Source: a virus
Virus record (IMG/VR): IMGVR_UViG_3300020202_000017
Strand: one strand, 5' to 3'
Length of the DNA: 49,607 nucleotides
Shown here: positions 1 to 49,607 of the stretch, one piece after another
How the letters are laid out: each line of letters starts with the position of its first letter
How positions within the stretch are numbered: position 1 is the stretch's first letter
Translations under genes and position numbers: made by a program
Notes under the pieces: model-generated
Told to the model about the DNA's origin: nothing
What the model saw: only the letters and a program-made list of their open reading frames with translations
Databases searched by the model: none

Positions 1-127
1 ACGATGGACGACCAGAAGTTCATCGCCCACGGTGGGCTAGGAATAGACGCGTCGGTAATGGTGTCGCCGACGGGGGCTACCGCGACGCTTTCTACCTGGG
101 AGCCGAGGCTGGCCGCGAACGGGTCGA
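1..127. repeat. Terminal direct repeat, copy 1 (identical to 49481-49607); circular-assembly overlap
   Basis: Read base by base: acgatggacgaccagaag...gcgaacgggtcga occurs at both window ends, and the reading frame is continuous across the junction. Confidence 0.9.
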
Positions 128-891
128 CGATTCAAGGCTACATCCCGGTCTATGCCACGCCGGGAACACTTCCGGGCGCAGCTCCTACCGGCGCCGCTGG
201 CGGGGACCTTGGCGGAACGTACCCAAACCCCACCGTCCCAGGCCTGGCCACCAAAGCAGCTACCACCACGACAATGACCGCCGGGGCTGGACTGACCGGC
301 GGCGGAGACCTGAGTGCGAACCGGACGTTCAACGTCGCGGCGGCCGACGGAACCATAATCGTCAACGCAGATTCCATCCAGGTGGGCACGGTCCCGTATG
401 CGCAGATTTCAGGGACGCCTACGGCCCTGCCGCCGAACGGCTCCGCCGGTGGAGACCTCGCCGGCACCTATCCCAATCCGACCCTGGCCAATAAGCCGGT
501 CTCGGTGACGGTATCAGGCTACTTCTCGTCGAGCATCGCAGCGGGAGTGGACGGGTATCTAGTCCCTAGTTCGCTCGGACTGGTGACCGCGGCTCACTAC
601 GTGCCCGCGAACAGCCTGACTTCATACGCGCGTATCAGGATGGACGCGTACGTTGAGTCGAGCGCCGTCGGATTCGGAGAGTCGTTCAACCTGAATCTCC
701 GGAGAAACGACTCCGACATAGCCAGTGGGACCATCCTCATCCAGTTCGGGACCATGGGGCAGGCGTCGGTCGACGTCGCAACAGGGGCCACTAGCAACGC
801 GGACAGGTATTCGTTCCGCTTGCTAGACGGCACCATGGGCGCCACGCCGAGGGCGGTTTCCTTCACCTGGCACGTGACTTTCTACAACTGA
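1..891 (+). CDS. Tail fibre protein, C-terminal 296 codons (continuation of 47126..49607 across the circular junction)
   Basis: Frame 1 is open from base 1 and is in phase with the ORF that runs off the window end. Three GGDLxGTYPNPT-like repeats lie at 199-237, 301-336 and 448-486. Stop TGA at 889-891. Confidence 0.8.
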   Translation, partial: TMDDQKFIAHGGLGIDASVMVSPTGATATLSTWEPRLAANGSTIQGYIPVYATPGTLPGAAPTGAAGGDLGGTYPNPTVPGLATKAATTTTMTAGAGLTGGGDLSANRTFNVAAADGTIIVNADSIQVGTVPYAQISGTPTALPPNGSAGGDLAGTYPNPTLANKPVSVTVSGYFSSSIAAGVDGYLVPSSLGLVTAAHYVPANSLTSYARIRMDAYVESSAVGFGESFNLNLRRNDSDIASGTILIQFGTMGQASVDVATGATSNADRYSFRLLDGTMGATPRAVSFTWHVTFYN

Positions 892-1352
892 TGAAAGCCA
901 CCGTAGAAAAGCCGGTCCGAACCCGCGGGGTAAAGCCCGAAGAGCTGACCACGGCGGTAAACAGGGAGCTCCTGCCGCTTCTTATCCAACTTCGCGAAGC
1001 ACTCAATATCCGCTACATCGCGCCATTCGAGATTACGACCTCCGGCACCGGGGCGTGGACGACCATCTACACATCGGACGACATCCCTGTTGGCCAAGAT
1101 TGGCTCGTAGAAGCAGAGATTAGGGCCAAGGCCACGGGGGCTAGGTCTGCCTGGATTATCCGAGGCCTCTTCTACAACGACGGCACGACTGCCCAGTCCG
1201 GCTCTACGGTCCTCGAGTACGAGCAGAACCTGTCTACGTTCGACGTCCGCTTCTCTGTCGTCGGCAATCACATCACGGTCGACGTCAAGGACAACGGCGT
1301 GTTGTCGGTCGACTGGCTTTGCATCGTCACGCTTCGGGAGAACCCGCGGTGA
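891..1352 (+). CDS. Hypothetical protein, 153 aa, beta-rich
   Basis: The ATG overlaps the fibre stop (TGATG) and its own stop overlaps the TerL GTG (GTGA). It occupies the slot usually held by the small terminase, but the sequence does not look TerS-like (no HTH or coiled coil). Confidence 0.6.
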   Translation: MKATVEKPVRTRGVKPEELTTAVNRELLPLLIQLREALNIRYIAPFEITTSGTGAWTTIYTSDDIPVGQDWLVEAEIRAKATGARSAWIIRGLFYNDGTTAQSGSTVLEYEQNLSTFDVRFSVVGNHITVDVKDNGVLSVDWLCIVTLRENPR

Positions 1353-2854
1353 CGGTCATCTTCGAACCGCACCCTGGGCCACAGACGAAGTTCATGCGCT
1401 TCGATGGGCGGTACGCCCTGTATGGAGGCGCGGCGAACTCCGGCAAGTCTCAGTGCCTCATGTTCGACCCGATGAGGCAGATTGAGGTCGAAACGAAGCG
1501 AGTCAACGCGGGAGAAATCCCGCAGTCAACCGGCAGGGCCATTTACTTCCGGCGCACGATGCCGGAGCTGCGGGAGATGATTGACCGCTCGAAGCGGTAT
1601 TTCCATCTCTGGGGCGCCCAGTGGATTGAGCAGGCCAAGACGTGGACGTTCCCATGTGGCTACAAATACATGTTCGGCCAGATGGAGGAGACCTCCGACT
1701 GGATCAAGTACTACGGCTTTGAGTTCTCGGAAATCATCTTCGACGAGCTCACTACGTTCACAGAAGAGCAGTTCGACCAGATGGATACCCGTCTCCGGTC
1801 GTCTGACCCGGTCCTCAAGAACATGCTTTACATGCGGGCAGGGACTAACCCCGTCGGCATTGGCCTAGAGTGGGTCCGAAAGCGCTTCGTGGAGCCCGCC
1901 CCTCCCGGGACTCCCGTCGTTCGAAGGGTGAAAACTCCAGTCGTCGAGAACGGGATACTCCATTACGAGTACGTCGAGCACAAACAAATCTTCATCCCAG
2001 CCAAGGTCTCCGATAACCCATCGGTAGACCAGGCCCAGTACGCCGCGACGCTCGTAACGAAGTCGAACGCAGTCAAGCGGCAGCTTCTCGACGGCGATTG
2101 GTACGTCGTATCAGGAGCCTTTCTCGCTGACCTCTGGGACCCGAACGTTCACGTCTGCGACCCGTTCCCGATTCCGAAGAGCTGGTACAAGTTCCGGAGC
2201 TGCGACTACGGGTACGCCAATCCCGCCTCGGTGTCTTGGTGGGCCGTGGACCCTGACAACAACTTCGTTTGCTTCCGGAACCTCACGGTCAAGAAGCACA
2301 ACGCGGAGATGCTCGCGGGGCGGATCAAGGAAATCGAGATGGAGCTAGGGCTGTGGGACATCGCCCGCGGCTGCTCGAGGCTAACTGGCCCCCTCGACTA
2401 CGAGGCCATGGCGAACCGGGGGCATATCGGTCCATCCATCGCCGAGACCATGTGGAACGTCGGCGTCCACTGGTTCTCCTGCACCAAGGACCGCAGGGGC
2501 GCAGCAGACCAAATTCGCTGGCGGCTCGCTCGCCGAACTGGGCACCCGACCATCAAAGACAAAGAGACGGGGAAGCCTGCCCTCATCATCCCCGGGATTC
2601 GCTGGTTCAAGACGTGTAAGGACCCGATTCGGACTCTTCCCGTTCTCCCGTCTGACGAGAACGACCCGGAAGTGCCCGACACGAAGGCGGACGACCACAA
2701 CTACGACGACACGTCTTACGCCTGCATGTCCCGCCCTCTCATCCCCGACCGAGAGAAGTCAGACGACGGATTCGACCAGGACGACCTATCCGCGGCTCGG
2801 CAGAAAGTCGCGCGCGGAGGCTCGCGAGGAAAACGCACCGGCTACCTGTGGTGA
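1349..2854 (+). CDS. terL: Terminase large subunit
   Basis: GTG 1349 overlaps the upstream stop (the track ORF opens at TTG 1319). Walker A-like GGAANSGKSQ, Walker B-like EIIFDELT, and C-terminal RNaseH-type acidic motifs (CDYGY, DDHNYDD). Confidence 0.85.
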   Translation: MTVIFEPHPGPQTKFMRFDGRYALYGGAANSGKSQCLMFDPMRQIEVETKRVNAGEIPQSTGRAIYFRRTMPELREMIDRSKRYFHLWGAQWIEQAKTWTFPCGYKYMFGQMEETSDWIKYYGFEFSEIIFDELTTFTEEQFDQMDTRLRSSDPVLKNMLYMRAGTNPVGIGLEWVRKRFVEPAPPGTPVVRRVKTPVVENGILHYEYVEHKQIFIPAKVSDNPSVDQAQYAATLVTKSNAVKRQLLDGDWYVVSGAFLADLWDPNVHVCDPFPIPKSWYKFRSCDYGYANPASVSWWAVDPDNNFVCFRNLTVKKHNAEMLAGRIKEIEMELGLWDIARGCSRLTGPLDYEAMANRGHIGPSIAETMWNVGVHWFSCTKDRRGAADQIRWRLARRTGHPTIKDKETGKPALIIPGIRWFKTCKDPIRTLPVLPSDENDPEVPDTKADDHNYDDTSYACMSRPLIPDREKSDDGFDQDDLSAARQKVARGGSRGKRTGYLW

Positions 2855-2858
2855 CCAC

Positions 2859-5093
2859 ATGGAAACTGAAGAGACCACCAGCGCCCCAATCGACATGCTC
2901 GACCCGATGGCAGAGATGCCAGAGGAGAAGCCGGAACTCCCTCTGACCGCTGCCGTAGACGGCTACGCGCCGGAGTCAGTGAACCTCGCCGACCAGCTCA
3001 CGCCCGAGGAGTCGAGAAAGCTCGTTGACACGGCGATTCAGAACTACGACCGCGACTGGGACTCGTCCACCGAGTATCGGAATCGCCGCGACAACATCCT
3101 TCGCCTCTACCTGGGAATCATGCCTCCCGGGGAAGACGGGGATATGCGGGCCCAGATTCACTACCCCATCATCGCCACGGCCGTACAGCGGATGCAGGCC
3201 CGTACCTACGACCAGCAGTTTCCATCGAACGGAGAATACTTCGGCGTTCGGCCTACCGACGCCATGGACCTCGAACGGTCCGTCCGGGTGGCGAAGCACC
3301 TCAACTGGCAAGTTCAACACCAAATCCCCGAGTACGTTCCGAACCACGACGTCCTCATCCAGCAGTGGTATCTGTACGGCTCGGCGTTCTCCTACCTCTA
3401 CTGGGACCCGGTCAAGAACCGTCCCTGTCACGAGGCGTGCCGAACGGAAGACATCGTTATCTCTTACACGGAGAGGGACACGTCTCCGAGCATGGAGAAC
3501 GTCTCTCGGATAACCCGGATTCTCCGGAAGTACCGACACGAGCTCTACCAGCTCGCCGACCTCGGCTACTACTCGAACATAGAGGGCATCTACAAGGACC
3601 CAGACAAGGAGGCTCCTTCTGGCGATTCCACGGACGACCAGAAAGACCGCCCCATCACAGAGACCATCGACTCGGCCTCTGGAGTCGAAAAGCCAACGGA
3701 CGATTTGTCTGCCCCCCGCAAGCTCATCGAGCAGCATTGCTGGTATCGGCTTCCAGGAGAAAAGCGAGACCGACCAGTCATTATCACGATTGACCTCGCG
3801 TCCCGGACTCTCCTCTGCCTGAAGCTCCGCGAAGACGAGGACCCGGAAGACCGGGCAAGGTACAACCGGGAGAAGAAGGCGAACCAGGCCCAATACGACC
3901 TCGCGATTCAGCAGTACGAGGCCAACATGGCGTCCTACCTCCAGGGCATGCCGGCGCCCGACATGACCGGGATGCCGATGCCTGGCGAGGCGACGCAGAC
4001 CGCCCCCCCTGCCCCGGGCGAGACGACGGCGACCATGCCGGGAATCGACCCGAACATGCCCCAACCGCCTCCGCCGCCGGCCGAGCCGGAAGCCCCGCGG
4101 ATGGTTCCCATCAACTTCTTTACGCACTTCATCTGCATTCCTAACCCGGAAGGCTTCTACGGCCTCGGTATCGGCTTCCTGCTCGAGGGCCACAACATGG
4201 TAGCCGACACGATTGCCTCCCAAATCGTCGACGCTGGGACTCTGGCCAATACGAAGACCTTCATCTACTCGCGGCAGAACAAGCTGACCCGCGGAGAGTG
4301 GAAGATTCGCCCGGGGGCCGGCAACGAGTCGGACCTCAGCCCGCAGGACCTAAAAAACGGCATCTTCATGCTGGACTTCAAGGGCCCTGACGCAGCCCTC
4401 GCCAGCTTCATCAAGGACCAGAAGGAAGAGGCGGAGGCGCTCTCTGGCGCGAACGAGATTCTCTCCGGCGAAGTCGGCGGGTCGAACGAGACCGCCACCA
4501 CGACGCAGATTCGTATCAGCCAAGCCTTGGCGGCCATCTCCATCCAGAACAAGCGCTACACGAGGTCGCGAACCGTCGAGGGACAGAAGCTAGCCCGCCT
4601 GAACTCTGTCCACCTGGGGGACGCGGAGTACTTCACGGTGGTTGACCCGATGAAGATGATTCCCGGCCAGACGCCGGTAATCGACCCCGTGACCGGCCAG
4701 CCGTCACTCCCAGGAGTGACCCAGGAGCCCATCGCCCGCATGGACTACCTGGAAGACGTCGATATCACCGTCACAGCCGACCCGCGCATGGCTTCCCAGC
4801 CCCAGCGCTTCCAGGAGGCATTGAAGGCCTGGGAAATCGTCAACACCTCGCCTCTCCTGGCTCAGAACCCGATGCTGGTCATGGCCTGCGCGAAAAACAT
4901 CTTCGTGGCGATGGACCGGCCAGACCTAGTCGCAACTCTCGGCATGACGCCGATGATGCCGGCGATGCCAGGGCAGCCCCAGGGACAGCCCCCACAGCAG
5001 GGAGGCCCGCCCAAGCCAGAAGACCCGGGGCAAGAAGTTCCGAACGCCGGCCCAACCCCGGCGAATGAACCCTTCATGAACCAAGGAGCGTGA
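2859..5093 (+). CDS. Portal protein (putative)
   Basis: 744-aa ORF starting 5 nt after the TerL stop. Size and position are typical of a portal in P22-like head modules. It carries Pro/Met-rich low-complexity segments. There is no motif-level proof. Confidence 0.7.
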   Translation: METEETTSAPIDMLDPMAEMPEEKPELPLTAAVDGYAPESVNLADQLTPEESRKLVDTAIQNYDRDWDSSTEYRNRRDNILRLYLGIMPPGEDGDMRAQIHYPIIATAVQRMQARTYDQQFPSNGEYFGVRPTDAMDLERSVRVAKHLNWQVQHQIPEYVPNHDVLIQQWYLYGSAFSYLYWDPVKNRPCHEACRTEDIVISYTERDTSPSMENVSRITRILRKYRHELYQLADLGYYSNIEGIYKDPDKEAPSGDSTDDQKDRPITETIDSASGVEKPTDDLSAPRKLIEQHCWYRLPGEKRDRPVIITIDLASRTLLCLKLREDEDPEDRARYNREKKANQAQYDLAIQQYEANMASYLQGMPAPDMTGMPMPGEATQTAPPAPGETTATMPGIDPNMPQPPPPPAEPEAPRMVPINFFTHFICIPNPEGFYGLGIGFLLEGHNMVADTIASQIVDAGTLANTKTFIYSRQNKLTRGEWKIRPGAGNESDLSPQDLKNGIFMLDFKGPDAALASFIKDQKEEAEALSGANEILSGEVGGSNETATTTQIRISQALAAISIQNKRYTRSRTVEGQKLARLNSVHLGDAEYFTVVDPMKMIPGQTPVIDPVTGQPSLPGVTQEPIARMDYLEDVDITVTADPRMASQPQRFQEALKAWEIVNTSPLLAQNPMLVMACAKNIFVAMDRPDLVATLGMTPMMPAMPGQPQGQPPQQGGPPKPEDPGQEVPNAGPTPANEPFMNQGA

Positions 5094-5094
5094 C

Positions 5095-5304
5095 ATGGCT
5101 GAAATCGGAGAGAGCGAGTGGAAAGAGTGGCGAGAGAGCGCCGCTACCAAGGCTTACATGGGTCGCCTAGGCGAGCTGATTTCCGAGACCCAACGCGAGG
5201 CGCTGTTGGCCATTTGCTCGGGAGACGTCACCCGGGCGACGTGCTGTGCGGGAAAGTCGGATGGGTTCAGCACAGCAATTCGCCTTGCCGAGGTGGCGTC
5301 GTGA
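5095..5304 (+). CDS. Hypothetical protein, 69 aa
   Basis: The ATG lies 2 nt after the portal stop, and its stop overlaps the next start (GTGA). Confidence 0.5.
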   Translation: MAEIGESEWKEWRESAATKAYMGRLGELISETQREALLAICSGDVTRATCCAGKSDGFSTAIRLAEVAS

Positions 5305-5744
5305 GCAAGCTGGCCGAGCGGATCAAGAAGTACGGCATCCCCAAAATCCCGGGCCTGCCGAAGGGAAAGGTAGTCCTCGTGTTCCGCCTCCCGGCCGAGG
5401 AAGTGACAGCCGGCGGAATCATCCTGACCGAGGACACAAAGGAGCCGAAGTTCCGTGGCGTATTGCTGGCGGCCGGCTTAACCGCCCGCGACGAGATGCG
5501 CGACCATCTCTTCGAGATTGGCGACATTGTCGAGTTTGGGCGCTTTGCTGGGTGGGAGAAGGAGGTAGAGCGCAGCGCCATGGGCAAGGGGAAGTCCATC
5601 ATCGAGATGAAAATCGAAGACATCAACATCTCTGTCGATGGCCTGGAGCGTTTCGAGAACGACTACACCATCGAGTACGACGAGGAAACCGGCCAACACC
5701 ACTACGAACCGAAGAAAACCACCACCCGAAGAAAGGCTGCCTAA
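5301..5744 (+). CDS. GroES/Cpn10-like co-chaperonin with a C-terminal extension
   Basis: GTG 5301 is coupled by a GTGA overlap. KGKVVLVFRLPAEEVTAGGIILTED..FRGVLLAAG..IGDIVEFGRFAG aligns by eye with GroES (AGGI[VI]L mobile loop, RGxVxAxG, GDxVxF). About 45 extra C-terminal residues. Confidence 0.6.
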   Translation: MSKLAERIKKYGIPKIPGLPKGKVVLVFRLPAEEVTAGGIILTEDTKEPKFRGVLLAAGLTARDEMRDHLFEIGDIVEFGRFAGWEKEVERSAMGKGKSIIEMKIEDINISVDGLERFENDYTIEYDEETGQHHYEPKKTTTRRKAA

Positions 5745-6653
5745 ATGAGCGTCAACGGCGAAGCACTAGAAACCCCCGAAGTCGAGACCGAGGTAGAGAC
5801 TCCCGAAGTCGAGACACCGGAAACCGGCGCGTCGGAGGAAGTCACTCCTATTGACCGCCCGACTCGGGCAGAGAAGCGCGCGGCGCGAGCCGCCGAGAAC
5901 AACGCCCGCCGGGAACTGGACACCATCCGCCAGACGCTCGAGCAAGAGCGAAAGGCCCGAGAAGACGCTGCCCGTGAGCTGGCCGAGCTCAAAGGCTACG
6001 TCCAAAGCCAGCGGGAGAGAGAGACCGCCGGTCGACAGCAGGACGAAACCCAGCAGAAGCTCGCCGAACTCCGCCGCCGGGCCAAGGAGCACCTAAGCGC
6101 CTCGGCCAACGCCAAGAGCCCAGAGGTAGCGGACAGGGAGTTCGACCGTTACCAGGAGCTAAACGAGGAAATCGCCGAGCTTCGAGCGGAGCGGAGACTG
6201 GCCCCCCGCTTTCAGCAGCAGCAGTCCGGAGTGGATCACGCCGTGACCGCGTACGGAATTCAGCTCATGCAGGAATTCCCCGCGCTCAACACAAACGCTG
6301 CCTACAGGCACGCCGTCCAGGGACTCGCGAGCGAATGGGCGCGCGAGAAGAACGCGCAGCATCCGGCTCAATTGCATGCAATCGCTCGCGCAGCAGCGGC
6401 GGAAGTGGCTAAGACCATGGGCGTCGGAGGCCAGGCGCCGCCATCGCAGAAGTCTCGTAGCGCATACAACGGCGTTGCATCCCGAGAAGGCGACCACGGG
6501 GGAGGGGGAACCCCAGTCCAGCGATACAACCCGGCCACGATGAGCAAGGACGAGCGAAAGCTGGCCGAGCAGGCGTTCCCGAAGCTCGACTCCACCCAGG
6601 CCCACAAAGCATGGGCCGCCAAGATGAACGCCCACTTTTCGAAGAAGGAGTAG
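5745..6653 (+). CDS. Scaffolding protein (putative)
   Basis: 302 aa, lying between the portal and capsid genes. Acidic N-terminal tandem repeat (ETPEVETEVETPEVETPE; the 13-nt cccgaagtcgaga occurs at 5775 and 5802) followed by long charged coiled-coil-like helices. Confidence 0.6.
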   Translation: MSVNGEALETPEVETEVETPEVETPETGASEEVTPIDRPTRAEKRAARAAENNARRELDTIRQTLEQERKAREDAARELAELKGYVQSQRERETAGRQQDETQQKLAELRRRAKEHLSASANAKSPEVADREFDRYQELNEEIAELRAERRLAPRFQQQQSGVDHAVTAYGIQLMQEFPALNTNAAYRHAVQGLASEWAREKNAQHPAQLHAIARAAAAEVAKTMGVGGQAPPSQKSRSAYNGVASREGDHGGGGTPVQRYNPATMSKDERKLAEQAFPKLDSTQAHKAWAAKMNAHFSKKE

Positions 6654-6880
6654 CGTTTCTGAGTTGCAGTTTGAAACTATTTGCAGGGAGACCAACAAAC
6701 CAGATTGACTGATTGACGTAGCCGCTGGACCATTGATCAACGACCACAGTTCTTCCCAGGACTGGTTCGGTTGCTGAATCGACCGCCGGGAAACCGGGTC
6801 TGGTTGCCGAAACAGGGAATCGCCCTTGCGCTTGCCGAGCGCAGCACGGAGCGCCCCCGAATCAGGCGACGGAGACCCGA

Positions 6881-7270
6881 ATGCCTCGACGCAAGCGAAT
6901 CGACCCGGTAGACGCCCCGATTGACGGGGACTACGAGAAGCACGTTGTCCTGAACAAGGACAAGGGCAAGCATTACGCCTGGATTCACCCGGACGACCTG
7001 GGTACCGCGAGGGCCCGGGGGATGGTGAAGACCGAGCGGCGAGCGGACGGCCCGAAGAGCCCCGCTGAAATTTACGACGATGGCGATATCCGCGTCGGTG
7101 ACCTGGTGCTCATGGAGCAGCCCAAGGAACTGTACGAGAAGCGCCAGAGGGCCGAGCAGGCCCGCTTCGCTCAACGCATGGGCGGAGAGCAGCAAGCAAT
7201 CCAAGACCACATCCGCCGCACCGGGGGTGCCGGCGAAACCAACAAGTTCCACGTCCAGGTTTCGAACTGA
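6881..7270 (+). CDS. Hypothetical protein, 129 aa
   Basis: ORF following the 227-bp non-coding island. Charged, with no recognisable motif. Confidence 0.5.
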   Translation: MPRRKRIDPVDAPIDGDYEKHVVLNKDKGKHYAWIHPDDLGTARARGMVKTERRADGPKSPAEIYDDGDIRVGDLVLMEQPKELYEKRQRAEQARFAQRMGGEQQAIQDHIRRTGGAGETNKFHVQVSN

Positions 7271-7283
7271 GGAGCGCTGACCA

Positions 7284-7922
7284 ATGGCAAACGTCACTCT
7301 AGGCGGGTTCCGGGTCTGGGGGACCCTGACCGGCGGACCTGGTGTCATTCCCCACCCAATCGTCGCTGAGGTCGCGAGCGGCTACGCAACTGCCCTCGCG
7401 GTCGGCGACATCATCATCCCGGTCTCTGACGGGACCGTGGCTCGCGCGGCTGCCTCTGACAACGGAAAGTTGCTGGGCGTCATTATCGGCATGTCGAAGG
7501 TGGTCTCTGGCAAACGCCAGCCCACCAACTACATTGCCGCCTCGTCGACGTTCTCCCCCTCGACGGTCGGTTCGCCCAATGCGAACTACGTCGAATACGT
7601 CCCCCTTACCGGGGATGTGGTTCTCGAGGTCGACGCCGACGACGGGACCACGGCAACGACCATCGCCGGTCAAATCGGGCTCATCGGCGAGAACGCCGAC
7701 CTTGCGACTGGGACGGCAAACGCGACTACCGGCGTGTCGGGCTTCGCCCTGGACATCTCGACCCACGCCACCACGGCGGCGAACTTCCGAATCATCACGA
7801 TCAACGGGTACACGACCGAAGGCCTCCAGTTGGTCGACAACGACCCGACGGCCACTCGGTTCAAGTTCCTCGTGACCTGTAACGAGGGCTTCCTTCCCCC
7901 CTACACCACGACGGGAATCTAA
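7284..7922 (+). CDS. Capsid decoration/cement protein candidate, 212 aa
   Basis: GAGGAG RBS upstream and located immediately before the major capsid gene. Gly/Ala/Thr-rich beta-type sequence (..ALAVGDIIIPVSDGTVARAAAS..LLGVIIG..) reminiscent of DUF2190-like head proteins. Confidence 0.35.
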   Translation: MANVTLGGFRVWGTLTGGPGVIPHPIVAEVASGYATALAVGDIIIPVSDGTVARAAASDNGKLLGVIIGMSKVVSGKRQPTNYIAASSTFSPSTVGSPNANYVEYVPLTGDVVLEVDADDGTTATTIAGQIGLIGENADLATGTANATTGVSGFALDISTHATTAANFRIITINGYTTEGLQLVDNDPTATRFKFLVTCNEGFLPPYTTTGI

Positions 7923-7931
7923 GGAGCCGCC

Positions 7932-8834
7932 ATGCCGACGCCGGTTACTACCAACAACATCTCCTCGACTCTCAAGCCGACCCTGGACATCGTCTGGGGA
8001 GACCAGGTCAAGGGAAAGCTCGACTGGGAACAGTGCGGGTTCAAGGTCTCCAATACCACGGACGCCTACGTCGACGACCAGGAGTTCGCGCACACCGGCA
8101 TCATGCCGGCCAAGGCACAGGGCGCGATGATGGCCATCGACTCAGGGCAAGAGGGTTACTCGAAGCGGTACACGATAGTGACGTACGCGCTCCGCACGGT
8201 GGTGTCGCAGGAAGCCATCTCGGATTGCAAGTACGACCAGGCCATTAGCGATACGAAGTCGATTGCCCGCTCCGGGAAGCTCACCCAGGAGTTCCAAGCC
8301 GCCTCGGTCTTCATCAACTCCTTCTCCAGTTCCTACGTTGGCGGGGATGACAAGGCGCTCTGCGCCTCTGACCACCCGCTACCTAAGGGCGGAACGGCCT
8401 CCAACACCCTCTCGACGCCGATGTCTCTCTCGGAGACGGCTATCGAGACGATGTGGGCGGCCATGCAGAAGCTCCCCGGCTCGAACGGCTACATTCAGTC
8501 CGGTTACGAGCTCAAGAAGCTTGTCGTCCCGAAAGAACTTTGGTTCCGGGCGAACCGAATCCTGAAGTCCGAGCTTCAGAACGACACCGCCAACAACGCG
8601 AAGAACATCCTCAAGGGGATGGGCATCGAGATTGGCTCTAACCGTTACTTCACCAGCACCACGAACTGGTGGGGCGTTTCGGACCTCGACTCTGGCCTCC
8701 GCTTCATCTGGCGGGAAAAGCTGAAGTTCGACGAGGAGAACACCGCCTCGAACCTGACCAAGTCCTTCTACGGCTACCAGCGCTTCGCGGCGGGCTGGAC
8801 CGACTGGCGAGACGTCTACGGCTCGAGCATCTGA
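7932..8834 (+). CDS. Major capsid protein (HK97-fold inferred)
   Basis: 300 aa with a strong AAGGAG RBS, positioned after the scaffold. The sequence style is typical of small HK97-type coat proteins (ends ..AAGWTDWRDVYGSSI). Confidence 0.65.
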   Translation: MPTPVTTNNISSTLKPTLDIVWGDQVKGKLDWEQCGFKVSNTTDAYVDDQEFAHTGIMPAKAQGAMMAIDSGQEGYSKRYTIVTYALRTVVSQEAISDCKYDQAISDTKSIARSGKLTQEFQAASVFINSFSSSYVGGDDKALCASDHPLPKGGTASNTLSTPMSLSETAIETMWAAMQKLPGSNGYIQSGYELKKLVVPKELWFRANRILKSELQNDTANNAKNILKGMGIEIGSNRYFTSTTNWWGVSDLDSGLRFIWREKLKFDEENTASNLTKSFYGYQRFAAGWTDWRDVYGSSI

Positions 8835-8843
8835 GGAGACCCC

Positions 8844-9788
8844 ATGGGAGTCACCGTAATCAACCAAGCGGGCCCATACTTCACTCCGACCGGGGCCTAC
8901 GTCCCGAGTGCGGGGGAGTGCTTCTACGTCGGAAGCTCTCTTCCCGCCGGGCAAATCGGAGAGAAGATTGCCGACAGGTTCTACACGACCACTGACAAGG
9001 CGCTCAACGCCTGCGTCTCTGGCCGTGGAGATACTGTCTACTGGCTCCCGGGGTACTCGGAGAGCATCGCCGCCGCCGATGCATGGTCGTCCCTCGGCAG
9101 CAAGACGGACGTTACCTGCGTCGGTCTCGGACGCGGGACGAACCGGGCGACGTTTATCTGGACCGCTGCCACCTCCACCGTCCTCATGGACGCGGCCAAC
9201 TTCCGCATCTCCAACGTCAACATGTACATGGCCGGCTCGACCGCTGCGACCGACGCCCTTACGGTTGCAGCTCCCATTACTGCCTCGGCCGCTGGCTGCG
9301 CCATCACGAACAGCTTCATCAACTTCGGGGTGGCTGCTGACAAGAAGGTGACAATCGGCATCACGACCACGGCGGCTGCCGATGACTTCCTGCTCGACAA
9401 CCTCCAGTGCGTCTCGGATACCGCGGCTGAGTGCACCACGTTCATTCAGTTCGTAGGGGCTGACCGGAGTGTTGTGAGGAACGTTTCGATCCAGGGGGCA
9501 ACCAGCTCCACCACGGTCGGGACGGTTCGCTTCCTGACCACCGCCTCCACCCAAATTTACTGGGAGAACTGCACCGTCCAGAACATGAAGGCCGCTTCTA
9601 TCCACGCGGTCACTTCGATGGCTGGCGTAACCGGGCAGGTTGTCAGGTGCAACTTCGGCATCCTCGACAACGCTACCCTGGCCGGCTGGGTTCCCTCTGG
9701 CGCTGGCAACGGTCCTCAGCTCTTCGGCTGCAAGACCACGAACCTGGCTGCTGAGAACGGCGCCGATACCACGCCGGTTAGCGCGTAA
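8844..9788 (+). CDS. Right-handed beta-helix (pectin-lyase-fold-like) virion protein, 314 aa
   Basis: GAGGAG RBS. N-cap-like motif ..ALNACVSGRGDTVYWLPGYSESI.. is followed by periodic N/T/G/V-rich repeats (..FRISNVNMY.., ..CAITNSFINF.., ..VVRNVSIQG..). Confidence 0.5.
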   Translation: MGVTVINQAGPYFTPTGAYVPSAGECFYVGSSLPAGQIGEKIADRFYTTTDKALNACVSGRGDTVYWLPGYSESIAAADAWSSLGSKTDVTCVGLGRGTNRATFIWTAATSTVLMDAANFRISNVNMYMAGSTAATDALTVAAPITASAAGCAITNSFINFGVAADKKVTIGITTTAAADDFLLDNLQCVSDTAAECTTFIQFVGADRSVVRNVSIQGATSSTTVGTVRFLTTASTQIYWENCTVQNMKAASIHAVTSMAGVTGQVVRCNFGILDNATLAGWVPSGAGNGPQLFGCKTTNLAAENGADTTPVSA

Positions 9789-9809
9789 ACACCTAGCCCG
9801 GAGGGGCGC

Positions 9810-10622
9810 ATGGCTAGCCCGAACATCTACAGCGGCGGCCTGAACCTCTCCGGGACGGTCTTCGCCGGTGGCCCGGAAATCCTCCAACTGGACCCCACCT
9901 ACCTATCAGGTGGGGTTCAGTGGGTGGACACCATCTCCGGCAACAACGCCAACGCCGGGACCGACCCGGAGCTGCCTGTCGCCACGCTTGCTCAGGCCGT
10001 AACGAACTCATCTGCCAACGGCGTCATCGTCATCGGAGCCGGGTCTTCCGAGTCCCTCAGCGGTTCGCAGAGCGTCGCCCTGGCCGGCCTGTTCATTGTC
10101 GGCTGTGGGGCTGGCTCTAGTCGCCCGCGCTATACCTGCACTGGGGCCGTCGACTTGCTGGCGGTATCCGCCGCTGGGGTGCGGATTCAGAATCTCTACT
10201 TTCCAGCCTCCACGGCCGCCGCCACCGCCCGTATCGCCTTCACCTCCACCAACGGCCTCGTCCGAGACTGCTATTTCGAGTGTGGGTCGTCCGACACCAA
10301 CCGGGCGGTTCGGGTCCACACCGGCGCCAACAGTACCCGCATTCGCGGCTGCACGTTCGCCGTGACGGCCTCCAGGCCGGCCATCGGGCTCGAGATATCG
10401 GCTGCCGTCACAGATACGGAGGTCGAAAGCTGCATCTTCTCTGGCGGGTCGTACGGATGGAGCGACTACGCCTTCAAGGTGTCCGCAGCTGCCACGCGCA
10501 TCGTCATCAACGACGTAACCCTGTCGAACCGCTCTGACTTCGGGGCGACTGTCACCGGGACCTCTTACCAGCTCTTCGGCCTGTCCAACGACGGGACTAG
10601 CAGGGCTCTCATCACGGCGTAA
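9810..10622 (+). CDS. Second beta-helix repeat virion protein, 270 aa
   Basis: GGAGGGG RBS. ..LPVATLAQAVTNSSANGVIVIGAGSSE.. then repeated ..VRIQNLYF.., ..VRDCYFEC.., ..IRGCTFAV.., ..VESCIFSG.. rungs. Confidence 0.5.
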   Translation: MASPNIYSGGLNLSGTVFAGGPEILQLDPTYLSGGVQWVDTISGNNANAGTDPELPVATLAQAVTNSSANGVIVIGAGSSESLSGSQSVALAGLFIVGCGAGSSRPRYTCTGAVDLLAVSAAGVRIQNLYFPASTAAATARIAFTSTNGLVRDCYFECGSSDTNRAVRVHTGANSTRIRGCTFAVTASRPAIGLEISAAVTDTEVESCIFSGGSYGWSDYAFKVSAAATRIVINDVTLSNRSDFGATVTGTSYQLFGLSNDGTSRALITA

Positions 10623-12241
10623 TGGGCGGAACCACCCACTACGTCCCCTGGGATTACCAGCGGGTTTGCGACATCTGCGGCGTGGTCCGGAACCGCTCGA
10701 CCATGATCCAAAGACCCGGGTCGGTCTTCATCTGTCCTCGCCACCGGAACGAGCGGACTGAGCTCGAGCTCTCCGAGCTGAACGCAAACATTGAGCCCTA
10801 CAAAATTCTCCCCGCCCCTGACCCCAAGCCCCAAAACTACGACTCGCCGAACACCTACCGAGCAGACGACGCGGCGATTTTCAACTTCCTGCTCAGCCGT
10901 TCGGCTCGCTATCGAAACGTGACCAACGGCATGGGGGCGGATTTGACCCCCGGCTACCGACTTCAGACATGGGGTTGGGCGGCCCGCTACTTCTACGACC
11001 TTATCCAGCAGAACACCGCCAACCCGATAATGCTGGCGCAGGCGAGAACTCAACTCGCCTCCATCGCCGACAGCCTGCGAGCCATCCAGCTCGGCGGGCC
11101 GTCGTTCGCTGCGTTCACGCGGGCAAACTCCGCCTTCTACGGCGCGTTCATCGACACTCAGCAGGCGACCATTGAGTACGTGACGGTAGACCAGGCGATT
11201 TGCGGCTTGGCCCTGCTCTACGCCTACCGCGTCCTAGGAACGCCCTCCTACCTTGCGTCTGCCGTCGCTTCCGCAAGCTTCCTCAGGAACATCCAGGCCA
11301 TCGGAGCGCATGGGACCAACTTCACCTCGAAAGACTCCGCCGGAACCGTCCGCCTCTACACGGGAGCGCTTACCAGCTTCGTCCCGAACGTAAACGGACT
11401 TTACTCCGACCATCGGTTCTACCCGTCCTGTCTGGTTGCCCTGGACTTCTGGAGCCAGCTCAAAACCACCGCTGGGGATGTAGATGTCGGGGCGTCGAGC
11501 GCGGTCCTCGGCTTCGATTCTGTCCCAGACTGCCTGCTATCGGAGGCTATTTCCGACCTGCGTAGCTTCTGGTCTACCGGCGTCGCGAATGCCGGCTCGT
11601 CCGCCGTCGTCAACGGGTTCTCTTCGTCTACCCCGTTCGAGTGCTTCAACGCCTACCCGCAGACAAAGCCCAACACGACCGTCACGGGGACCGGGACCTG
11701 GGAGTATCAGGATGGCATCTCCCTTGTCACGGGGCTCAATTGGGCCCAGGGGCTAGGCGCTCTCTACGCGTACGAGGGAGCGTCGACGCAGGTGACGTCC
11801 ATCCTGTCGTACCTGCGAGGGTTCGACAGTAACTCGAGCTACGAGACCCCAGCCAACACGCCGACCTCTGTCCTGGCCGCCGGCTCCACCGGGGAATACA
11901 ACGCCACCCAGGGCATCGCCACGCTTCTCCAGGTCGCGGGCACGGGCTCTCCCAGAAATGGCTCCTCTCTGTACGACTGGGGCGCGTTCGGGTGCGTGGC
12001 TCGCCTTTGGAACGCCAGGCACGCGGCGGACTTCAAGGCCGCTCGGCTGAACGTCATCGGAGTTACCCAGAGGTTCGATAACGGGACAAGGTCAGACGGA
12101 GACCAGTACGACCGCATAGCCCTGCGTGGTCGCTCGGGCCTCACGTTTCAGACCTCGTTCACTGAGTCTGTCCTTGGGGGGACGTATCGGGTGAAAGACG
12201 CGCAGGCAGCGGCGCAGTGGGGAGTGGCGTACCGGCTATGA
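10622..12241 (+). CDS. Virion protein with an N-terminal Cys/His knuckle and a possible (alpha/alpha)-barrel glycosidase-like body, 539 aa
   Basis: TAATG overlap with the upstream gene. N-terminus CDICG..x17..CPRH. The central region (..ALLYAYRVLGTPSYLASAVASASFLRNIQ..) resembles alpha/alpha-toroid glycoside hydrolases. Assignment is weak. Confidence 0.35.
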   Translation: MGGTTHYVPWDYQRVCDICGVVRNRSTMIQRPGSVFICPRHRNERTELELSELNANIEPYKILPAPDPKPQNYDSPNTYRADDAAIFNFLLSRSARYRNVTNGMGADLTPGYRLQTWGWAARYFYDLIQQNTANPIMLAQARTQLASIADSLRAIQLGGPSFAAFTRANSAFYGAFIDTQQATIEYVTVDQAICGLALLYAYRVLGTPSYLASAVASASFLRNIQAIGAHGTNFTSKDSAGTVRLYTGALTSFVPNVNGLYSDHRFYPSCLVALDFWSQLKTTAGDVDVGASSAVLGFDSVPDCLLSEAISDLRSFWSTGVANAGSSAVVNGFSSSTPFECFNAYPQTKPNTTVTGTGTWEYQDGISLVTGLNWAQGLGALYAYEGASTQVTSILSYLRGFDSNSSYETPANTPTSVLAAGSTGEYNATQGIATLLQVAGTGSPRNGSSLYDWGAFGCVARLWNARHAADFKAARLNVIGVTQRFDNGTRSDGDQYDRIALRGRSGLTFQTSFTESVLGGTYRVKDAQAAAQWGVAYRL

Positions 12242-12942
12242 GCATCTCCTCGTCCACCTCGTTCGACCTGACCCGGACTGGGATAATCCGGGTGGCTTAC
12301 CAGCTCATTGGAGTGGTTCCGGCCGGGGAAGACCCGTCGACGGCGCAACTGTCGCTCGGCACCGACCTCTTGAACGTCGAGCTCAAGGCGCTTCAGAACC
12401 GGGGAATCATCCTCACGAAGCTCGACGAGACGACCACGACCCTGGTTCAGGGGCAGGCGGAATACTCGACCGCCTCAGACACGCTCGATATCGACAGCCG
12501 GACGCCATACGTCACCGACACGTCCGGCAACGACTTCCCGGTCAAGTTCATCTCTCGGGCGATGTACATGCGCCTGACCGAGAAGGAGACCGAGTCCCAG
12601 CCGTCTCAGATGTACGTCGAGCGGGGGACTACGATCTCCTTCTTCCTCTACCCGACCCCCGACGCCTCCTGGGCGAGCATCACATACCCGCGGGTGAAGT
12701 TACTCACCGACATGGATTCGGCCGACATCAACACCGGCCTCCGGTCCAAGTACCTCAGGGGGATTGTCTTCTGGCTGGCCGCGGACCTGGCATTCCACCA
12801 CGGGCTCCTCGAGAAGCAGCGCTTTCTTAAAGCGGAGTGGGAGCAGGCCATCTCCGAGGCCGTAAATGACGACACGGAGCGGGGGCCAATTCAGATCAAA
12901 CCGGACTACGGGTATCGGTTCGGACGAAGAGGGAGACGGTAA
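12238..12942 (+). CDS. Head-to-tail adaptor, P22 gp4-like (putative)
   Basis: ATGA overlap with the upstream stop (the track ORF opens earlier, at 12217). The N-terminal helix ..GIIRVAYQLIGVVPAGEDPSTAQLSLGTDLLNVELKALQNRG.. resembles podovirus adaptor proteins. Position is consistent with this call. Confidence 0.4.
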   Translation: MSISSSTSFDLTRTGIIRVAYQLIGVVPAGEDPSTAQLSLGTDLLNVELKALQNRGIILTKLDETTTTLVQGQAEYSTASDTLDIDSRTPYVTDTSGNDFPVKFISRAMYMRLTEKETESQPSQMYVERGTTISFFLYPTPDASWASITYPRVKLLTDMDSADINTGLRSKYLRGIVFWLAADLAFHHGLLEKQRFLKAEWEQAISEAVNDDTERGPIQIKPDYGYRFGRRGRR

Positions 12943-14474
12943 TGGCCTCGCTTCTGACAGAACTGGTTATCTCCGGCTCCCGAAAGAGCGACGGGACGGC
13001 GAACGCATCCGGAAAGGTCTACGCCTACATCCCCGGTACCAGCACGTCGGTCCCCGTGTATTCGAGCTCTGACGCCTCGACGATAGCGACCCAGCCTCTC
13101 ACGCTGGACTCGGGCGGAAGAATCAACCGAACGGACTACCCGTCCGGAATTTGGGTCACTCGCCCGGTTCGGCTGCTGATTCAGGACTCGGCAGGAAGTA
13201 CCGTCTCCGATTCGACCTACTACCCGGCCACGGCGAACAACGTCGCCATGGACAACGATGGGTTCACCGGCACGACGGTGGACGAGGCCCTGGACGCCGC
13301 CTACACGAGCACCGGGGGACAGGACTTCAAGTACCTGGAGAGCGCGGGGGCTACCGCCAGGACTATCAAGGCGAAGTTCTCCGAGCTGGGTATATCGGTA
13401 AAAGACTTCGGCGCCGTCGGGGACGGGGTGACGGTCGACACGTCGGCAATTCAGCAGGCGATGAACCGGGCCAAGGTTCTCTCGGTCCCGGTGATGTTCC
13501 CTGGCGGTACCTACAAGATTGACCAGGCCCTTGCGCTCACGAGCGCGACGGGGGTTTCGCTCATTGGCGCCGGCTCGGCCTCCGCCATCATCTCGAACAC
13601 CCACGCCACCGGGAACGCCTTCACACTGACGTCTTGCACTGGGTTCAGGGTCGAGGGTCTGGCTATCACCAACGCCACTGCGGGCACGAACACGGGAATC
13701 GGTCTCTCCCTCGTTAGCTGCTCGAACGTTATCGTCACGGCGTCGAAAATCACCGAACACGGTACCGGCATCAGCATCACCGGGACGGCGCCCGGGAACA
13801 TTATCGTGACCGGCGGGACCATCGTCGAGGCGGCTGCCATCGGAGCGAACGCCCGGGGCATAATGGTCAACCCGACGACCAGTCCGGCCACTGGCACCAA
13901 GTTCGCCGCCATCGGCTGCAACTTGTCTGGGGCGGGCAACTCGTCCAGCGCCAGCATCGAGTTCGCTGGCTCTGCGAACCATTGCACCGTCACGGGTTGC
14001 ACATTCTACGGCGCCGCTAACGTCCGGTTCGATTCCGCGCTCACCGGCACTAACTTCTACATCTTCTCCAATAGCTACCCGTCTGGACTGGCGCAGGTAA
14101 TCGAAGCCGCCACCGAGCCGTCCGCTCTCCTTACTGACGTCACGAACAACGCCACAACCGAGACGATGACCGGCACGGGGACGGCGACCACGCCTGACCG
14201 CAGCCGCTTCAACCTGTTTCGCATCAACGTCACTGGGGCGGGCGCGACGATCACAATCCCCGCGCCAACCCCAATCCCCAGCGCGGACTCCGACGCGATT
14301 ATCCGGTTCCGCCTCTACAACAACAACGCTGGAGCGACAACCTACACCTTCAACGCCGTCTACCACCTCGCCTCAGCTATCAGCACGACGGCCGGGAACC
14401 AGACGGAAATTGAACTCCATTGGGACTGGTCGCGGTCAATCTGGGTCGAGGCCTACCGAGCGGTGACGACGTGA
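12942..14474 (+). CDS. Tailspike/depolymerase with a pectate-lyase-3-type beta-helix
   Basis: Hallmark ISVKDFGAVGDGVTVDTSAIQQAMNRA..VMFPGGTYKI motif followed by beta-helix rungs. 510 aa. Confidence 0.8.
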   Translation: MASLLTELVISGSRKSDGTANASGKVYAYIPGTSTSVPVYSSSDASTIATQPLTLDSGGRINRTDYPSGIWVTRPVRLLIQDSAGSTVSDSTYYPATANNVAMDNDGFTGTTVDEALDAAYTSTGGQDFKYLESAGATARTIKAKFSELGISVKDFGAVGDGVTVDTSAIQQAMNRAKVLSVPVMFPGGTYKIDQALALTSATGVSLIGAGSASAIISNTHATGNAFTLTSCTGFRVEGLAITNATAGTNTGIGLSLVSCSNVIVTASKITEHGTGISITGTAPGNIIVTGGTIVEAAAIGANARGIMVNPTTSPATGTKFAAIGCNLSGAGNSSSASIEFAGSANHCTVTGCTFYGAANVRFDSALTGTNFYIFSNSYPSGLAQVIEAATEPSALLTDVTNNATTETMTGTGTATTPDRSRFNLFRINVTGAGATITIPAPTPIPSADSDAIIRFRLYNNNAGATTYTFNAVYHLASAISTTAGNQTEIELHWDWSRSIWVEAYRAVTT

Positions 14475-14476
14475 TG

Positions 14477-14848
14477 CTACTGGCAGGACTGCCGGGCGCC
14501 CGTCGGCGTGCAGTACGTCGCCACCCGTCGCAGCATCCAGACGGAGTTTTCGGGCTGGCTCGGCATCGTGACCGCCATCGAATCGCCAGAGAAGACCACC
14601 CGGGCCTCCGGGAAGCCAGCAAGCCGGAGCGTCCGACCCTGCACTTCCCACCGCGCAGGCCCCACGATAGCGCCGTTAGGGGCTACATAGGCGTAGTCGC
14701 CGGTAGGAGCGAGCGCGAGGGTCGCGCGGCCGGCCTGCCACGTGCCAATGAGTTCCCCGGCCGTCAGTGGCGAGGCTGCCTCCGTCGTCGCCGGCAACCC
14801 CTCGCATCCACCCAGCAGAACGGCAGCAATCAACAGTACGCGCTTCAT
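14477..14848 (-). CDS. Lipoprotein (moron; candidate receptor-blocking or superinfection-exclusion factor)
   Basis: Signal peptide plus lipobox: MKRVLLIAAVLLGG|C. It is the only reversed gene in the late operon and converges on the tailspike stop with a 2-nt gap. AAGGGA RBS. Confidence 0.7.
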   Translation of the reverse strand: MKRVLLIAAVLLGGCEGLPATTEAASPLTAGELIGTWQAGRATLALAPTGDYAYVAPNGAIVGPARWEVQGRTLRLAGFPEARVVFSGDSMAVTMPSQPENSVWMLRRVATYCTPTGARQSCQ

Positions 14849-14849
14849 G

Positions 14850-14904
14850 TTCAGTCCCTTTCGTCGCCAGTCCCTTTGGTAGTGGGGAAGCCGGGGGGAC
14901 TGAA
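14850..14904 (-). promoter_or_regulatory. 5' leader repeats of the lipoprotein mRNA: UUCAGUCCC can pair with either of two AAAGGGACUG copies, one of which covers the RBS
   Basis: On the plus strand: TTCAGTCCC at 14850-14858, CAGTCCCTTT at 14852-14861 and 14868-14877, and GGGACTGAA at 14896-14904 (a 9-nt perfect inverted repeat). Confidence 0.4.
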
Positions 14905-14990
14905 CGTTCCCGGCCTTTCACTGTGGGTCATGACTCCGCAGCTACCCCACACCAGGGTCAGGCACTTCGATCTGAACCGCAATCCGGGGC

Positions 14991-16448
14991 ATGCGTTCAG
15001 TGGGTGAGCCCAAGCCCATACCGTTCAACGCAGGCCAGATGTCTGGTTTATCCGAGCTGTCCGGGGCCGCCCCTGCGTTCATCAACTTCCTCGCCGATGC
15101 GGCCGGGGCTATTCGCGTCAGGCCGGGCATAGAGCCATGGAGCGACTTCCCGGACGAAACCCCCAATGAATCCCCCGTTATCGGAATGTTCGCCTGGCGG
15201 ACGTATCTCCTCTACGTCACGCAAGACCGGAAGCTCTGGGCGTGGGAAGCGACCGGAGGGGTTCAGGCGCTCTCAGACTCCACAACCACGACCCAGCTAG
15301 ATGGCTCCCTCCGGCCTGTCTGGACCTGCGACAGCACCCGGGTTGTGGTGACCGGGGGAGGGGCCCCGCAGACCTGGCAGGGCACCGGCCTTAGCTCGAG
15401 GCTCTCTCCCGCCGCCACAACCCCAAGCGGCTCCCCGCTCGCCCTAACCCACATCGCCTATGCCGGCCAGCGGTTCATCGGCAACACCAACGACAACACC
15501 GGCTACCTCCAGTGGACCCCGCCGGGGCCTGGAAACCACACCTCCTGGCCCATCGTCGGTCCCTACTACTCCGAGGCGGAAGCCGCCCCCGACCCGGTAA
15601 TCGCCCTCCACGCGAACTCTAACGAGGTCTTCGCCTTCGGAACGGAGACTCTCCAGGTCTACCAGCCAGACCCGGTCATCGCCTTCACTGTATCCGCCTC
15701 CAAGCAGGCCGGATGCTCAGCCCCATATTCGGTCATCGAGGTCGAAGACGAGGGATTTGCGTGGCTGGACGATAAACGCCGCCTGGTCTTCTCGAATGGC
15801 CGCGAGGTCCAACCTCTCAGCTCCCCCGCCCTGGCCGCTGATATCGACCGATTCACTGTCGTAGAGGATTGCTGGGGTGCGTTCCTTCGCATCGGCTCCC
15901 ACGAGCTCCTCCTGTGGGTATTCCCAACCGAGAAGCGGGGGCCCTATTACGACCGCACCACAAAGAAGTGGGGCGAGTTTCGCTCAATCGATGACAACGG
16001 TGAGTGGCAAAGCTGGATTGCGAATTGCCACTATTATTGGAGTGACCGTAATTTGCACCTCATTGGATTGTCGGACGGTACAATTGGGGTGTTGACTTTC
16101 GACGCTTTCGACGACAACGGAACGACCATCCGGGCGGTCTCCCGAACGGGATTCCAGGACCACGGTACGTTCAATCGAAAGCTCTGTGAGCGCGTCGACG
16201 TCCAGCTAAAGAGAGGCGATACCGTCCCGCCGGCAACGCCTCCGACTGTCGAGGTCCGTTACCGCGACGACCTGGGAGCGTTTCAGCCTTCGTTGCGGTT
16301 CTCGATGGGGGCGGCTCATTACCAGCCGGTCCAAAGTGCGTGGGCTCAGCGCGAATACCGGCAACGCCAGTGGGAGCTCGAATGGTCCGGCGGGTCTGAG
16401 TTTCTGCTCGCCGGGGCCAGCGAACAAATCGTCGTAGGAGACACCTAA
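14991..16448 (+). CDS. Tail hub protein, P22 gp10-like (putative)
   Basis: 485 aa, downstream of the adaptor and tailspike. Segments such as ..FLRIGSHELLLWVFP.. and the overall beta-propeller-like style recall P22 gp10 (from memory only). Start is uncertain. Confidence 0.45.
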   Translation: MRSVGEPKPIPFNAGQMSGLSELSGAAPAFINFLADAAGAIRVRPGIEPWSDFPDETPNESPVIGMFAWRTYLLYVTQDRKLWAWEATGGVQALSDSTTTTQLDGSLRPVWTCDSTRVVVTGGGAPQTWQGTGLSSRLSPAATTPSGSPLALTHIAYAGQRFIGNTNDNTGYLQWTPPGPGNHTSWPIVGPYYSEAEAAPDPVIALHANSNEVFAFGTETLQVYQPDPVIAFTVSASKQAGCSAPYSVIEVEDEGFAWLDDKRRLVFSNGREVQPLSSPALAADIDRFTVVEDCWGAFLRIGSHELLLWVFPTEKRGPYYDRTTKKWGEFRSIDDNGEWQSWIANCHYYWSDRNLHLIGLSDGTIGVLTFDAFDDNGTTIRAVSRTGFQDHGTFNRKLCERVDVQLKRGDTVPPATPPTVEVRYRDDLGAFQPSLRFSMGAAHYQPVQSAWAQREYRQRQWELEWSGGSEFLLAGASEQIVVGDT

Positions 16449-16835
16449 ATGGCCGACTACGGATGGATGGACGTCGCCTTCCCTCACATCGGCGCTCACA
16501 AGCTCGGCGGAGATGCGTGGGCCTATTTGAGTGGAGGTTCAAACCCGGTTACTGACATCTGGAACGAGGTCCGCGGTAACCCGCAGGACATCAAGGCTGC
16601 CTACGACCAGGCAATGGCAAGGGCCCAGCAGGGCGGGCAGCAGACGAAAGACTTTCTCCTGGGGCAGCAGGCGAAGGCGCAGCAGTTCTACGCCCCCATG
16701 CAGAAGATGTTTCAAGGCATGTACGGGACTGGTGGAATTCAGGCGCCTCAGGTTCCCGGGGTTCCTGGGTCTCAGCCGCTACAGCCGTCTCCACAGATGG
16801 CGGCGATGTTCAACGCCCCCGGCGGGAGGCGGTAA
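16449..16835 (+). CDS. Virion/ejection-module protein, 128 aa, Gln/Gly/Pro-rich
   Basis: ATG directly follows the upstream TAA. Low-complexity Q/G/P-rich composition. Confidence 0.5.
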   Translation: MADYGWMDVAFPHIGAHKLGGDAWAYLSGGSNPVTDIWNEVRGNPQDIKAAYDQAMARAQQGGQQTKDFLLGQQAKAQQFYAPMQKMFQGMYGTGGIQAPQVPGVPGSQPLQPSPQMAAMFNAPGGRR

Positions 16836-17587
16836 TGCCGACCATTCCTGGCTGGCCTCCTACGCAAAACACGAATGCGCCCAGACCTACTGGCATCAAC
16901 CCTCAGGCATTTCCTGGACAGAACAACGCGCGCTCCAATTCGCCCATACAGCCCGTACAGACGCAGGCCCAGCCAAAGACGCTAGGCCAGCCGGCCGCGC
17001 TAACCCCGGTTCAACGACTCCAGCAGGCCGCGAACACCGGGGCCACGTCCGACAGGACGGCGACGCAGACCATGACCCAAAACCGACTGCCAGAAGCAGC
17101 TCCGACCTACGGCTCCCACTCTGGCCCTGGAATTCTCGAGCAGTGGTTCAACCAGCGCGCGTCCGGTACAGACCCCGCCTACGAATACACGATGGGCAGG
17201 GGAATGGACGCCATCGACAACAGGATGGCTGCCGCCGGCTCGTTCAACTCTGGCGCCAGGGGACAGCAGCTCTCTGACTTCGCGGCCAACGCGGGGGCGC
17301 AGCGCATGTCCGCCCTCGACGCTCTGGCTGGTGGCGCATCTGGCGAGCACATGGGGCGTCTGAACTCGATGTTCGCGCAGGGCATGGGACTGGCTGGGGG
17401 ACAGGCTGGCGTTGCCGGCCAGTACGACACCGGGGCCGCTAACGCGATGAACTCGGCCAACCAAGCAATCCTGATGATGATGCTGAACAAGGCCGGGGTC
17501 GATTCGCAGGCGACGCAGGGATTCCTCAACAACCTGTTCAGCGGCCTCGGCCTGGCGGTCGGAGGCGGGGGCGGGAGGCCTGCCTAA
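16835..17587 (+). CDS. Internal virion/ejection protein candidate, 250 aa
   Basis: TAATG overlap. Gly/Ala/Gln/Asn-rich with a hydrophobic C-terminus (..AILMMMLNKAG..GLGLAVGGGGG). Confidence 0.45.
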   Translation: MPTIPGWPPTQNTNAPRPTGINPQAFPGQNNARSNSPIQPVQTQAQPKTLGQPAALTPVQRLQQAANTGATSDRTATQTMTQNRLPEAAPTYGSHSGPGILEQWFNQRASGTDPAYEYTMGRGMDAIDNRMAAAGSFNSGARGQQLSDFAANAGAQRMSALDALAGGASGEHMGRLNSMFAQGMGLAGGQAGVAGQYDTGAANAMNSANQAILMMMLNKAGVDSQATQGFLNNLFSGLGLAVGGGGGRPA

Positions 17588-19219
17588 GTGGCGAACCAGG
17601 ACTACGCGATTCCGTGGGCAATCCCGGACATCAGTCAGGGGGCTCGGTTTCTGCTCGGCTCCATCAATGCGAGGCGAGACCAGGAGAGGGCCGACGAGAA
17701 CGCCCGAACCCAGCGGATGTTCGCCCAGAGAAACCTGGAAGTGCAGTCGGCCGCCGCGAAGCGGGAAGAGATGCGCTTCAAGCTGGAACAAGAGCGCCTG
17801 GCGCATCAACGGGAAGTCGAGCGGGCGAATGCCATCGGACCCCTGATGCAGGCCGCCCAGCGGTTCAACCCGGCCGTAGCGTCGGCAATGGGCAAGCCGC
17901 ACGGGATTTCGTTCGCCAATGACGAGACGACTTCCGAGCGGGTCAGGCCGGACCTCTTCGGGGCAGCCCAGAATGCGTTCGGAGACTTCGCCCGCCAGAA
18001 GCTCGCGGAGCCTGACCCGCCCCAGGGGCCCGATGTCGGCGTGGACGCCGTAAGCGGCGGCGAGCCGATCGCTCCGCAGCCTGGGCCGCCTGCCGTGGAT
18101 GGCCCGTCTCCCGTCGAACAGGAAATCGCGCGGCTCGAGAGCGTCAAGCCTCGTCTCATGATGAACGTCGGCGACCAGGCCGTTGAAGTGCCGGCGTCTC
18201 GGGACGCGTCCACCGGCCTCGGCCCCGAGTACGACCGGATGTTCAACCAGTTCCGCCAGCTTCCCGGGGTCTCCGAGGAGGACGCTCTCAAGCTCGTGTT
18301 CCAGGAGCACAAGGCGCAGCAGGGACAAGAGGCAAGTGCCAATCGTACCGCCGATACGATTGCCTCCAGGGAGCGGCTGGCCGCTGCGCACCGGCCCGAC
18401 GTCGAGACGCTGGAGAAGTGGCTCATGGCGCGACTGAATCAGTCCGACATCAACAGCCGCCGGGCAGCGAACGCCAAGATTCAATCGGCAGGGGTTACGC
18501 CGAATCTCGCCGGCCTAGCCGAGTTGATCCGAATGAAGGAAGAGGGACAGGCTGACTCTGACATCGCCGGCCGCGCCGCCGACCTGAAAATCCAGCCAAA
18601 AGCGTGGGCCACGCCGGTAAAGGAATCCGGACGACAGGGAGAGAAGCACTCTCAACTCACGGTTACCGGGCCCGACGGTGAAGTCCTGGGCGAGGCCCAC
18701 GATGCAGTAGCCAAGCGACGGCTCGACGACGCCAACATCGCCTTTACCCAGCTAGTCGAGCGAACGAGAGCCCTCTCCGAGGACGTCAAGCAACACGGCG
18801 CCCGCATCATGCCGTGGGACTTCGACGGCCAGCAGCGCCGGGAGAGCCTCAAGGCCGCCGCCGCATCGGCCGGCCGGAAGTACCACGAGCTTGGCGTGTC
18901 CAACGCGAATATCGAACTTGAGCACAAAATCCTCGGGCCGGCGGGGACGCTTACCGACGGGTTCATCAAGGGCGCCAACGCCGACGTCATCGACGAGACG
19001 CTCAAGGAGGCGATGGTCAAACACAAGGCCGGCATGGCGGTTCGCCTCCGCTCCGGGGAGGCCGGCAACCGCGTACAGCCGCAGTTGCCGAAGAAGAAGC
19101 CGGCCAAGCAAGCCGGTCTCCCCGGTCACGGCAGGTCTCTCCCCGCTGGCGCCATCCCCGGGAAGCTGAACGGGCGCCGTGGCTACGTCCTCAACGGCGA
19201 ATTCCACCCGACCGAGTAA
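17588..19219 (+). CDS. Internal virion/ejection protein candidate, 543 aa
   Basis: GTG start directly after the upstream TAA. Long charged helical protein in the slot of the P22 gp7/gp20/gp16 analogues. Confidence 0.45.
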   Translation: MANQDYAIPWAIPDISQGARFLLGSINARRDQERADENARTQRMFAQRNLEVQSAAAKREEMRFKLEQERLAHQREVERANAIGPLMQAAQRFNPAVASAMGKPHGISFANDETTSERVRPDLFGAAQNAFGDFARQKLAEPDPPQGPDVGVDAVSGGEPIAPQPGPPAVDGPSPVEQEIARLESVKPRLMMNVGDQAVEVPASRDASTGLGPEYDRMFNQFRQLPGVSEEDALKLVFQEHKAQQGQEASANRTADTIASRERLAAAHRPDVETLEKWLMARLNQSDINSRRAANAKIQSAGVTPNLAGLAELIRMKEEGQADSDIAGRAADLKIQPKAWATPVKESGRQGEKHSQLTVTGPDGEVLGEAHDAVAKRRLDDANIAFTQLVERTRALSEDVKQHGARIMPWDFDGQQRRESLKAAAASAGRKYHELGVSNANIELEHKILGPAGTLTDGFIKGANADVIDETLKEAMVKHKAGMAVRLRSGEAGNRVQPQLPKKKPAKQAGLPGHGRSLPAGAIPGKLNGRRGYVLNGEFHPTE

Positions 19220-21042
19220 TGGCGAAACTACCCAAAGGCTTCGTCCCCGATGACCCGAAGGCGCTGCCGTCCGGGTTCGTGCCTGACGTTCCCGACGAAG
19301 TGACGGAGGACGACACCCCCATGGCGAGGGGCGTCGTTGACGCGGTCGAGGACGGGACTGCGCGGGTGGTCACCGACGATGGGCGGGTTGTCGAGCTTCC
19401 TTCCCATCTGGTTCCAGGCAAAGAGAGTGACGAGACGTCGGTCCCGGCTTTCCTCGTCCCCGGGACGAAGCGCCAGAAGAGTCCCTCTCGGACCTACCCG
19501 TCTACCGGCCCCATCGAGCAAATCCGCAAGGACCTCGACCCGGCACAGCTCCCCGACGTCAACCCACTCACGTCTGCGGCCCGGGGGTTTGGCGGCGCCC
19601 TCAACAGCCTTGCCGACCGCTTCACCTTTGGGGCGTACGGCGCTGCCAATCGCGCGCTGGGTAGCCTCGGAGTCCCCGGTGCTTCCGACGCGGCGGACAG
19701 CATTGACTCGTACCGCTCGGAACACCCATTTGCCTCGGTCGTCTCTGACGCCCCGGCATACCTTGCTGCCGGGCCGGCCAGGGCGCTTGCTACTGGCGTA
19801 GAGCGGCTCATCCCCCAGGCGTCGTCGGCCATCGGGCGGACAGGGCGCGCGGCTCTGTCGTCCGGGGTCACTTCCGGTGTCATCGGCGGGGCCGAGGCTG
19901 GCGCGCGCGGCGAGGAGCCCGGGGAAATTCTTCGCGAGGCCGGGCAATCTGCGCTCATCGGCGGGGCCATTGGCGGAGGTGCGGCGGCTGGTCTTGGGGT
20001 GCTCGGGAATGCTGCCCGGAGGGTTATGGGCTCCCGAGGGGCGCAGGCACGTGAGTTCGTCGAGTCGCGGGGTGGTGTGCCAGGGAGAAAACACACTGAC
20101 GCGGACATCGGCGAGGCCGCGAAGCACGCCGACGAGCGGGTGAAGCTGGGGCTAGAGGAGTACCGCCGGGACGTCGCGGAGCGGCCGTACAACGAGGCTA
20201 TCTCGCAGATTTCGGACGCAGACGCGAAGGCACTGGTGGATGTCCGGCCGATCTACTCGGACCTCGCCAAGTCCTACTACGACCCCGCCAACCTCCAGGT
20301 ACGCGGGCAAATCAAAGAGCTGATGGACCTCATGGAGTTCTATCAGCGCGGCAACGGGTCGATGCTCATGACGGAAGAGGGGCTTAACGGCCTCCGTCGT
20401 GGCATCGCTGGCGTGTCGAAGGTCGGCGTTTCCACGGAAGGCAAGCTGTCCCCGCTGCGCAGCGCCTTCGGGAAGGCAAAGTCCATGGTCGACATGGGCC
20501 CTTACGCCGAAGCCAATCGGCTGTTCTCAGAGGGAACCGCCGAGGCCGACGAGAGCCTCAAGATGCTCGACCTCCGGCGTTCCAGGAGCGCACAGGAGCC
20601 CATCAAGGGGAACCTCGGGGTCAAGGCCCAGCGCCTCGGCCAAAACACCGTCACGGCTGGCAGAGACCGCCCCGGCGTCGATGCGTTCCGGGAGAAGCAT
20701 CCCGACCTCGCCGCCGAGCTCGACGCCCCAGAGTTGATGCGGTCTGAATCAGACCTCGCCTTTCACCTTCTCCCGCACGCCCACGGCGGCCTGATTGAAC
20801 GCACGGCGGGGGCCGCCGGGTTAGCGCCCGCGCTCATGCTCGCTGGTGCTGGGCATGGAGGGCAGGGGGTCGCCTCGTTGCTCGCCGGCCTTGCTCTGCA
20901 AAACGCCACGCCGATAGCTGGCCGTGTTCTCTACAACCCCGCTCGAGCCCTGCTCAGACTCGAACCGCTCGTTCTCGGGGAGACGCCGGCTATCTCACAG
21001 AGCGGAGCCCGCTACCTGCTCGGACACTCGGAGGGACCGTAA
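19219..21042 (+). CDS. Internal virion/ejection protein candidate, 607 aa
   Basis: TAATG overlap. Contains Gly/Ala-rich hydrophobic stretches (..SGVTSGVIGGAEAGA.., ..LIGGAIGGGAAAGLGVLG..) typical of membrane-inserting ejection proteins. Confidence 0.45.
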   Translation: MAKLPKGFVPDDPKALPSGFVPDVPDEVTEDDTPMARGVVDAVEDGTARVVTDDGRVVELPSHLVPGKESDETSVPAFLVPGTKRQKSPSRTYPSTGPIEQIRKDLDPAQLPDVNPLTSAARGFGGALNSLADRFTFGAYGAANRALGSLGVPGASDAADSIDSYRSEHPFASVVSDAPAYLAAGPARALATGVERLIPQASSAIGRTGRAALSSGVTSGVIGGAEAGARGEEPGEILREAGQSALIGGAIGGGAAAGLGVLGNAARRVMGSRGAQAREFVESRGGVPGRKHTDADIGEAAKHADERVKLGLEEYRRDVAERPYNEAISQISDADAKALVDVRPIYSDLAKSYYDPANLQVRGQIKELMDLMEFYQRGNGSMLMTEEGLNGLRRGIAGVSKVGVSTEGKLSPLRSAFGKAKSMVDMGPYAEANRLFSEGTAEADESLKMLDLRRSRSAQEPIKGNLGVKAQRLGQNTVTAGRDRPGVDAFREKHPDLAAELDAPELMRSESDLAFHLLPHAHGGLIERTAGAAGLAPALMLAGAGHGGQGVASLLAGLALQNATPIAGRVLYNPARALLRLEPLVLGETPAISQSGARYLLGHSEGP

Positions 21043-21426
21043 ATGACCGACGACGGACAGCAACTACTCGCCACCAGCTACGGCAGCGCCGCCGTAGCCG
21101 CCCCTGCCTCTGGCGCGACCATCACCCTATGGTCTTCGGCGGGGAACGTCGCGCAGGCGACCCAGGGGGCTCGCTACAAGCGGCTTGTCATCAACCTGTA
21201 CGTGTCGCACGCGAGCGCCTCTAGCGGCCTGCAGATTGACGAGTCGGTCGATAACTCGAACTGGCGCAACCTGGTGAGCTATGACATCGCCGCTACTACG
21301 TACGAGAAAAAGTACGTGTCGGTGAGTGCGCCGTTCGTCCGGGTCCGCTACGTGAACAGCGCCAACACGCTGACCACCTGGGAGATGGCGGTACTTGGAG
21401 ACCAGACTGAAAGGGCGACGCAGTAA
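21043..21426 (+). CDS. Beta-sandwich virion protein, 127 aa
   Basis: ATG directly follows the upstream TAA. Beta-rich sequence with no recognisable motif. Confidence 0.5.
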   Translation: MTDDGQQLLATSYGSAAVAAPASGATITLWSSAGNVAQATQGARYKRLVINLYVSHASASSGLQIDESVDNSNWRNLVSYDIAATTYEKKYVSVSAPFVRVRYVNSANTLTTWEMAVLGDQTERATQ

Positions 21427-22169
21427 TGGCCGCCGACGTCGACTACTTTCCTGTAATTAGCAGCGGCCTGACTCCGACCCAGGAAGCGGCCGTTGATACC
21501 GTCGAGAACGATGCCCGTCTCACGGCCCTCTCTCGGGCTAGAGAGCTACTCGGGACGACCATCAACACGGTGGTCGGGACCCACTGGGACAACATTCCAT
21601 ACGTCGTCGCTACCTCGGGTACCGGCACGGTAGCAACCAGCGCGACGGCCAAGTCAGGGGTTCTGGTCCTCTCGTCAGGGGCGACGAACTCAGGTCTTGG
21701 GCAGGTTCGCATGGCGGCCTCAACGGGGACGACTTCGCTCATCGACAACCCGCGCACCGCCCTCTGGTACATCGTGAGCCGGATGAAGGTGTCCACGGCC
21801 ATCGACGCCGCAGCCCTTTGCAGCCTCCGCATTTACACCGCGGCAGGGAGTAATCCACAGGTGACGTGGGGGGTGACCGGGTCTGTTTCGACCACTCACT
21901 TCGTCCTGGCAGTCATCGACGGGGCTGGGTCGGTGGCCGCGTCCGACACGTCAACGGTAGCCATCGACACGAGCTATCACACGTTCGAGATGTGGAACGA
22001 CGGAACGAACGTCCATGGGGCGATTGACGGGGTGGACGTTGCGGATACGCCTTCCGCAGGGGTTGCGACGAACGCGTCGACCGGGGCGATTCTGACGTTC
22101 AACGGAGCGACCAATGCAGCCCGGACCATAGAGTCAGACACTCTCTACATCTGCACCGTGGGGAACTGA
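21426..22169 (+). CDS. Jelly-roll/LamG-like virion protein, 247 aa
   Basis: TAATG overlap. ..SYHTFEMWNDGTNVHGAIDGVDVA.. resembles concanavalin-like lectin folds. Weak. Confidence 0.4.
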   Translation: MAADVDYFPVISSGLTPTQEAAVDTVENDARLTALSRARELLGTTINTVVGTHWDNIPYVVATSGTGTVATSATAKSGVLVLSSGATNSGLGQVRMAASTGTTSLIDNPRTALWYIVSRMKVSTAIDAAALCSLRIYTAAGSNPQVTWGVTGSVSTTHFVLAVIDGAGSVAASDTSTVAIDTSYHTFEMWNDGTNVHGAIDGVDVADTPSAGVATNASTGAILTFNGATNAARTIESDTLYICTVGN

Positions 22170-22399
22170 TGAAAACAGGAATAAAAGCAACGAAGGCGGA
22201 GCACACCCAGGTTATCAAGGCGCTGGCCGCTGCGGTCGCTGCGCTTAAGCCGGATGTCGCCGCGGTGGTCGGCGGAGAGGTAGCTTTCGGCGCAACCCGG
22301 GCCCTGGTCGCTGCCTTGGCGGCTAAGCACGGCCTGCCCGACGGGCTTTACCGGATTACGGACGATGGCGAGTTCGAGGACATCCGAAAGTCAAAGTGA
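22169..22399 (+). CDS. Hypothetical protein, 76 aa, Ala-rich
   Basis: TGATG overlap with the upstream gene. Confidence 0.5.
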   Translation: MKTGIKATKAEHTQVIKALAAAVAALKPDVAAVVGGEVAFGATRALVAALAAKHGLPDGLYRITDDGEFEDIRKSK

Positions 22400-22402
22400 T
22401 GA

Positions 22403-22639
22403 GTGGACACCCCTCCGCCAGAACTGCGCCATCCGGAGTGGCTGGTAAAGCTGGTCATCGAGCCGCTGAAGCCACGCAACCGCCTGCGTACGGCGAGGTG
22501 GGTCCTGACGCTGTTTCTCTCTGCCGCGGTCGCCGGGATGTTCCGAGAAGTAACGCACATGATTGCGATGCGCCTGGAGTGGGAACCGCCGCCCCCGAGG
22601 TCCGGGGAGCGGATGCCGGGGGTCGACCCGGTGAAGTGA
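22403..22639 (+). CDS. Single-pass membrane protein, 78 aa (lysis-module candidate)
   Basis: GTG start. One hydrophobic helix (WVLTLFLSAAVAGMF) flanked by charged segments. Lies upstream of the holin and endolysin. Confidence 0.4.
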   Translation: MDTPPPELRHPEWLVKLVIEPLKPRNRLRTARWVLTLFLSAAVAGMFREVTHMIAMRLEWEPPPPRSGERMPGVDPVK

Positions 22640-22897
22640 GTGGAGATGTCGAATGAGGAATATCCCAGCCGAGGAACGGGCGACTGGCGCGACCTCGACA
22701 AGGCTGAGGTGCACACCCTCAGAGTCGTCTTCCGAGCGCTTGAAGCTGCTGGAACGGCTGGCCTCAGGAGCGTTGTCGCTCTTGAGCAAGCTACAGGAGA
22801 TCAACGCCGCGCACTTACCAGAGAAATCCGAGAACAACTCAAATACGTCTGTGACGTCGGACTTAGCTGCGTCGACGCCCTGAAAGGATGCGAATGA
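22640..22897 (+). CDS. Hypothetical protein, 85 aa
   Basis: GTG immediately follows the upstream TGA, and its stop overlaps the holin ATG (ATGA). Confidence 0.45.
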   Translation: MEMSNEEYPSRGTGDWRDLDKAEVHTLRVVFRALEAAGTAGLRSVVALEQATGDQRRALTREIREQLKYVCDVGLSCVDALKGCE

Positions 22898-23145
22898 AAA
22901 TCAAGAATGCGAAGAACAAGGTACTGGCCGCCGTCGCCTCCACCGTTGCCGGCGCCGGGGCGGTTGTTGGCCTGGCCGCGACGGGCGTAGGCCTTCCAGC
23001 CGCCATCGTGACCGCGGCGAAGTGGATTGTCACCTGGGGGACGGTCTTCGGGGTCGTGGCCGCCAAAGCCCTCCCCGGGAACGGGAAGAACGCCCCCAAG
23101 AAAGACGCCCGCGGCCAAATCGCCGACGCCGAAGACCCCCGATGA
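22894..23145 (+). CDS. Holin candidate, 2 TM, 83 aa
   Basis: ATGA coupling with AAAGGA 5 nt upstream. Two hydrophobic helices (VLAAVASTVAGAGAVVGLAA; WIVTWGTVFGVVAA) and a charged C-terminus. Lies just upstream of the endolysin. Confidence 0.5.
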   Translation: MKIKNAKNKVLAAVASTVAGAGAVVGLAATGVGLPAAIVTAAKWIVTWGTVFGVVAAKALPGNGKNAPKKDARGQIADAEDPR

Positions 23146-23222
23146 CCACCCGGGACTCGGTGTTCTTCTGCGCTGGGGCCGTCCTGGTTCTTGGAGTCGT
23201 CCTCATAGCCCTATTCGTATGA
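23142..23222 (+). CDS. 26-aa single-TM micropeptide (lysis cassette)
   Basis: MTTRDSVFFCAGAVLVLGVVLIALFV. Flanked on both sides by ATGA overlaps (holin stop and endolysin start). Confidence 0.4.
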   Translation: MTTRDSVFFCAGAVLVLGVVLIALFV

Positions 23223-23737
23223 GCGTTAACCTCCCCCCATCGCCGTTCCGCGACCCTCCCCCTCTGCCAATCACCGACGGGGAGGCGTTCCGGCTATCCC
23301 TCTTGCGCCCAGATGCAAGGGCCAGGGCCGAGGGAGTCATGCGGCGGATGATGCAGCGGGGGCACGACTGCCCATACGTCGGGTCAACCAGGCGTACCCA
23401 GCGAGAGCAGGAAGACGCCCAGAGACGAGGGACCAGCTCCGCGTCCCAGACCCTGTCCTGGCACCTCCTGGACCGAGCAGTCGACTTCAGGAAGCGCCTC
23501 CCAGGGAACAAGCCAGACCCGACCACCAAGGACGAGAGGTTCTTCCTGGACCTCTGGGAGTGCGCAGAGGAAGAGGGGATGCGCTGCCTCGGCTTCGAAA
23601 AGGACCACGCCGGTAAGCCCGTGAAGCTCTATATCAACAACGGCAAGCTGTGGGACCCTGGCCACTGCGAATGGCGCCAGCCCTACGTTTCTCTCGTCCA
23701 GGCCACCGCGGCGGAGGCGCCCTACCTCATCGCCTAG
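23219..23737 (+). CDS. Endolysin, peptidase M15 (VanY / L-Ala-D-Glu peptidase-like)
   Basis: ATGA-coupled internal start of track ORF 23027..23737. Zn-ligand-type motifs SWHLLDRAVD (SxHxxxxAxD) and DPGHCEW. 172 aa with no wall-binding domain. Confidence 0.65.
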   Translation: MSVNLPPSPFRDPPPLPITDGEAFRLSLLRPDARARAEGVMRRMMQRGHDCPYVGSTRRTQREQEDAQRRGTSSASQTLSWHLLDRAVDFRKRLPGNKPDPTTKDERFFLDLWECAEEEGMRCLGFEKDHAGKPVKLYINNGKLWDPGHCEWRQPYVSLVQATAAEAPYLIA

Positions 23738-23940
23738 CGGACCCGCTTTCGCTTTAGCGGGTTCTTAGACTGCCTCCAAAGCAGCCACCCCATAACCCCC
23801 GTGGCCAACGTGAAAACGGGGATGCACACGAGAACCACCCACGTCTCGTCTGCCCAGAGGGCAGACCACGCGCTCACGCTGGCGGCACTGATAGATACCA
23901 CCCACGCCGCCGCTTCTTTCTTGGTGATAGGTTGATTCAA
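23734..23940 (-). CDS. 2-TM small membrane protein, 68 aa (last gene of the leftward operon)
   Basis: TTG start overlapping the HTTM stop (TTGA). Helices AAAWVVSISAASVSAWSALWA and WVVLVCIPVFTLATGVMGWLLW, with basic tail KNPLKRKRVR. Its stop shares the CTAG with the endolysin stop. Confidence 0.4.
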   Translation of the reverse strand: MNQPITKKEAAAWVVSISAASVSAWSALWADETWVVLVCIPVFTLATGVMGWLLWRQSKNPLKRKRVR

Positions 23941-25175
23941 AGGGTCACCCGACAAACGAGCCGTCCGTCTGAGTAGAAGGCTACAGCGTACTTCCCATTC
24001 CCCCCTAGCTCCCGGTCGAACTTCACAAGCGTCTCTACCCTCCAGCGGTCGATATCCTCCACCCAGCACCTATCCCCCATCCCAACCCTTTCTCTCCTCC
24101 ACATGAGCGCCACGCCGTAGTAGATGCGCTCCGAGGCATGCCAGGCGAGCCTGCCACCTTTCTCGTCGTTCAAGGGGAGCCGGGTTTCCTTGCCACCCTC
24201 GAGCCGATAGAGAACCGCGTAACTCTCGTTCGTCCGAAGGTCCGTCCGGTTGAAGACGTTCACCGGGGATATGCCAAGGTGCTCAGAGAGGACGGGCAGG
24301 GGGTTGACGCTCCCGGCGACAGGGTAGTCCGCTACCGCCAGAAGACACCCAGCGACGAACACGAACACCCCTATCCCTGCTCGATTCCCCTCGGGGGGCT
24401 GGAGCTTGAGCGGGGGACCCCAGAAAACCAGGGCCCACAGGAGGAGCTCGAAGTACGGGAGCCACGCCAGGTGCAACAGGAGAGCGCTGGAGACGAAGAA
24501 GGCGAGCCCATAGCCACAGACCGCCAGTCGGCCGAATCGGCTTCCCCAGAGCGCAAGGGGAAGCATTAGGACCTCCCACGCAAGCATCGCCAGGGTGGCG
24601 ACCAGGGACCCCACGGAAGCAGCTCCCGGGAGCCTCGCTACGACCCACCGAAAGGCGTCGGCGTGGGCGCTGAAGTAGGGGTTGGTGAACACCAGAACCT
24701 GAGCCTCTCCCGAGCGCCAGAGCCGGTCCTGCAGGTGAAACTGCGCGGCCGAGAGAGAGGCCACGGCGTAGGCCGTAAGCGCCATGAGGCGGAGCAGATT
24801 CGCCCTGCTCTCCGTCGGAGAGCCCCATACGCGGTAGATAGCCGTGACCCACCGCCAGCGTAGTCGGGCGTCCAGGGACAGCTCCGTCCCGGCTGGCAAG
24901 AAGGCCATGACCAGGCAGAGCATCTGCACGACCATCGTAGACAGGGACCAGGACAAAAGAACTTGGTCCGCGTGCCACTGGAACAGAAATAGGGAGAGAG
25001 CTGCGAGCGGCGCCAGAAACCCCACTGCGAGCATGAGCGCCGCTGACAGCTCGAAGCCTATAGCAAGCCACTGTGCCGGCGACGTATCCAGGTGCGCCAG
25101 GGCCCACAGGTTCGTCCCGTAGCGGTGGAGCAGGACAGCCCCAAAGGCTATCCGGATGAGGTTGATGCGGAACAC
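23937..25175 (-). CDS. HTTM-domain (vitamin K gamma-carboxylase/SdpB-like) polytopic membrane protein with a ~110-aa soluble C-terminal domain
   Basis: 412 aa, GTG start, about 8-9 hydrophobic helices. The N-terminus NLIRIAFGAVLL..., then ..FLFQWHADQVLLSW..MAFLPAGTELSLDARL, align by eye with the HTTM core (FRxxFG ... NHxYL ... SxDxLL). Confidence 0.5.
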   Translation of the reverse strand: MFRINLIRIAFGAVLLHRYGTNLWALAHLDTSPAQWLAIGFELSAALMLAVGFLAPLAALSLFLFQWHADQVLLSWSLSTMVVQMLCLVMAFLPAGTELSLDARLRWRWVTAIYRVWGSPTESRANLLRLMALTAYAVASLSAAQFHLQDRLWRSGEAQVLVFTNPYFSAHADAFRWVVARLPGAASVGSLVATLAMLAWEVLMLPLALWGSRFGRLAVCGYGLAFFVSSALLLHLAWLPYFELLLWALVFWGPPLKLQPPEGNRAGIGVFVFVAGCLLAVADYPVAGSVNPLPVLSEHLGISPVNVFNRTDLRTNESYAVLYRLEGGKETRLPLNDEKGGRLAWHASERIYYGVALMWRRERVGMGDRCWVEDIDRWRVETLVKFDRELGGNGKYAVAFYSDGRLVCRVTL

Positions 25176-25333
25176 GGGGGGCCGCCGAGTATCGCCTTCT
25201 CTTCCCGCAGCAACAACTCCAGCTCGACGCGCTCTCTCTGCTCCCCTGCGATCACCCTCGCCTGTAGCTCTTCCCTGGCTCTCTTGGAGAGCTTCCCGGT
25301 AACGAGGGCGTAGGCCCCTTCGGGGATGGTCAT
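25148..25333 (-). CDS. Hypothetical 61-aa charged helical protein
   Basis: ATG overlaps the VRR-NUC stop (ATGA). High third-position GC. Overlaps the HTTM start by 28 nt. Confidence 0.4.
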   Translation of the reverse strand: MTIPEGAYALVTGKLSKRAREELQARVIAGEQRERVELELLLREEKAILGGPPCSASTSSG

Positions 25334-25608
25334 ACCTTCAGCCCGCACGCCCTCAAGGCTTCCTCCTCCGTCTGGACCACGAAGTAGGACCATGGGAAGA
25401 GCTTCTGTAGCGCCTGCTCGGACTCAGTGAGCTTGCGGCAGTGAGGGGGGCCTGGTTTTTTGATCTCGAGAAACACAACCTCTCCTCCCAGGGTCTCTGT
25501 GACGAGGTCGCACCCAAAGCCGTGGTACCTGGCCACGTCCTTTACTGGGCGCCCAATGCGTTCCAGGGCTCGCTTGATGGGCAGGTGATTGACATCAGTT
25601 CGGTACAC
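25330..25608 (-). CDS. VRR-NUC-type PD-(D/E)xK nuclease, 92 aa
   Basis: GTG 25608 with GAAGGAGG 10 nt upstream (the track ORF extends to 25671). Motif GFGCDLVTETLGGEVVFLEIKKPG..KLTESEQ fits G-x-PD...E-x-K...Q of VRR-NUC. Confidence 0.55.
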   Translation of the reverse strand: MYRTDVNHLPIKRALERIGRPVKDVARYHGFGCDLVTETLGGEVVFLEIKKPGPPHCRKLTESEQALQKLFPWSYFVVQTEEEALRACGLKV

Positions 25609-25610
25609 TC

Positions 25611-25877
25611 CTAGTTCGCCTCCTTCTCCAGGCGCTCTTTCGTGCAGCCAGCACACGACGGGTCCGTACATGGCAAGAGCAGAGAGGCCGCCTCTTCGTT
25701 CGAGAGTCCCGCCCTCCTGAGCCTCCGTACGAATTCCACGGTGGCGTGAGCCGTCCCCTCGCCCAGCCCTGACCTAAACCCCCTCTTTATGGCAACCCGG
25801 TAGATGGGGACCCATGCAACTACCGCGAGAACGGACGTCCCGAAGAAGACGACCACCGCAAACGCCTCTGCGCTCAT
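25611..25877 (-). CDS. N-terminally membrane-anchored protein with a possible HTH, 88 aa (first gene of the leftward operon)
   Basis: TM helix AFAVVVFFGTSVLAVVAWVPIY, then ..VEFVRRLRRAGLSNEEAASLL.. (resolvase/sigma-r4-like HTH look), then a CxxxxCxxC tail. Confidence 0.5.
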   Translation of the reverse strand: MSAEAFAVVVFFGTSVLAVVAWVPIYRVAIKRGFRSGLGEGTAHATVEFVRRLRRAGLSNEEAASLLLPCTDPSCAGCTKERLEKEAN

Positions 25878-25895
25878 CGTGATATTCCTTTCGAG

Positions 25896-26333
25896 GTGGA
25901 CCGTGACGAACTCCTCCGCCTAGCCGACCAAGCAGCCGCCCTAGCCCTGGAGAACGAGAAAACAGCGGCCATGCTGCGCCGCCAGGAAGCCCGATTCCGA
26001 GAGATGGCGGAGGAGGTCACGCGCGAAAGAGTATTGCACAACCGTTTACAACCGTCTACAGTAAACGGCAACATGCACTCTGCCCAGCGCTTGGCCATCT
26101 CCGCGGGCGTATCCGGGGATGACGCCTTTCTACAGACCATCCGCTCCGCCAAGCCAAAGGGGTACACCCAGAACGCCCTGGCCACGGCCATAGGCGTTAG
26201 CGACGGCCTTCTAAGCCTCTACCGCCATGGTAAGCGAAAAATCCCCCTGAAACGCGCCAAGCGCATCGAGAAACTTACGGGCTGGCCCGCAGACGCCGAG
26301 CACTGGCCCGGCGGCATCGTCGATATCGAGTAG
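25896..26333 (+). CDS. XRE/Cro-C1-type HTH regulator, 145 aa (alternative start ATG 26073 gives 86 aa)
   Basis: C-terminal HTH YTQNALATAIGVSDGLLSLYRHGKRKIPLKRAKRIEKLTG. It is divergent from the leftward operon. The inverted repeat at 26042-26068 lies just upstream of the alternative start. Confidence 0.65.
   Translation: MDRDELLRLADQAAALALENEKTAAMLRRQEARFREMAEEVTRERVLHNRLQPSTVNGNMHSAQRLAISAGVSGDDAFLQTIRSAKPKGYTQNALATAIGVSDGLLSLYRHGKRKIPLKRAKRIEKLTGWPADAEHWPGGIVDIE
26042..26068. promoter_or_regulatory. Operator-like inverted repeat CCGTTTAC-N11-GTAAACGG
   Basis: Perfect 8-nt arms at 26042-26049 and 26061-26068. The same half-site recurs at 26381-26404. Confidence 0.45.
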
Positions 26334-26371
26334 CTGTCCGACGGGCTATGTCGATTTTTGAAGAAAGAGCG

Positions 26372-26404
26372 TTGACACCTGTAAACACTTACTCTACCGT
26401 TTAC
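26372..26404 (+). promoter_or_regulatory. Candidate early promoter (TTGACA-17-TACCGT) overlapped by the inverted repeat GTAAAC-N12-GTTTAC
   Basis: -35 TTGACA at 26372-26377 and -10 TACCGT at 26395-26400 (TAnnnT). The ATG of the next ORF is at 26407, which suggests a leaderless or near-leaderless transcript. Half-sites at 26381-26386 and 26399-26404. Confidence 0.45.
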
Positions 26405-26406
26405 TC

Positions 26407-26652
26407 ATGCTCGAACTTCAAAGCTGGCACGACATGAGCGAGGCCGAGTACGAGTACCGGCTGGAGGACGCCCCGGCCAACCCCCGCTGCCACTGGTGCG
26501 GCCTGGCTGTCGCGGAGACAGACCCCCAGGTACGGGAGACCCAGCAGGGGGTGTCCTGGGTGTTCCATGCGGAGTGCTTTGAGAGCCACGCGGACCGGAC
26601 CCCGACGTCCGTTCGGGAGACCCGGGTGACTCGAATAGTGGAGGTGAAGTGA
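26407..26652 (+). CDS. Hypothetical Cys/His protein, 81 aa
   Basis: First ORF after the candidate promoter. CHWCG .. HAECFESH. Alternative start ATG 26434. Confidence 0.5.
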   Translation: MLELQSWHDMSEAEYEYRLEDAPANPRCHWCGLAVAETDPQVRETQQGVSWVFHAECFESHADRTPTSVRETRVTRIVEVK

Positions 26653-26653
26653 C

Positions 26654-26878
26654 ATGGCCTGCAATGGCTTCGAGGAGACGGTAGACGGGCGTCTGGTGTT
26701 TTGGTTCGTTGGCTACGGCGACGAGTCGACCGGCTGGTGCGTTGACGAGCGGCGCGGAGGAAAGCTGGTTCGCATCCTGTCAGGCATCCGCTCATACGAG
26801 GACGCCGTGAAGAGCGGGCGTGGGTATTACAGCCAGCTTCGCGCCTCCCTCCCTACCCAGAAGGGAGCCCGCCGATGA
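26654..26878 (+). CDS. Hypothetical protein, 74 aa
   Basis: GGAGGTGAAG RBS. ATG lies 2 nt after the upstream stop. Confidence 0.6.
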   Translation: MACNGFEETVDGRLVFWFVGYGDESTGWCVDERRGGKLVRILSGIRSYEDAVKSGRGYYSQLRASLPTQKGARR

Positions 26879-27036
26879 ACACGCTGCTGGACATCGAAGA
26901 ATTTCCAAGGTGCCCCGTGTGCCGTGGCCGGGAGGCCCATGCCAGCGAGATGATCGACATCTCGAAGGCCATTACGACGCCGGAACTGCGACCCGCCCAC
27001 CCGGTGCTCGTTTGCCGTGAGTGCGCCAATGGTTAG
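26875..27036 (+). CDS. Zinc-ribbon miniprotein, 53 aa (not in the ORF track)
   Basis: ATGA overlap with the upstream stop. Translated by hand: MNTLLDIEEFPRCPVCRGREAH..VLVCRECANG. Two CxxC pairs. Confidence 0.5.
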   Translation: MNTLLDIEEFPRCPVCRGREAHASEMIDISKAITTPELRPAHPVLVCRECANG

Positions 27037-27331
27037 CGAGTGCGATGTCCACGAGGAGGGCTGCGGGGACTGCCGGCGCTGCAAGGGCGGCGGAACGAAT
27101 TGCGACCACGCTCCGAACTACGCCTGTGACTGCCCTCCGTGCCCGGCTTGTAAGGGTGACGGGACGTGCCAGCAATGCGAGGCGTGGCAGGACGCGCAAG
27201 CGCGCTACTGGGGCTGGTACTTCGGCGCGGAGATTCAGCGCGCCGCCCAGCAGGCCCGCGACGAGCGCGAGGACTACGGCCGTGAGCTGACCGGCAACGA
27301 GCGGATGAGCGAAGCCAGGAGGCTCAAGTGA
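27029..27331 (+). CDS. Cys-rich protein with two DnaJ-type CxxCxGxG zinc-finger repeats, 100 aa
   Basis: CRRCKGGG and CPACKGDG plus additional Cys pairs. The alternative GTG start at 27017 is the one in the track. Confidence 0.55.
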   Translation: MVSECDVHEEGCGDCRRCKGGGTNCDHAPNYACDCPPCPACKGDGTCQQCEAWQDAQARYWGWYFGAEIQRAAQQARDEREDYGRELTGNERMSEARRLK

Positions 27332-27531
27332 TGACCGGAGACGATCGAACGGACTACCTCGCGGCGGTCACGGATGCGGATGTCGGCCCGGCGACGGGAG
27401 GCGAGGACGGGTGGCAGTTCATCGTCGACGAGGCAACAGGCGTCGTCTACACGGCGAACCTGTTCGTTGGGCAGGACATCCCGAGACTGGAGATTGCCGC
27501 GCTCATCGACGCCGGGGAGTTGCCGCTATGA
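27328..27531 (+). CDS. Hypothetical acidic protein, 67 aa
   Basis: AGGAGG RBS. GTGA overlap (or ATG at 27331). Confidence 0.6.
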   Translation: MMTGDDRTDYLAAVTDADVGPATGGEDGWQFIVDEATGVVYTANLFVGQDIPRLEIAALIDAGELPL

Positions 27532-27773
27532 GCGTCGCCATGGTGGACAAGCCAGCTACCTGTCAGGAGTGCGGACAGCCCTACGAGACAGAGCGAGAGA
27601 AGATCAACCGGGAGTACGCGGTAATCCCCTTCCTCCTCGATGCCTTGGTTAAGGGGCTGAGGGTGAGAGAGGGGCAGCAGTTGACCGAGGGGTTGATTCA
27701 GGAGAGGGCGGCGAACCTCTGCCTCGGCTTGCTCGGGGCTTTCGAAATCAAGAGACGGGAGGACGGGAAATGA
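27528..27773 (+). CDS. Hypothetical protein, 81 aa
   Basis: ATGA-coupled internal start of track ORF 27411..27773. One CxxC. Confidence 0.55.
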   Translation: MSVAMVDKPATCQECGQPYETEREKINREYAVIPFLLDALVKGLRVREGQQLTEGLIQERAANLCLGLLGAFEIKRREDGK

Positions 27774-28957
27774 GCACGGCACTGGTACTGCACGGGGGGG
27801 AATTCACCCGGGACCAAATCGACCTCATCAAGCGGACGATTGCCACGGGGGCAACGGACGACGAGCTGGCGTTGTTCGTCCAGGCCGCTCAGAGGCTTCG
27901 CTTGGACCCCTTCGCCCGCCAGGTCTTCGCCGTCAAGCGGTGGAGCCGGGACGCGGGTAGGGAGGTAATGAGTATCCAGGTCAGTATTGACGGATTTCGG
28001 CTCGTTGCCGAGCGAACCGGGAAGTACGCGGGGCAGCTTGGCCCATTCTGGACCTCCGACGGCAAAGAGTGGACTGAGGTCTGGCTTAGCTCGACTCCAC
28101 CCGCCGCCGCGAAGGTTGCCGTCTTGCGACACGACTTCAAAGAGCCCGTTTGGGCGGTGGCAACATGGGAGCAGTACAAGCAGGAGGGGAAGAACGGCCT
28201 CTCTCCCATGTGGAAAAAGATGGGCCCCCTCATGCTGGCGAAGTGCGCCGAGAGCCTTGCCCTTCGCAGGGCATTCCCTAACGAGCTCTCCGGCGTTTAC
28301 AGCCCGGAGGAGATGGCTCAGGCCACCACGGTCGAGGTGGTGTCCGAAAGCCCCGCAAACGACGATTTGGAGCGTCTGAGGGCCACGGTAAACCAGGAGC
28401 CGCCAAGGCGGAACCCGGGGGAGGTAATTGACGGCCCGGCCAAGAAGCTCACCGCCGCCGACATCCCCCACGAAGGCGTCCCGCTGTCGGATGGGCAGCT
28501 CAAGAAGATTCACATCCTTCGAAAGGAGTGCGGGGGGGTGTTCACGGGAGAGGACGACAACCCGGATAGCTTCTGGCGGGTGAAGGTCCTCCGGGTCTAC
28601 CGGAACCAGAAAGGGGAGCGGCTCACGTCCTCGACGCAGCTCTCAAAGAACCAGGCATCTCACCTCATCGACAGGTTGGAGGCCCATAAGGCGAAGGTGA
28701 CGGCTCGAGCCAACGAGCCCGTGGGCGTGTCGCCAATCACCGGAGAGGACCCGGTGGCGAGGCTGGTGGAGGCCATCGCGGCAACGGGAGACGAGGAGCA
28801 ACTCACGGAGGAGATTTGCGACACCCTGCGAATCATGCAGGTGGGCGACATCTCGACGCCGGAGAGGGCCTCGGCAGCGTTCGCCCTCATAGCTGCCTGG
28901 AAGACCCCGGCCTACGAGAGGGAGAAGGCGCGAATCATCGGGAGGCTTGACCCATGA
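27770..28957 (+). CDS. recT: RecT/Bet-family single-strand annealing protein with a ~190-aa C-terminal extension
   Basis: ATGA-coupled. ..DELALFVQAAQRLRLDPFARQVFAV..SIQVSIDGFRLVAERTGKYAG..MLAKCAESLALRRAFP.. is the typical RecT core. Confidence 0.8.
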   Translation: MSTALVLHGGEFTRDQIDLIKRTIATGATDDELALFVQAAQRLRLDPFARQVFAVKRWSRDAGREVMSIQVSIDGFRLVAERTGKYAGQLGPFWTSDGKEWTEVWLSSTPPAAAKVAVLRHDFKEPVWAVATWEQYKQEGKNGLSPMWKKMGPLMLAKCAESLALRRAFPNELSGVYSPEEMAQATTVEVVSESPANDDLERLRATVNQEPPRRNPGEVIDGPAKKLTAADIPHEGVPLSDGQLKKIHILRKECGGVFTGEDDNPDSFWRVKVLRVYRNQKGERLTSSTQLSKNQASHLIDRLEAHKAKVTARANEPVGVSPITGEDPVARLVEAIAATGDEEQLTEEICDTLRIMQVGDISTPERASAAFALIAAWKTPAYEREKARIIGRLDP

Positions 28958-29017
28958 GCGAGTTCGAACTGTCCGCCGAGCGTAGCGAGGCACCCCCAAT
29001 GCTTTCGGAGCCCTCCC

Positions 29018-29362
29018 ATGGGTAGCCCCTCAGAAGAAAGGACAGGGATGGACGAGGAAGAGGTGATGGACAGGTCCGAGATGACGCCGCAGCAGCTCGC
29101 GGAAGCCATCGAGTTCTTCGGGTGCATCGACGTCACCGACGAGGAGAGCGACTGCAAGCCGCCGCTCGGTGACGCCGTGATCGAATGGGGCGACGAAGGC
29201 CACAGCGGGCCTGGCTGGTACATCTACTGCAACGAGTACCCGGAGGAGGGCGCGACCTTCATCAGCCCGAACGAGGAGCCGTTCCCGGAGCTGGCCGCCG
29301 CGCTGAAGGCCCAGGAGGAGCGCGACGGGGACATGCAGCCAGCCCTGGAGCCCCAGCCATGA
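29018..29362 (+). CDS. Highly acidic protein, 114 aa (DNA-mimic/anti-restriction candidate)
   Basis: Hand count: 30 Asp+Glu against 5 Lys+Arg. No recognisable motif. Confidence 0.5.
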   Translation: MGSPSEERTGMDEEEVMDRSEMTPQQLAEAIEFFGCIDVTDEESDCKPPLGDAVIEWGDEGHSGPGWYIYCNEYPEEGATFISPNEEPFPELAAALKAQEERDGDMQPALEPQP

Positions 29363-29775
29363 CCCCTCCCGTCCCCTCGGCCGAGGGCATCGCCCGAGCC
29401 TTCCACGAAGCCTACGAGCGCCTCGCGCCCAGTTTCGGCTGGACGACCAGCGCTACGACGGCTGTCCCGTGGGAGCGGGTCCCGGAGGCGAATCGGCGGC
29501 TGATGGTTGCCGTCGTCAGGGAAGTTCTCGGCCCATTCCCGGAGGAGACCGCGCGGGCTCACTGCGGCGGCTGCTACGCCGACCTCGGAGCCATTCAGGG
29601 CGCGACGCGGGACGAAATCGAAGCGTGGATGCTGGCGACTGTTGAGGCGCACCGCCCGGTGTGTCCCGGGCCGCCACTTTGCCCAGCCTGCAAGAGGCCC
29701 GTCCGCGAGCACACCCAGGACGAGGCCACGAGGGCCGTCTATTGCCCGCCAGCGGGCACGGAGACCCAACCATGA
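29359..29775 (+). CDS. Hypothetical protein, 138 aa, N-terminal RyR-like helix pair plus a C-terminal Cys cluster
   Basis: ATGA-coupled internal start of track ORF 29185..29775. ..IARAFHEAYERLAPSFGW..VPWERVPEANRRLMVAVVREVL.. vaguely resembles bacterial RyR domains. Confidence 0.45.
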   Translation: MTPPVPSAEGIARAFHEAYERLAPSFGWTTSATTAVPWERVPEANRRLMVAVVREVLGPFPEETARAHCGGCYADLGAIQGATRDEIEAWMLATVEAHRPVCPGPPLCPACKRPVREHTQDEATRAVYCPPAGTETQP

Positions 29776-30074
29776 CCAAGCCAGGCGTCCCCTCTGTGGG
29801 GGAGGCGGTGGGGGCGATGGCCGATGCCCTTCGGAAGCTGGCGGCACGTAAGTGCGTCTGGTGCAACGGCAATCGACCTTGGCCATCCGACGCTCCGCCG
29901 GGAGGCTGCGCCCACGACATCGCCCGCGCCGCTCTCCGCTCCTTCGAGGAGGCCCGAAGGGTGCCTCTACGGGAGAACCAGGCGTTTGCGGATTCGCTGT
30001 TCAACAGCGGAGTCGAGGTGTCCAGGCTTCTGCTCGACGCCGTCGAGCGCGCCCTGTTTGGAGATGCCAAATGA
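29772..30074 (+). CDS. Hypothetical protein, 100 aa
   Basis: ATGA-coupled internal start of track ORF 29661..30074. CVWC..C..H. Confidence 0.5.
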   Translation: MTKPGVPSVGEAVGAMADALRKLAARKCVWCNGNRPWPSDAPPGGCAHDIARAALRSFEEARRVPLRENQAFADSLFNSGVEVSRLLLDAVERALFGDAK

Positions 30075-30718
30075 GTGACCCGGTTAAGGTCCCGCTGGCG
30101 AACGGGAAGGGGTTCGCGCTGGTGTCAGCCGGGCGGGCGGCCGAGGTGCTTAAGCACCGATGGCACCTGCTAACGACCAGCCAGAAATATCGGTACAGCC
30201 AGTACGCCAGGAGAACCGTCAGGCGAGGCGGAAAAGCCAAGACGGTGCTGTTGCATCGCTTCGTGGCTGAGCTGATGGGGATGGACCTGTCGGCCCAGGT
30301 AGACCATCGGAACGGCGACGGCCTCGACTGCACGGATGGCAATCTGCGCCCAGCCACATGCGCGGACAACGCCCACAACATCCGCCAGCGACGGCAGTGG
30401 GCGTCGAGATTCCGTGGCGTGCGCTATTACGGCGGATACGGAAGGAGAAAGCGCTGGCAAGCGTGCATAACGGTCAATAGGCGCCGAATCTGCCTCGGCT
30501 ACTACGCCACAGAGGAAGAGGCGGCCCGCGCGTACGACGCAGCCGCGATAAAGCACCACGGAGAATTCGCCGGCACGAACTTCGGCTCCCCCTCTCCTAG
30601 CGAGACGCCTGTTGTAGCCGCAGAGACTTCTATGTCTGCCGACGCGGAAAAACTCACGCGCGAAATACAGGGCACCGTCGATTCTGACGCAACGACCCTC
30701 AGCGGGGGTGAGAAGTGA
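30071..30718 (+). CDS. HNH endonuclease fused to an AP2 DNA-binding domain (homing-endonuclease type)
   Basis: ATGA-coupled. HNH: VDHRNGDGLDCTDGNLRPATCADNAHN. AP2: SRFRGVRYYG..WQACITVNRRRICLGYYATEEEAARAYDAAAIKHHGEFAGTNF. Confidence 0.8.
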   Translation: MSDPVKVPLANGKGFALVSAGRAAEVLKHRWHLLTTSQKYRYSQYARRTVRRGGKAKTVLLHRFVAELMGMDLSAQVDHRNGDGLDCTDGNLRPATCADNAHNIRQRRQWASRFRGVRYYGGYGRRKRWQACITVNRRRICLGYYATEEEAARAYDAAAIKHHGEFAGTNFGSPSPSETPVVAAETSMSADAEKLTREIQGTVDSDATTLSGGEK

Positions 30719-31038
30719 GCCGGCGCCGATGCCTCACCTGTTGGCGCAAGCCTGGCGATACGCCGTTCTGCGGGCCGTGCGGGAAGAGCTTCGTCCGCGC
30801 GACGTCAGGCCGGGTCGTCCTCTTGACGGACGCGGTGAAGTGGGCGGTGCGGCGAGCGTTCGCAATGCAAGAGCGCTGGTTAGAGCGCCAGGAAGTCAGG
30901 GCGAGACCACCGGAGTATGACGGAGACGCCTGTGATGCGTGCAGCGCCGAGGCGGATATCTTCTTCTCCGACGGGCGTCGCTTCTGTCGCCAGCACGCAC
31001 CAGCCCGCGAGACGGCCCCAGGGGAGGAGGACAAATGA
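30715..31038 (+). CDS. Zinc-ribbon protein, 107 aa
   Basis: GTGA-coupled. CLTC..CGPC and CDAC..CRQH. Confidence 0.55.
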   Translation: MSRRRCLTCWRKPGDTPFCGPCGKSFVRATSGRVVLLTDAVKWAVRRAFAMQERWLERQEVRARPPEYDGDACDACSAEADIFFSDGRRFCRQHAPARETAPGEEDK

Positions 31039-31472
31039 AACGCTGGTGGGTCCGCTGGTACGGCAACGCGGACGTGAGTTTCGAGTATCACGGGCCGTGG
31101 TGGCAGAGCGGCGAGGCGTTCGGTGTGGACGCCGAGGGTAACGAGCTGAGCGTTCCGATCTTCGTGGCCGCGGTCGTCGCGGAAGACCACAGAGGCGCCG
31201 AGCATGTCATCGAACGCGCGTACGGCTGGGACCACGCGGGCGGCATTCGGGAATGGAGCTTCGTCGGCGAGCGACCCGACGACTGGGAGCCGTTCTGCGA
31301 CCGCTTCCCCCGTGCCGACTGGATGAGGTGGCTGCCGCCCGTGACAACCGGTCACTGCGAGCCATGCGGCGGGACGGGCATCCTCGCTCGCTTCCCGAAA
31401 GGCACGTGTGCCGACTGCAAGGGCACCGGTCGCGCCACCCCCTCCGAGCCCAAGAGAGAGGAGGGGCCGTAG
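31035..31472 (+). CDS. Protein with C-terminal DnaJ-type CxxCxGxG repeats, 145 aa
   Basis: ATGA-coupled with a GGAGGAGG RBS. CEPCGGTG and CADCKGTG. Confidence 0.55.
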   Translation: MKRWWVRWYGNADVSFEYHGPWWQSGEAFGVDAEGNELSVPIFVAAVVAEDHRGAEHVIERAYGWDHAGGIREWSFVGERPDDWEPFCDRFPRADWMRWLPPVTTGHCEPCGGTGILARFPKGTCADCKGTGRATPSEPKREEGP

Positions 31473-31670
31473 ATGGACCCGATTCCGATGCTGCTGTGGT
31501 GCCCGGAATGCGGGACGCGTCACATCGATGAAGGGGAGTTCGCGGCGAAGCCGCACCACACACACGCGTGTCAGGGCTGCGGGATGGTCTGGCGCCCGGC
31601 GCTGGTGCCGACGTGCGGCGTCCAGTTCTTGCCGGGATTCAAGAACACGGAGGTGGCCAATGGGCAGTGA
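31473..31670 (+). CDS. Zinc-ribbon miniprotein, 65 aa
   Basis: ATG directly follows the upstream TAG. CPEC..x20..CQGC. Confidence 0.55.
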   Translation: MDPIPMLLWCPECGTRHIDEGEFAAKPHHTHACQGCGMVWRPALVPTCGVQFLPGFKNTEVANGQ

Positions 31671-31938
31671 GCCCAATCACCCCCGCCAGCTAACGACCGT
31701 AGAACTGCTGGACTACGTCGCCCAGGTCGTCGAGGACGCAACAGGGATGTACAGCGGCAGCGCCGCCGCCCTCCGCGCGAGGGCAGAGAGGCTACGGAGG
31801 CTGCTCGCCGAGCACTGGCAACTGGCCAATGAGCGCCAGCAGCGTCACGGCGTGATGCCGGAGCCGTACCTAAACGCGCTCCTGGCTGTCGACGCCCCCG
31901 ACAGCACCCCCACTAGAGGGACAGGGGGTGAGGGGTGA
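31660..31938 (+). CDS. Hypothetical protein, 92 aa
   Basis: Internal ATG of track ORF 31408..31938 (the upstream part is Arg-rich shadow sequence). 11-nt overlap with the preceding ORF. Confidence 0.45.
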   Translation: MGSEPNHPRQLTTVELLDYVAQVVEDATGMYSGSAAALRARAERLRRLLAEHWQLANERQQRHGVMPEPYLNALLAVDAPDSTPTRGTGGEG

Positions 31939-32288
31939 GCCTCGTCGAGTACTTCGAGCAGTGGGAGCGCCAGTGGCGAACGGAGGCCAGGGAGGCGGTG
32001 ACCGAGCGCGCCGTCGGCTACTGGCGCGGGAAGGTAGACGCCATCGAGCAGGTTATCAACGTCCTGAGGCAACCGTCCACGCCGACGCTGACCCGCGAGG
32101 ACGTGGCCGCGTACCTGCTTGATCGAGCGGACCAGTACGACAACAGCAACGGGCGCTGGGTGCCGCTTGCAGACGCCGCTCACGCGCTGATGGAAGGCGC
32201 GGTCGAGGAGGCGCTCGCCCACGGCGAGCTTCAGGAGGAAGACCTGCGGCGACGGGTTCGTGGCTGGGCCAAGAAAGGACCCCGATGA
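31935..32288 (+). CDS. Hypothetical protein, 117 aa
   Basis: GTGA-coupled. Helical and charged. Confidence 0.55.
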   Translation: MSLVEYFEQWERQWRTEAREAVTERAVGYWRGKVDAIEQVINVLRQPSTPTLTREDVAAYLLDRADQYDNSNGRWVPLADAAHALMEGAVEEALAHGELQEEDLRRRVRGWAKKGPR

Positions 32289-33103
32289 CACCCCAGGAGC
32301 GTAACGAGGTACTGGAGGAGGCAGCGCGCATCGCGGATCACAGCGTCGAGATGGCGCACCCGGCGAGCCAGGGCAAGTCGGTCGGGAAGCGAATCGCACG
32401 TCGCATCCGCGCTCTCAAGTCCCAACCCGCCGAACCCGCCCCCGCTCGAATCTGCGCCCGGTGCGGCCATCCCGAGCGAGAACACATGGGTTCGTGCCTC
32501 GCATTTCTCGGGGCCATGGGCAAATGCGGTTGCCACGCCTTTTGTCCCGCCGAAGGACAGCGCGAGCCCGCCCCAGGGGGAGGGGTGACCGTGAGCTACA
32601 CCGACGGCAAATGTCCGTGGCCCCGCGAGGAGTGGAAGCTTGAAGAGACGTGGCCAGGGATGCCGTTCGGGAAGACGATTCTCCGCTACGGACCAGGGTC
32701 GTCCGACTTCGTGCAGTTCCCGAACGAGGAGATGGCGCGAGCTTGCGTTGAGCCGCTAGCCCTCGCTACTCAGCTCTCCGGGGTACGGGCAGAGAACGCG
32801 CGTCTGAAGGAAGAGATCGAGACACTCGTCGCGATGGAGGACGCCCACAAACCGACGTGGGACCGAATGGCGAAGTTGGCCGAAGACGTGATGGAAATCG
32901 ACGGCGTCATCAGAACTAAGTACGACGCCGCGCTCTCCGAGGCCAGAGCAGAGGTGGAACGCCTCAAAGGGGAGGTGGAGAGGCTGCGGGTGGCGCTGAG
33001 CAAGATCGCGTCCCTTGACACGTTCACCTACGGACAGCCGGTCCAAATCGCCAGGTTCGCACTGGACCCGCCCGCTACCCATCCTAAGGGGAGTGGGACG
33101 TGA
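32285..33103 (+). CDS. Hypothetical protein, 272 aa, with a Cys/His cluster and a C-terminal coiled coil
   Basis: ATGA-coupled. CARCGH..C..CGCH. The C-terminus ..ENARLKEEIETL..EVERLKGEVERLRVAL looks like a coiled coil. Confidence 0.6.
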   Translation: MTPQERNEVLEEAARIADHSVEMAHPASQGKSVGKRIARRIRALKSQPAEPAPARICARCGHPEREHMGSCLAFLGAMGKCGCHAFCPAEGQREPAPGGGVTVSYTDGKCPWPREEWKLEETWPGMPFGKTILRYGPGSSDFVQFPNEEMARACVEPLALATQLSGVRAENARLKEEIETLVAMEDAHKPTWDRMAKLAEDVMEIDGVIRTKYDAALSEARAEVERLKGEVERLRVALSKIASLDTFTYGQPVQIARFALDPPATHPKGSGT

Positions 33104-33339
33104 ACACCTGCATCCACGGGCAGCTTGCCCGCTCCTGCAACATCTGCGAGCTGGAGGCCGAGATAGGCCGGCTGGTCCTGGCCCTCAAGTCTGCCGGCGG
33201 GACCTTTCAGGTCAACGGCGTCGACTACTGCGCCTCCTGTCGCTGTCAGGCTGATATCTGCGATCGAACTGGTCTCTCACGTGACCCGGGAGACGCCCGG
33301 TTCTGCGGGGGTGCTGTGGCGAGGGAGGCGGTGAGATGA
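33100..33339 (+). CDS. Cys-rich miniprotein, 79 aa
   Basis: GTGA-coupled. C..H..CNIC and CASCRCQADIC. Confidence 0.5.
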   Translation: MNTCIHGQLARSCNICELEAEIGRLVLALKSAGGTFQVNGVDYCASCRCQADICDRTGLSRDPGDARFCGGAVAREAVR

Positions 33340-33611
33340 AGGCTCATGCGTGGCACGGAGATGGCCAGGAGCTCAAGAGTCACACGGGGGCGACGTGGGC
33401 GTGGTGCGGCAGGCCGCGGGAAGCCGTCGTCAGGCTCCCGGATGGCTCCTCGGTGCGCCGTTTCTTCATCGCGCACGGGATGCCGACAAAAGAAATCATC
33501 CCGCCGAGCCTGGGCCGGCCGCTGCCGGATGCATGCGAGTCCTGCGGACGGGAGACCAAGACGCTGTTCGTGCGCGACGGCGGCGCCGTTTGCCTGGGGT
33601 GCCGGCAATGA
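33336..33611 (+). CDS. Zinc-ribbon miniprotein, 91 aa
   Basis: ATGA-coupled. CESC..x13..CLGC. Confidence 0.5.
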   Translation: MKAHAWHGDGQELKSHTGATWAWCGRPREAVVRLPDGSSVRRFFIAHGMPTKEIIPPSLGRPLPDACESCGRETKTLFVRDGGAVCLGCRQ

Positions 33612-33784
33612 AGTTCCGCCAGGCCACCATCTGCTCCTACTACGACCGCAACTTAAAGCGGAGGATCGAAAAGCTGGTCTGCGTGACCACCAAGGGAAAC
33701 CTGGTGGAGCGGTTCATCGACGACCCAGAGGGGTTGTTCTTCAAGGTCCCAGCAACGCATCTGCGGAGACGTAAGGCCAAGTAG
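33608..33784 (+). CDS. Hypothetical basic miniprotein, 58 aa
   Basis: ATGA-coupled internal start of track ORF 33350..33784. Confidence 0.45.
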   Translation: MKFRQATICSYYDRNLKRRIEKLVCVTTKGNLVERFIDDPEGLFFKVPATHLRRRKAK

Positions 33785-33818
33785 CAGAGGTTTCGCATCT
33801 TCTAGTCGCTCGGCCTAC

Positions 33819-33832
33819 AGGTTTCGAAACCT
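33819..33832. promoter_or_regulatory. Perfect 14-bp palindrome AGGTTTCGAAACCT (candidate protein-binding site upstream of int)
   Basis: Related copies: TGGTTTCGAAACA at 33888-33900, AGGTTTCG at 33788-33795, AGGTTTC at 35159-35165 and GGTCGAAACC at 35257-35266. Confidence 0.4.
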
Positions 33833-33897
33833 CCGGCGGCCGCCACACCAGCGACGGGGAAAGGGGGCCCGGCGCGATGCTGACAGTTGGTTTCGAA

Positions 33898-33929
33898 ACA
33901 CCACGTCTGAATGGTGTCACAAATCTTTT
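33898..33929 (+). terminator. Weak intrinsic-terminator candidate after the 26.4-33.8 kb ORF chain
   Basis: ACACCA-N8-TGGTGT hairpin (33898-33917) followed by cacaaaTCTTTT. Confidence 0.3.
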
Positions 33930-33993
33930 GAAGGCCCTAGTTTGCTTGTTCCCAGATATACAGGCACTCCCGTACTGTCAGGCCGCCTGAACG

Positions 33994-35061
33994 ATGGGGT
34001 TGGCGGACGAGATAGCGGCGAAGGTACTGCTCGGGCTGGGCGCAACGCAGACGCCCGCTGGCAAAAAGCAGCCATCAATTTCGGTGGGCCAGCTGTACAT
34101 GAAGTATCGCGGCTCGAAGCCTCGTGGGTTGGCCTGGCGAATTGAGCGACAGAACCTCCGGTACTTCATCCTCCGCTACTGGCGGCGCCCCTGTGACTCG
34201 CTGACCCAGGTGGACTGGGACCGGCACAGAGAGCTCCGGCGGGGTGAGAAGACGCGCCAGGGAAGGCCCCCGGCTGAGTCCACGATGAACGTGGACTTGA
34301 CCCGTACGAAGCAAATGTTTTGGTACGGGGTGAACGCGGGGCTGATCGAAAAGCACCCCTTCCCGAAAGCCAAATTCGTGAAGGCCAAGAAGCGGAGGGG
34401 GACGGCGCCCAATGCTGCGCAGGTGAACGAAATCCTCGCCCACGTCGGATGCCTCCGGTACCACTACCAACAGATAACCGTCCGCGCTCTGGTGTGCGTG
34501 ATGGCGGACACTGGGGCTCGCATATCCGAGGCCATGGGCCTGCGCTGGGACAGGATCACGCTACGCTGGACTACGACCGTCCTGGGCAAGGGGGACAAAA
34601 CCAGACCCATCGCCTTCACGTCTCGAGCGCGCGAGGCGCTGTCCGCCATTCCCCGTCACCCCTCTAGTCCGTACGTGTTCACCAACTACACAAGTGGGCA
34701 GCGATGGAAAACGGGAACTGTCCGCGGGTGGTTCTACCGGGTCGTGGACGAGTGCGGCTTGAACGACATCTGCATCGACGGGGACGCGCGGATTGTCCCT
34801 CACCACCTTCGCCACTCCTTCGCCACTGAAGCGGACCGGCGAGGAGCAACCCTCACTCAGATTCAACACGCCCTTGGGCATGCCTCCGCAAAAACCACCG
34901 AGCTCTATCTCCACAAGGACAAAGAAAATAACGCCGTGGAGATTTCCAGGATTATGGAGGGCGGACGCAGGCTTATGAGACGCGGCCCCAGGAAGTCAAG
35001 TCACGAACCAGAAAAAAATCTGGACACGTCTCAAGGCAGTAGGGCAAAGTACATTTCGTGA
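33994..35061 (+). CDS. int: Tyrosine integrase
   Basis: 355 aa. Catalytic signature ..ADTGARISEA.. (Arg), HHLRHSFAT (HxxR) and LGHASAKTTELYLH (Tyr). Confidence 0.9.
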   Translation: MGLADEIAAKVLLGLGATQTPAGKKQPSISVGQLYMKYRGSKPRGLAWRIERQNLRYFILRYWRRPCDSLTQVDWDRHRELRRGEKTRQGRPPAESTMNVDLTRTKQMFWYGVNAGLIEKHPFPKAKFVKAKKRRGTAPNAAQVNEILAHVGCLRYHYQQITVRALVCVMADTGARISEAMGLRWDRITLRWTTTVLGKGDKTRPIAFTSRAREALSAIPRHPSSPYVFTNYTSGQRWKTGTVRGWFYRVVDECGLNDICIDGDARIVPHHLRHSFATEADRRGATLTQIQHALGHASAKTTELYLHKDKENNAVEISRIMEGGRRLMRRGPRKSSHEPEKNLDTSQGSRAKYIS

Positions 35062-35213
35062 GGGACGGAACATCGCCGGTGGAACCGCGAAGAGCGCCGC
35101 GCAGCGCCCGCAAACGGTCCCTCACAAGCCCCGCGAGCCGCGCTCGCGGCGCCCTTGGAGGTTTCACCAGCGAGTAGCCCGGAGACACGTCGATGGCTGA
35201 GGCCAATGTATTC

Positions 35214-35219
35214 TATAAT
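35214..35219 (+). promoter_or_regulatory. Consensus -10 hexamer TATAAT in an AT-rich patch downstream of int (candidate promoter for the 35345 ORF chain)
   Basis: gtattcTATAATcacacc. Only a weak -35 (TCGATG) lies 18 nt upstream. Confidence 0.3.
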
Positions 35220-35344
35220 CACACCAAATCACCTCTAACCCCACGTCGGACGCGGGGGTCGAAACCGACCGCGGCGGTAGTTAAAGCTGCGCTGGAGTGG
35301 CTGCTGGCCACACACGCAGACCCGATTAGGCGGGCGGTGGCGCG

Positions 35345-35671
35345 ATGAAGACGGCGACGCTGGTTGCGAAGCTGCCGAGCGCTCGAACCGATGCCCGCGT
35401 CTACGAGCTATCGGAGTCGATGACTTGGCACCGATGGGATGGCGATAAGGAGAAAGAAGAGCTGGCGACGCACGTGGTGGTGAGCGCCGCCGTGGTGCCA
35501 TTCGGCGGGCCCGAGACGTACATCTTCCCGGCCGGGAAGGACGAAGGCGGCGATTGGCAGATAGCCGACTGGCTGGAACTGGAAGGCTCGTTCCGCGGGG
35601 GGCTCGACCACGCCGAGGCGCTCCGTCGTGCCGGCTATGAGGTGGCTGCTTCGCAGAAGGCCCAGCCGTGA
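35345..35671 (+). CDS. Hypothetical protein, 108 aa
   Basis: Its stop overlaps the next start (GTGA). Confidence 0.55.
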   Translation: MKTATLVAKLPSARTDARVYELSESMTWHRWDGDKEKEELATHVVVSAAVVPFGGPETYIFPAGKDEGGDWQIADWLELEGSFRGGLDHAEALRRAGYEVAASQKAQP

Positions 35672-35922
35672 AGCCCTCAGCGAGGGAGAGGTGGGAGATG
35701 GCGACGACTCTCGCCAGCGCAGCGAACCTGCGGGACTCGTCTGACCGATATCGGCGGCTGTTCGCGAGCGAGCTGGCGACATGGGCTCACGGTAACGATT
35801 GGCCATCGCTCACGGACGTGTATCACCTGAACTACTCTGGGTGCGCGCTCCTTGTCGCCGCTTCCCTCGCTCTCGACGGCCTCTCTATTGAGGAGGTGAG
35901 TCGGGTGGAGGGATTGGAGTGA
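35668..35922 (+). CDS. Hypothetical protein, 84 aa
   Basis: GTGA-coupled at both ends. Confidence 0.5.
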   Translation: MKPSARERWEMATTLASAANLRDSSDRYRRLFASELATWAHGNDWPSLTDVYHLNYSGCALLVAASLALDGLSIEEVSRVEGLE

Positions 35923-36047
35923 CCCCCCGCCAGCTATCCCGGTTAAGGGAGTTGATGAAGGAGTCTAAGAGGGTGGCGAGGGAGGGGAGGAGATTGGGGG
36001 CGCGCTTGCGCGCGCTAACAGCGGTCAGTCGAGGAAGGGGCCGATGA
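35919..36047 (+). CDS. Arg-rich micro-ORF, 42 aa (not in the ORF track)
   Basis: Hand translation: VTPRQLSRLRELMKESKRVAREGRRLGARLRALTAVSRGRGR. GTGA overlap upstream and ATGA overlap downstream. Confidence 0.4.
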   Translation: MTPRQLSRLRELMKESKRVAREGRRLGARLRALTAVSRGRGR

Positions 36048-36259
36048 TTAAGGCGCTCGCCCACGACGACGACGGCAAGCCGATGTACATCGTCGGGCTG
36101 TCCGAGCACAACCTCCGGTTGTTGCGCGATGGGAAGCCCATCGCGTTCGACATGGCGCAGATGGGCGGCGAGGGCCGGATGTTGATCTTCTACGGCGTCA
36201 CCGAGGAGGCGATGGCGCGCGAGCTGAAGAAGCACATGCGCCTCCCGGAGAAGGAGTGA
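36044..36259 (+). CDS. Hypothetical protein, 71 aa
   Basis: ATGA-coupled, and its stop overlaps the next GTG. Confidence 0.55.
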   Translation: MIKALAHDDDGKPMYIVGLSEHNLRLLRDGKPIAFDMAQMGGEGRMLIFYGVTEEAMARELKKHMRLPEKE

Positions 36260-36507
36260 CCATGGACAGCAAAGGCCATCTGTACGCGAACAAGGCCGCC
36301 CTTGAGGCAATGGAAGAGCGCCTCCGTGAGGCGTTCACGCCGACGGAGGCCATGCCGGCTGACGCGATTGAAGTCGCCAACCCGAAGGTGGCCGAGACGC
36401 TGGCGAAGATGAACCGCAAGGCACGGCGCGTGTACTTCAGCGAGCGGCGACGGGGAGCCAGCGAGGACGAAGCGCTCGCCGCCGCCGAAGGGTCGTACTA
36501 CCCATGA
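36256..36507 (+). CDS. Hypothetical protein, 83 aa
   Basis: GTGA-coupled. Alternative ATG at 36262 lies 5 nt after AAGGAG. Confidence 0.55.
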   Translation: MTMDSKGHLYANKAALEAMEERLREAFTPTEAMPADAIEVANPKVAETLAKMNRKARRVYFSERRRGASEDEALAAAEGSYYP

Positions 36508-36608
36508 CCTCCCGCCGTATCACCACCCTCAACTCCTACGCCAAGTACCTCTGCCTATGGGGAGCAATCCTCCTGGTGTTGCTGCTGTGCTCGTGGGGGG
36601 AGCCGTGA
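36504..36608 (+). CDS. 34-aa single-TM micro-ORF (not in the ORF track)
   Basis: MTSRRITTLNSYAKYLCLWGAILLVLLLCSWGEP. ATGA overlap upstream and GTGA overlap downstream. Confidence 0.4.
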   Translation: MTSRRITTLNSYAKYLCLWGAILLVLLLCSWGEP

Positions 36609-36901
36609 AGATCAACGGCGAGGAAGTGGAGCCGGTGGCCTTCGTGGACCTCCAGCTAGGCGACATCGTCTACGTCGACGAATGCGATTGCGGTAAGCGC
36701 TGGTGCCGCGGGATGCTGGTCGAATACGCAGACGACTTCCTCGACGGGAAAGGCCCCGGTTGGGTGACCCTGCCCAACTGCTCGGCGCCTACCGATGAGG
36801 CTGCCGCGCTCTTTGACACCCCGGGAGCGGTCTTTTACCGGGTAATCGACCAACCCATGGTCAAGCAAACCACCACCCGGAAGAAGGAGGCTGTCCGGTG
36901 A
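36605..36901 (+). CDS. Hypothetical protein, 98 aa
   Basis: GTGA-coupled internal start of track ORF 36557..36901. CDCGKRWC. Confidence 0.5.
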   Translation: MKINGEEVEPVAFVDLQLGDIVYVDECDCGKRWCRGMLVEYADDFLDGKGPGWVTLPNCSAPTDEAAALFDTPGAVFYRVIDQPMVKQTTTRKKEAVR

Positions 36902-36993
36902 GGTGTAGCCGCTGTCAGCGCCGTTGCGGCGCTACCAAGCTCTTTGCTGGAAAGCCTTATTGCTGTGGCTGCTACCCGGCGGTGATTGGGTGA
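36898..36993 (+). CDS. 31-aa zinc-ribbon micro-ORF (not in the ORF track)
   Basis: VRCSRCQRRCGATKLFAGKPYCCGCYPAVIG. GTGA overlaps at both ends. Confidence 0.4.
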   Translation: MRCSRCQRRCGATKLFAGKPYCCGCYPAVIG

Positions 36994-37343
36994 TTGCCGC
37001 GATTGTGGGCAGCAGGAGTGGTCTCGACTGGGCGCGGGTGCGCTCGGGAATTAAGGCCATTGTTTCCCGGGCTGACATCGGGACGGTAGTCAGCGGTGGA
37101 GCGCTCGGCGTAGACCGGATAGCCGAATCCATGGCGCTCGCAGCCGGCAAGCGAGTGCGTGTGTTCTACCCGGACTGGGAAAAGTACGGCCGCAGCGCCG
37201 GCATGAGGCGCAACCGAGAAATAGTCTCATTGGCTGACGAGGTGTTCGCCTTCTGGGACGGGAAGAGTCGCGGAACTAAGAACAGCATCGAGACGGCTCG
37301 CAAGCTTGGCAAAACCGTCCACGTGTTCGAGGTGCCAGTGTGA
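36990..37343 (+). CDS. SLOG-fold protein, DUF2493/YpsA-like (Rossmann-like nucleotide-binding)
   Basis: ..VVSGGALGVDRIAE..YPDWEKYGRSAGMRRNREIVSLADEVFAFWDGKSRGTKNSIETARKLGKTVHVF. GGxxGxD plus RN..iv..aD and wdG.SrGT motifs. Confidence 0.5.
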   Translation: MIAAIVGSRSGLDWARVRSGIKAIVSRADIGTVVSGGALGVDRIAESMALAAGKRVRVFYPDWEKYGRSAGMRRNREIVSLADEVFAFWDGKSRGTKNSIETARKLGKTVHVFEVPV

Positions 37344-37666
37344 CCGCGGTCGCCGAGAGATCGGAGGACAACGAGGAACTACGCGAGGCGTTGTTCTCAT
37401 GGCTGCTGAAGCAGCCTTGGATTCGCGGCGGACTGCATGAGGCAGACGTGACCGACATTATCCGACTTGTTGCTCAGTACATCACGCCCGGCCGAAAGTC
37501 ATCAGTACACAATGGACTTGCCCCGGCCGAAATCCTACTGCGCGAGTTTCTTGAGAAGTGGAGTCCAGGGGTTATGGACCACCCCGACCCGGGCGGCCTG
37601 GGGTTTGTCCGACGTGTAGCTCGGTACTTCATCCGCCGCCTCCCGACCAAGGTGGTGACTGGGTGA
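37340..37666 (+). CDS. Hypothetical protein, 108 aa
   Basis: GTGA-coupled at both ends. Confidence 0.55.
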   Translation: MTAVAERSEDNEELREALFSWLLKQPWIRGGLHEADVTDIIRLVAQYITPGRKSSVHNGLAPAEILLREFLEKWSPGVMDHPDPGGLGFVRRVARYFIRRLPTKVVTG

Positions 37667-37833
37667 AGAAGCCAAAGTACGTCATGGGGCAGGCACTCTA
37701 CAGCTACGACGGCGGCCGAACGTGGACCACGAGGCGACGCTTGCTGAAGGCGGTCACGTCAATGAAAGTGACCAGCGTAGATTACGAGAACGGCGTCATC
37801 ACCCTCGACACACACGTAAAGGGCAAGCCGTGA
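37663..37833 (+). CDS. Hypothetical miniprotein, 56 aa
   Basis: GTGA-coupled internal start of track ORF 37558..37833. Confidence 0.45.
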   Translation: MKKPKYVMGQALYSYDGGRTWTTRRRLLKAVTSMKVTSVDYENGVITLDTHVKGKP

Positions 37834-38312
37834 AACGCTCCTACCTCCAACGGAAAGAGCCCATGAAGCGCTCCAGGAAGCGCAAGGCTAAGCGAAAGGT
37901 CTCAACCAAGGGCTTCGCCCACCCCAAGCCAGTAAAGCGCGCCAAAGCGAAGCTGAGAGCGGGGAGGGTGCCTCAGAACGAGGAATACAAGAACTGGATT
38001 CGCACCCAGCCATGTATCGGCCTCTCCGAATGGCCCCCCAACAGTCACGGGGACTACGGGGTCCAAGGGCACTACTGCCAGGGAGAGACCCAGCCTAACC
38101 ACGAACGGAACCACACGGGTTGGGGGCTGAAAGAGCCTGACGAAACCTGCGTCCCCTTCTGCTGGATTTTACACACCCAATGGAGTGACCACACCGGGCG
38201 GTTTGCAGGGTGGGACAACGAAGCGCGTCACCGCTTCATGGAAGAGAAGCGGATAGAGCTGAACGCGCGGTTTGAGCTCGAGACAGGGAAACAACTGGAG
38301 TGGAGGCCGTAG
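37830..38312 (+). CDS. Cys/His-rich basic protein, 160 aa (DUF968/NinG-like nuclease-type look)
   Basis: GTGA-coupled internal start. ..YKNWIRTQPCIG..HERNHTGWGLKEPDETCVPFCWILHTQW.. Weak resemblance only. Confidence 0.35.
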   Translation: MKRSYLQRKEPMKRSRKRKAKRKVSTKGFAHPKPVKRAKAKLRAGRVPQNEEYKNWIRTQPCIGLSEWPPNSHGDYGVQGHYCQGETQPNHERNHTGWGLKEPDETCVPFCWILHTQWSDHTGRFAGWDNEARHRFMEEKRIELNARFELETGKQLEWRP

Positions 38313-38555
38313 ATGAAAGAGCCAATCCAAGTAGGTGACGTGGTTTGCATTAGAGACGGGAAGAAAAACACATACCGGATGCACTATGGGTTTGAGTGCG
38401 AGAAGCCGCGAGTTGTACTTGGCCATGACTTTGGCACAGGCCGCAGGCGCCTGCACCTCGACGGACCTCCCGGCTATCTGTGGATTGGAGACGCGAAACT
38501 GGTCATGCGGAAACATGAACTCGAGGCGCAACAGAAGGCCAAAAAGAGCGCCTAA
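38313..38555 (+). CDS. Hypothetical protein, 80 aa
   Basis: ATG directly follows the upstream TAG. Confidence 0.55.
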   Translation: MKEPIQVGDVVCIRDGKKNTYRMHYGFECEKPRVVLGHDFGTGRRRLHLDGPPGYLWIGDAKLVMRKHELEAQQKAKKSA

Positions 38556-39407
38556 GTGGCCCGCATCCGCCAAATCAAGCCCCAGTTCTTCACCGACGAG
38601 GACATCGTCACGCTGGGGCCTTTGGCTCGCCTGTTCTTTATTGGCCTATGGACCGTCGCCGACAGGGAGGGGCGGCTCGAGGACAAACCGCTAACGCTTA
38701 AGCTGCAAATCCTGCCTTTCGATGAAGTGGACCCTGCTGTCCTGCTTGCTGAGTTAGCCGCACGCTCGTTGATCTACCGCTACCAAGTCGACGGTAAGCG
38801 CTACATCTCGATTCCCGGCTTCACCAAGCACCAGCATTGCCACAAAGACGAAGCTGCGAGCAAACTCCCGGGACCGGAGACAGGTTCTCCACTCCATCGG
38901 CAAGAGCCCAGCAACGTCAATCAATCTGCAATGTTAGCAGAGCCCGGTGCAAGCACCGTGCAACCACCGGGCAAACACCATGGGAGCACGCCTCTTAGTC
39001 TGAATACTGAAAGACTGAATACTTGTAACGGGAATCTGGAGAAGAACCGGCCGGCAAAGCCGTCCGCCCCCTCGGCCTTCGGCCAAGTATTGAATGCGTG
39101 GTTAGATGCCTGGGGAGCCGAGAAGGGCACACCTTACACGCCTACGGGCGGTGACAAAGCCCAGCTCGGGAGGCTGCTAAACGCAATCGGCAGGGACGGG
39201 CTAGTAGAGCTTCCAAGGCTGTTCCTGCTGTACCTCCAGGACTCCGACCCGTTCCTAGCAAAACAGGGCTGGAGCCTGGCTTACTTCTGCACGCATTGCG
39301 TGAACAAGTACCGTCTGCCCGGAGCGAACGGGGTGCCTCGTCCGTCGTCGAAATGGGAAGACAGCCGCAGGACGTCAATTGCATGGGCCAAGAAAGGGGT
39401 TGCATGA
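38556..39407 (+). CDS. Replication initiator/replisome-organiser-like protein (putative)
   Basis: GTG start. The N-terminus IKPQFFTDEDIVTLGPLARLFFIGLWTVADREGR.. is a motif common in prophage replication proteins. Family not verified. Confidence 0.35.
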   Translation: MARIRQIKPQFFTDEDIVTLGPLARLFFIGLWTVADREGRLEDKPLTLKLQILPFDEVDPAVLLAELAARSLIYRYQVDGKRYISIPGFTKHQHCHKDEAASKLPGPETGSPLHRQEPSNVNQSAMLAEPGASTVQPPGKHHGSTPLSLNTERLNTCNGNLEKNRPAKPSAPSAFGQVLNAWLDAWGAEKGTPYTPTGGDKAQLGRLLNAIGRDGLVELPRLFLLYLQDSDPFLAKQGWSLAYFCTHCVNKYRLPGANGVPRPSSKWEDSRRTSIAWAKKGVA

Positions 39408-39997
39408 ACAAGCGAGAGGCGTTCGTAACGGTGCTCAACGTTCTCGGAGAGTCGTTCAATCGTCCGATGACCGAGGGCTTGCTTGAGGGGTACTGGATGG
39501 CGCTGCAAGACTTGTCCACCGAGGAAATGCAGGCCGCCGGGAAGCGTGCGCTGCAGGAGTGCAAGTTCATGCCAGCTCCGTCGGAGCTACTGGCGTTCGT
39601 TGGGCGTGGACCCAGGGACTTCGCCTTTGAGACTGCGAAAGCCTGGGAGGCGGTTGTGTGGGCGATGAACCGGTACGACTACACGGATTCGGTGGATTTC
39701 GGACCGCTGGTGAACGCTGTGATCCGAAACCTGGGAGGCTGGGTCTACCTGTGCAACCAGAAGCTTCCCGAGCTCGTCTGGCGCCGCAAAGACTTCGAGA
39801 GGCTCTACGAAGCCTTCGCAAGCAAGCCAGTGGACCAGCTCAATGGCGGGTACCTCCCCGGAGAGCACAAGACCGAGATTCGAAGGATTGCAATCAACGG
39901 CGTTACTCCGCCCAAGATGCTGCCGGCGAAGAAGGAAGACCCAGCGCTAGAGATGCGAGCCCACATTGCCAGCCTGGTAAACGGCAAGACGCTGTGA
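39404..39997 (+). CDS. Helicase-loader-like protein (G39P-type N-terminus, putative)
   Basis: ATGA-coupled internal start of track ORF 39296..39997. ..LEGYWMALQDLSTEEMQAAGKRALQECKFMPAPSELL.. resembles loader N-domains. Confidence 0.3.
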   Translation: MNKREAFVTVLNVLGESFNRPMTEGLLEGYWMALQDLSTEEMQAAGKRALQECKFMPAPSELLAFVGRGPRDFAFETAKAWEAVVWAMNRYDYTDSVDFGPLVNAVIRNLGGWVYLCNQKLPELVWRRKDFERLYEAFASKPVDQLNGGYLPGEHKTEIRRIAINGVTPPKMLPAKKEDPALEMRAHIASLVNGKTL

Positions 39998-40167
39998 CCG
40001 CAGCCATCTACCAGCTCTCTAGGGGCTACGAGATTTGGACGTGGCTTTGTGAAAAGCACCTAAAGGCGAAGAGAGCGGAAGGCTTTGAAGTGAAAGAGAA
40101 GCGGGAACCCAAACATGAGTTGAAGTGCGATGCGTGTAAACGAAGTGAACGAACAACAGGAGAGTGA
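39994..40167 (+). CDS. Hypothetical miniprotein, 57 aa
   Basis: GTGA-coupled internal start of track ORF 39658..40167. Confidence 0.4.
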   Translation: MTAAIYQLSRGYEIWTWLCEKHLKAKRAEGFEVKEKREPKHELKCDACKRSERTTGE

Positions 40168-40171
40168 CCCA

Positions 40172-40648
40172 ATGTCTACGTACATCACGAAGCGAGCTGA
40201 AGACCTGGGACTGTCGGTGGTCGATGCGGACAAGCCTCTGCAAGTCGAGGTGAAACCAACAGACATCGAGAAGGCGGTCCAAAAGAACTCTAAGTGCTGC
40301 GCGTTTGTCAGAGCATGCGAGCGGTCGCTGGATATTAATGCCGCCTTCTTCTTTCGCACGAAGGCGTGGCTGGAATATGACGACAAAATTGTCCGCTACG
40401 AATTGCCGCCGTCTGTGCAGCGCGAGATTGTTGCGTTCGACCGCAGTCGGAAAATGGCCCCAGGCGTGTACCAGCTGTCCGCCGTGAGCCCGAGAAATAC
40501 CCTTGCTGCAAAGGCTGCGGTGCGCGCAAAAGAGCCGCGCGGGAGACACGCCAGCAAAGGTATTATCCCAGCTGGCAGAAAGGGCGGGCTGGTCCATCGG
40601 ACTTCCGGCGTGCGGACGTTAAGCGAGCCCTCATACCGGAGTCGCTAG
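40172..40648 (+). CDS. Hypothetical protein, 158 aa
   Basis: ATG lies 8 nt after a GGAGAG RBS-like element (the track ORF opens at 40130). Confidence 0.55.
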   Translation: MSTYITKRAEDLGLSVVDADKPLQVEVKPTDIEKAVQKNSKCCAFVRACERSLDINAAFFFRTKAWLEYDDKIVRYELPPSVQREIVAFDRSRKMAPGVYQLSAVSPRNTLAAKAAVRAKEPRGRHASKGIIPAGRKGGLVHRTSGVRTLSEPSYRSR

Positions 40649-40650
40649 CC

Positions 40651-41061
40651 GTGGGAAGCGTGAACAAGGTGATTCTAGTAGGCAACCTGGGAGCGGACCC
40701 GGAACTCAAGTACACCCAGCAGCAAAAGGCCCTCTGCAACCTCCGCGTAGCAACGCAGGAGACCTGGAAGGACAAATCAGGGGCGAAGCAAGAAAAGACC
40801 GAATGGCACCGGGTCACCGTATGGGGCGACCAGGCCGAGAACTGCGAGAAGTACCTGGCCAAGGGACGCTCGGTCTACGTAGAGGGGCGTCTTCAGACTA
40901 GGAGCTTCGACAAGGACGGCCACAAGCACTACGCCACCGACATTGTAGCTGACAAGGTGGTGTTCCTCGGTGGAGGGAAGGGCGAAGAGAAGCAGGAGCC
41001 GAAGTCCACCGCCAAACACTATGAGTCGGACCCCTATGGGGACGACGATGTGGATTTCTAG
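40651..41061 (+). CDS. ssb: Single-stranded DNA-binding protein
   Basis: OB-fold signature VNKVILVGNLGADPELKYT..TEWHRVTVWG..AENCEKYLAKGRSVYVEGRLQTRSF.. and an acidic tail DDDVDF. Confidence 0.9.
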   Translation: MGSVNKVILVGNLGADPELKYTQQQKALCNLRVATQETWKDKSGAKQEKTEWHRVTVWGDQAENCEKYLAKGRSVYVEGRLQTRSFDKDGHKHYATDIVADKVVFLGGGKGEEKQEPKSTAKHYESDPYGDDDVDF

Positions 41062-41064
41062 GCC

Positions 41065-41229
41065 ATGAGCGCTGAGGACAAGGCCAAGAGAGCATTCCTC
41101 CGAGTGAAGCTCGAGAGGCGAGTAGCCACGCTCTCTGACGGGATTGAAGCAGAGAGGCTGGGTCTCGGGAGGGTTACCTGTCGGGATGGAATCTGGAGAT
41201 GGGAGTGGGCTGATGGCAAGGGAATGTAA
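41065..41229 (+). CDS. Hypothetical miniprotein, 54 aa (not in the ORF track)
   Basis: Hand translation: MSAEDKAKRAFLRVKLERRVATLSDGIEAERLGLGRVTCRDGIWRWEWADGKGM. Overlaps the next ORF by 17 nt. Confidence 0.35.
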   Translation: MSAEDKAKRAFLRVKLERRVATLSDGIEAERLGLGRVTCRDGIWRWEWADGKGM

Positions 41230-41560
41230 GAGCTGCCTGGCTATCAAGGCCGATGGAGCCTTCTACAGCCAGTGTCGGTCTGTTTGTCGGGACTGCTACG
41301 TGGAGCGGTGCAAGGAGAGGTACAGGAGGGCGAGGGCGGCTGGGTTGTGTACGAGGTGCAGAAAGAGGCCAGCGGGGAAGGAGTCCATGTGCTCTGCGTG
41401 TGTGGATAAGCTGACTGCGTCGAGGCGTTCTGAGCCTGGGGCGTTTGCTGGTTTGTCGGATGGGGATGAGGAGAGGCCTAGGTGCAGGTGTGGTCTCTCG
41501 CTTCCGTGTGCTGGGTGTCCGAGTATCTATTCCTACGCTGCCAAGAGGGTGGCAGAGTGA
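41213..41560 (+). CDS. Cys-rich (multi-CxxC) protein, 115 aa
   Basis: Internal ATG of track ORF 41144..41560. CKSC, CRDC, CTRC, CSAC, CRC and CAGC. Confidence 0.5.
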   Translation: MARECKSCLAIKADGAFYSQCRSVCRDCYVERCKERYRRARAAGLCTRCRKRPAGKESMCSACVDKLTASRRSEPGAFAGLSDGDEERPRCRCGLSLPCAGCPSIYSYAAKRVAE

Positions 41561-41568
41561 GGTCAGAG

Positions 41569-42726
41569 ATGAAGAAAGATGCTGCCGAATTCAGGAAGAA
41601 GCTCATCGAGGATGCGCTGGCAGGCATGTCATCGGGCGCGACCCAACGCAGTTCCCATACGAAGCCGGAGAGGGTGGAGGTGGGGCAGCGGTGGAGCTGT
41701 CCGCACGGCGCCTATCCCGAATATGTTCTAACCCGGTGGACTGAACAGCTTAGGGCGTGGGAGGCGAGTCCGTACACGCACTGGACGCCAGAGTACCTGA
41801 TGGCCGAATGCACCTTCCTCGGCTGGGCTCCTGGTTTCGGCCCAGACTGTCAACTGTCTGCGGCCGAAGGCCGCTCTAACTCCCCCTCCCCAGGGAACAC
41901 CTGGGAGGTGTCTAGCGACGGAAGCGACTGGGCGATACCGAAGCCCCACGTATCCCTTCTCCTGTGGCCCTACCGCCGCCTCCTCTCTCCAGAAGGGAGG
42001 ATACTGGAGGAGCATGGGCCCGAGGGAGGGGCGGTCCACGGAGACAGTCTCACGGTCAGGTGGCCCAAGCATTTAGAGGGCCGGGCAGAGCCCGGCGGAC
42101 AGCGACCACAAGAACCTGTGTGCCAAGTGCTCGGGTGCGTAGCAAGAGGGGTCTACGACCAGGCAGGCAACCCACCTGTATGCCCAGGTCACTTTGGGTG
42201 GAAGCTTAGCGGCCTCCTTATGAAGGCTGGCCCGCTGACCGCGCCCGAAGGGCGCACTCAAACTCCGGTGTTCGTTACTGTCGACGAGGCCGCCAAGTTC
42301 GACGCCAAGGAATACGAACGCATCGCGCGCACTCTTGGCTCATCCATCCCAACCCCCGTAGGCACAGAGAAGACAGAGCCGGTGAAGGTCGAGCCCCGTA
42401 AGCACGACTTCTCAGACCCGTACTGCGCTGGACCTGCCTCCCGGATGTGCGTGGCATGCGGTGCGGCGGAACCCGCATACACCAGGCCAGAATGCACCCC
42501 GGCCCCTGACTGGCGAGAGCGCTGGGAGAAAACAGTGGCAGAGCGCCAGGTCAAACTAGACTCCGAACTGTCCCCTGCGGACTGTGGCCCCTCTCAAACG
42601 CTCCCAGCTCGTCAGTCTCAAGCGATTGGGGCAGGGCTAGGGGTCTGGTCCCTCCGAGAGGAAGGAAGGCCCCTGGCGCGAAGCCAGGAGGTCGGACGGC
42701 CTAAGAGGCCATGGGAGCTGCCGTGA
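41569..42726 (+). CDS. Hypothetical protein, 385 aa
   Basis: Internal ATG of track ORF 41482..42726. It is the largest early-region ORF without a recognisable motif. Confidence 0.55.
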   Translation: MKKDAAEFRKKLIEDALAGMSSGATQRSSHTKPERVEVGQRWSCPHGAYPEYVLTRWTEQLRAWEASPYTHWTPEYLMAECTFLGWAPGFGPDCQLSAAEGRSNSPSPGNTWEVSSDGSDWAIPKPHVSLLLWPYRRLLSPEGRILEEHGPEGGAVHGDSLTVRWPKHLEGRAEPGGQRPQEPVCQVLGCVARGVYDQAGNPPVCPGHFGWKLSGLLMKAGPLTAPEGRTQTPVFVTVDEAAKFDAKEYERIARTLGSSIPTPVGTEKTEPVKVEPRKHDFSDPYCAGPASRMCVACGAAEPAYTRPECTPAPDWRERWEKTVAERQVKLDSELSPADCGPSQTLPARQSQAIGAGLGVWSLREEGRPLARSQEVGRPKRPWELP

Positions 42727-42986
42727 CTGCGAAGCAGAGGATTCAGGTGGTCCAGGCGGTGCTCGAGGAGGCTGCCTATCACATCGGCGACGAGTACGGC
42801 GAACCGCTCAAGGATATCGACCAGTCGAAGTACTGGCCCACGTCGCCTGAGAGCGACGGAGAAGAGGCTGCGTTTGAGCTCGACGACCAGTGCATGGCCT
42901 ACCTAGACACCGCCATCAAGAAGGCGCAGGCGGAAATCAGGAAGATAATCAAGTCGTTGGCCTCCCCACCCAAGGCCCAACCGTGA
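42723..42986 (+). CDS. Hypothetical acidic protein, 87 aa
   Basis: GTGA-coupled at both ends. Confidence 0.5.
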   Translation: MTAKQRIQVVQAVLEEAAYHIGDEYGEPLKDIDQSKYWPTSPESDGEEAAFELDDQCMAYLDTAIKKAQAEIRKIIKSLASPPKAQP

Positions 42987-43417
42987 GCCTTGCCGACGAC
43001 ATCGAGACGGCTGGGAGGGTCCTGGTCGGGTTCGGGTTTGACTACACGACCGTGGGTATGCTTGGCAAGAGGCTGATGGACGCGGCAGAGCGGATACGCA
43101 AAGAAGAACGCGATGCCAGGCAGTTCCGCACCAACGAGACCTGGCAGGCACACGCGGTAAAGACATTGGACGAATCAGGCGTCGGCCGTACCAACGCCGT
43201 CACCCGCGAAGGTCGCATAATTGGTGAGTTTTTGGAGCCCCGGGACGCACGCTTGGCAGCCAAAGCTCCCGAGATGGCCCAGATGCTCAGGGAGTTGGAG
43301 TGGGCGGACATGAAGCCGCTGTCAGCCACGCCGCGCTGTCCGTCTTGTGTGGGTAATCCGAGCCTAGGCCACGCCCCCGACTGCAAGCTAGCCAGCCTCC
43401 TGAAGGACCTCCCATGA
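42983..43417 (+). CDS. Hypothetical protein, 144 aa
   Basis: GTGA-coupled internal start of track ORF 42890..43417. Confidence 0.5.
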   Translation: MSLADDIETAGRVLVGFGFDYTTVGMLGKRLMDAAERIRKEERDARQFRTNETWQAHAVKTLDESGVGRTNAVTREGRIIGEFLEPRDARLAAKAPEMAQMLRELEWADMKPLSATPRCPSCVGNPSLGHAPDCKLASLLKDLP

Positions 43418-43617
43418 CCTGGGTAACCGTCACCCGAGAGGAGTTCGAGCGCCTTATCGACAGCTACCCTAGGAAGCTGGTCCAGGACGTCAACGGCACC
43501 TCCGAGCCGCCGTTCGTGACCTACAACGACTTCAGCCTGGGTAAGTGGCCCGAGTCCGTGGTGGCTGGCCATGGGCTACCCGAGGAAGACCGGACTTACT
43601 ACCGTGTCGTCAGGTAA
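43414..43617 (+). CDS. Hypothetical protein, 67 aa (last early-operon gene)
   Basis: ATGA-coupled. Confidence 0.55.
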   Translation: MTWVTVTREEFERLIDSYPRKLVQDVNGTSEPPFVTYNDFSLGKWPESVVAGHGLPEEDRTYYRVVR

Positions 43618-43654
43618 AGCCCGAACCGGCTCCTAGCTAGACTGCCCACTGTTC

Positions 43655-43680
43655 GCCGCCAAAGGCGGCTCTATCTATTC
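43655..43680 (+). terminator. Intrinsic-terminator candidate closing the early operon
   Basis: GCCGCC-aaa-GGCGGC hairpin (43655-43669) followed by tctatctattc. It lies between convergent genes. Confidence 0.45.
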
Positions 43681-43873
43681 TCCGCGCGTCCAGGCGAGGC
43701 GGATTCCGTATGCATTGGGCGGCTCCACAGGCGGCATCCCAGCTAGTAGTTTCCTTCTAGCATGAGCTGTTAGGGATTCCCCACAGGCTAGAGCTCTAGA
43801 CCTGAGCCAAGCTAGCTCCTCATGGGAGAGGCGTATCGGGGGGAGTTGGGGGGCTAGGCGGCCGCGGAGTGAC

Positions 43874-44266
43874 CTAGGCGGCACTCTTCGCCTCAGCCGC
43901 GAACAGCGCGCGAGCAGCGGCCATTCCGCCAAGCGCCTGAAGCTGGAGGAAGCGCTCCCCCTTCGGGCCGACCTTCGAGTCCAGCCACGACTGAAACACG
44001 CGGTACTCGACGTCAGCCGCAGCGTTGCGAGCGGCCGTCTCAGCGCGGACCTTGGCGTCGTCGGCATTTCGAGCCGCCTTCCGGACCTCGACCGACTCAA
44101 TGCCCATGGCGCGAGCCGCACACACGCAACCGAAGTAGACCGTCTCGTCGCCCGCGTCGTGGTCACACAGGGCGACCGTCCCCTTGAGGTCCTTTCGGCC
44201 GCAGCAATCGCAGATGGTGACCTCGTCCGTCGTCCCGAGCACCGTGAACCGCTTCGTCTTGGTCAT
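43874..44266 (-). CDS. Hypothetical protein, 130 aa, N-terminal Cys cluster (CDCC..C..C.C)
   Basis: Leftward gene divergent from the excisionase-like HTH. The C-terminal half is Ala/Arg-rich and helical. Confidence 0.6.
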   Translation of the reverse strand: MTKTKRFTVLGTTDEVTICDCCGRKDLKGTVALCDHDAGDETVYFGCVCAARAMGIESVEVRKAARNADDAKVRAETAARNAAADVEYRVFQSWLDSKVGPKGERFLQLQALGGMAAARALFAAEAKSAA

Positions 44267-44341
44267 ACCCAGATACTCAGCACATCACATGCCAAGGTGC
44301 AATGCACGCTAACTATGTGTAATCACCACGCCAGGTATTCG

Positions 44342-44367
44342 GCTGTCTCAGGTATCTGAGAGACAGC
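44342..44367. promoter_or_regulatory. Palindrome GCTGTCTCAG-gtat-CTGAgaGACAGC (core TCTCAG-N4-CTGAGA)
   Basis: Core at 44346-44361, in the divergent intergenic region 44267-44449. CAGGTAT is also directly repeated at 44332 and 44349. Confidence 0.45.
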
Positions 44368-44404
44368 TCGACCTAAGTCCGCTGAAACCAAGGCTGTCGC
44401 TCAA

Positions 44405-44420
44405 TCTCAGAATCCTGAGG
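44405..44420. promoter_or_regulatory. Second copy of the TCTCAG-N4-CTGAG palindrome
   Basis: TCTCAGaatcCTGAGG. GGCTGTC also recurs (44341 and 44392), so the two sites are paralogous. Confidence 0.4.
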
Positions 44421-44449
44421 CAACTTGAGAATCTGATAGTCTAAGGTCC

Positions 44450-44647
44450 ATGGGAAGACGCGCGCCTGCACGTCGGTACACTTCAAGGGAGTTGGCCAAG
44501 GCCCTCGGTTGCCACATCCGCACCGTCCAGCGAGCCATGCTCCGAGGCGACCTCAAGGGGTACAAGGCTGCGAGCGGGTACTACTGGGCCATCCCAGAGG
44601 AGGCCGTCGTGTCGTGGCTCTCAACCCGCGAGACCAGGAGACGCTGA
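44450..44647 (+). CDS. Excisionase/MerR-like HTH (HTH_17-type) protein, 65 aa
   Basis: YTSRELAKALGCHIRTVQRAMLRGDLKGYKAASGYYWAIPEEAVVSWL matches the excisionase-family HTH pattern. Confidence 0.6.
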   Translation: MGRRAPARRYTSRELAKALGCHIRTVQRAMLRGDLKGYKAASGYYWAIPEEAVVSWLSTRETRRR

Positions 44648-45200
44648 ACCGGGAACGGGCGTGAGATGGGATATTCCTCCCCCCTCTCCCATTAGCCTTC
44701 CAACCCCCGTCTCATCCCAACCGCCATCACCCAGCCTCTACTCAGCCTCGAGATTACCCCTGCCTTCGTGACCACCCCCACCCCCCCAAAGTGGCGAGAG
44801 AGATGTGTGGGGATATATCACCTCTCACAAAATTCAACCACCCATCCCTTTGACGCAGGCAGTCGGTCGATTCGAAGTGACGTGACACTGCGTGTAGGGT
44901 ACCGTCGTTTTGTGCTCGAGCGGTACCACCGGATGATAGCCAAGGCCGTGGCCAAGGGGCCAGCGCAGCTAGGCCGTGAGGCGGACCGACTCTTGAGGCG
45001 TGCGGTTTCCCTGGAAGCGGACGTGACCCGCGAGGCGGGGCGTTCGAAGGCTGAGGCTGTGTTACGGCGAGGTACGACCCACCCGGCGTAGGTGTGAAGA
45101 GGCGGTCAATAACCCAAGCGGGGACGACTTGGGGTAACGCCGCTTCTTGCTGCAGAGTACCAACCCTAGCAGGAGCCAGACACTTAAGAGACCCGGAGCG

Positions 45201-45218
45201 CAAGACCTAGCGGTCTTG
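45201..45218 (-). terminator. Hairpin CAAGACC-tagc-GGTCTTG at the end of the leftward 45801-45207 operon
   Basis: 7-bp stem. The stop codon of the 53-aa ORF lies in the loop. There is no clear U-tract. Confidence 0.3.
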
Positions 45219-45368
45219 CTTAGTTCCCGGTCTGCCTAGGTAGCGGGCTAGGTTCCGCTTGTGCTCCAGGGCTTTGATTTCCTCGGGGGTGAGCCTTCTG
45301 AGGGGGCCGGGCTTGCGTATCTCGTAGGCGTGCTTGGAACGCTCTGAGGCGGGGACTCCCGGCTTCAC
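45207..45368 (-). CDS. Basic miniprotein, 53 aa (not in the ORF track)
   Basis: Hand translation: VKPGVPASERSKHAYEIRKPGPLRRLTPEEIKALEHKRNLARYLGRPGTKQDR. GTG overlaps the upstream stop (GTGA). Confidence 0.35.
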   Translation of the reverse strand: MKPGVPASERSKHAYEIRKPGPLRRLTPEEIKALEHKRNLARYLGRPGTKQDR

Positions 45369-45628
45369 CCTCTCAGTCCCTTCAGCTCTGAGTCGATGTC
45401 CCGGAGGTCAGACCCGCAGTCCTGAACGCCGCGCCAGTCCTCGTCCTGGAACTTCAGGAGTAGGTCCGCCTTCGTGCCTACCCGCTTCTTGAGGAGGAAC
45501 TCGATGCGGGCTTGTCTGGCCTCGGCGGGGCTCTTTTCGCCGGTCGGCCCCCAAGCGCCGTTTAGCCGCCTCCGGATGCCGGCCGGTGGTTCGTAGTTCT
45601 CTAGCAACTCCATCAGGCTTTTCGGCAT
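45365..45628 (-). CDS. Hypothetical protein, 87 aa
   Basis: ATG 45628 lies 8 nt after GGAGG and overlaps the HTH gene stop by 1 nt (the track ORF opens at 45643). Confidence 0.5.
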   Translation of the reverse strand: MPKSLMELLENYEPPAGIRRRLNGAWGPTGEKSPAEARQARIEFLLKKRVGTKADLLLKFQDEDWRGVQDCGSDLRDIDSELKGLRG

Positions 45629-45801
45629 CACCGCCCCCTCCATCGCTTCCGCTTCCTGATGAGCGTCGTGGGACTAATCCCCAGCTCCATGGCTATCCGG
45701 TACTGAGGGACCTCCGGGTGGGCGGCTAGCGTCGCCTCGATGTGCTCCCGCTCCACCTCCCGAAGCGGCTTGATGGGCGGCTGCGTCTGGGTGGCTGTCA
45801 T
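45628..45801 (-). CDS. Stand-alone Fis/NtrC-C-terminal-type HTH protein, 57 aa
   Basis: Internal ATG of track ORF 45628..46266. LREVEREHIEATLAAHPEVPQYRIAMELGISPTTLIRKRKRW fits the Fis-type HTH pattern. Confidence 0.55.
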   Translation of the reverse strand: MTATQTQPPIKPLREVEREHIEATLAAHPEVPQYRIAMELGISPTTLIRKRKRWRGR

Positions 45802-45818
45802 TTCGCCCTTCAGCTTTG

Positions 45819-45874
45819 CATACGCTAAATGACATTGCAATACGATACACGTATGGTACCGTCGTGACCATACG
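45819..45874. promoter_or_regulatory. Phased ATACG/CGTAT repeats and the inverted repeat CGTATGGT-N9-ACCATACG in the divergent late-operon control region
   Basis: ATACG at 45820, 45840 and 45870, and CGTAT at 45850 (spacings 20/10/20). Inverted repeat at 45850-45857 and 45867-45874. The relatively AT-rich patch spans 45802-45876. Confidence 0.45.
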
Positions 45875-45876
45875 TC

Positions 45877-46182
45877 ATGGGACAGCATCGGACGAACCCA
45901 GTAGCCATCGCGAACGCCCAGCCTCAGCGACAGGTGCAGGTCACCCCGATAGGGGAGGGGCACTGCGTAGTGGGGCTGTCCCTGCTTCCGACCCAGGACG
46001 CTGAGGGGAACTTCTGTGTAGTCCTGGCGGCTATCTGCGGGCGGCAATCTGACCTGGTTCCCATGAAGCCGGTCCCGGTGTTCCTGGCGGAGGTCGCCAA
46101 GGTGAAGCTGGAAGACCTTCGGAAGCGGATAGGGGAGATGTTGGATGGGCCGGAGGAAGAGCCGGCGGTGGCTGCGCCGTGA
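45877..46182 (+). CDS. Hypothetical protein, 101 aa (first gene of the rightward late operon)
   Basis: First ORF after the divergent control region. Its stop overlaps the next start. Confidence 0.5.
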   Translation: MGQHRTNPVAIANAQPQRQVQVTPIGEGHCVVGLSLLPTQDAEGNFCVVLAAICGRQSDLVPMKPVPVFLAEVAKVKLEDLRKRIGEMLDGPEEEPAVAAP

Positions 46183-46514
46183 GCGACTACTCCGACTGGA
46201 TTGACCGCCTTGCCGTGGAATACGCCGGCCGACCCGTCCAGGAGGCAATGCGCGCGGCGGTCGCAAGGATGGGCACGCTGACCGTGTGCTCGGTGTGCGA
46301 GCAGGAAGCCAAGCACGTCCATCTTCGCGGCACGATGTGGCTCAGGCGCGGAACGCTTGGCCCAAGTATGTCGTTCTGTCGGACGCTAGTAGGGGTTGCC
46401 GGAGGCATTGAGCGCCTGCTGTCCGAATGGGACCAGGTTGACTGGGACGGCAAGCCGGTAGCGAAGACGCCGGATGAGACGCGGGTCGTCGACTGGGTGG
46501 ATGACCGCAAATGA
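46179..46514 (+). CDS. Hypothetical protein, 111 aa
   Basis: GTGA-coupled at the start and ATGA-coupled at the end. Confidence 0.55.
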   Translation: MSDYSDWIDRLAVEYAGRPVQEAMRAAVARMGTLTVCSVCEQEAKHVHLRGTMWLRRGTLGPSMSFCRTLVGVAGGIERLLSEWDQVDWDGKPVAKTPDETRVVDWVDDRK

Positions 46515-46726
46515 AGGTCCAACTCATCTTCGAGGCTCACGACTGCCTGCCCTCCAAGTTGGTTGACTCTCTCAAGAGGGCCATCGCCTCAATTCTCGAG
46601 CTGCACGGCATCCCACCGTCAATCGACACGAACCGGGACAGGGAGATGGAAGCCTATCAGGCCTTCTTCCGGTGGAACGAAAACCGCCTCGCTGAAGATG
46701 AGCGAAAAGGCCCTAGCGAAACCTGA
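46511..46726 (+). CDS. Hypothetical protein, 71 aa
   Basis: ATGA-coupled. Confidence 0.55.
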   Translation: MKVQLIFEAHDCLPSKLVDSLKRAIASILELHGIPPSIDTNRDREMEAYQAFFRWNENRLAEDERKGPSET

Positions 46727-47129
46727 CGAAGAGGAGTTGCTGCGAAAGCAGCTCCTCAAGAAGGAGCGCAAGGAAGCCCGCCTTGCGGCACGTACGGCTC
46801 ATCTCAAGGCCCTGGTCGAGGAGATCAAACTCGAGGCCGCGAACAAAGTCCGCCTCCGCAAGTACGTCTTCAGGCCAGACGAGGAACTGAGAGAGCTCGG
46901 CCTCAGCAACCACCAAATCGCCATCGTCCGCCAGTGGGAGGTCCCCAAAAAGCAAACCGCCTTCGCAGTTGAATCTGCGGCGAAGCTCGTAGAGGCCCAA
47001 GTCAGAGGCCAGGAAGCAGCCAAGGCTCCGACCATCAACGTCGAAAGCATGACCATCCGAATCCCCGAGAAGGGGACGGAGGATTTGCCCGCGGCGGTGG
47101 TCATCGACGTGGAGCCGGAGACGAAGTGA
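46698..47129 (+). CDS. Charged helical protein, 143 aa (small-terminase candidate)
   Basis: Internal ATG of track ORF 46563..47129. N-terminal coiled coil and an HTH-like ..LRELGLSNHQIAIVRQW.. Not adjacent to TerL, so the call is tentative. Confidence 0.3.
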   Translation: MSEKALAKPDEEELLRKQLLKKERKEARLAARTAHLKALVEEIKLEAANKVRLRKYVFRPDEELRELGLSNHQIAIVRQWEVPKKQTAFAVESAAKLVEAQVRGQEAAKAPTINVESMTIRIPEKGTEDLPAAVVIDVEPETK

Positions 47130-49607
47130 GCACCCCTTCGCTCGCTACCTGGCGGTTTCCGTCAGACCCGTCCGTTGCCCCCGGACGCCCAGCCAAGCTC
47201 GGCGAGAGAGCAGAAGCCCTCGACACGGGGGTTATGTACCTCAAGAACGGCCCGGCTGACACGGACTGGATTCCGTGGAGCTCGGGCTCCATGGGCCCAT
47301 CTCTGGCCAATGCCGAGGTCTACGTTTCTCCGGACGGCGACGATGCCAACGACGGGCTTTCCTGGCAGACGGCGAAGGAGCACGTCTACAACGCCCTCCA
47401 GACGCTAATCAGCCTGGATGGTGGAACTCTCTACGTAGCGGATAACTGCGAAGTCGGTGGACCCGTAGCAGGTCAGGGTATCTGGCTGCGTTGGGACCGC
47501 CCTTCTACGCCGTTCCTCCCGCCTGGCTTTCTCCCCGCGGTGAACATGCGCATCGTCGGGTGTGGGAAGACCTCCATCGGGTTCCAGCCTGGCATCGCCG
47601 CGCGAGTGAACGGGGGAGGGGACACCTTTCGCCCGCACGTTTGGATTGTCGGGGTAATGAACTCGACCATATCCATCGAGAACATCATCCCCCGCGGCTT
47701 CCTCACCTACGGGGGAAGAATCGGCGTCGACTGGGACCGCGAGACCTCCGGGGCAATCAAGCAAATAACCGTCACCAACGGCACCCGGACCGGAACGACC
47801 ACCGTATTCACGCTGGACGTAAACGGCATCACGCCGATTCAGGTCCTAAGCGCCGCCAGGACCTCGAACGTCACCACGCTAACCATCACAAATCCGGGGT
47901 TGCCTTGGCCGCCATGGCGCCAGGGGGTTCCTATTCGCGTGACCTCTGGAGACGCCGACTTCGCCTCAGGCGATTACACGATAACCGAGACCTCGAATCA
48001 CGAGGGAGGGGACGCGGACACCTGGACCATCTCCTACGCCGAGGTTGGGGCGGATGCGCCCAGCCAGACCGTCGCAAACACCTTCGTCCGCACCCACGGG
48101 ATTAAGGCCGGCGAGCTCTTCAACCTGACGAGCAACACGGTCAACTTCCTGGGGACGCAGTACTACTGCGACTCGGCCACGGTCACCACGGTCACCTGCA
48201 CGGACGTCTTTGGGAACGGGAATCAGAACACCAACAACATCGGGACGATTGCCCACCAGGAGCGATTCTGCGCTGGGACGGCCCGGGTCCGGGTCACGGG
48301 ATGCAGCGTTCGTCTCCATGATGCCGACCCGCTTACCGGGCACTCCTGGGACATTGGGCACATCAAGGCCGGCGGCCTGGCCCCGGTATTTAAGCGGTGC
48401 TGGTCCCAGGGGTTTGTCGGAGACGGCTCTGGTCCTCGCGATGAGCGGAGGATGTCCCAGGTCTACGCCTACTCGGGCACGGCCGGGAACCTCGGCCCGG
48501 CAGCGACCGGCCTCGCGATGTACGACTGCGCCGGGTACGGCGGAGAAATTCTCGTCGAAGTGCCGTCTACCGGCGTTGGCGAGGTCGACTGTCGGCGCAT
48601 CCTCCATGAGACGTTCTTCGAGGAAGAAAACCCTCGGCCGGTGCTTGAGGTTCGCGGGAGCCCGTTTACGCGGGTGTACGCCGAAGACCTGATAAACGCC
48701 GACACGCCGGACTCGGAATTCCCGACCGTCGTCCTAACCAACGTCCCGTGGTTTGCGGCCGAAATTCATCGGTCCGGCTTCGTTGACGGGCCGTGTATTG
48801 GCGGGGACCTGGCTCAGATTCCAGCCGCTTACAGCTTCGGTTCCAACATCGCCACCCCTTGGGAGACGAATCATGTGTGCGGGTGGGCGGACGGACGGAT
48901 CACCGGGAAGCACCCAGGTCACCTCAGGGCCATGGGCCCGCTTGGGGCGAGGTTCAAGAACGTAATCGCCGCTCCTTCTGCGTGGAGCGCGCGCACCAAC
49001 ACCGTCACTCCTAACACCTCAGACCTCGCTGCCCCAGACGGCAGCATGACGGCCACTAAGGTGGTCTCTGCCAATGCCTATCTGTCGTTAAAGCCAAACG
49101 GAGCCGACGGGAACACGTGGCAAGTCGGCGGGAAGCTCGTTGTGTCTGGCTGGTTCAACGCCCTAGACGCAGAAACGTACACCTCAGAGGATATGTTTTT
49201 CATCGCCGGGGGGAATATCACCTTCGACGATGGGCTCCGTGCCAAGTGCCCGTTCAACGGGCCTGGGTGGCAGTTCATCCAATCGACGTTCGTGGTCGCG
49301 TCGGTTACCAGTTCTACCCCGACCTACGAAATCAACACGCTGTTTGCCGGCGCCAAGACCATCTACATATGGGGCGCTACCGCCTACTACATTCCAGCAT
49401 CGGTCAGTGACAACGACGCCTACGAGGTTGCCGGGGTAACCAAACACCTCCCCAGATACCTCATGCCTGGCATGGCCGGGACGATGGACGACCAGAAGTT
49501 CATCGCCCACGGTGGGCTAGGAATAGACGCGTCGGTAATGGTGTCGCCGACGGGGGCTACCGCGACGCTTTCTACCTGGGAGCCGAGGCTGGCCGCGAAC
49601 GGGTCGA
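47126..49607 (+). CDS. Tail fibre/tailspike-like protein, N-terminal part (the ORF has no stop in the window and continues at 1..891; 1081 codons in total)
   Basis: GTG overlaps the upstream stop (GTGA). I translated the frame by hand to the window end without meeting a stop. N-terminal beta-helix-cap-like ..VYVSPDGDDANDGLSWQTAKEHVYNAL..GGTLYV.. Confidence 0.8.
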   Translation, partial: MSTPSLATWRFPSDPSVAPGRPAKLGERAEALDTGVMYLKNGPADTDWIPWSSGSMGPSLANAEVYVSPDGDDANDGLSWQTAKEHVYNALQTLISLDGGTLYVADNCEVGGPVAGQGIWLRWDRPSTPFLPPGFLPAVNMRIVGCGKTSIGFQPGIAARVNGGGDTFRPHVWIVGVMNSTISIENIIPRGFLTYGGRIGVDWDRETSGAIKQITVTNGTRTGTTTVFTLDVNGITPIQVLSAARTSNVTTLTITNPGLPWPPWRQGVPIRVTSGDADFASGDYTITETSNHEGGDADTWTISYAEVGADAPSQTVANTFVRTHGIKAGELFNLTSNTVNFLGTQYYCDSATVTTVTCTDVFGNGNQNTNNIGTIAHQERFCAGTARVRVTGCSVRLHDADPLTGHSWDIGHIKAGGLAPVFKRCWSQGFVGDGSGPRDERRMSQVYAYSGTAGNLGPAATGLAMYDCAGYGGEILVEVPSTGVGEVDCRRILHETFFEEENPRPVLEVRGSPFTRVYAEDLINADTPDSEFPTVVLTNVPWFAAEIHRSGFVDGPCIGGDLAQIPAAYSFGSNIATPWETNHVCGWADGRITGKHPGHLRAMGPLGARFKNVIAAPSAWSARTNTVTPNTSDLAAPDGSMTATKVVSANAYLSLKPNGADGNTWQVGGKLVVSGWFNALDAETYTSEDMFFIAGGNITFDDGLRAKCPFNGPGWQFIQSTFVVASVTSSTPTYEINTLFAGAKTIYIWGATAYYIPASVSDNDAYEVAGVTKHLPRYLMPGMAGTMDDQKFIAHGGLGIDASVMVSPTGATATLSTWEPRLAANGS
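49481..49607. repeat. Terminal direct repeat, copy 2 (identical to 1-127)
   Basis: Exact 127-nt identity with the window start. Confidence 0.9.

Follow-up and report, generated by a model that had tools for sequence, protein, structure and literature searches.

The window analysed here is a stretch of 49,607 nucleotides (IMG/VR record IMGVR_UViG_3300020202_000017), a complete, terminally redundant phage genome of ~49.6 kb with an integrase gene, as opposed to a prophage read from within a host chromosome. It also encodes RecT, SSB, and a replication initiator. Five minus-strand ORFs, here named A to E, lie head to tail in its middle part. ORF A (25611..25877, 88 aa, ATG start) is the first leftward gene and is followed, after a gap of 2 nt, by ORF B (25330..25608, 92 aa, GTG start). 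ORF C (25148..25333, 61 aa) is joined to B by an ATGA overlap, ORF D (23937..25175, 412 aa, GTG start) shares 28 nt with the end of C, and ORF E (23734..23940, 68 aa, TTG start) begins in a TTGA overlap with D. This layout, with its coordinates and overlaps, had been proposed in an earlier note made from the sequence, and it holds: the in-frame composition of all five ORFs is of the coding type (GC3 of 0.73-0.83 against GC2 of 0.40-0.52), and an independent ENA assembly contains the operon with 100% identity. Packing as tight as this is usual in functional operons, and the five genes may be co-expressed and therefore have some functional link.

The genes on either side of the operon are on the plus strand, so that the unit is transcribed against the flanking operons, and it has the lysis genes at one end and a divergent HTH regulator at the other. 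The regulator (25896..26333, plus strand, 145 aa) has a C-terminal HTH_3 domain (Pfam E 2e-6), matches the PHROG transcriptional regulator/repressor families, and starts the rightward early operon; it is kept in the sister phages, with 44-49% identity to its counterparts in L006 and L010 (tblastn). Its start codon and that of A are separated by 18 nt (25878..25895), and the gap at the same place measures 7-69 nt in five sister phages (14-19 nt in three of them). At the other end, a putative endolysin gene (23219..23737, plus strand; start placed at 23219 from the sister proteins) is convergent with the operon, and its stop codon overlaps that of E by 4 nt. From its residue 82 onward, the ORF that contains it (23027-23737) can be aligned with the equally placed genes of L009 (62% identity) and L006 (46%). 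The window protein has no Pfam match, and it is its position and an SxHxxxxAxD-like motif that suggest an endolysin. A scan of positions 22500-27000 with a consensus that may not be that of the host detected no sigma-70-like promoter, and no terminator was detected between E and the endolysin gene.

Comparison with related loci separates one gene of the operon from the other four. B was found in L006, L009, L010, L011/L012, L014, L015, and L016, giving eight contexts when the window is counted. Five of these sister loci (L006, L009, L010, L015, and L016) have the same arrangement, in which a divergent regulator is followed by B together with variable genes and then by convergent lysis genes. 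When the operon proteins were compared all against all by BLASTP, only the B proteins were linked to each other; every other operon gene differs from locus to locus. Variable, unrelated content between conserved flanks, the hallmark of an accessory slot, is thus seen in the window and in all five of these loci, which agrees with the earlier suggestion that the unit occupies an accessory-gene position: every related phage examined carries different genes there. The B gene of L011/L012 and that of L014 are found instead in a co-directional early operon, which in L011/L012 also holds ERF and PDDEXK_1. The partners of B in the other loci are mostly soluble proteins, and none is D-like. The proposal that the five genes form one system, coupling a nuclease to membrane proteins, did not survive this comparison, as the five ORFs co-occur nowhere else among the loci examined and B has unrelated neighbours in seven. 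We rejected a conserved five-gene system, since B alone is common to the sister phages and the nearest homologs of D stand alone in cellular contigs.

The GTG start of B is preceded, at a distance of 10 nt, by a Shine-Dalgarno-like sequence read from the DNA (GAAGGAGG, 25619..25626, minus strand), and it agrees with the N-termini of the homologs (MYRTD...) and with a public-assembly gene call (P0157, 92 aa). The family of B numbers at least 719 proteins of ~95 aa. Among 60 of them, D5, D34, E48, and K50 are invariant, the last three forming a PD-(D/E)xK triad. The VRR-Nuc label given to B in the earlier note finds no direct HMM match: B itself matches nothing in Pfam (E up to 10) and no nuclease family in NCBIfam or PHROGs, and hence does not reach the curated threshold of VRR-Nuc (PF08774). 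The label is borne out by the family and by the fold. Relatives of B match VRR_NUC (12 of the 60, best E 1.9e-4), Hjc (10 of 60), and NOV_C (12 of 60), all weakly and with similar scores, and the sequence profile of B matches 4qbn_A (E 0.0037). The AF2 model (pLDDT 94.2) has the order alpha-beta-beta-alpha-beta-alpha, and the first four Foldseek ranks are taken by the VRR_NUC structures 4qbn, 4qbo, and 4qbl (probability 0.97-1.0, TM 0.56-0.62), followed by Hjc; the E-values of 0.01-0.04 are modest given a query of 92 aa. Its predicted fold identifies B as a PD-(D/E)xK nuclease of the VRR-Nuc/Hjc type with a single domain.

The closest described proteins are saNUC (4QBN), stNUC (4QBO), and psNUC (4QBL), single-domain VRR-Nuc proteins of phages and bacteria that cleave four-way junctions as dimers (Pennell et al. 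2014, PMC4103454), with archaeal Hjc next. Like them, B is a phage-encoded single domain of ~92-100 aa with the PD-(D/E)xK motif and the same predicted fold. Unlike them, it is only 10-20% identical to these proteins and lies below any Pfam VRR_NUC score, carries an additional invariant Asp near its N-terminus (D5), and belongs to a short operon divergent from a regulator, not to a recombination module; dimeric junction cleavage by B is a prediction. Some members of the family are annotated as Holliday junction resolvases by JGI, and no other resolvase family was detected among the ~30 phage ORFs scanned. B is probably a Holliday-junction resolvase. Its location, in an operon that diverges from the regulator and outside the RecT recombination module, is unusual for a resolvase in this phage group.

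D begins with a polytopic membrane domain (~9 helices, residues 1-290) and ends in a conserved alpha/beta domain of ~110 aa. It had been described as HTTM-like. No HTTM match was obtained in Pfam (E up to 10) and no HTTM family in NCBIfam or PHROGs, and HTTM (PF05090) was also absent from 26 relatives (six close homologs, searched to E 10, and 20 others, searched to E 0.01-0.1); the only matches of D or its relatives were weak ones to DoxX (E 0.057) and DoxD (E 0.0014). A sequence-profile match from D to human gamma-glutamyl carboxylase (GGCX) in the PDB was not found either. What remains of the description comes from Foldseek, in which an AF2 model of D (pLDDT 68) matched GGCX at all of ranks 1-13 in the PDB (probability 1.0, E 1e-4 to 4e-3), with TM-scores of only 0.38-0.45; the probability at the following rank was 0.08. 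The sole BFVD match is the Yasminevirus protein A0A5K0UBG6, a carboxylase-like epoxidase-desaturase. We assign to D a gamma-glutamyl-carboxylase (HTTM-like) fold, an assignment made at the level of the overall fold from a model of moderate confidence.

Canonical HTTM proteins are also associated with DCC1-like thiol oxidoreductase domains. The D family, which comprises ~454 clusters/representatives and has no curated model, shares this association: a DCC1-like thiol-disulfide oxidoreductase is inserted in P0009, P0012, P0025, P0079, P0092, and a Neorhizobium protein, and about half of the longer members tested carry such an insertion. D also resembles GGCX and the HTTM proteins (PF05090, including bacterial SdpB and the giant-virus epoxidases, PMC13486548) in combining a polytopic membrane part with an extracytoplasmic domain, and every significant PDB match of D is GGCX. 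Apart from the missing HTTM HMM match and the low TM-score, it differs from them in its lysines. Residues 1-256 of D contain no Lys, and in an alignment of 74 family sequences no column is conserved as Lys except for a K/R at position 3. As the membrane domain lacks lysine, the catalytic K218 of GGCX has no counterpart in D. In human GGCX, K218 acts as catalytic base in the deprotonation of vitamin K hydroquinone (PMC12589487, PMC13486548), and it is retained in giant-virus carboxylase-like proteins (PMC13486548). No VKOR gene was found near D.

The genomic contexts of six D homologs were read (L001-L005 and L013): four are cellular contigs, and the other two are a Rhizobium phage and a Neorhizobium replicon. 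The nearest homologs (50-55% identity) are in the cellular contigs, which carry FtsX, TonB-plug, ArsR, GGDEF/sigma-54, and PIN genes and lack A, B, C, and E, so that the coupling of D to the other four genes claimed earlier is not seen among its closest relatives. A relative of D with 693 aa lies between tail-fibre and lysis genes in the Rhizobium phages RHph_N28_2 and RHph_TM3_3_14B and appears to be an independent second capture. D itself appears to be a captured cellular gene derived from a host; as its nearest cellular homolog is just 55% identical, the donor and the direction of transfer are presumptive.

No homolog of A, C, or E was found among the comparison loci and the fetched proteins, a result that is provisional, as is the view that A may be specific to this phage. 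A (GC3 0.76) had been described as a membrane-anchored protein with an HTH look. The anchor is there, with an N-terminal TM segment at residues 1-28 (maximum of 2.42 in a 19-residue Kyte-Doolittle window) ahead of a helical, Cys-containing tail, whereas the HTH look is not supported: searches of Pfam, NCBIfam, PHROGs, and PADLOC gave no family match beyond a sub-threshold MerR-DNA-bind hit (E 0.071). C is charged and helical, with a GC3 of 0.83 and a GC2 of 0.43 in the part outside the D overlap. E (GC3 of 0.75 against a GC1 of 0.52 and a GC2 of 0.51) had been called a two-TM peptide. One hydrophobic segment is strong (residues 32-55, hydropathy 2.17) and the other, at about residues 11-30, is weaker, which makes two TM segments plausible. 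The C-terminus of E is strongly basic (RQSKNPLKRKRVR).

Taken together, these observations make it fairly likely that the region is a variable accessory slot around a backbone resolvase gene, which in this phage holds a host-derived membrane protein of the gamma-carboxylase fold, and that it is a mosaic and not a system. The operon would be a short leftward unit of a temperate tailed phage, in which B, most likely a dimeric Holliday-junction/branched-DNA resolvase, would be the backbone gene and would serve RecT-based recombination, replication, and packaging. The lineage-specific cargo of the slot would comprise the membrane-anchored A and the C-D-E block. We propose that the phage took D from a family of bacterial polytopic membrane proteins in which an extracytoplasmic C-terminal domain is conserved. 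It may be a membrane-embedded redox enzyme, probably linked to quinones, that acts on a thiol or another envelope substrate, with the family-invariant residues R8, R18, D102, H147, and E243 as a candidate catalytic centre instead of the GGCX lysine, and it could be a moron whose product changes the envelope or the redox state of the cell during infection or lysogeny. C and E would be small co-translated proteins, and D might have E as its partner or substrate. The interest of the locus rests on the D family.

Several properties of the slot are those of phage morons or lysogenic-conversion cargo: its content varies among syntenic relatives, the cargo has cellular homologs, the operon adjoins the lysis genes and runs against its flanks, and Rhizobium phages have a D-like gene in a comparable slot. 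Unlike morons, however, the cargo among A to E has no detected promoter or terminator of its own (by a consensus scan that may not fit the host), and it is linked through translation to B, a backbone gene, instead of forming an autonomous unit.

Two other readings give the neighbours of D, or the whole operon, a shared function. The Bacillus HTTM protein SdpB is a precedent from the literature for the maturation of a peptide toxin. By analogy with SdpB and SdpC, or with the HTTM proteins of linaridin clusters, C-D-E or D-E could be a self-contained cassette in which D modifies, matures, or inserts E to yield a toxin, an immunity protein, or a superinfection-exclusion factor. The start of E inside the stop codon of D implies translational coupling, E combines coding-type GC3 with a TM segment and a basic tail, D sits in an accessory slot, and HTTM-domain proteins do occur in peptide-maturation clusters (PMC9927463). 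We nevertheless regard this cassette as rather unlikely, since a conserved association of the Sdp type is not seen: none of the D homologs examined, in the four cellular contigs, the Rhizobium phage, or the Neorhizobium replicon, has a small ORF related to C or E beside it, and members of the D family are mostly stand-alone proteins or DCC1-like fusions without precursor peptides. Moreover, E has a single Cys and neither leader-like nor Cys-rich features, it is not called by the public gene callers in L007 and L008, and D lacks the catalytic lysine of GGCX. A wider version, in which all five genes form an abortive-infection or exclusion defence and A, D, and E sense infection or a perturbation of the envelope to release or activate B, would account for a small PD-(D/E)xK nuclease beside membrane proteins in one tightly coupled operon. 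The B operon of L010 likewise has small membrane proteins, and VRR-Nuc domains can be toxic effectors elsewhere, as reported for the T6SS protein TseV (PMC9635880). However, B is kept in eight loci with partners that are unrelated, mostly soluble, and never D-like, it stands among recombination and replication genes in L011/L012, and its closest structures are resolvases and not effectors. The earlier idea of a defence device also gains nothing from PADLOC-DB 2.0 (E up to 0.1), in which no defence model matched A to E or five cargo proteins of sister phages, and we consider such a device extremely unlikely.

A further possibility, which is speculative and which we judge very unlikely, concerns the junction of C and D. 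A run of six C residues (25176..25181, minus strand) lies directly 5′ of the GTG of D, and positions 25182-25175 read C_CCC_CCG in the frame of C, to which D is in the -1 frame. A programmed -1 ribosomal frameshift or transcriptional slippage at this heptamer, which fits X_XXY_YYZ and abuts the GTG, would join the first 52 residues of C to D and make the two a single gene; D would gain an N-terminal cytoplasmic extension like those of its homologs, and the 61-aa C would be the product of non-shifted termination. Upstream of D, its frame stays open for 59 codons and offers no start codon (the previous stop is at 25353-25355), its GTG is just two codons ahead of the first conserved residue, and D homologs have 13-50 extra N-terminal residues. 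The run recurs unchanged in two independent assemblies, L007 and L008, which argues against an assembly error. On the other hand, C does not resemble the N-termini of the homologs, a GGCGG located 6 nt upstream of the GTG could be a weak ribosome-binding site, and neighbouring phage genes commonly overlap briefly. A fusion would alter the number of genes in the operon and leave its reading as an accessory slot around B unchanged.

The leftward operon on the minus strand between 25877 and 23734 is probably best read, taken as a whole, as a hotspot of accessory genes arranged around one backbone gene, the predicted resolvase gene B. In this phage, the slot would hold A together with a C-D-E block, and D would be a cellular gene taken up by the phage, with a separate capture in Rhizobium phages. 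The earlier note had proposed an undescribed prophage-encoded system coupling a VRR-NUC nuclease (B) to an HTTM-like protein (D), and the gene layout that it described was confirmed by reading the sequence, including every start codon and overlap. A (25877-25611, 88 aa) is separated by 2 nt from B (25608-25330, 92 aa), which starts with GTG, has GAAGGAGG 10 nt upstream and overlaps C (25333-25148, 61 aa) through ATGA. C overlaps D (25175-23937, 412 aa, GTG start) by 28 nt, and D overlaps E (23940-23734, 68 aa, TTG start) through TTGA. The stop of E and that of a convergent, putative endolysin gene on the plus strand share 4 nt (23734-23737).

Each of the five ORFs has a coding-type composition in its own frame (GC3 0.73-0.83 versus GC2 0.40-0.52), and the entire operon is identical in an independent assembly. 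Public gene callers report A-D with identical boundaries and leave E uncalled. A longer form of B, starting at the ATG at 25671, was rejected because it would overlap A by 61 nt and because homologs and gene callers back the 92-aa form. We also rejected the idea that E is a frameshifted remnant of the C-terminus of D, the tails of D homologs being short and dissimilar, and a role of A as the phage repressor, since A lacks a significant HTH match and is not conserved in the sister phages. Only 18 nt (25878-25895) separate the start codons of A and of the divergent HTH regulator; thus, both promoters must lie within the opposing coding regions or the mRNAs must be leaderless. A promoter scan found no sigma-70-like promoter, and a repeat search near the divergent starts gave weak inverted repeats only. 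The terminator scan found no hairpin between the convergent E and endolysin units, and its matches within genes were uninformative.

Five sister phage loci (L006, L009, L010, L015, and L016) have the architecture of the window, with an HTH regulator of ~145-165 aa divergent from a short B-containing operon, which itself meets a convergent lysis cassette. The gap between the regulator and operon starts is 7-69 nt in the five loci and 14-19 nt in three of them (about 1361-1378 in L006, 1018-1035 in L009, 2919-2932 in L010, 4301-4352 in L015, and 4103-4171 in L016). In the three sister loci compared, the regulator and the endolysin share 44-62% identity with their counterparts in the window. Where the window has A, B, C, D, and E, the sister operons encode proteins of 55, 65, and 74 aa and B (L006); 121 aa, B, and 236 aa (L009); 106, 77, 84, and 57 aa, B, and 56 aa (L010); 76 and 142 aa, B, 90 and 65 aa (L015); and 91 and 174 aa and B (L016). 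When all operon proteins from the window and these five loci were compared by all-against-all BLASTP, the B proteins alone were linked. In the more distant loci L011/L012 and L014, B lies within a co-directional early operon, which in L011/L012 also carries ERF and PDDEXK_1 genes. None of the B-carrying comparison loci has a D-like protein, and D-like genes are found without B in bacteria and in Rhizobium phages. Searches with A, C, and E against the comparison loci and all fetched proteins, phmmer included, returned nothing significant, and PADLOC had no match for A-E. Since B and D occur separately and A, C, and E have no matches, the five ORFs never co-occur elsewhere within the available data, and the five-gene system proposed in the earlier note is not real as a system; only B is common to the sister operons. 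The operon slot repeatedly carries small membrane proteins as cargo. Two are encoded at 2933-3550 of L010, the 106-aa protein with an N-terminal TM segment and the 77-aa protein with ~3 TM segments, and both are unrelated to A and E.

B is, on its structural model and family motif, a divergent member of the VRR-Nuc/Hjc type of resolvases. Scanned directly, B gave nothing significant in Pfam, PHROGs, NCBIfam, or PADLOC, so that, strictly read, the HMM search for VRR_NUC fails; structure prediction followed by Foldseek did recover single-domain VRR-Nuc proteins as the best matches. A database search with B found three relatives at 61-67% identity, and a profile search extended the family to at least 719 proteins of ~95 aa; precomputed Pfam domains are absent from all of them, and two carry the JGI name "Holliday junction resolvase". 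Residues D5, D34, E48, and K50 are invariant in a 60-sequence alignment of the family. When these members were scanned singly, VRR_NUC was matched by 12 of the 60 (best E 1.9e-4), archaeal Hjc by 10 and NOV_C by 12, all three being PD-(D/E)xK families. The B profile reached 4qbn_A in the PDB at E 0.0037 amid spurious ankyrin-repeat matches; these DARPin/ankyrin matches, which dominate the search and are caused by a "GH-EIV--LL--GADV"-like stretch, were rejected in favor of 4qbn. The AlphaFold model of B (pLDDT 94.2) is closest to 4QBN, 4QBO, and 4QBL (probability 0.97-1.0, TM ~0.6), followed by Hjc resolvases. All three are VRR-Nuc proteins with a single domain, encoded by a Salmonella phage, a Streptococcus phage, and Psychrobacter; they form dimers, and their cleavage of four-way junctions has been demonstrated (PMC4103454). 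The family motif, the weak VRR_NUC and Hjc matches, and the structural matches together place B in this resolvase type. B is a further member of a known nuclease type, and its predicted resolvase activity is an ordinary phage function. By the same assignment, more than 700 small phage nucleases lacking Pfam or PHROG annotation can now be placed in the VRR-Nuc/Hjc type. A tblastn search with B against phages gave no match, and scans of the viral_contigs, genome_contigs, and metagenome_contigs collections for relatives of B and D gave pattern matches alone, none confirmed.

D has no match to Pfam, NCBIfam, or PHROG; an exact look-up of protein P0001 found no record. The genes of its close relatives (50-55% identity, 453-491 aa) have plainly cellular neighbors on their contigs, among them genes for FtsX, a glyoxalase, a TonB-plug protein, ArsR/AHSA1, PIG-L, an alcohol dehydrogenase, a carbamoyltransferase, a GGDEF/sigma-54 regulator, and a PIN toxin. 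These contigs showed neither a conserved partner gene nor any of A, B, C, and E. In two of them, the D homolog is followed 1-2 kb downstream by an ArsR-type HTH and AHSA1/SRPBCC gene pair (L001 6029-6857, L003 5515-6365), an arrangement that may be mere synteny of related genomes. Searched with a profile, 1.84 billion cluster representatives yielded 454 D relatives. HMM scans gave only weak DoxX matches for six close relatives and no HTTM match among 20 scanned relatives. In several relatives of 600-800 aa, an inserted DCC1-like thiol-disulfide oxidoreductase (PF04134/DUF393) separates the membrane domain from the conserved C-terminal domain, as in the 683-aa protein of Neorhizobium galegae (L013 4698-6749; insertion at residues 370-479), which is annotated merely as a DUF393 protein. 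Among GenBank phages, relatives are confined to two, the Rhizobium phages RHph_N28_2 and RHph_TM3_3_14B, in a 693-aa version. Of these two, RHph_N28_2 was examined (MN988516.1, L005 4809-6890); there, the gene stands alone between tail-fibre and GH19 lysis genes and on the strand opposite to them.

D was modeled with moderate confidence (pLDDT 68) as ~nine helices followed by an alpha/beta domain. The best 13 matches of the model in the PDB (probability 1.0, E 1e-4 to 4e-3, TM 0.38-0.45) are all human gamma-glutamyl carboxylase (GGCX), an enzyme that binds vitamin K hydroquinone in its membrane domain, and the next match has a probability of 0.08. D profiles built from 7 and from 74 sequences did not find GGCX in the PDB. 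The label "HTTM-like" in the earlier note thus holds at the level of the modeled fold; membership of HTTM (PF05090) is not established, given the lack of an HMM match and sequence profiles that stop short of GGCX. Among viral predicted structures (BFVD), the sole match was Yasminevirus A0A5K0UBG6, a carboxylase-like epoxidase-desaturase (PMC13486548), and no phage protein was matched. Together with the count of two GenBank phages, this makes D unusual in a tailed phage. D does not have the catalytic lysine of GGCX. The base of GGCX is K218 (PMC12589487, PMC13486548), which is kept in the giant-virus proteins (PMC13486548), whereas residues 1-256 of D contain no lysine and the family alignment has no conserved lysine column. 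The chemistry of D must therefore differ from that of GGCX. The polar residues that are invariant across the family fall in both domains: the membrane domain has R8, R18, D102, H147, and E243, and the C-terminal domain has N309, D312, R342, and R361. We conclude that D belongs to an uncurated, catalytically divergent branch of a known fold. The GGCX fold, weak DoxX/DoxD similarity, and recurrent DCC1-like insertion suggest a membrane redox function; a specific chemistry, in which D would act as a membrane, probably quinone-linked, redox protein on a thiol or envelope substrate, is a tentative proposal.

Other arrangements of the same genes were considered. By analogy with SdpB and linaridin clusters, D could act on the small membrane peptide E within a D-E or C-D-E cassette; the TTGA coupling of D and E would fit, but no E-like partner was found beside any D homolog examined, and we regard the cassette as unlikely. 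An abortive-infection device made of all five genes is very improbable, as B is independent of the other four. C and D could also be fused by a -1 frameshift on C_CCC_CCG (25182-25175, as read in the frame of C), just before the GTG of D. D lies in the -1 frame of C, the 59 codons preceding D in its own frame contain neither a stop nor a start codon, the first conserved residue comes two codons after the GTG, D homologs have N-terminal extensions, and the C6 run is identical in independent assemblies. Even so, we judge such a fusion improbable, and it would leave the main conclusion unchanged.

With the operon read as mosaic cargo around B, the juxtaposition of a nuclease and membrane proteins reflects phage mosaicism and not a defense module, which removes a false lead. 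The D family is a bacterial membrane-protein family of ~450 clusters at 50% identity, uncurated, with the vitamin-K carboxylase fold, no catalytic lysine and often a DCC insertion. A bolder and rather unlikely reading is that D, possibly with E, is the first phage-borne member of a large bacterial branch of the GGCX (HTTM) fold in which a polar center (R8, R18, D102, H147, E243) has replaced the lysine. That replacement, together with frequent coupling to a DCC-type oxidoreductase, would point to a novel type of membrane enzyme, acting in quinone/thiol redox chemistry or modifying peptides, that phages would have captured on two or more occasions to alter the envelope of infected or lysogenic cells. 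If this were true, phage D-type enzymes would have a parallel in the vitamin-K redox modules lately described from giant viruses. The compact 412-aa phage protein, with its giant-virus precedent, is a handy object for probing the role of the fold outside animals, and with it that of bacterial HTTM-like proteins.

The genome that carries the operon has a G+C content of ~63%, and its initial 100 nt are present again at the 3' end, a terminal redundancy of at least 100 nt. The same genome occurs in at least eight public samples (49,621-49,644 nt) as differing circular permutations, including two independent assemblies (L007 and L008). Redundancy and permutation indicate a complete phage genome, probably circularly closed, rather than a prophage within a chromosome. 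Megablast of 23000-27000 against GenBank phages gave no match, and these phages include no close relative of the genome; the large terminase is ~39% identical to those of HMO-2011/CRP-type phages. Other recognizable genes encode RecT, an HNH endonuclease, a replication initiator, and, in the early region, an SSB (40651-41061) and, near it, a 139-aa protein (36924-37343, plus strand) with SLOG/YspA (YAcAr) and DprA-like matches. A tyrosine integrase gene (33994-35061, plus strand) is located within the rightward early operon and at a distance from the regulator. Nearly all genes are on the plus strand, the A-E operon being among the two or three small blocks on the minus strand. A second block (43874-46266) includes a gene for a 212-aa protein with a Fis-type HTH_8 domain (45628-46266), which could be a lysogeny regulator.

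What the first reader, a model, noticed from the sequence alone, without database searches (positions are those of the whole stretch)
23937..25175. HTTM (vitamin K gamma-carboxylase-like) membrane enzyme encoded by a phage, with an unassigned ~110-aa soluble C-terminal domain
The N-terminal ~300 aa contain about 8-9 hydrophobic helices. By eye they align with the HTTM core: NLIRIAFGAVLL matches FRxxFGxxM, FLFQWHADQVLLSW lies in the NHxYL region, and LPAGTELSLDARL matches W/xSxDxLL. The C-terminal part (about LSEHLGISPVNVF to the end) is hydrophilic and beta-rich and I cannot assign it to any family. HTTM proteins are normally chromosomal, so a copy in a podovirus genome is unusual. An alternative reading is an acyltransferase-3-type O-antigen acetylase (a lysogenic-conversion gene), because the N-terminus also loosely resembles the R...H helix of that family. 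The R-to-H spacing does not match, however.
Basis: partly seen in the sequence, partly recalled or inferred. Interest (0 to 1): 0.7.

Follow-up and report, generated by a model that had tools for sequence, protein, structure and literature searches.

The report
Phage-borne GGCX-fold membrane enzyme, His variant
A temperate phage carries the smallest known member of an undescribed family of membrane enzymes that fold like the human vitamin K-dependent carboxylase but have a different catalytic residue; because bacterial relatives lie in surface-sugar gene clusters, it probably alters the host cell surface.

Summary
The ORF is real: 23937-25175, minus strand, 412 aa, GTG start. It has nine TM helices and a roughly 95-aa soluble C-terminal domain. 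Pfam, NCBIfam and PHROGs give no significant hit, including HTTM and Acyl_transf_3. A pLDDT 96 AlphaFold model matches only vitamin K-dependent carboxylase (GGCX) in the PDB: 13 chains, E 2e-5 to 6e-4, TM about 0.5; the next hit has E 0.35. GGCX's catalytic Lys218 is replaced by a family-invariant His147, and the Glu-binding N159/H160 are absent. The protein is therefore HTTM-superfamily but not a carboxylase orthologue. It belongs to an unannotated family of 454 clusters at 50% identity. Thirteen of 46 aligned members carry a 141-220-aa insert in the TM8-TM9 loop; Pfam calls a DCC1-like domain in 9, and in the two mapped it lies there. Seven of 12 bacterial neighbourhoods hold WbqC/GT2/methyltransferase/hexapeptide-acetyltransferase/GH130-like/DegT genes. 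Two temperate Rhizobium siphophages hold relatives on the opposite strand between tailspike and lysis genes. My best reading is an envelope-glycoconjugate-modifying conversion enzyme, probably quinol-dependent. The chemistry is untested.

The parts
23937..25175 (-). CDS of the 412-aa GGCX-fold membrane protein (GTG start at 25175, TGA stop at 23937-23939)
   Evidence: The same gene is called on 8 independent ~49.6-kb contigs.
24327..25175 (-). Membrane core, residues 1-283: nine TM helices (2-28, 33-51, 55-72, 78-92, 122-149, 183-209, 213-233, 239-251, 264-282)
   Evidence: AF2 model with pLDDT 96. Matches only GGCX in the PDB. hhalign signal to GGCX 55-246.
24735..24737 (-). Codon of His147, invariant in 46/46 relatives; aligns with the GGCX catalytic base Lys218
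   Evidence: No Lys in residues 1-256. The role of K218 is taken from PMC12589487 and PMC12647623.
24717..24719 (-). Codon of Trp153, invariant; aligns with GGCX Trp223, which stacks on K218 and lines the naphthoquinone pocket
   Evidence: The His-to-Trp spacing of 6 equals the Lys189-to-Trp195 spacing in a bona fide bacterial HTTM-DCC1 protein.
24630..24728 (-). Residues 150-182, the TM5-TM6 extracytoplasmic 'cap' loop; its length is fixed at 33-34 aa across the family; it starts with D150, aligned with GGCX D220
   Evidence: Cap function in GGCX.
24387..24422 (-). Residues 252-263, the short TM8-TM9 loop. 13 of 46 aligned relatives carry a 141-220-aa insertion here; the phage protein has none. 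The DCC1-like domain was mapped to this position in two relatives.
   Evidence: Insertion sizes. DCC1-like detected by Pfam in 9 of the 46. Its position following the first eight TM helices is shown for L006 (370-479 of 683 aa) and P0025 (505-615, after the core at 244-500).
24225..24326 (-). Residues 284-317, the linker with the near-invariant motif G301...V307-F308-N309..D312-L313
   Evidence: The motif is kept in the Rhizobium phage homologs. A greedy hhalign run places D312-L313 on GGCX D400-M401, at low confidence.
23940..24224 (-). Residues 318-412, a small alpha/beta C-terminal domain that I infer to be periplasmic. It carries conserved R342, D/E349 and W359-R360-R361, and a subfamily Cys370/Cys408 pair.
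   Evidence: No sequence match to GGCX or to any other family. The Rhizobium phage homologs have an unrelated ~300-aa domain in this place.
25148..25877 (-). Three small upstream ORFs, tightly packed or overlapping with the gene: 88 aa (25611-25877; I judge it hydrophobic by eye), 92 aa (25330-25608), and 61 aa (25148-25333, ATGA-coupled to the previous ORF and overlapping the 412-aa start by 28 nt). Probably one leftward operon.
   Evidence: Sequence read. Independent gene calls. No family hits.
25896..26333 (+). Divergently oriented HTH_3/Cro-like regulator that heads the rightward early genes
   Evidence: HTH_3 E 2e-6; P22_Cro weak.
12942..14474 (+). Tailspike with a pectate-lyase fold, which implies a polysaccharide receptor
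   Evidence: PHROG tailspike families. PF12708 on the identical gene.
33994..35061 (+). Tyrosine integrase, indicating a temperate lifestyle
   Evidence: phrog_1 at E 3e-43. PF00589.

Best explanation
The gene encodes the minimal member of an undescribed bacterial family of nine-TM enzymes that share the fold and the N-terminal motifs of vitamin K-dependent carboxylase (HTTM superfamily). A small C-terminal domain lies on the periplasmic side by my inferred topology. The active site sits at the outer leaflet, where GGCX holds the quinol head group. In this family it is built from invariant His147 and Trp153, with Asp150 and perhaps Glu/Gln201, in place of GGCX Lys218, Trp223 and Asp263. The Glu-binding residues of GGCX are missing, so the substrate is not a protein glutamate. 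I infer that the enzyme uses a membrane isoprenoid cofactor, most likely a quinol. I infer that it chemically modifies a cell-envelope glycoconjugate or its lipid-linked precursor at the periplasmic face. In this temperate, tailspike-bearing phage it would act as a conversion or superinfection-exclusion gene that alters the polysaccharide receptor. Shown: the fold, the family, the residue pattern, the gene neighbourhoods and the phage positions. Inferred: the topology, the cofactor, the substrate and the benefit to the phage.
For: Fold: the pLDDT 96, pTM 0.94 model matches only 13 GGCX chains (E 2.4e-5 to 6e-4, prob 1.0, TMq 0.47-0.50). The next hit has E 0.35. The earlier low-confidence model gave the same result.
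Sequence: hhalign of the family against a GGCX profile gives Prob 65%, E 6e-5 and score 47.7 over the first five TMs. A local rerun scored 40, against at most 25.6 in 14 reversed or shuffled controls.
Residues: R8, H147, W153 and G156 are invariant. R18, S100, D102, S230 and E243 are conserved in at least 42 of 46 sequences; D70 is D or E in 38 and D150 is D or E in 41. H147, D150, W153 and G156 align with K218, D220, W223 and G226.
Link to true HTTM proteins: 13 of 46 relatives carry a 141-220-aa insert in the TM8-TM9 loop. Pfam calls a DCC1-like domain in 9 of the 46, and it lies at that position in the two relatives mapped. Bona fide HTTM-DCC1 proteins have the same domain order. In those proteins a separate 'TM helix + DUF5819' partner stands where TM9 and the C-terminal domain stand here, and Lys189...Trp195 sit by the modelled menaquinol.
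Glycan link: 7 of 12 bacterial neighbourhoods contain WbqC, GT2, methyltransferases, a hexapeptide acetyltransferase, a GH130-like protein, DegT or PhyH. In L020 the family gene overlaps the upstream gene's end by 10 nt. One further neighbourhood has a NodU/CmcH-type carbamoyltransferase and one an STT3-like protein.
Phage link: this phage has an integrase, and its tailspike has a pectate-lyase fold. Two temperate Rhizobium siphophages carry relatives at E ~1e-85 with all key residues kept. In both, the gene is on the opposite strand between a tail-fibre or pectin-lyase gene and the lysis cassette. Their C-terminal domains differ, as expected if that domain sets specificity.
Against: There is no biochemical evidence of any kind. 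Sequence similarity to GGCX is weak (13-15% identity), is confined to residues 3-172, and fails the Pfam HTTM model. TM about 0.5 and rmsd about 9 A indicate the same fold but not a close relationship.
Quinol dependence is inferred only from aligned residues and the DCC1 fusion. The phage protein itself has no DCC1 domain.
The six closest homologs (50-55% identity) are not in the conserved sugar cluster. The cluster association is therefore transferred from relatives at 25-36% identity.
The gene lies in a leftward operon next to the Cro-like gene, and no promoter or terminator was detected. Expression in the lysogen is unknown.
The neighbouring ORF could not be confirmed as an endolysin. The claim that this phage uses the same slot as the Rhizobium phages is therefore only approximate.
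Confidence: 0.45

Rival explanations
1. The protein is a polyprenyl-phosphate-sugar-dependent transferase, a functional analogue of ArnT or Gtr(type) built on a GGCX fold. The isoprenoid tunnel would bind undecaprenyl-phosphate-linked sugar instead of a quinone, and the enzyme would transfer the modified amino sugar onto an envelope acceptor in the periplasm.
For: The conserved cluster resembles an Arn/Gtr-type pathway (resemblance from my own knowledge). It has a DegT aminotransferase, a hexapeptide N-acyltransferase and a ~313-326-aa GT2 of the size of ArnC/GtrB. The only polytopic membrane protein listed in these clusters is the family member. The conserved acidic residues D70, D150, E243 and D312, and the W359-R360-R361 motif, lie on the outer side by my inferred topology.
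Against: No GT-C structure appears among the 50 listed Foldseek hits. A thiol-disulfide oxidoreductase domain fused into the enzyme has no obvious role in glycosyl transfer. The residues that align with GGCX are those of the quinol-deprotonation site. The phage carries neither a GtrA nor a GtrB partner.
Confidence: 0.2
2. The protein is a true vitamin K (menaquinone)-dependent carboxylase or epoxidase of the HTTM family. It would carboxylate a protein or peptide substrate.
For: GGCX is the only structural match. The R-x3-G and S-x-D motifs and the Trp are conserved. Bacterial HTTM carboxylases such as MloH exist.
Against: The Pfam HTTM model does not match the protein or any of 46 relatives. 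The catalytic Lys218 position holds an invariant His, and there is no Lys in the membrane domain. N159 and H160 are not conserved. True orthologues in bacteria and eukaryotes are reported to conserve these residues.
Confidence: 0.07
3. The protein is a maturation factor for an exported protein, analogous to SdpB for SdpC or to LMF1 for lipases (both are recalled from my own knowledge as HTTM-type and are not tested here). It would help fold, or redox-process, a host or phage periplasmic protein.
For: It belongs to the HTTM superfamily by fold. Some family members are fused to a DCC1-like thiol-disulfide oxidoreductase. Three small co-operonic ORFs of unknown function could be clients.
Against: The bacterial neighbourhoods are dominated by sugar-modifying enzymes, not by secreted-protein or toxin genes. 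The strictly conserved polar residues argue for catalysis on a small group.
Confidence: 0.1
4. The protein is a non-catalytic membrane protein used for superinfection exclusion or for control of lysis timing.
For: It lies at the border of the late region and next to small ORFs, at least one of which (22888-23145) I judge hydrophobic by eye. There is one very weak PHROG holin hit at E 0.11.
Against: Charged and polar residues within TM helices are invariant across relatives at 25-55% identity, and the cap loop length is fixed. This is the signature of an enzyme. Most family members are chromosomal and lie in biosynthetic clusters.
Confidence: 0.08
5. The protein is an acyltransferase-3 (OafA/Oac-type) O-antigen acetyltransferase.
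For: The functional setting fits: a polytopic membrane protein in a temperate phage with a tailspike.
Against: There is no Acyl_transf_3 hit at E up to 10 for the 7 close homologs, and none at E up to 0.01 for the 46 relatives. No acyltransferase-3 fold is among the 50 listed structural matches. The fold is GGCX-like.
Confidence: 0.02

Closest known systems
[quoted passage not shown]
   Same: Nine TM helices followed by an extracytoplasmic domain. GGCX is the only PDB fold match. R-x3-G at the start of TM1, S-x-D after TM4, a Trp just after the end of TM5, and a cap loop after TM5 are all shared.
   Different: 13-15% identity and no Pfam match. About half the size (412 versus 758 aa). Lys218 is replaced by an invariant His. 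The Glu-binding N159/H160 are absent. The C-terminal domain is far smaller and has no detectable sequence similarity to the GGCX clamps. It is bacterial and phage-borne, and is linked to sugar clusters.
Bacterial HTTM-DCC1-like membrane proteins with their DUF5819 partner (bioRxiv 10.64898/2026.08.19.745780), and the carboxylase MloH
   Same: Same domain order: membrane core, then a DCC1-like domain, then a TM helix plus an outer domain. The spacing between the base position and the Trp is also 6 residues.
   Different: Those proteins match the Pfam HTTM model and keep the Lys. In them the TM helix and outer domain are a separate polypeptide. Here everything is one chain, the DCC1 domain is an optional insert in the TM8-TM9 loop, and the base position holds His.
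Phage lysogenic-conversion enzymes that modify O-antigen (Oac acetyltransferases; GtrABC glucosylation systems of P22 and Shigella phages). The comparison is from my own knowledge.
   Same: A polytopic inner-membrane protein in a temperate phage that recognises polysaccharide through a tailspike. In the Rhizobium phages the gene is on the opposite strand next to tail-fibre genes. The outer domain varies between members.
   Different: The fold is unrelated (neither acyltransferase-3 nor GT-C). No partner genes are present. No phenotype has been shown.
DoxX/DoxD quinone-associated membrane proteins. I recall from memory, without verifying, that they share a Pfam clan with HTTM.
   Same: Weak sub-threshold hits to the first TM helices: DoxX at E 0.057 to 5, and DoxD at E 0.0014 in the Rhizobium phage homolog.
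   Different: Those are four-TM proteins. All hits are below the gathering scores.

Membership tests
HTTM / vitamin K-dependent carboxylase (Pfam PF05090) | Match to the family HMM at or above the gathering score | tested here: not met
   No hit at E up to 10 for the protein or its 6 close homologs. No hit at E up to 0.01 in 46 relatives. A family profile searched against PDB sequences also finds no GGCX.
HTTM / vitamin K-dependent carboxylase (Pfam PF05090) | GGCX-type fold: nine TM helices followed by an extracytoplasmic domain | tested here: met
   Model with pLDDT 96 and nine helices. Foldseek finds 13 GGCX chains at E 2e-5 to 6e-4 and TMq 0.47-0.50, and nothing else below E 0.35. GGCX has nine TMs.
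HTTM / vitamin K-dependent carboxylase (Pfam PF05090) | Conserved N-terminal motifs: F-R-x-x-F-G at TM1 and W-S-x-D after TM4 | tested here: met
   R8 (46/46) and G12 align with R68 and G72. S100 and D102 (45/46 each) align with S181 and D183. The alignment score is above 14 controls.
HTTM / vitamin K-dependent carboxylase (Pfam PF05090) | Catalytic general base Lys218 | tested here: not met
   Invariant His147 aligns with K218 (46/46). There is no Lys in residues 1-256.
HTTM / vitamin K-dependent carboxylase (Pfam PF05090) | Trp223, which stacks on the base and lines the quinone pocket | tested here: met
   Invariant W153 aligns with W223.
HTTM / vitamin K-dependent carboxylase (Pfam PF05090) | Glu-substrate site N159/H160 (and Y395) | tested here: not met
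   N158-N159-H160 align with S77-L78-S79; the family consensus there is T/S/N-L-G. Y395 could not be placed reliably.
HTTM / vitamin K-dependent carboxylase (Pfam PF05090) | Dependence on vitamin K hydroquinone and O2; epoxidase or carboxylase activity | not testable with these tools
   Needs biochemistry or ligand co-folding.
Acyltransferase-3 (OafA/Oac) | Match to Pfam Acyl_transf_3, and a ten-TM AT3 fold with the R...H motif in TM1 | tested here: not met
   No hit. No AT3 structure among the 50 listed Foldseek hits.
GT-C glycosyltransferases (ArnT, Gtr type) | GT-C fold | tested here: not met
   No GT-C structure among the 50 listed PDB matches. No Pfam GT-C family hit.
Phage moron / lysogenic-conversion gene | Carried by a temperate phage | tested here: met
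   Integrase at 33994-35061. Both Rhizobium phages with homologs have annotated att sites, and RHph_N28_2 also has an integrase and an S24 repressor.
Phage moron / lysogenic-conversion gene | Sits at a module boundary, in opposite orientation to the flanking late genes | tested here: met
   Window: minus strand, convergent with the end of the plus-strand late region. Rhizobium phages: opposite strand, between tail-fibre or pectin-lyase genes and the lysis genes.
Phage moron / lysogenic-conversion gene | Own promoter and terminator; expressed in the lysogen | tested here: inconclusive
   No sigma-70-type promoter or canonical terminator was found. The gene appears co-operonic with three upstream ORFs. 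Expression cannot be tested here.
Phage moron / lysogenic-conversion gene | Changes host surface or phage susceptibility | not testable with these tools
   Requires expression in the (unknown) host.

The most novel reading that the evidence does not exclude
The protein represents a new class of phage conversion enzyme and a new bacterial tailoring pathway. It would be a GGCX-fold 'His-variant' that uses membrane quinol (with DCC1-like domains recycling the cofactor in the long forms) to oxidise, carboxylate or otherwise activate a sugar or sugar-linked group on a surface glycoconjugate at the periplasmic face. Phages would have captured the minimal core and exchange the outer domain to retarget it.
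Probability: 0.2. Interest if true: 0.85.

Novelty: new variant of a known kind. Interest (0 to 1): 0.62.

Why it matters
What bacterial relatives of the vitamin K-dependent carboxylase do is mostly unknown. MloH is the only one with a defined reaction in the papers I read. This finding delineates a sizeable unannotated sister family of 454 clusters at 50% identity. It has a different catalytic residue, a recurrent amino-sugar and methyltransferase gene cluster, and optional redox-domain inserts. Temperate phages of at least two unrelated morphotypes carry stripped-down copies. If the enzyme modifies surface glycans, it would add a new fold and probably a new chemistry to phage serotype conversion and receptor masking. 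The 412-aa phage protein would also be the smallest tractable model for studying GGCX-type catalysis. If it does not, it still marks a family that current annotation pipelines miss entirely.

Tried and rejected
1. Direct hmmscan against Pfam, NCBIfam and PHROGs gave nothing significant. The only hits were DoxX at E 5 and a holin PHROG at E 0.11. I treated both as noise or a clan-level hint.
2. Family profiles searched against PDB sequences found no meaningful hit.
3. A word-indexed homolog search with the broad profile added almost nothing.
4. Scans of IMG/VR and of GTDB representative genomes with the close-subfamily patterns found no relatives. The broad alignment was too divergent for that tool.
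5. Megablast of the region against the phage collection found no match.
6. hhalign of the middle part (residues 160-300) and of the C-terminal domain alone against GGCX was not significant. Equivalence of the C-terminal domain to the GGCX lumenal domain therefore rests on position only. The E201~D263 and D312-L313~D400-M401 pairings come from a greedy low-confidence alignment.
7. I tried to confirm the neighbouring ORF 23219/23339-23737 as an endolysin, on the basis of an SxHxxxxAxD-like motif seen by eye. Pfam, PHROGs, PDB sequences and tblastn against phages were all negative. I do not rely on it.
8. The promoter and terminator scan was uninformative.
9. Source names for 10 relatives were all 'hypothetical protein' or absent.
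10. PHROG scanning of the P0016 contigs confirmed only an endolysin and one family of unknown function. Those contigs are probably phage, but this is not proven.
11. I rejected the acyltransferase-3, GT-C and true-carboxylase readings for the reasons given under the rival explanations.
Full report
OBSERVATION

The ORF is at 23937..25175 on the minus strand. It encodes 412 aa and starts with GTG. The start is fixed because family-invariant residues begin at Arg3 and an in-frame stop lies just upstream. The gene is real and under selection. Six metagenomic homologs are 50-55% identical over 97% of its length. A profile of these finds 454 clusters at 50% identity in 1.84 billion representatives, 145 of them below E 1e-30.

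The window is a complete phage genome. Its last 127 nt repeat its first 127 nt. The identical gene lies on eight ~49.6-kb contigs, and the two contigs displayed have the same gene order as the window. The genome encodes TerL, portal, major head protein, a head-closure protein, a tailspike with a pectate-lyase fold, a P22 gp10-like protein, RecT, an HNH endonuclease, a Cro-like HTH protein and a tyrosine integrase. TerL is closest (36-39%) to HMO-2011-type podoviruses of Alphaproteobacteria. No ORF exceeds the 744-aa portal, so there is no obvious tape-measure gene. 'Temperate podovirus' is therefore reasonable. The gene's GC (0.637) and GC3 (0.789) match those of the core genes.

FAMILY ASSIGNMENT

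Pfam, NCBIfam and PHROGs give no significant hit for the protein. None of 46 relatives matches Pfam HTTM or Acyl_transf_3.

Structure gives a clear answer. With a 46-sequence alignment, AlphaFold2 reaches pLDDT 96.1 and pTM 0.94. Foldseek against the PDB returns 13 chains with E 2.4e-5 to 6e-4, probability 1.0 and TMq 0.47-0.50. All 13 are human GGCX. The fourteenth hit has E 0.35. A first model with pLDDT 68 gave the same ranking.

At sequence level, hhalign of the family against one GGCX sequence gives E 7e-4. I had checked that sequence as 100% identical to PDB 13ib_A. Against a profile of 15 vertebrate GGCX sequences, hhalign gives Prob 65%, E 6e-5 and score 47.7 over family residues 3-172 and GGCX 57-236. 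In my own rerun the true alignment scored 40. Fourteen reversed or column-shuffled controls scored at most 25.6. The similarity is weak but real, and it is confined to the first five helices. The middle and C-terminal parts show nothing.

RESIDUES

R8 and G12 pair with R68 and G72. S100 and D102 pair with S181 and D183. The third is positional only: S75-W76 pair with S156-W157, but N158-N159-H160, which bind the substrate Glu, face S77-L78-S79.

The most informative column is the catalytic base. GGCX Lys218 deprotonates vitamin K hydroquinone and stacks on Trp223 (PMC12589487 and PMC12647623). Here His147 aligns with K218, D150 with D220, W153 with W223 and G156 with G226. His147, Trp153 and Gly156 are invariant in 46 of 46 sequences. 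The phage protein has no lysine anywhere in residues 1-256. True GGCX orthologues in bacteria and eukaryotes are reported to conserve the deprotonation and CO2-stabilising residues. A bona fide bacterial HTTM-DCC1 protein keeps Lys189...Trp195, the same spacing of six as His147...Trp153.

Other highly conserved polar residues are R8, R18, D70, S100, D102, S230 and E243. In the linker and C-terminal domain they are N309, D312, R342, D/E349 and W359-R360-R361. This is the pattern of an enzyme, not of a passive membrane protein.

ARCHITECTURE

The model has nine TM helices, as GGCX does. They are followed by a linker and a small alpha/beta domain at residues 318-411. Six arginines lie in the TM4-TM5 loop. 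Using that, and by analogy with GGCX, I infer that the N-terminus is cytoplasmic and that His147 lies at the outer end of TM5. On the same basis the 33-aa loop after TM5 would be periplasmic, and so would the C-terminal domain. That loop length is essentially invariant in the family.

Thirteen of 46 relatives carry a 141-220-aa insertion in the TM8-TM9 loop, which my topology places in the cytoplasm. Pfam recognises a DCC1-like thiol-disulfide oxidoreductase domain in nine of the 46. In the two relatives I mapped, that domain lies between the membrane core and the C-terminal domain. The order core, DCC1, TM helix, outer domain mirrors bona fide bacterial HTTM-DCC1 proteins. In those, a separate 'TM helix + DUF5819' partner stands where a GGCX TM helix and the lumenal clamps stand.

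The phage protein is the shortest of the sequences examined and has the shortest loops, so it is the minimal core. It occupies the position of the GGCX lumenal domain but has no detectable sequence similarity to it.

CONTEXT IN BACTERIA

Public sources name the family members I checked only 'hypothetical protein', or 'DUF393 domain-containing protein' when DCC1 is present.

I examined twelve bacterial neighbourhoods. Seven contain a recurring gene set. It comprises WbqC, a ~313-326-aa GT2, one to three methyltransferases and a hexapeptide (PglD-like) acetyltransferase. It also includes a ~240-320-aa GH130-like protein directly upstream, and often DegT/EryC1 aminotransferase or PhyH. These are the contexts of P0131, P0008, P0059, P0043, Rhizobium sp. 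N731 pRspN731b, P0018 and P0012 (the weak GH130 hit is). In L020 the genes run WbqC, GT2, methyltransferase, Hexapep, GH130-like, family member, and the last two overlap. WbqC is a marker of O-antigen and EPS loci (PMC5532660).

Of the remaining five, one has a NodU/CmcH-type carbamoyltransferase immediately downstream and one has an STT3-like protein nearby. The three contexts of the closest homologs (P0002, P0003, P0006) lack the cluster.

CONTEXT IN PHAGES

In the window, the gene is the last of a tightly packed leftward operon of 88, 92, 61 and 412 aa. There is ATGA coupling within the operon, and the 61-aa ORF overlaps the 412-aa start by 28 nt. The operon diverges from the Cro-like gene and converges on the end of the late region.

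tblastn finds homologs in two cultured temperate Rhizobium siphophages. The family HMM matches them at E ~1e-85 through TM1-TM9 and the G...NVFN..DL linker. Every key residue is kept, but their C-terminal ~300 aa are different. In both phages the gene lies on the opposite strand. It is wedged between a tail-fibre gene (with tailspike- and EPS-depolymerase-like domains) or a pectin-lyase-fold gene and the lysis cassette. An acetylesterase or SGNH hydrolase lies nearby.

A third relative, P0016, is carried by 21 contigs of up to ~60 kb. These are gene-dense, and the gene lies ~4 kb upstream of a GH25 endolysin. They are probably phage, but this is not proven. BFVD contains no phage protein with this fold. 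The only hits there are a giant-virus 'desaturase' (E 8e-4) and, weakly, a giant-virus HTTM protein.

MECHANISM

Shown:
- The fold is that of GGCX.
- A conserved polar constellation has His and Trp where GGCX has its quinol-deprotonating Lys and Trp.
- The Glu site is lost.
- Some family members carry a redox-domain insert.
- Bacterial members are linked to a sugar-tailoring cluster.
- The gene is carried by temperate phages that have polysaccharide-directed tail proteins.

Inferred:
- The enzyme binds a membrane isoprenoid cofactor, most likely a quinol, with His147 as the base. I give this about 0.4.
- It modifies an envelope glycoconjugate or its lipid-linked precursor on the periplasmic side (about 0.45).
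- This benefits the phage by altering its own polysaccharide receptor, through lysogenic conversion or superinfection exclusion (about 0.4).
- The variable outer domain sets target specificity.

The main rival is an ArnT/Gtr-like transferase that uses undecaprenyl-phosphate-sugar in the isoprenoid tunnel (0.2). The cluster composition favours this reading. The DCC1 fusion and the absence of any GT-C similarity argue against it. The other readings are less likely: a protein-maturation factor, a passive exclusion or lysis protein, a true carboxylase, and acyltransferase-3.

COMPARISON AND NOVELTY

The protein resembles GGCX in fold, in the layout of the outer-leaflet active site, and probably in the use of a lipid cofactor. 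It is not a member of Pfam HTTM as currently defined, and it cannot be a Lys218-type carboxylase. I classify it as a new variant of a known kind: an unannotated sister family of HTTM with a His base, a conserved glycan-type gene cluster and phage-borne minimal forms. Nothing in the papers I searched connects HTTM-type proteins with phages or with glycan clusters.

LIMITS

- I had no access to model coordinates, so active-site equivalence rests on sequence alignment.
- The GGCX profile was built from vertebrate sequences only.
- The host is unknown and no integrated copy was seen.
- Expression timing is unknown.
- The neighbouring ORF could not be confirmed as an endolysin.

Noticed in passing
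window 1-127 and 49481-49607: The last 127 nt are an exact repeat of the first 127 nt, so the window is a closed, circularly assembled or terminally redundant genome of ~49,480 bp. The identical 412-aa gene lies on eight ~49.6-kb contigs from different samples, and no integrated copy was seen.
   Followed up: partly
window 23734-23940 (-): A possible 68-aa ORF has a TTG start overlapping the TGA stop of the 412-aa gene (TTGA). I judge it to have two TM helices and a basic tail by eye. The public gene caller did not call it, it has no family hit, and it overlaps the hairpin at 23741-23762. It may be spurious in this GC-rich DNA.
   Followed up: partly
window 23741-23762: A 7-bp GC-rich hairpin (ACCCGCT / AGCGGGT, 8-nt loop) lies immediately after the stop of the plus-strand gene ending at 23737, between the two convergent genes. 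It has no T-run, so the terminator scan did not flag it.
   Followed up: no
window 25148-25877 (-): Three small ORFs of 88, 92 and 61 aa lie upstream in the same operon and have no family match. The 92/113-aa ORF contains a 'D...E-x-K' stretch (GCDLVTE...FLEIKK) that reminded me of VRR-NUC/PD-(D/E)xK nucleases. Pfam and PHROGs did not confirm this.
   Followed up: partly
window 23219/23339-23737 (+) and 22888-23145 (+): The last plus-strand late ORFs look like a lysis pair by eye: an 85-aa hydrophobic protein, and a protein with an S-W-H-L-L-D-R-A-V-D motif reminiscent of M15 peptidases. Pfam, PHROGs, PDB sequences and tblastn against 50,697 phage records all find nothing. The lysis genes of this phage are unidentified.
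   Followed up: yes
L008, L020, L021, L013, L015 and the P0008 contigs: A recurrent and apparently undescribed bacterial gene cluster: WbqC, GT2, methyltransferase(s), hexapeptide acetyltransferase, a GH130-like ~240-320-aa protein, and the GGCX-fold protein, with or without DegT, PhyH and arylsulfotransferases. Its product is unknown.
   Followed up: partly
L017 (Rhizobium sp. N731 plasmid pRspN731b, AMK02_RS22155) and L005 (phage RHph_N28_2, listed host Rhizobium etli N731): A Rhizobium strain designated N731 carries an 852-aa DCC1-containing family member on a plasmid. Phage RHph_N28_2, whose listed host is Rhizobium etli N731, carries a DCC1-less 693-aa member. If these are the same strain, host and phage copies could act on the same substrate.
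   Followed up: partly
BFVD hits A0A5K0UBG6 (Yasminevirus) and A0A3G5A327 (Harvfovirus): A giant-virus 822-aa 'desaturase' is the only viral structure that resembles the model (E 8e-4, TMq 0.46). It may be a fusion that includes an HTTM-like domain, but I did not check this. A giant-virus 'HTTM domain-containing protein' matches only weakly, at E 2.3.
   Followed up: no
window 33994-35061 (+) and 29852-30718 (+): The integrase lies in the middle of the rightward early region rather than beside the tailspike or the conversion-gene candidate. A 288-aa HNH endonuclease lies ~900 nt downstream of RecT.
   Followed up: no
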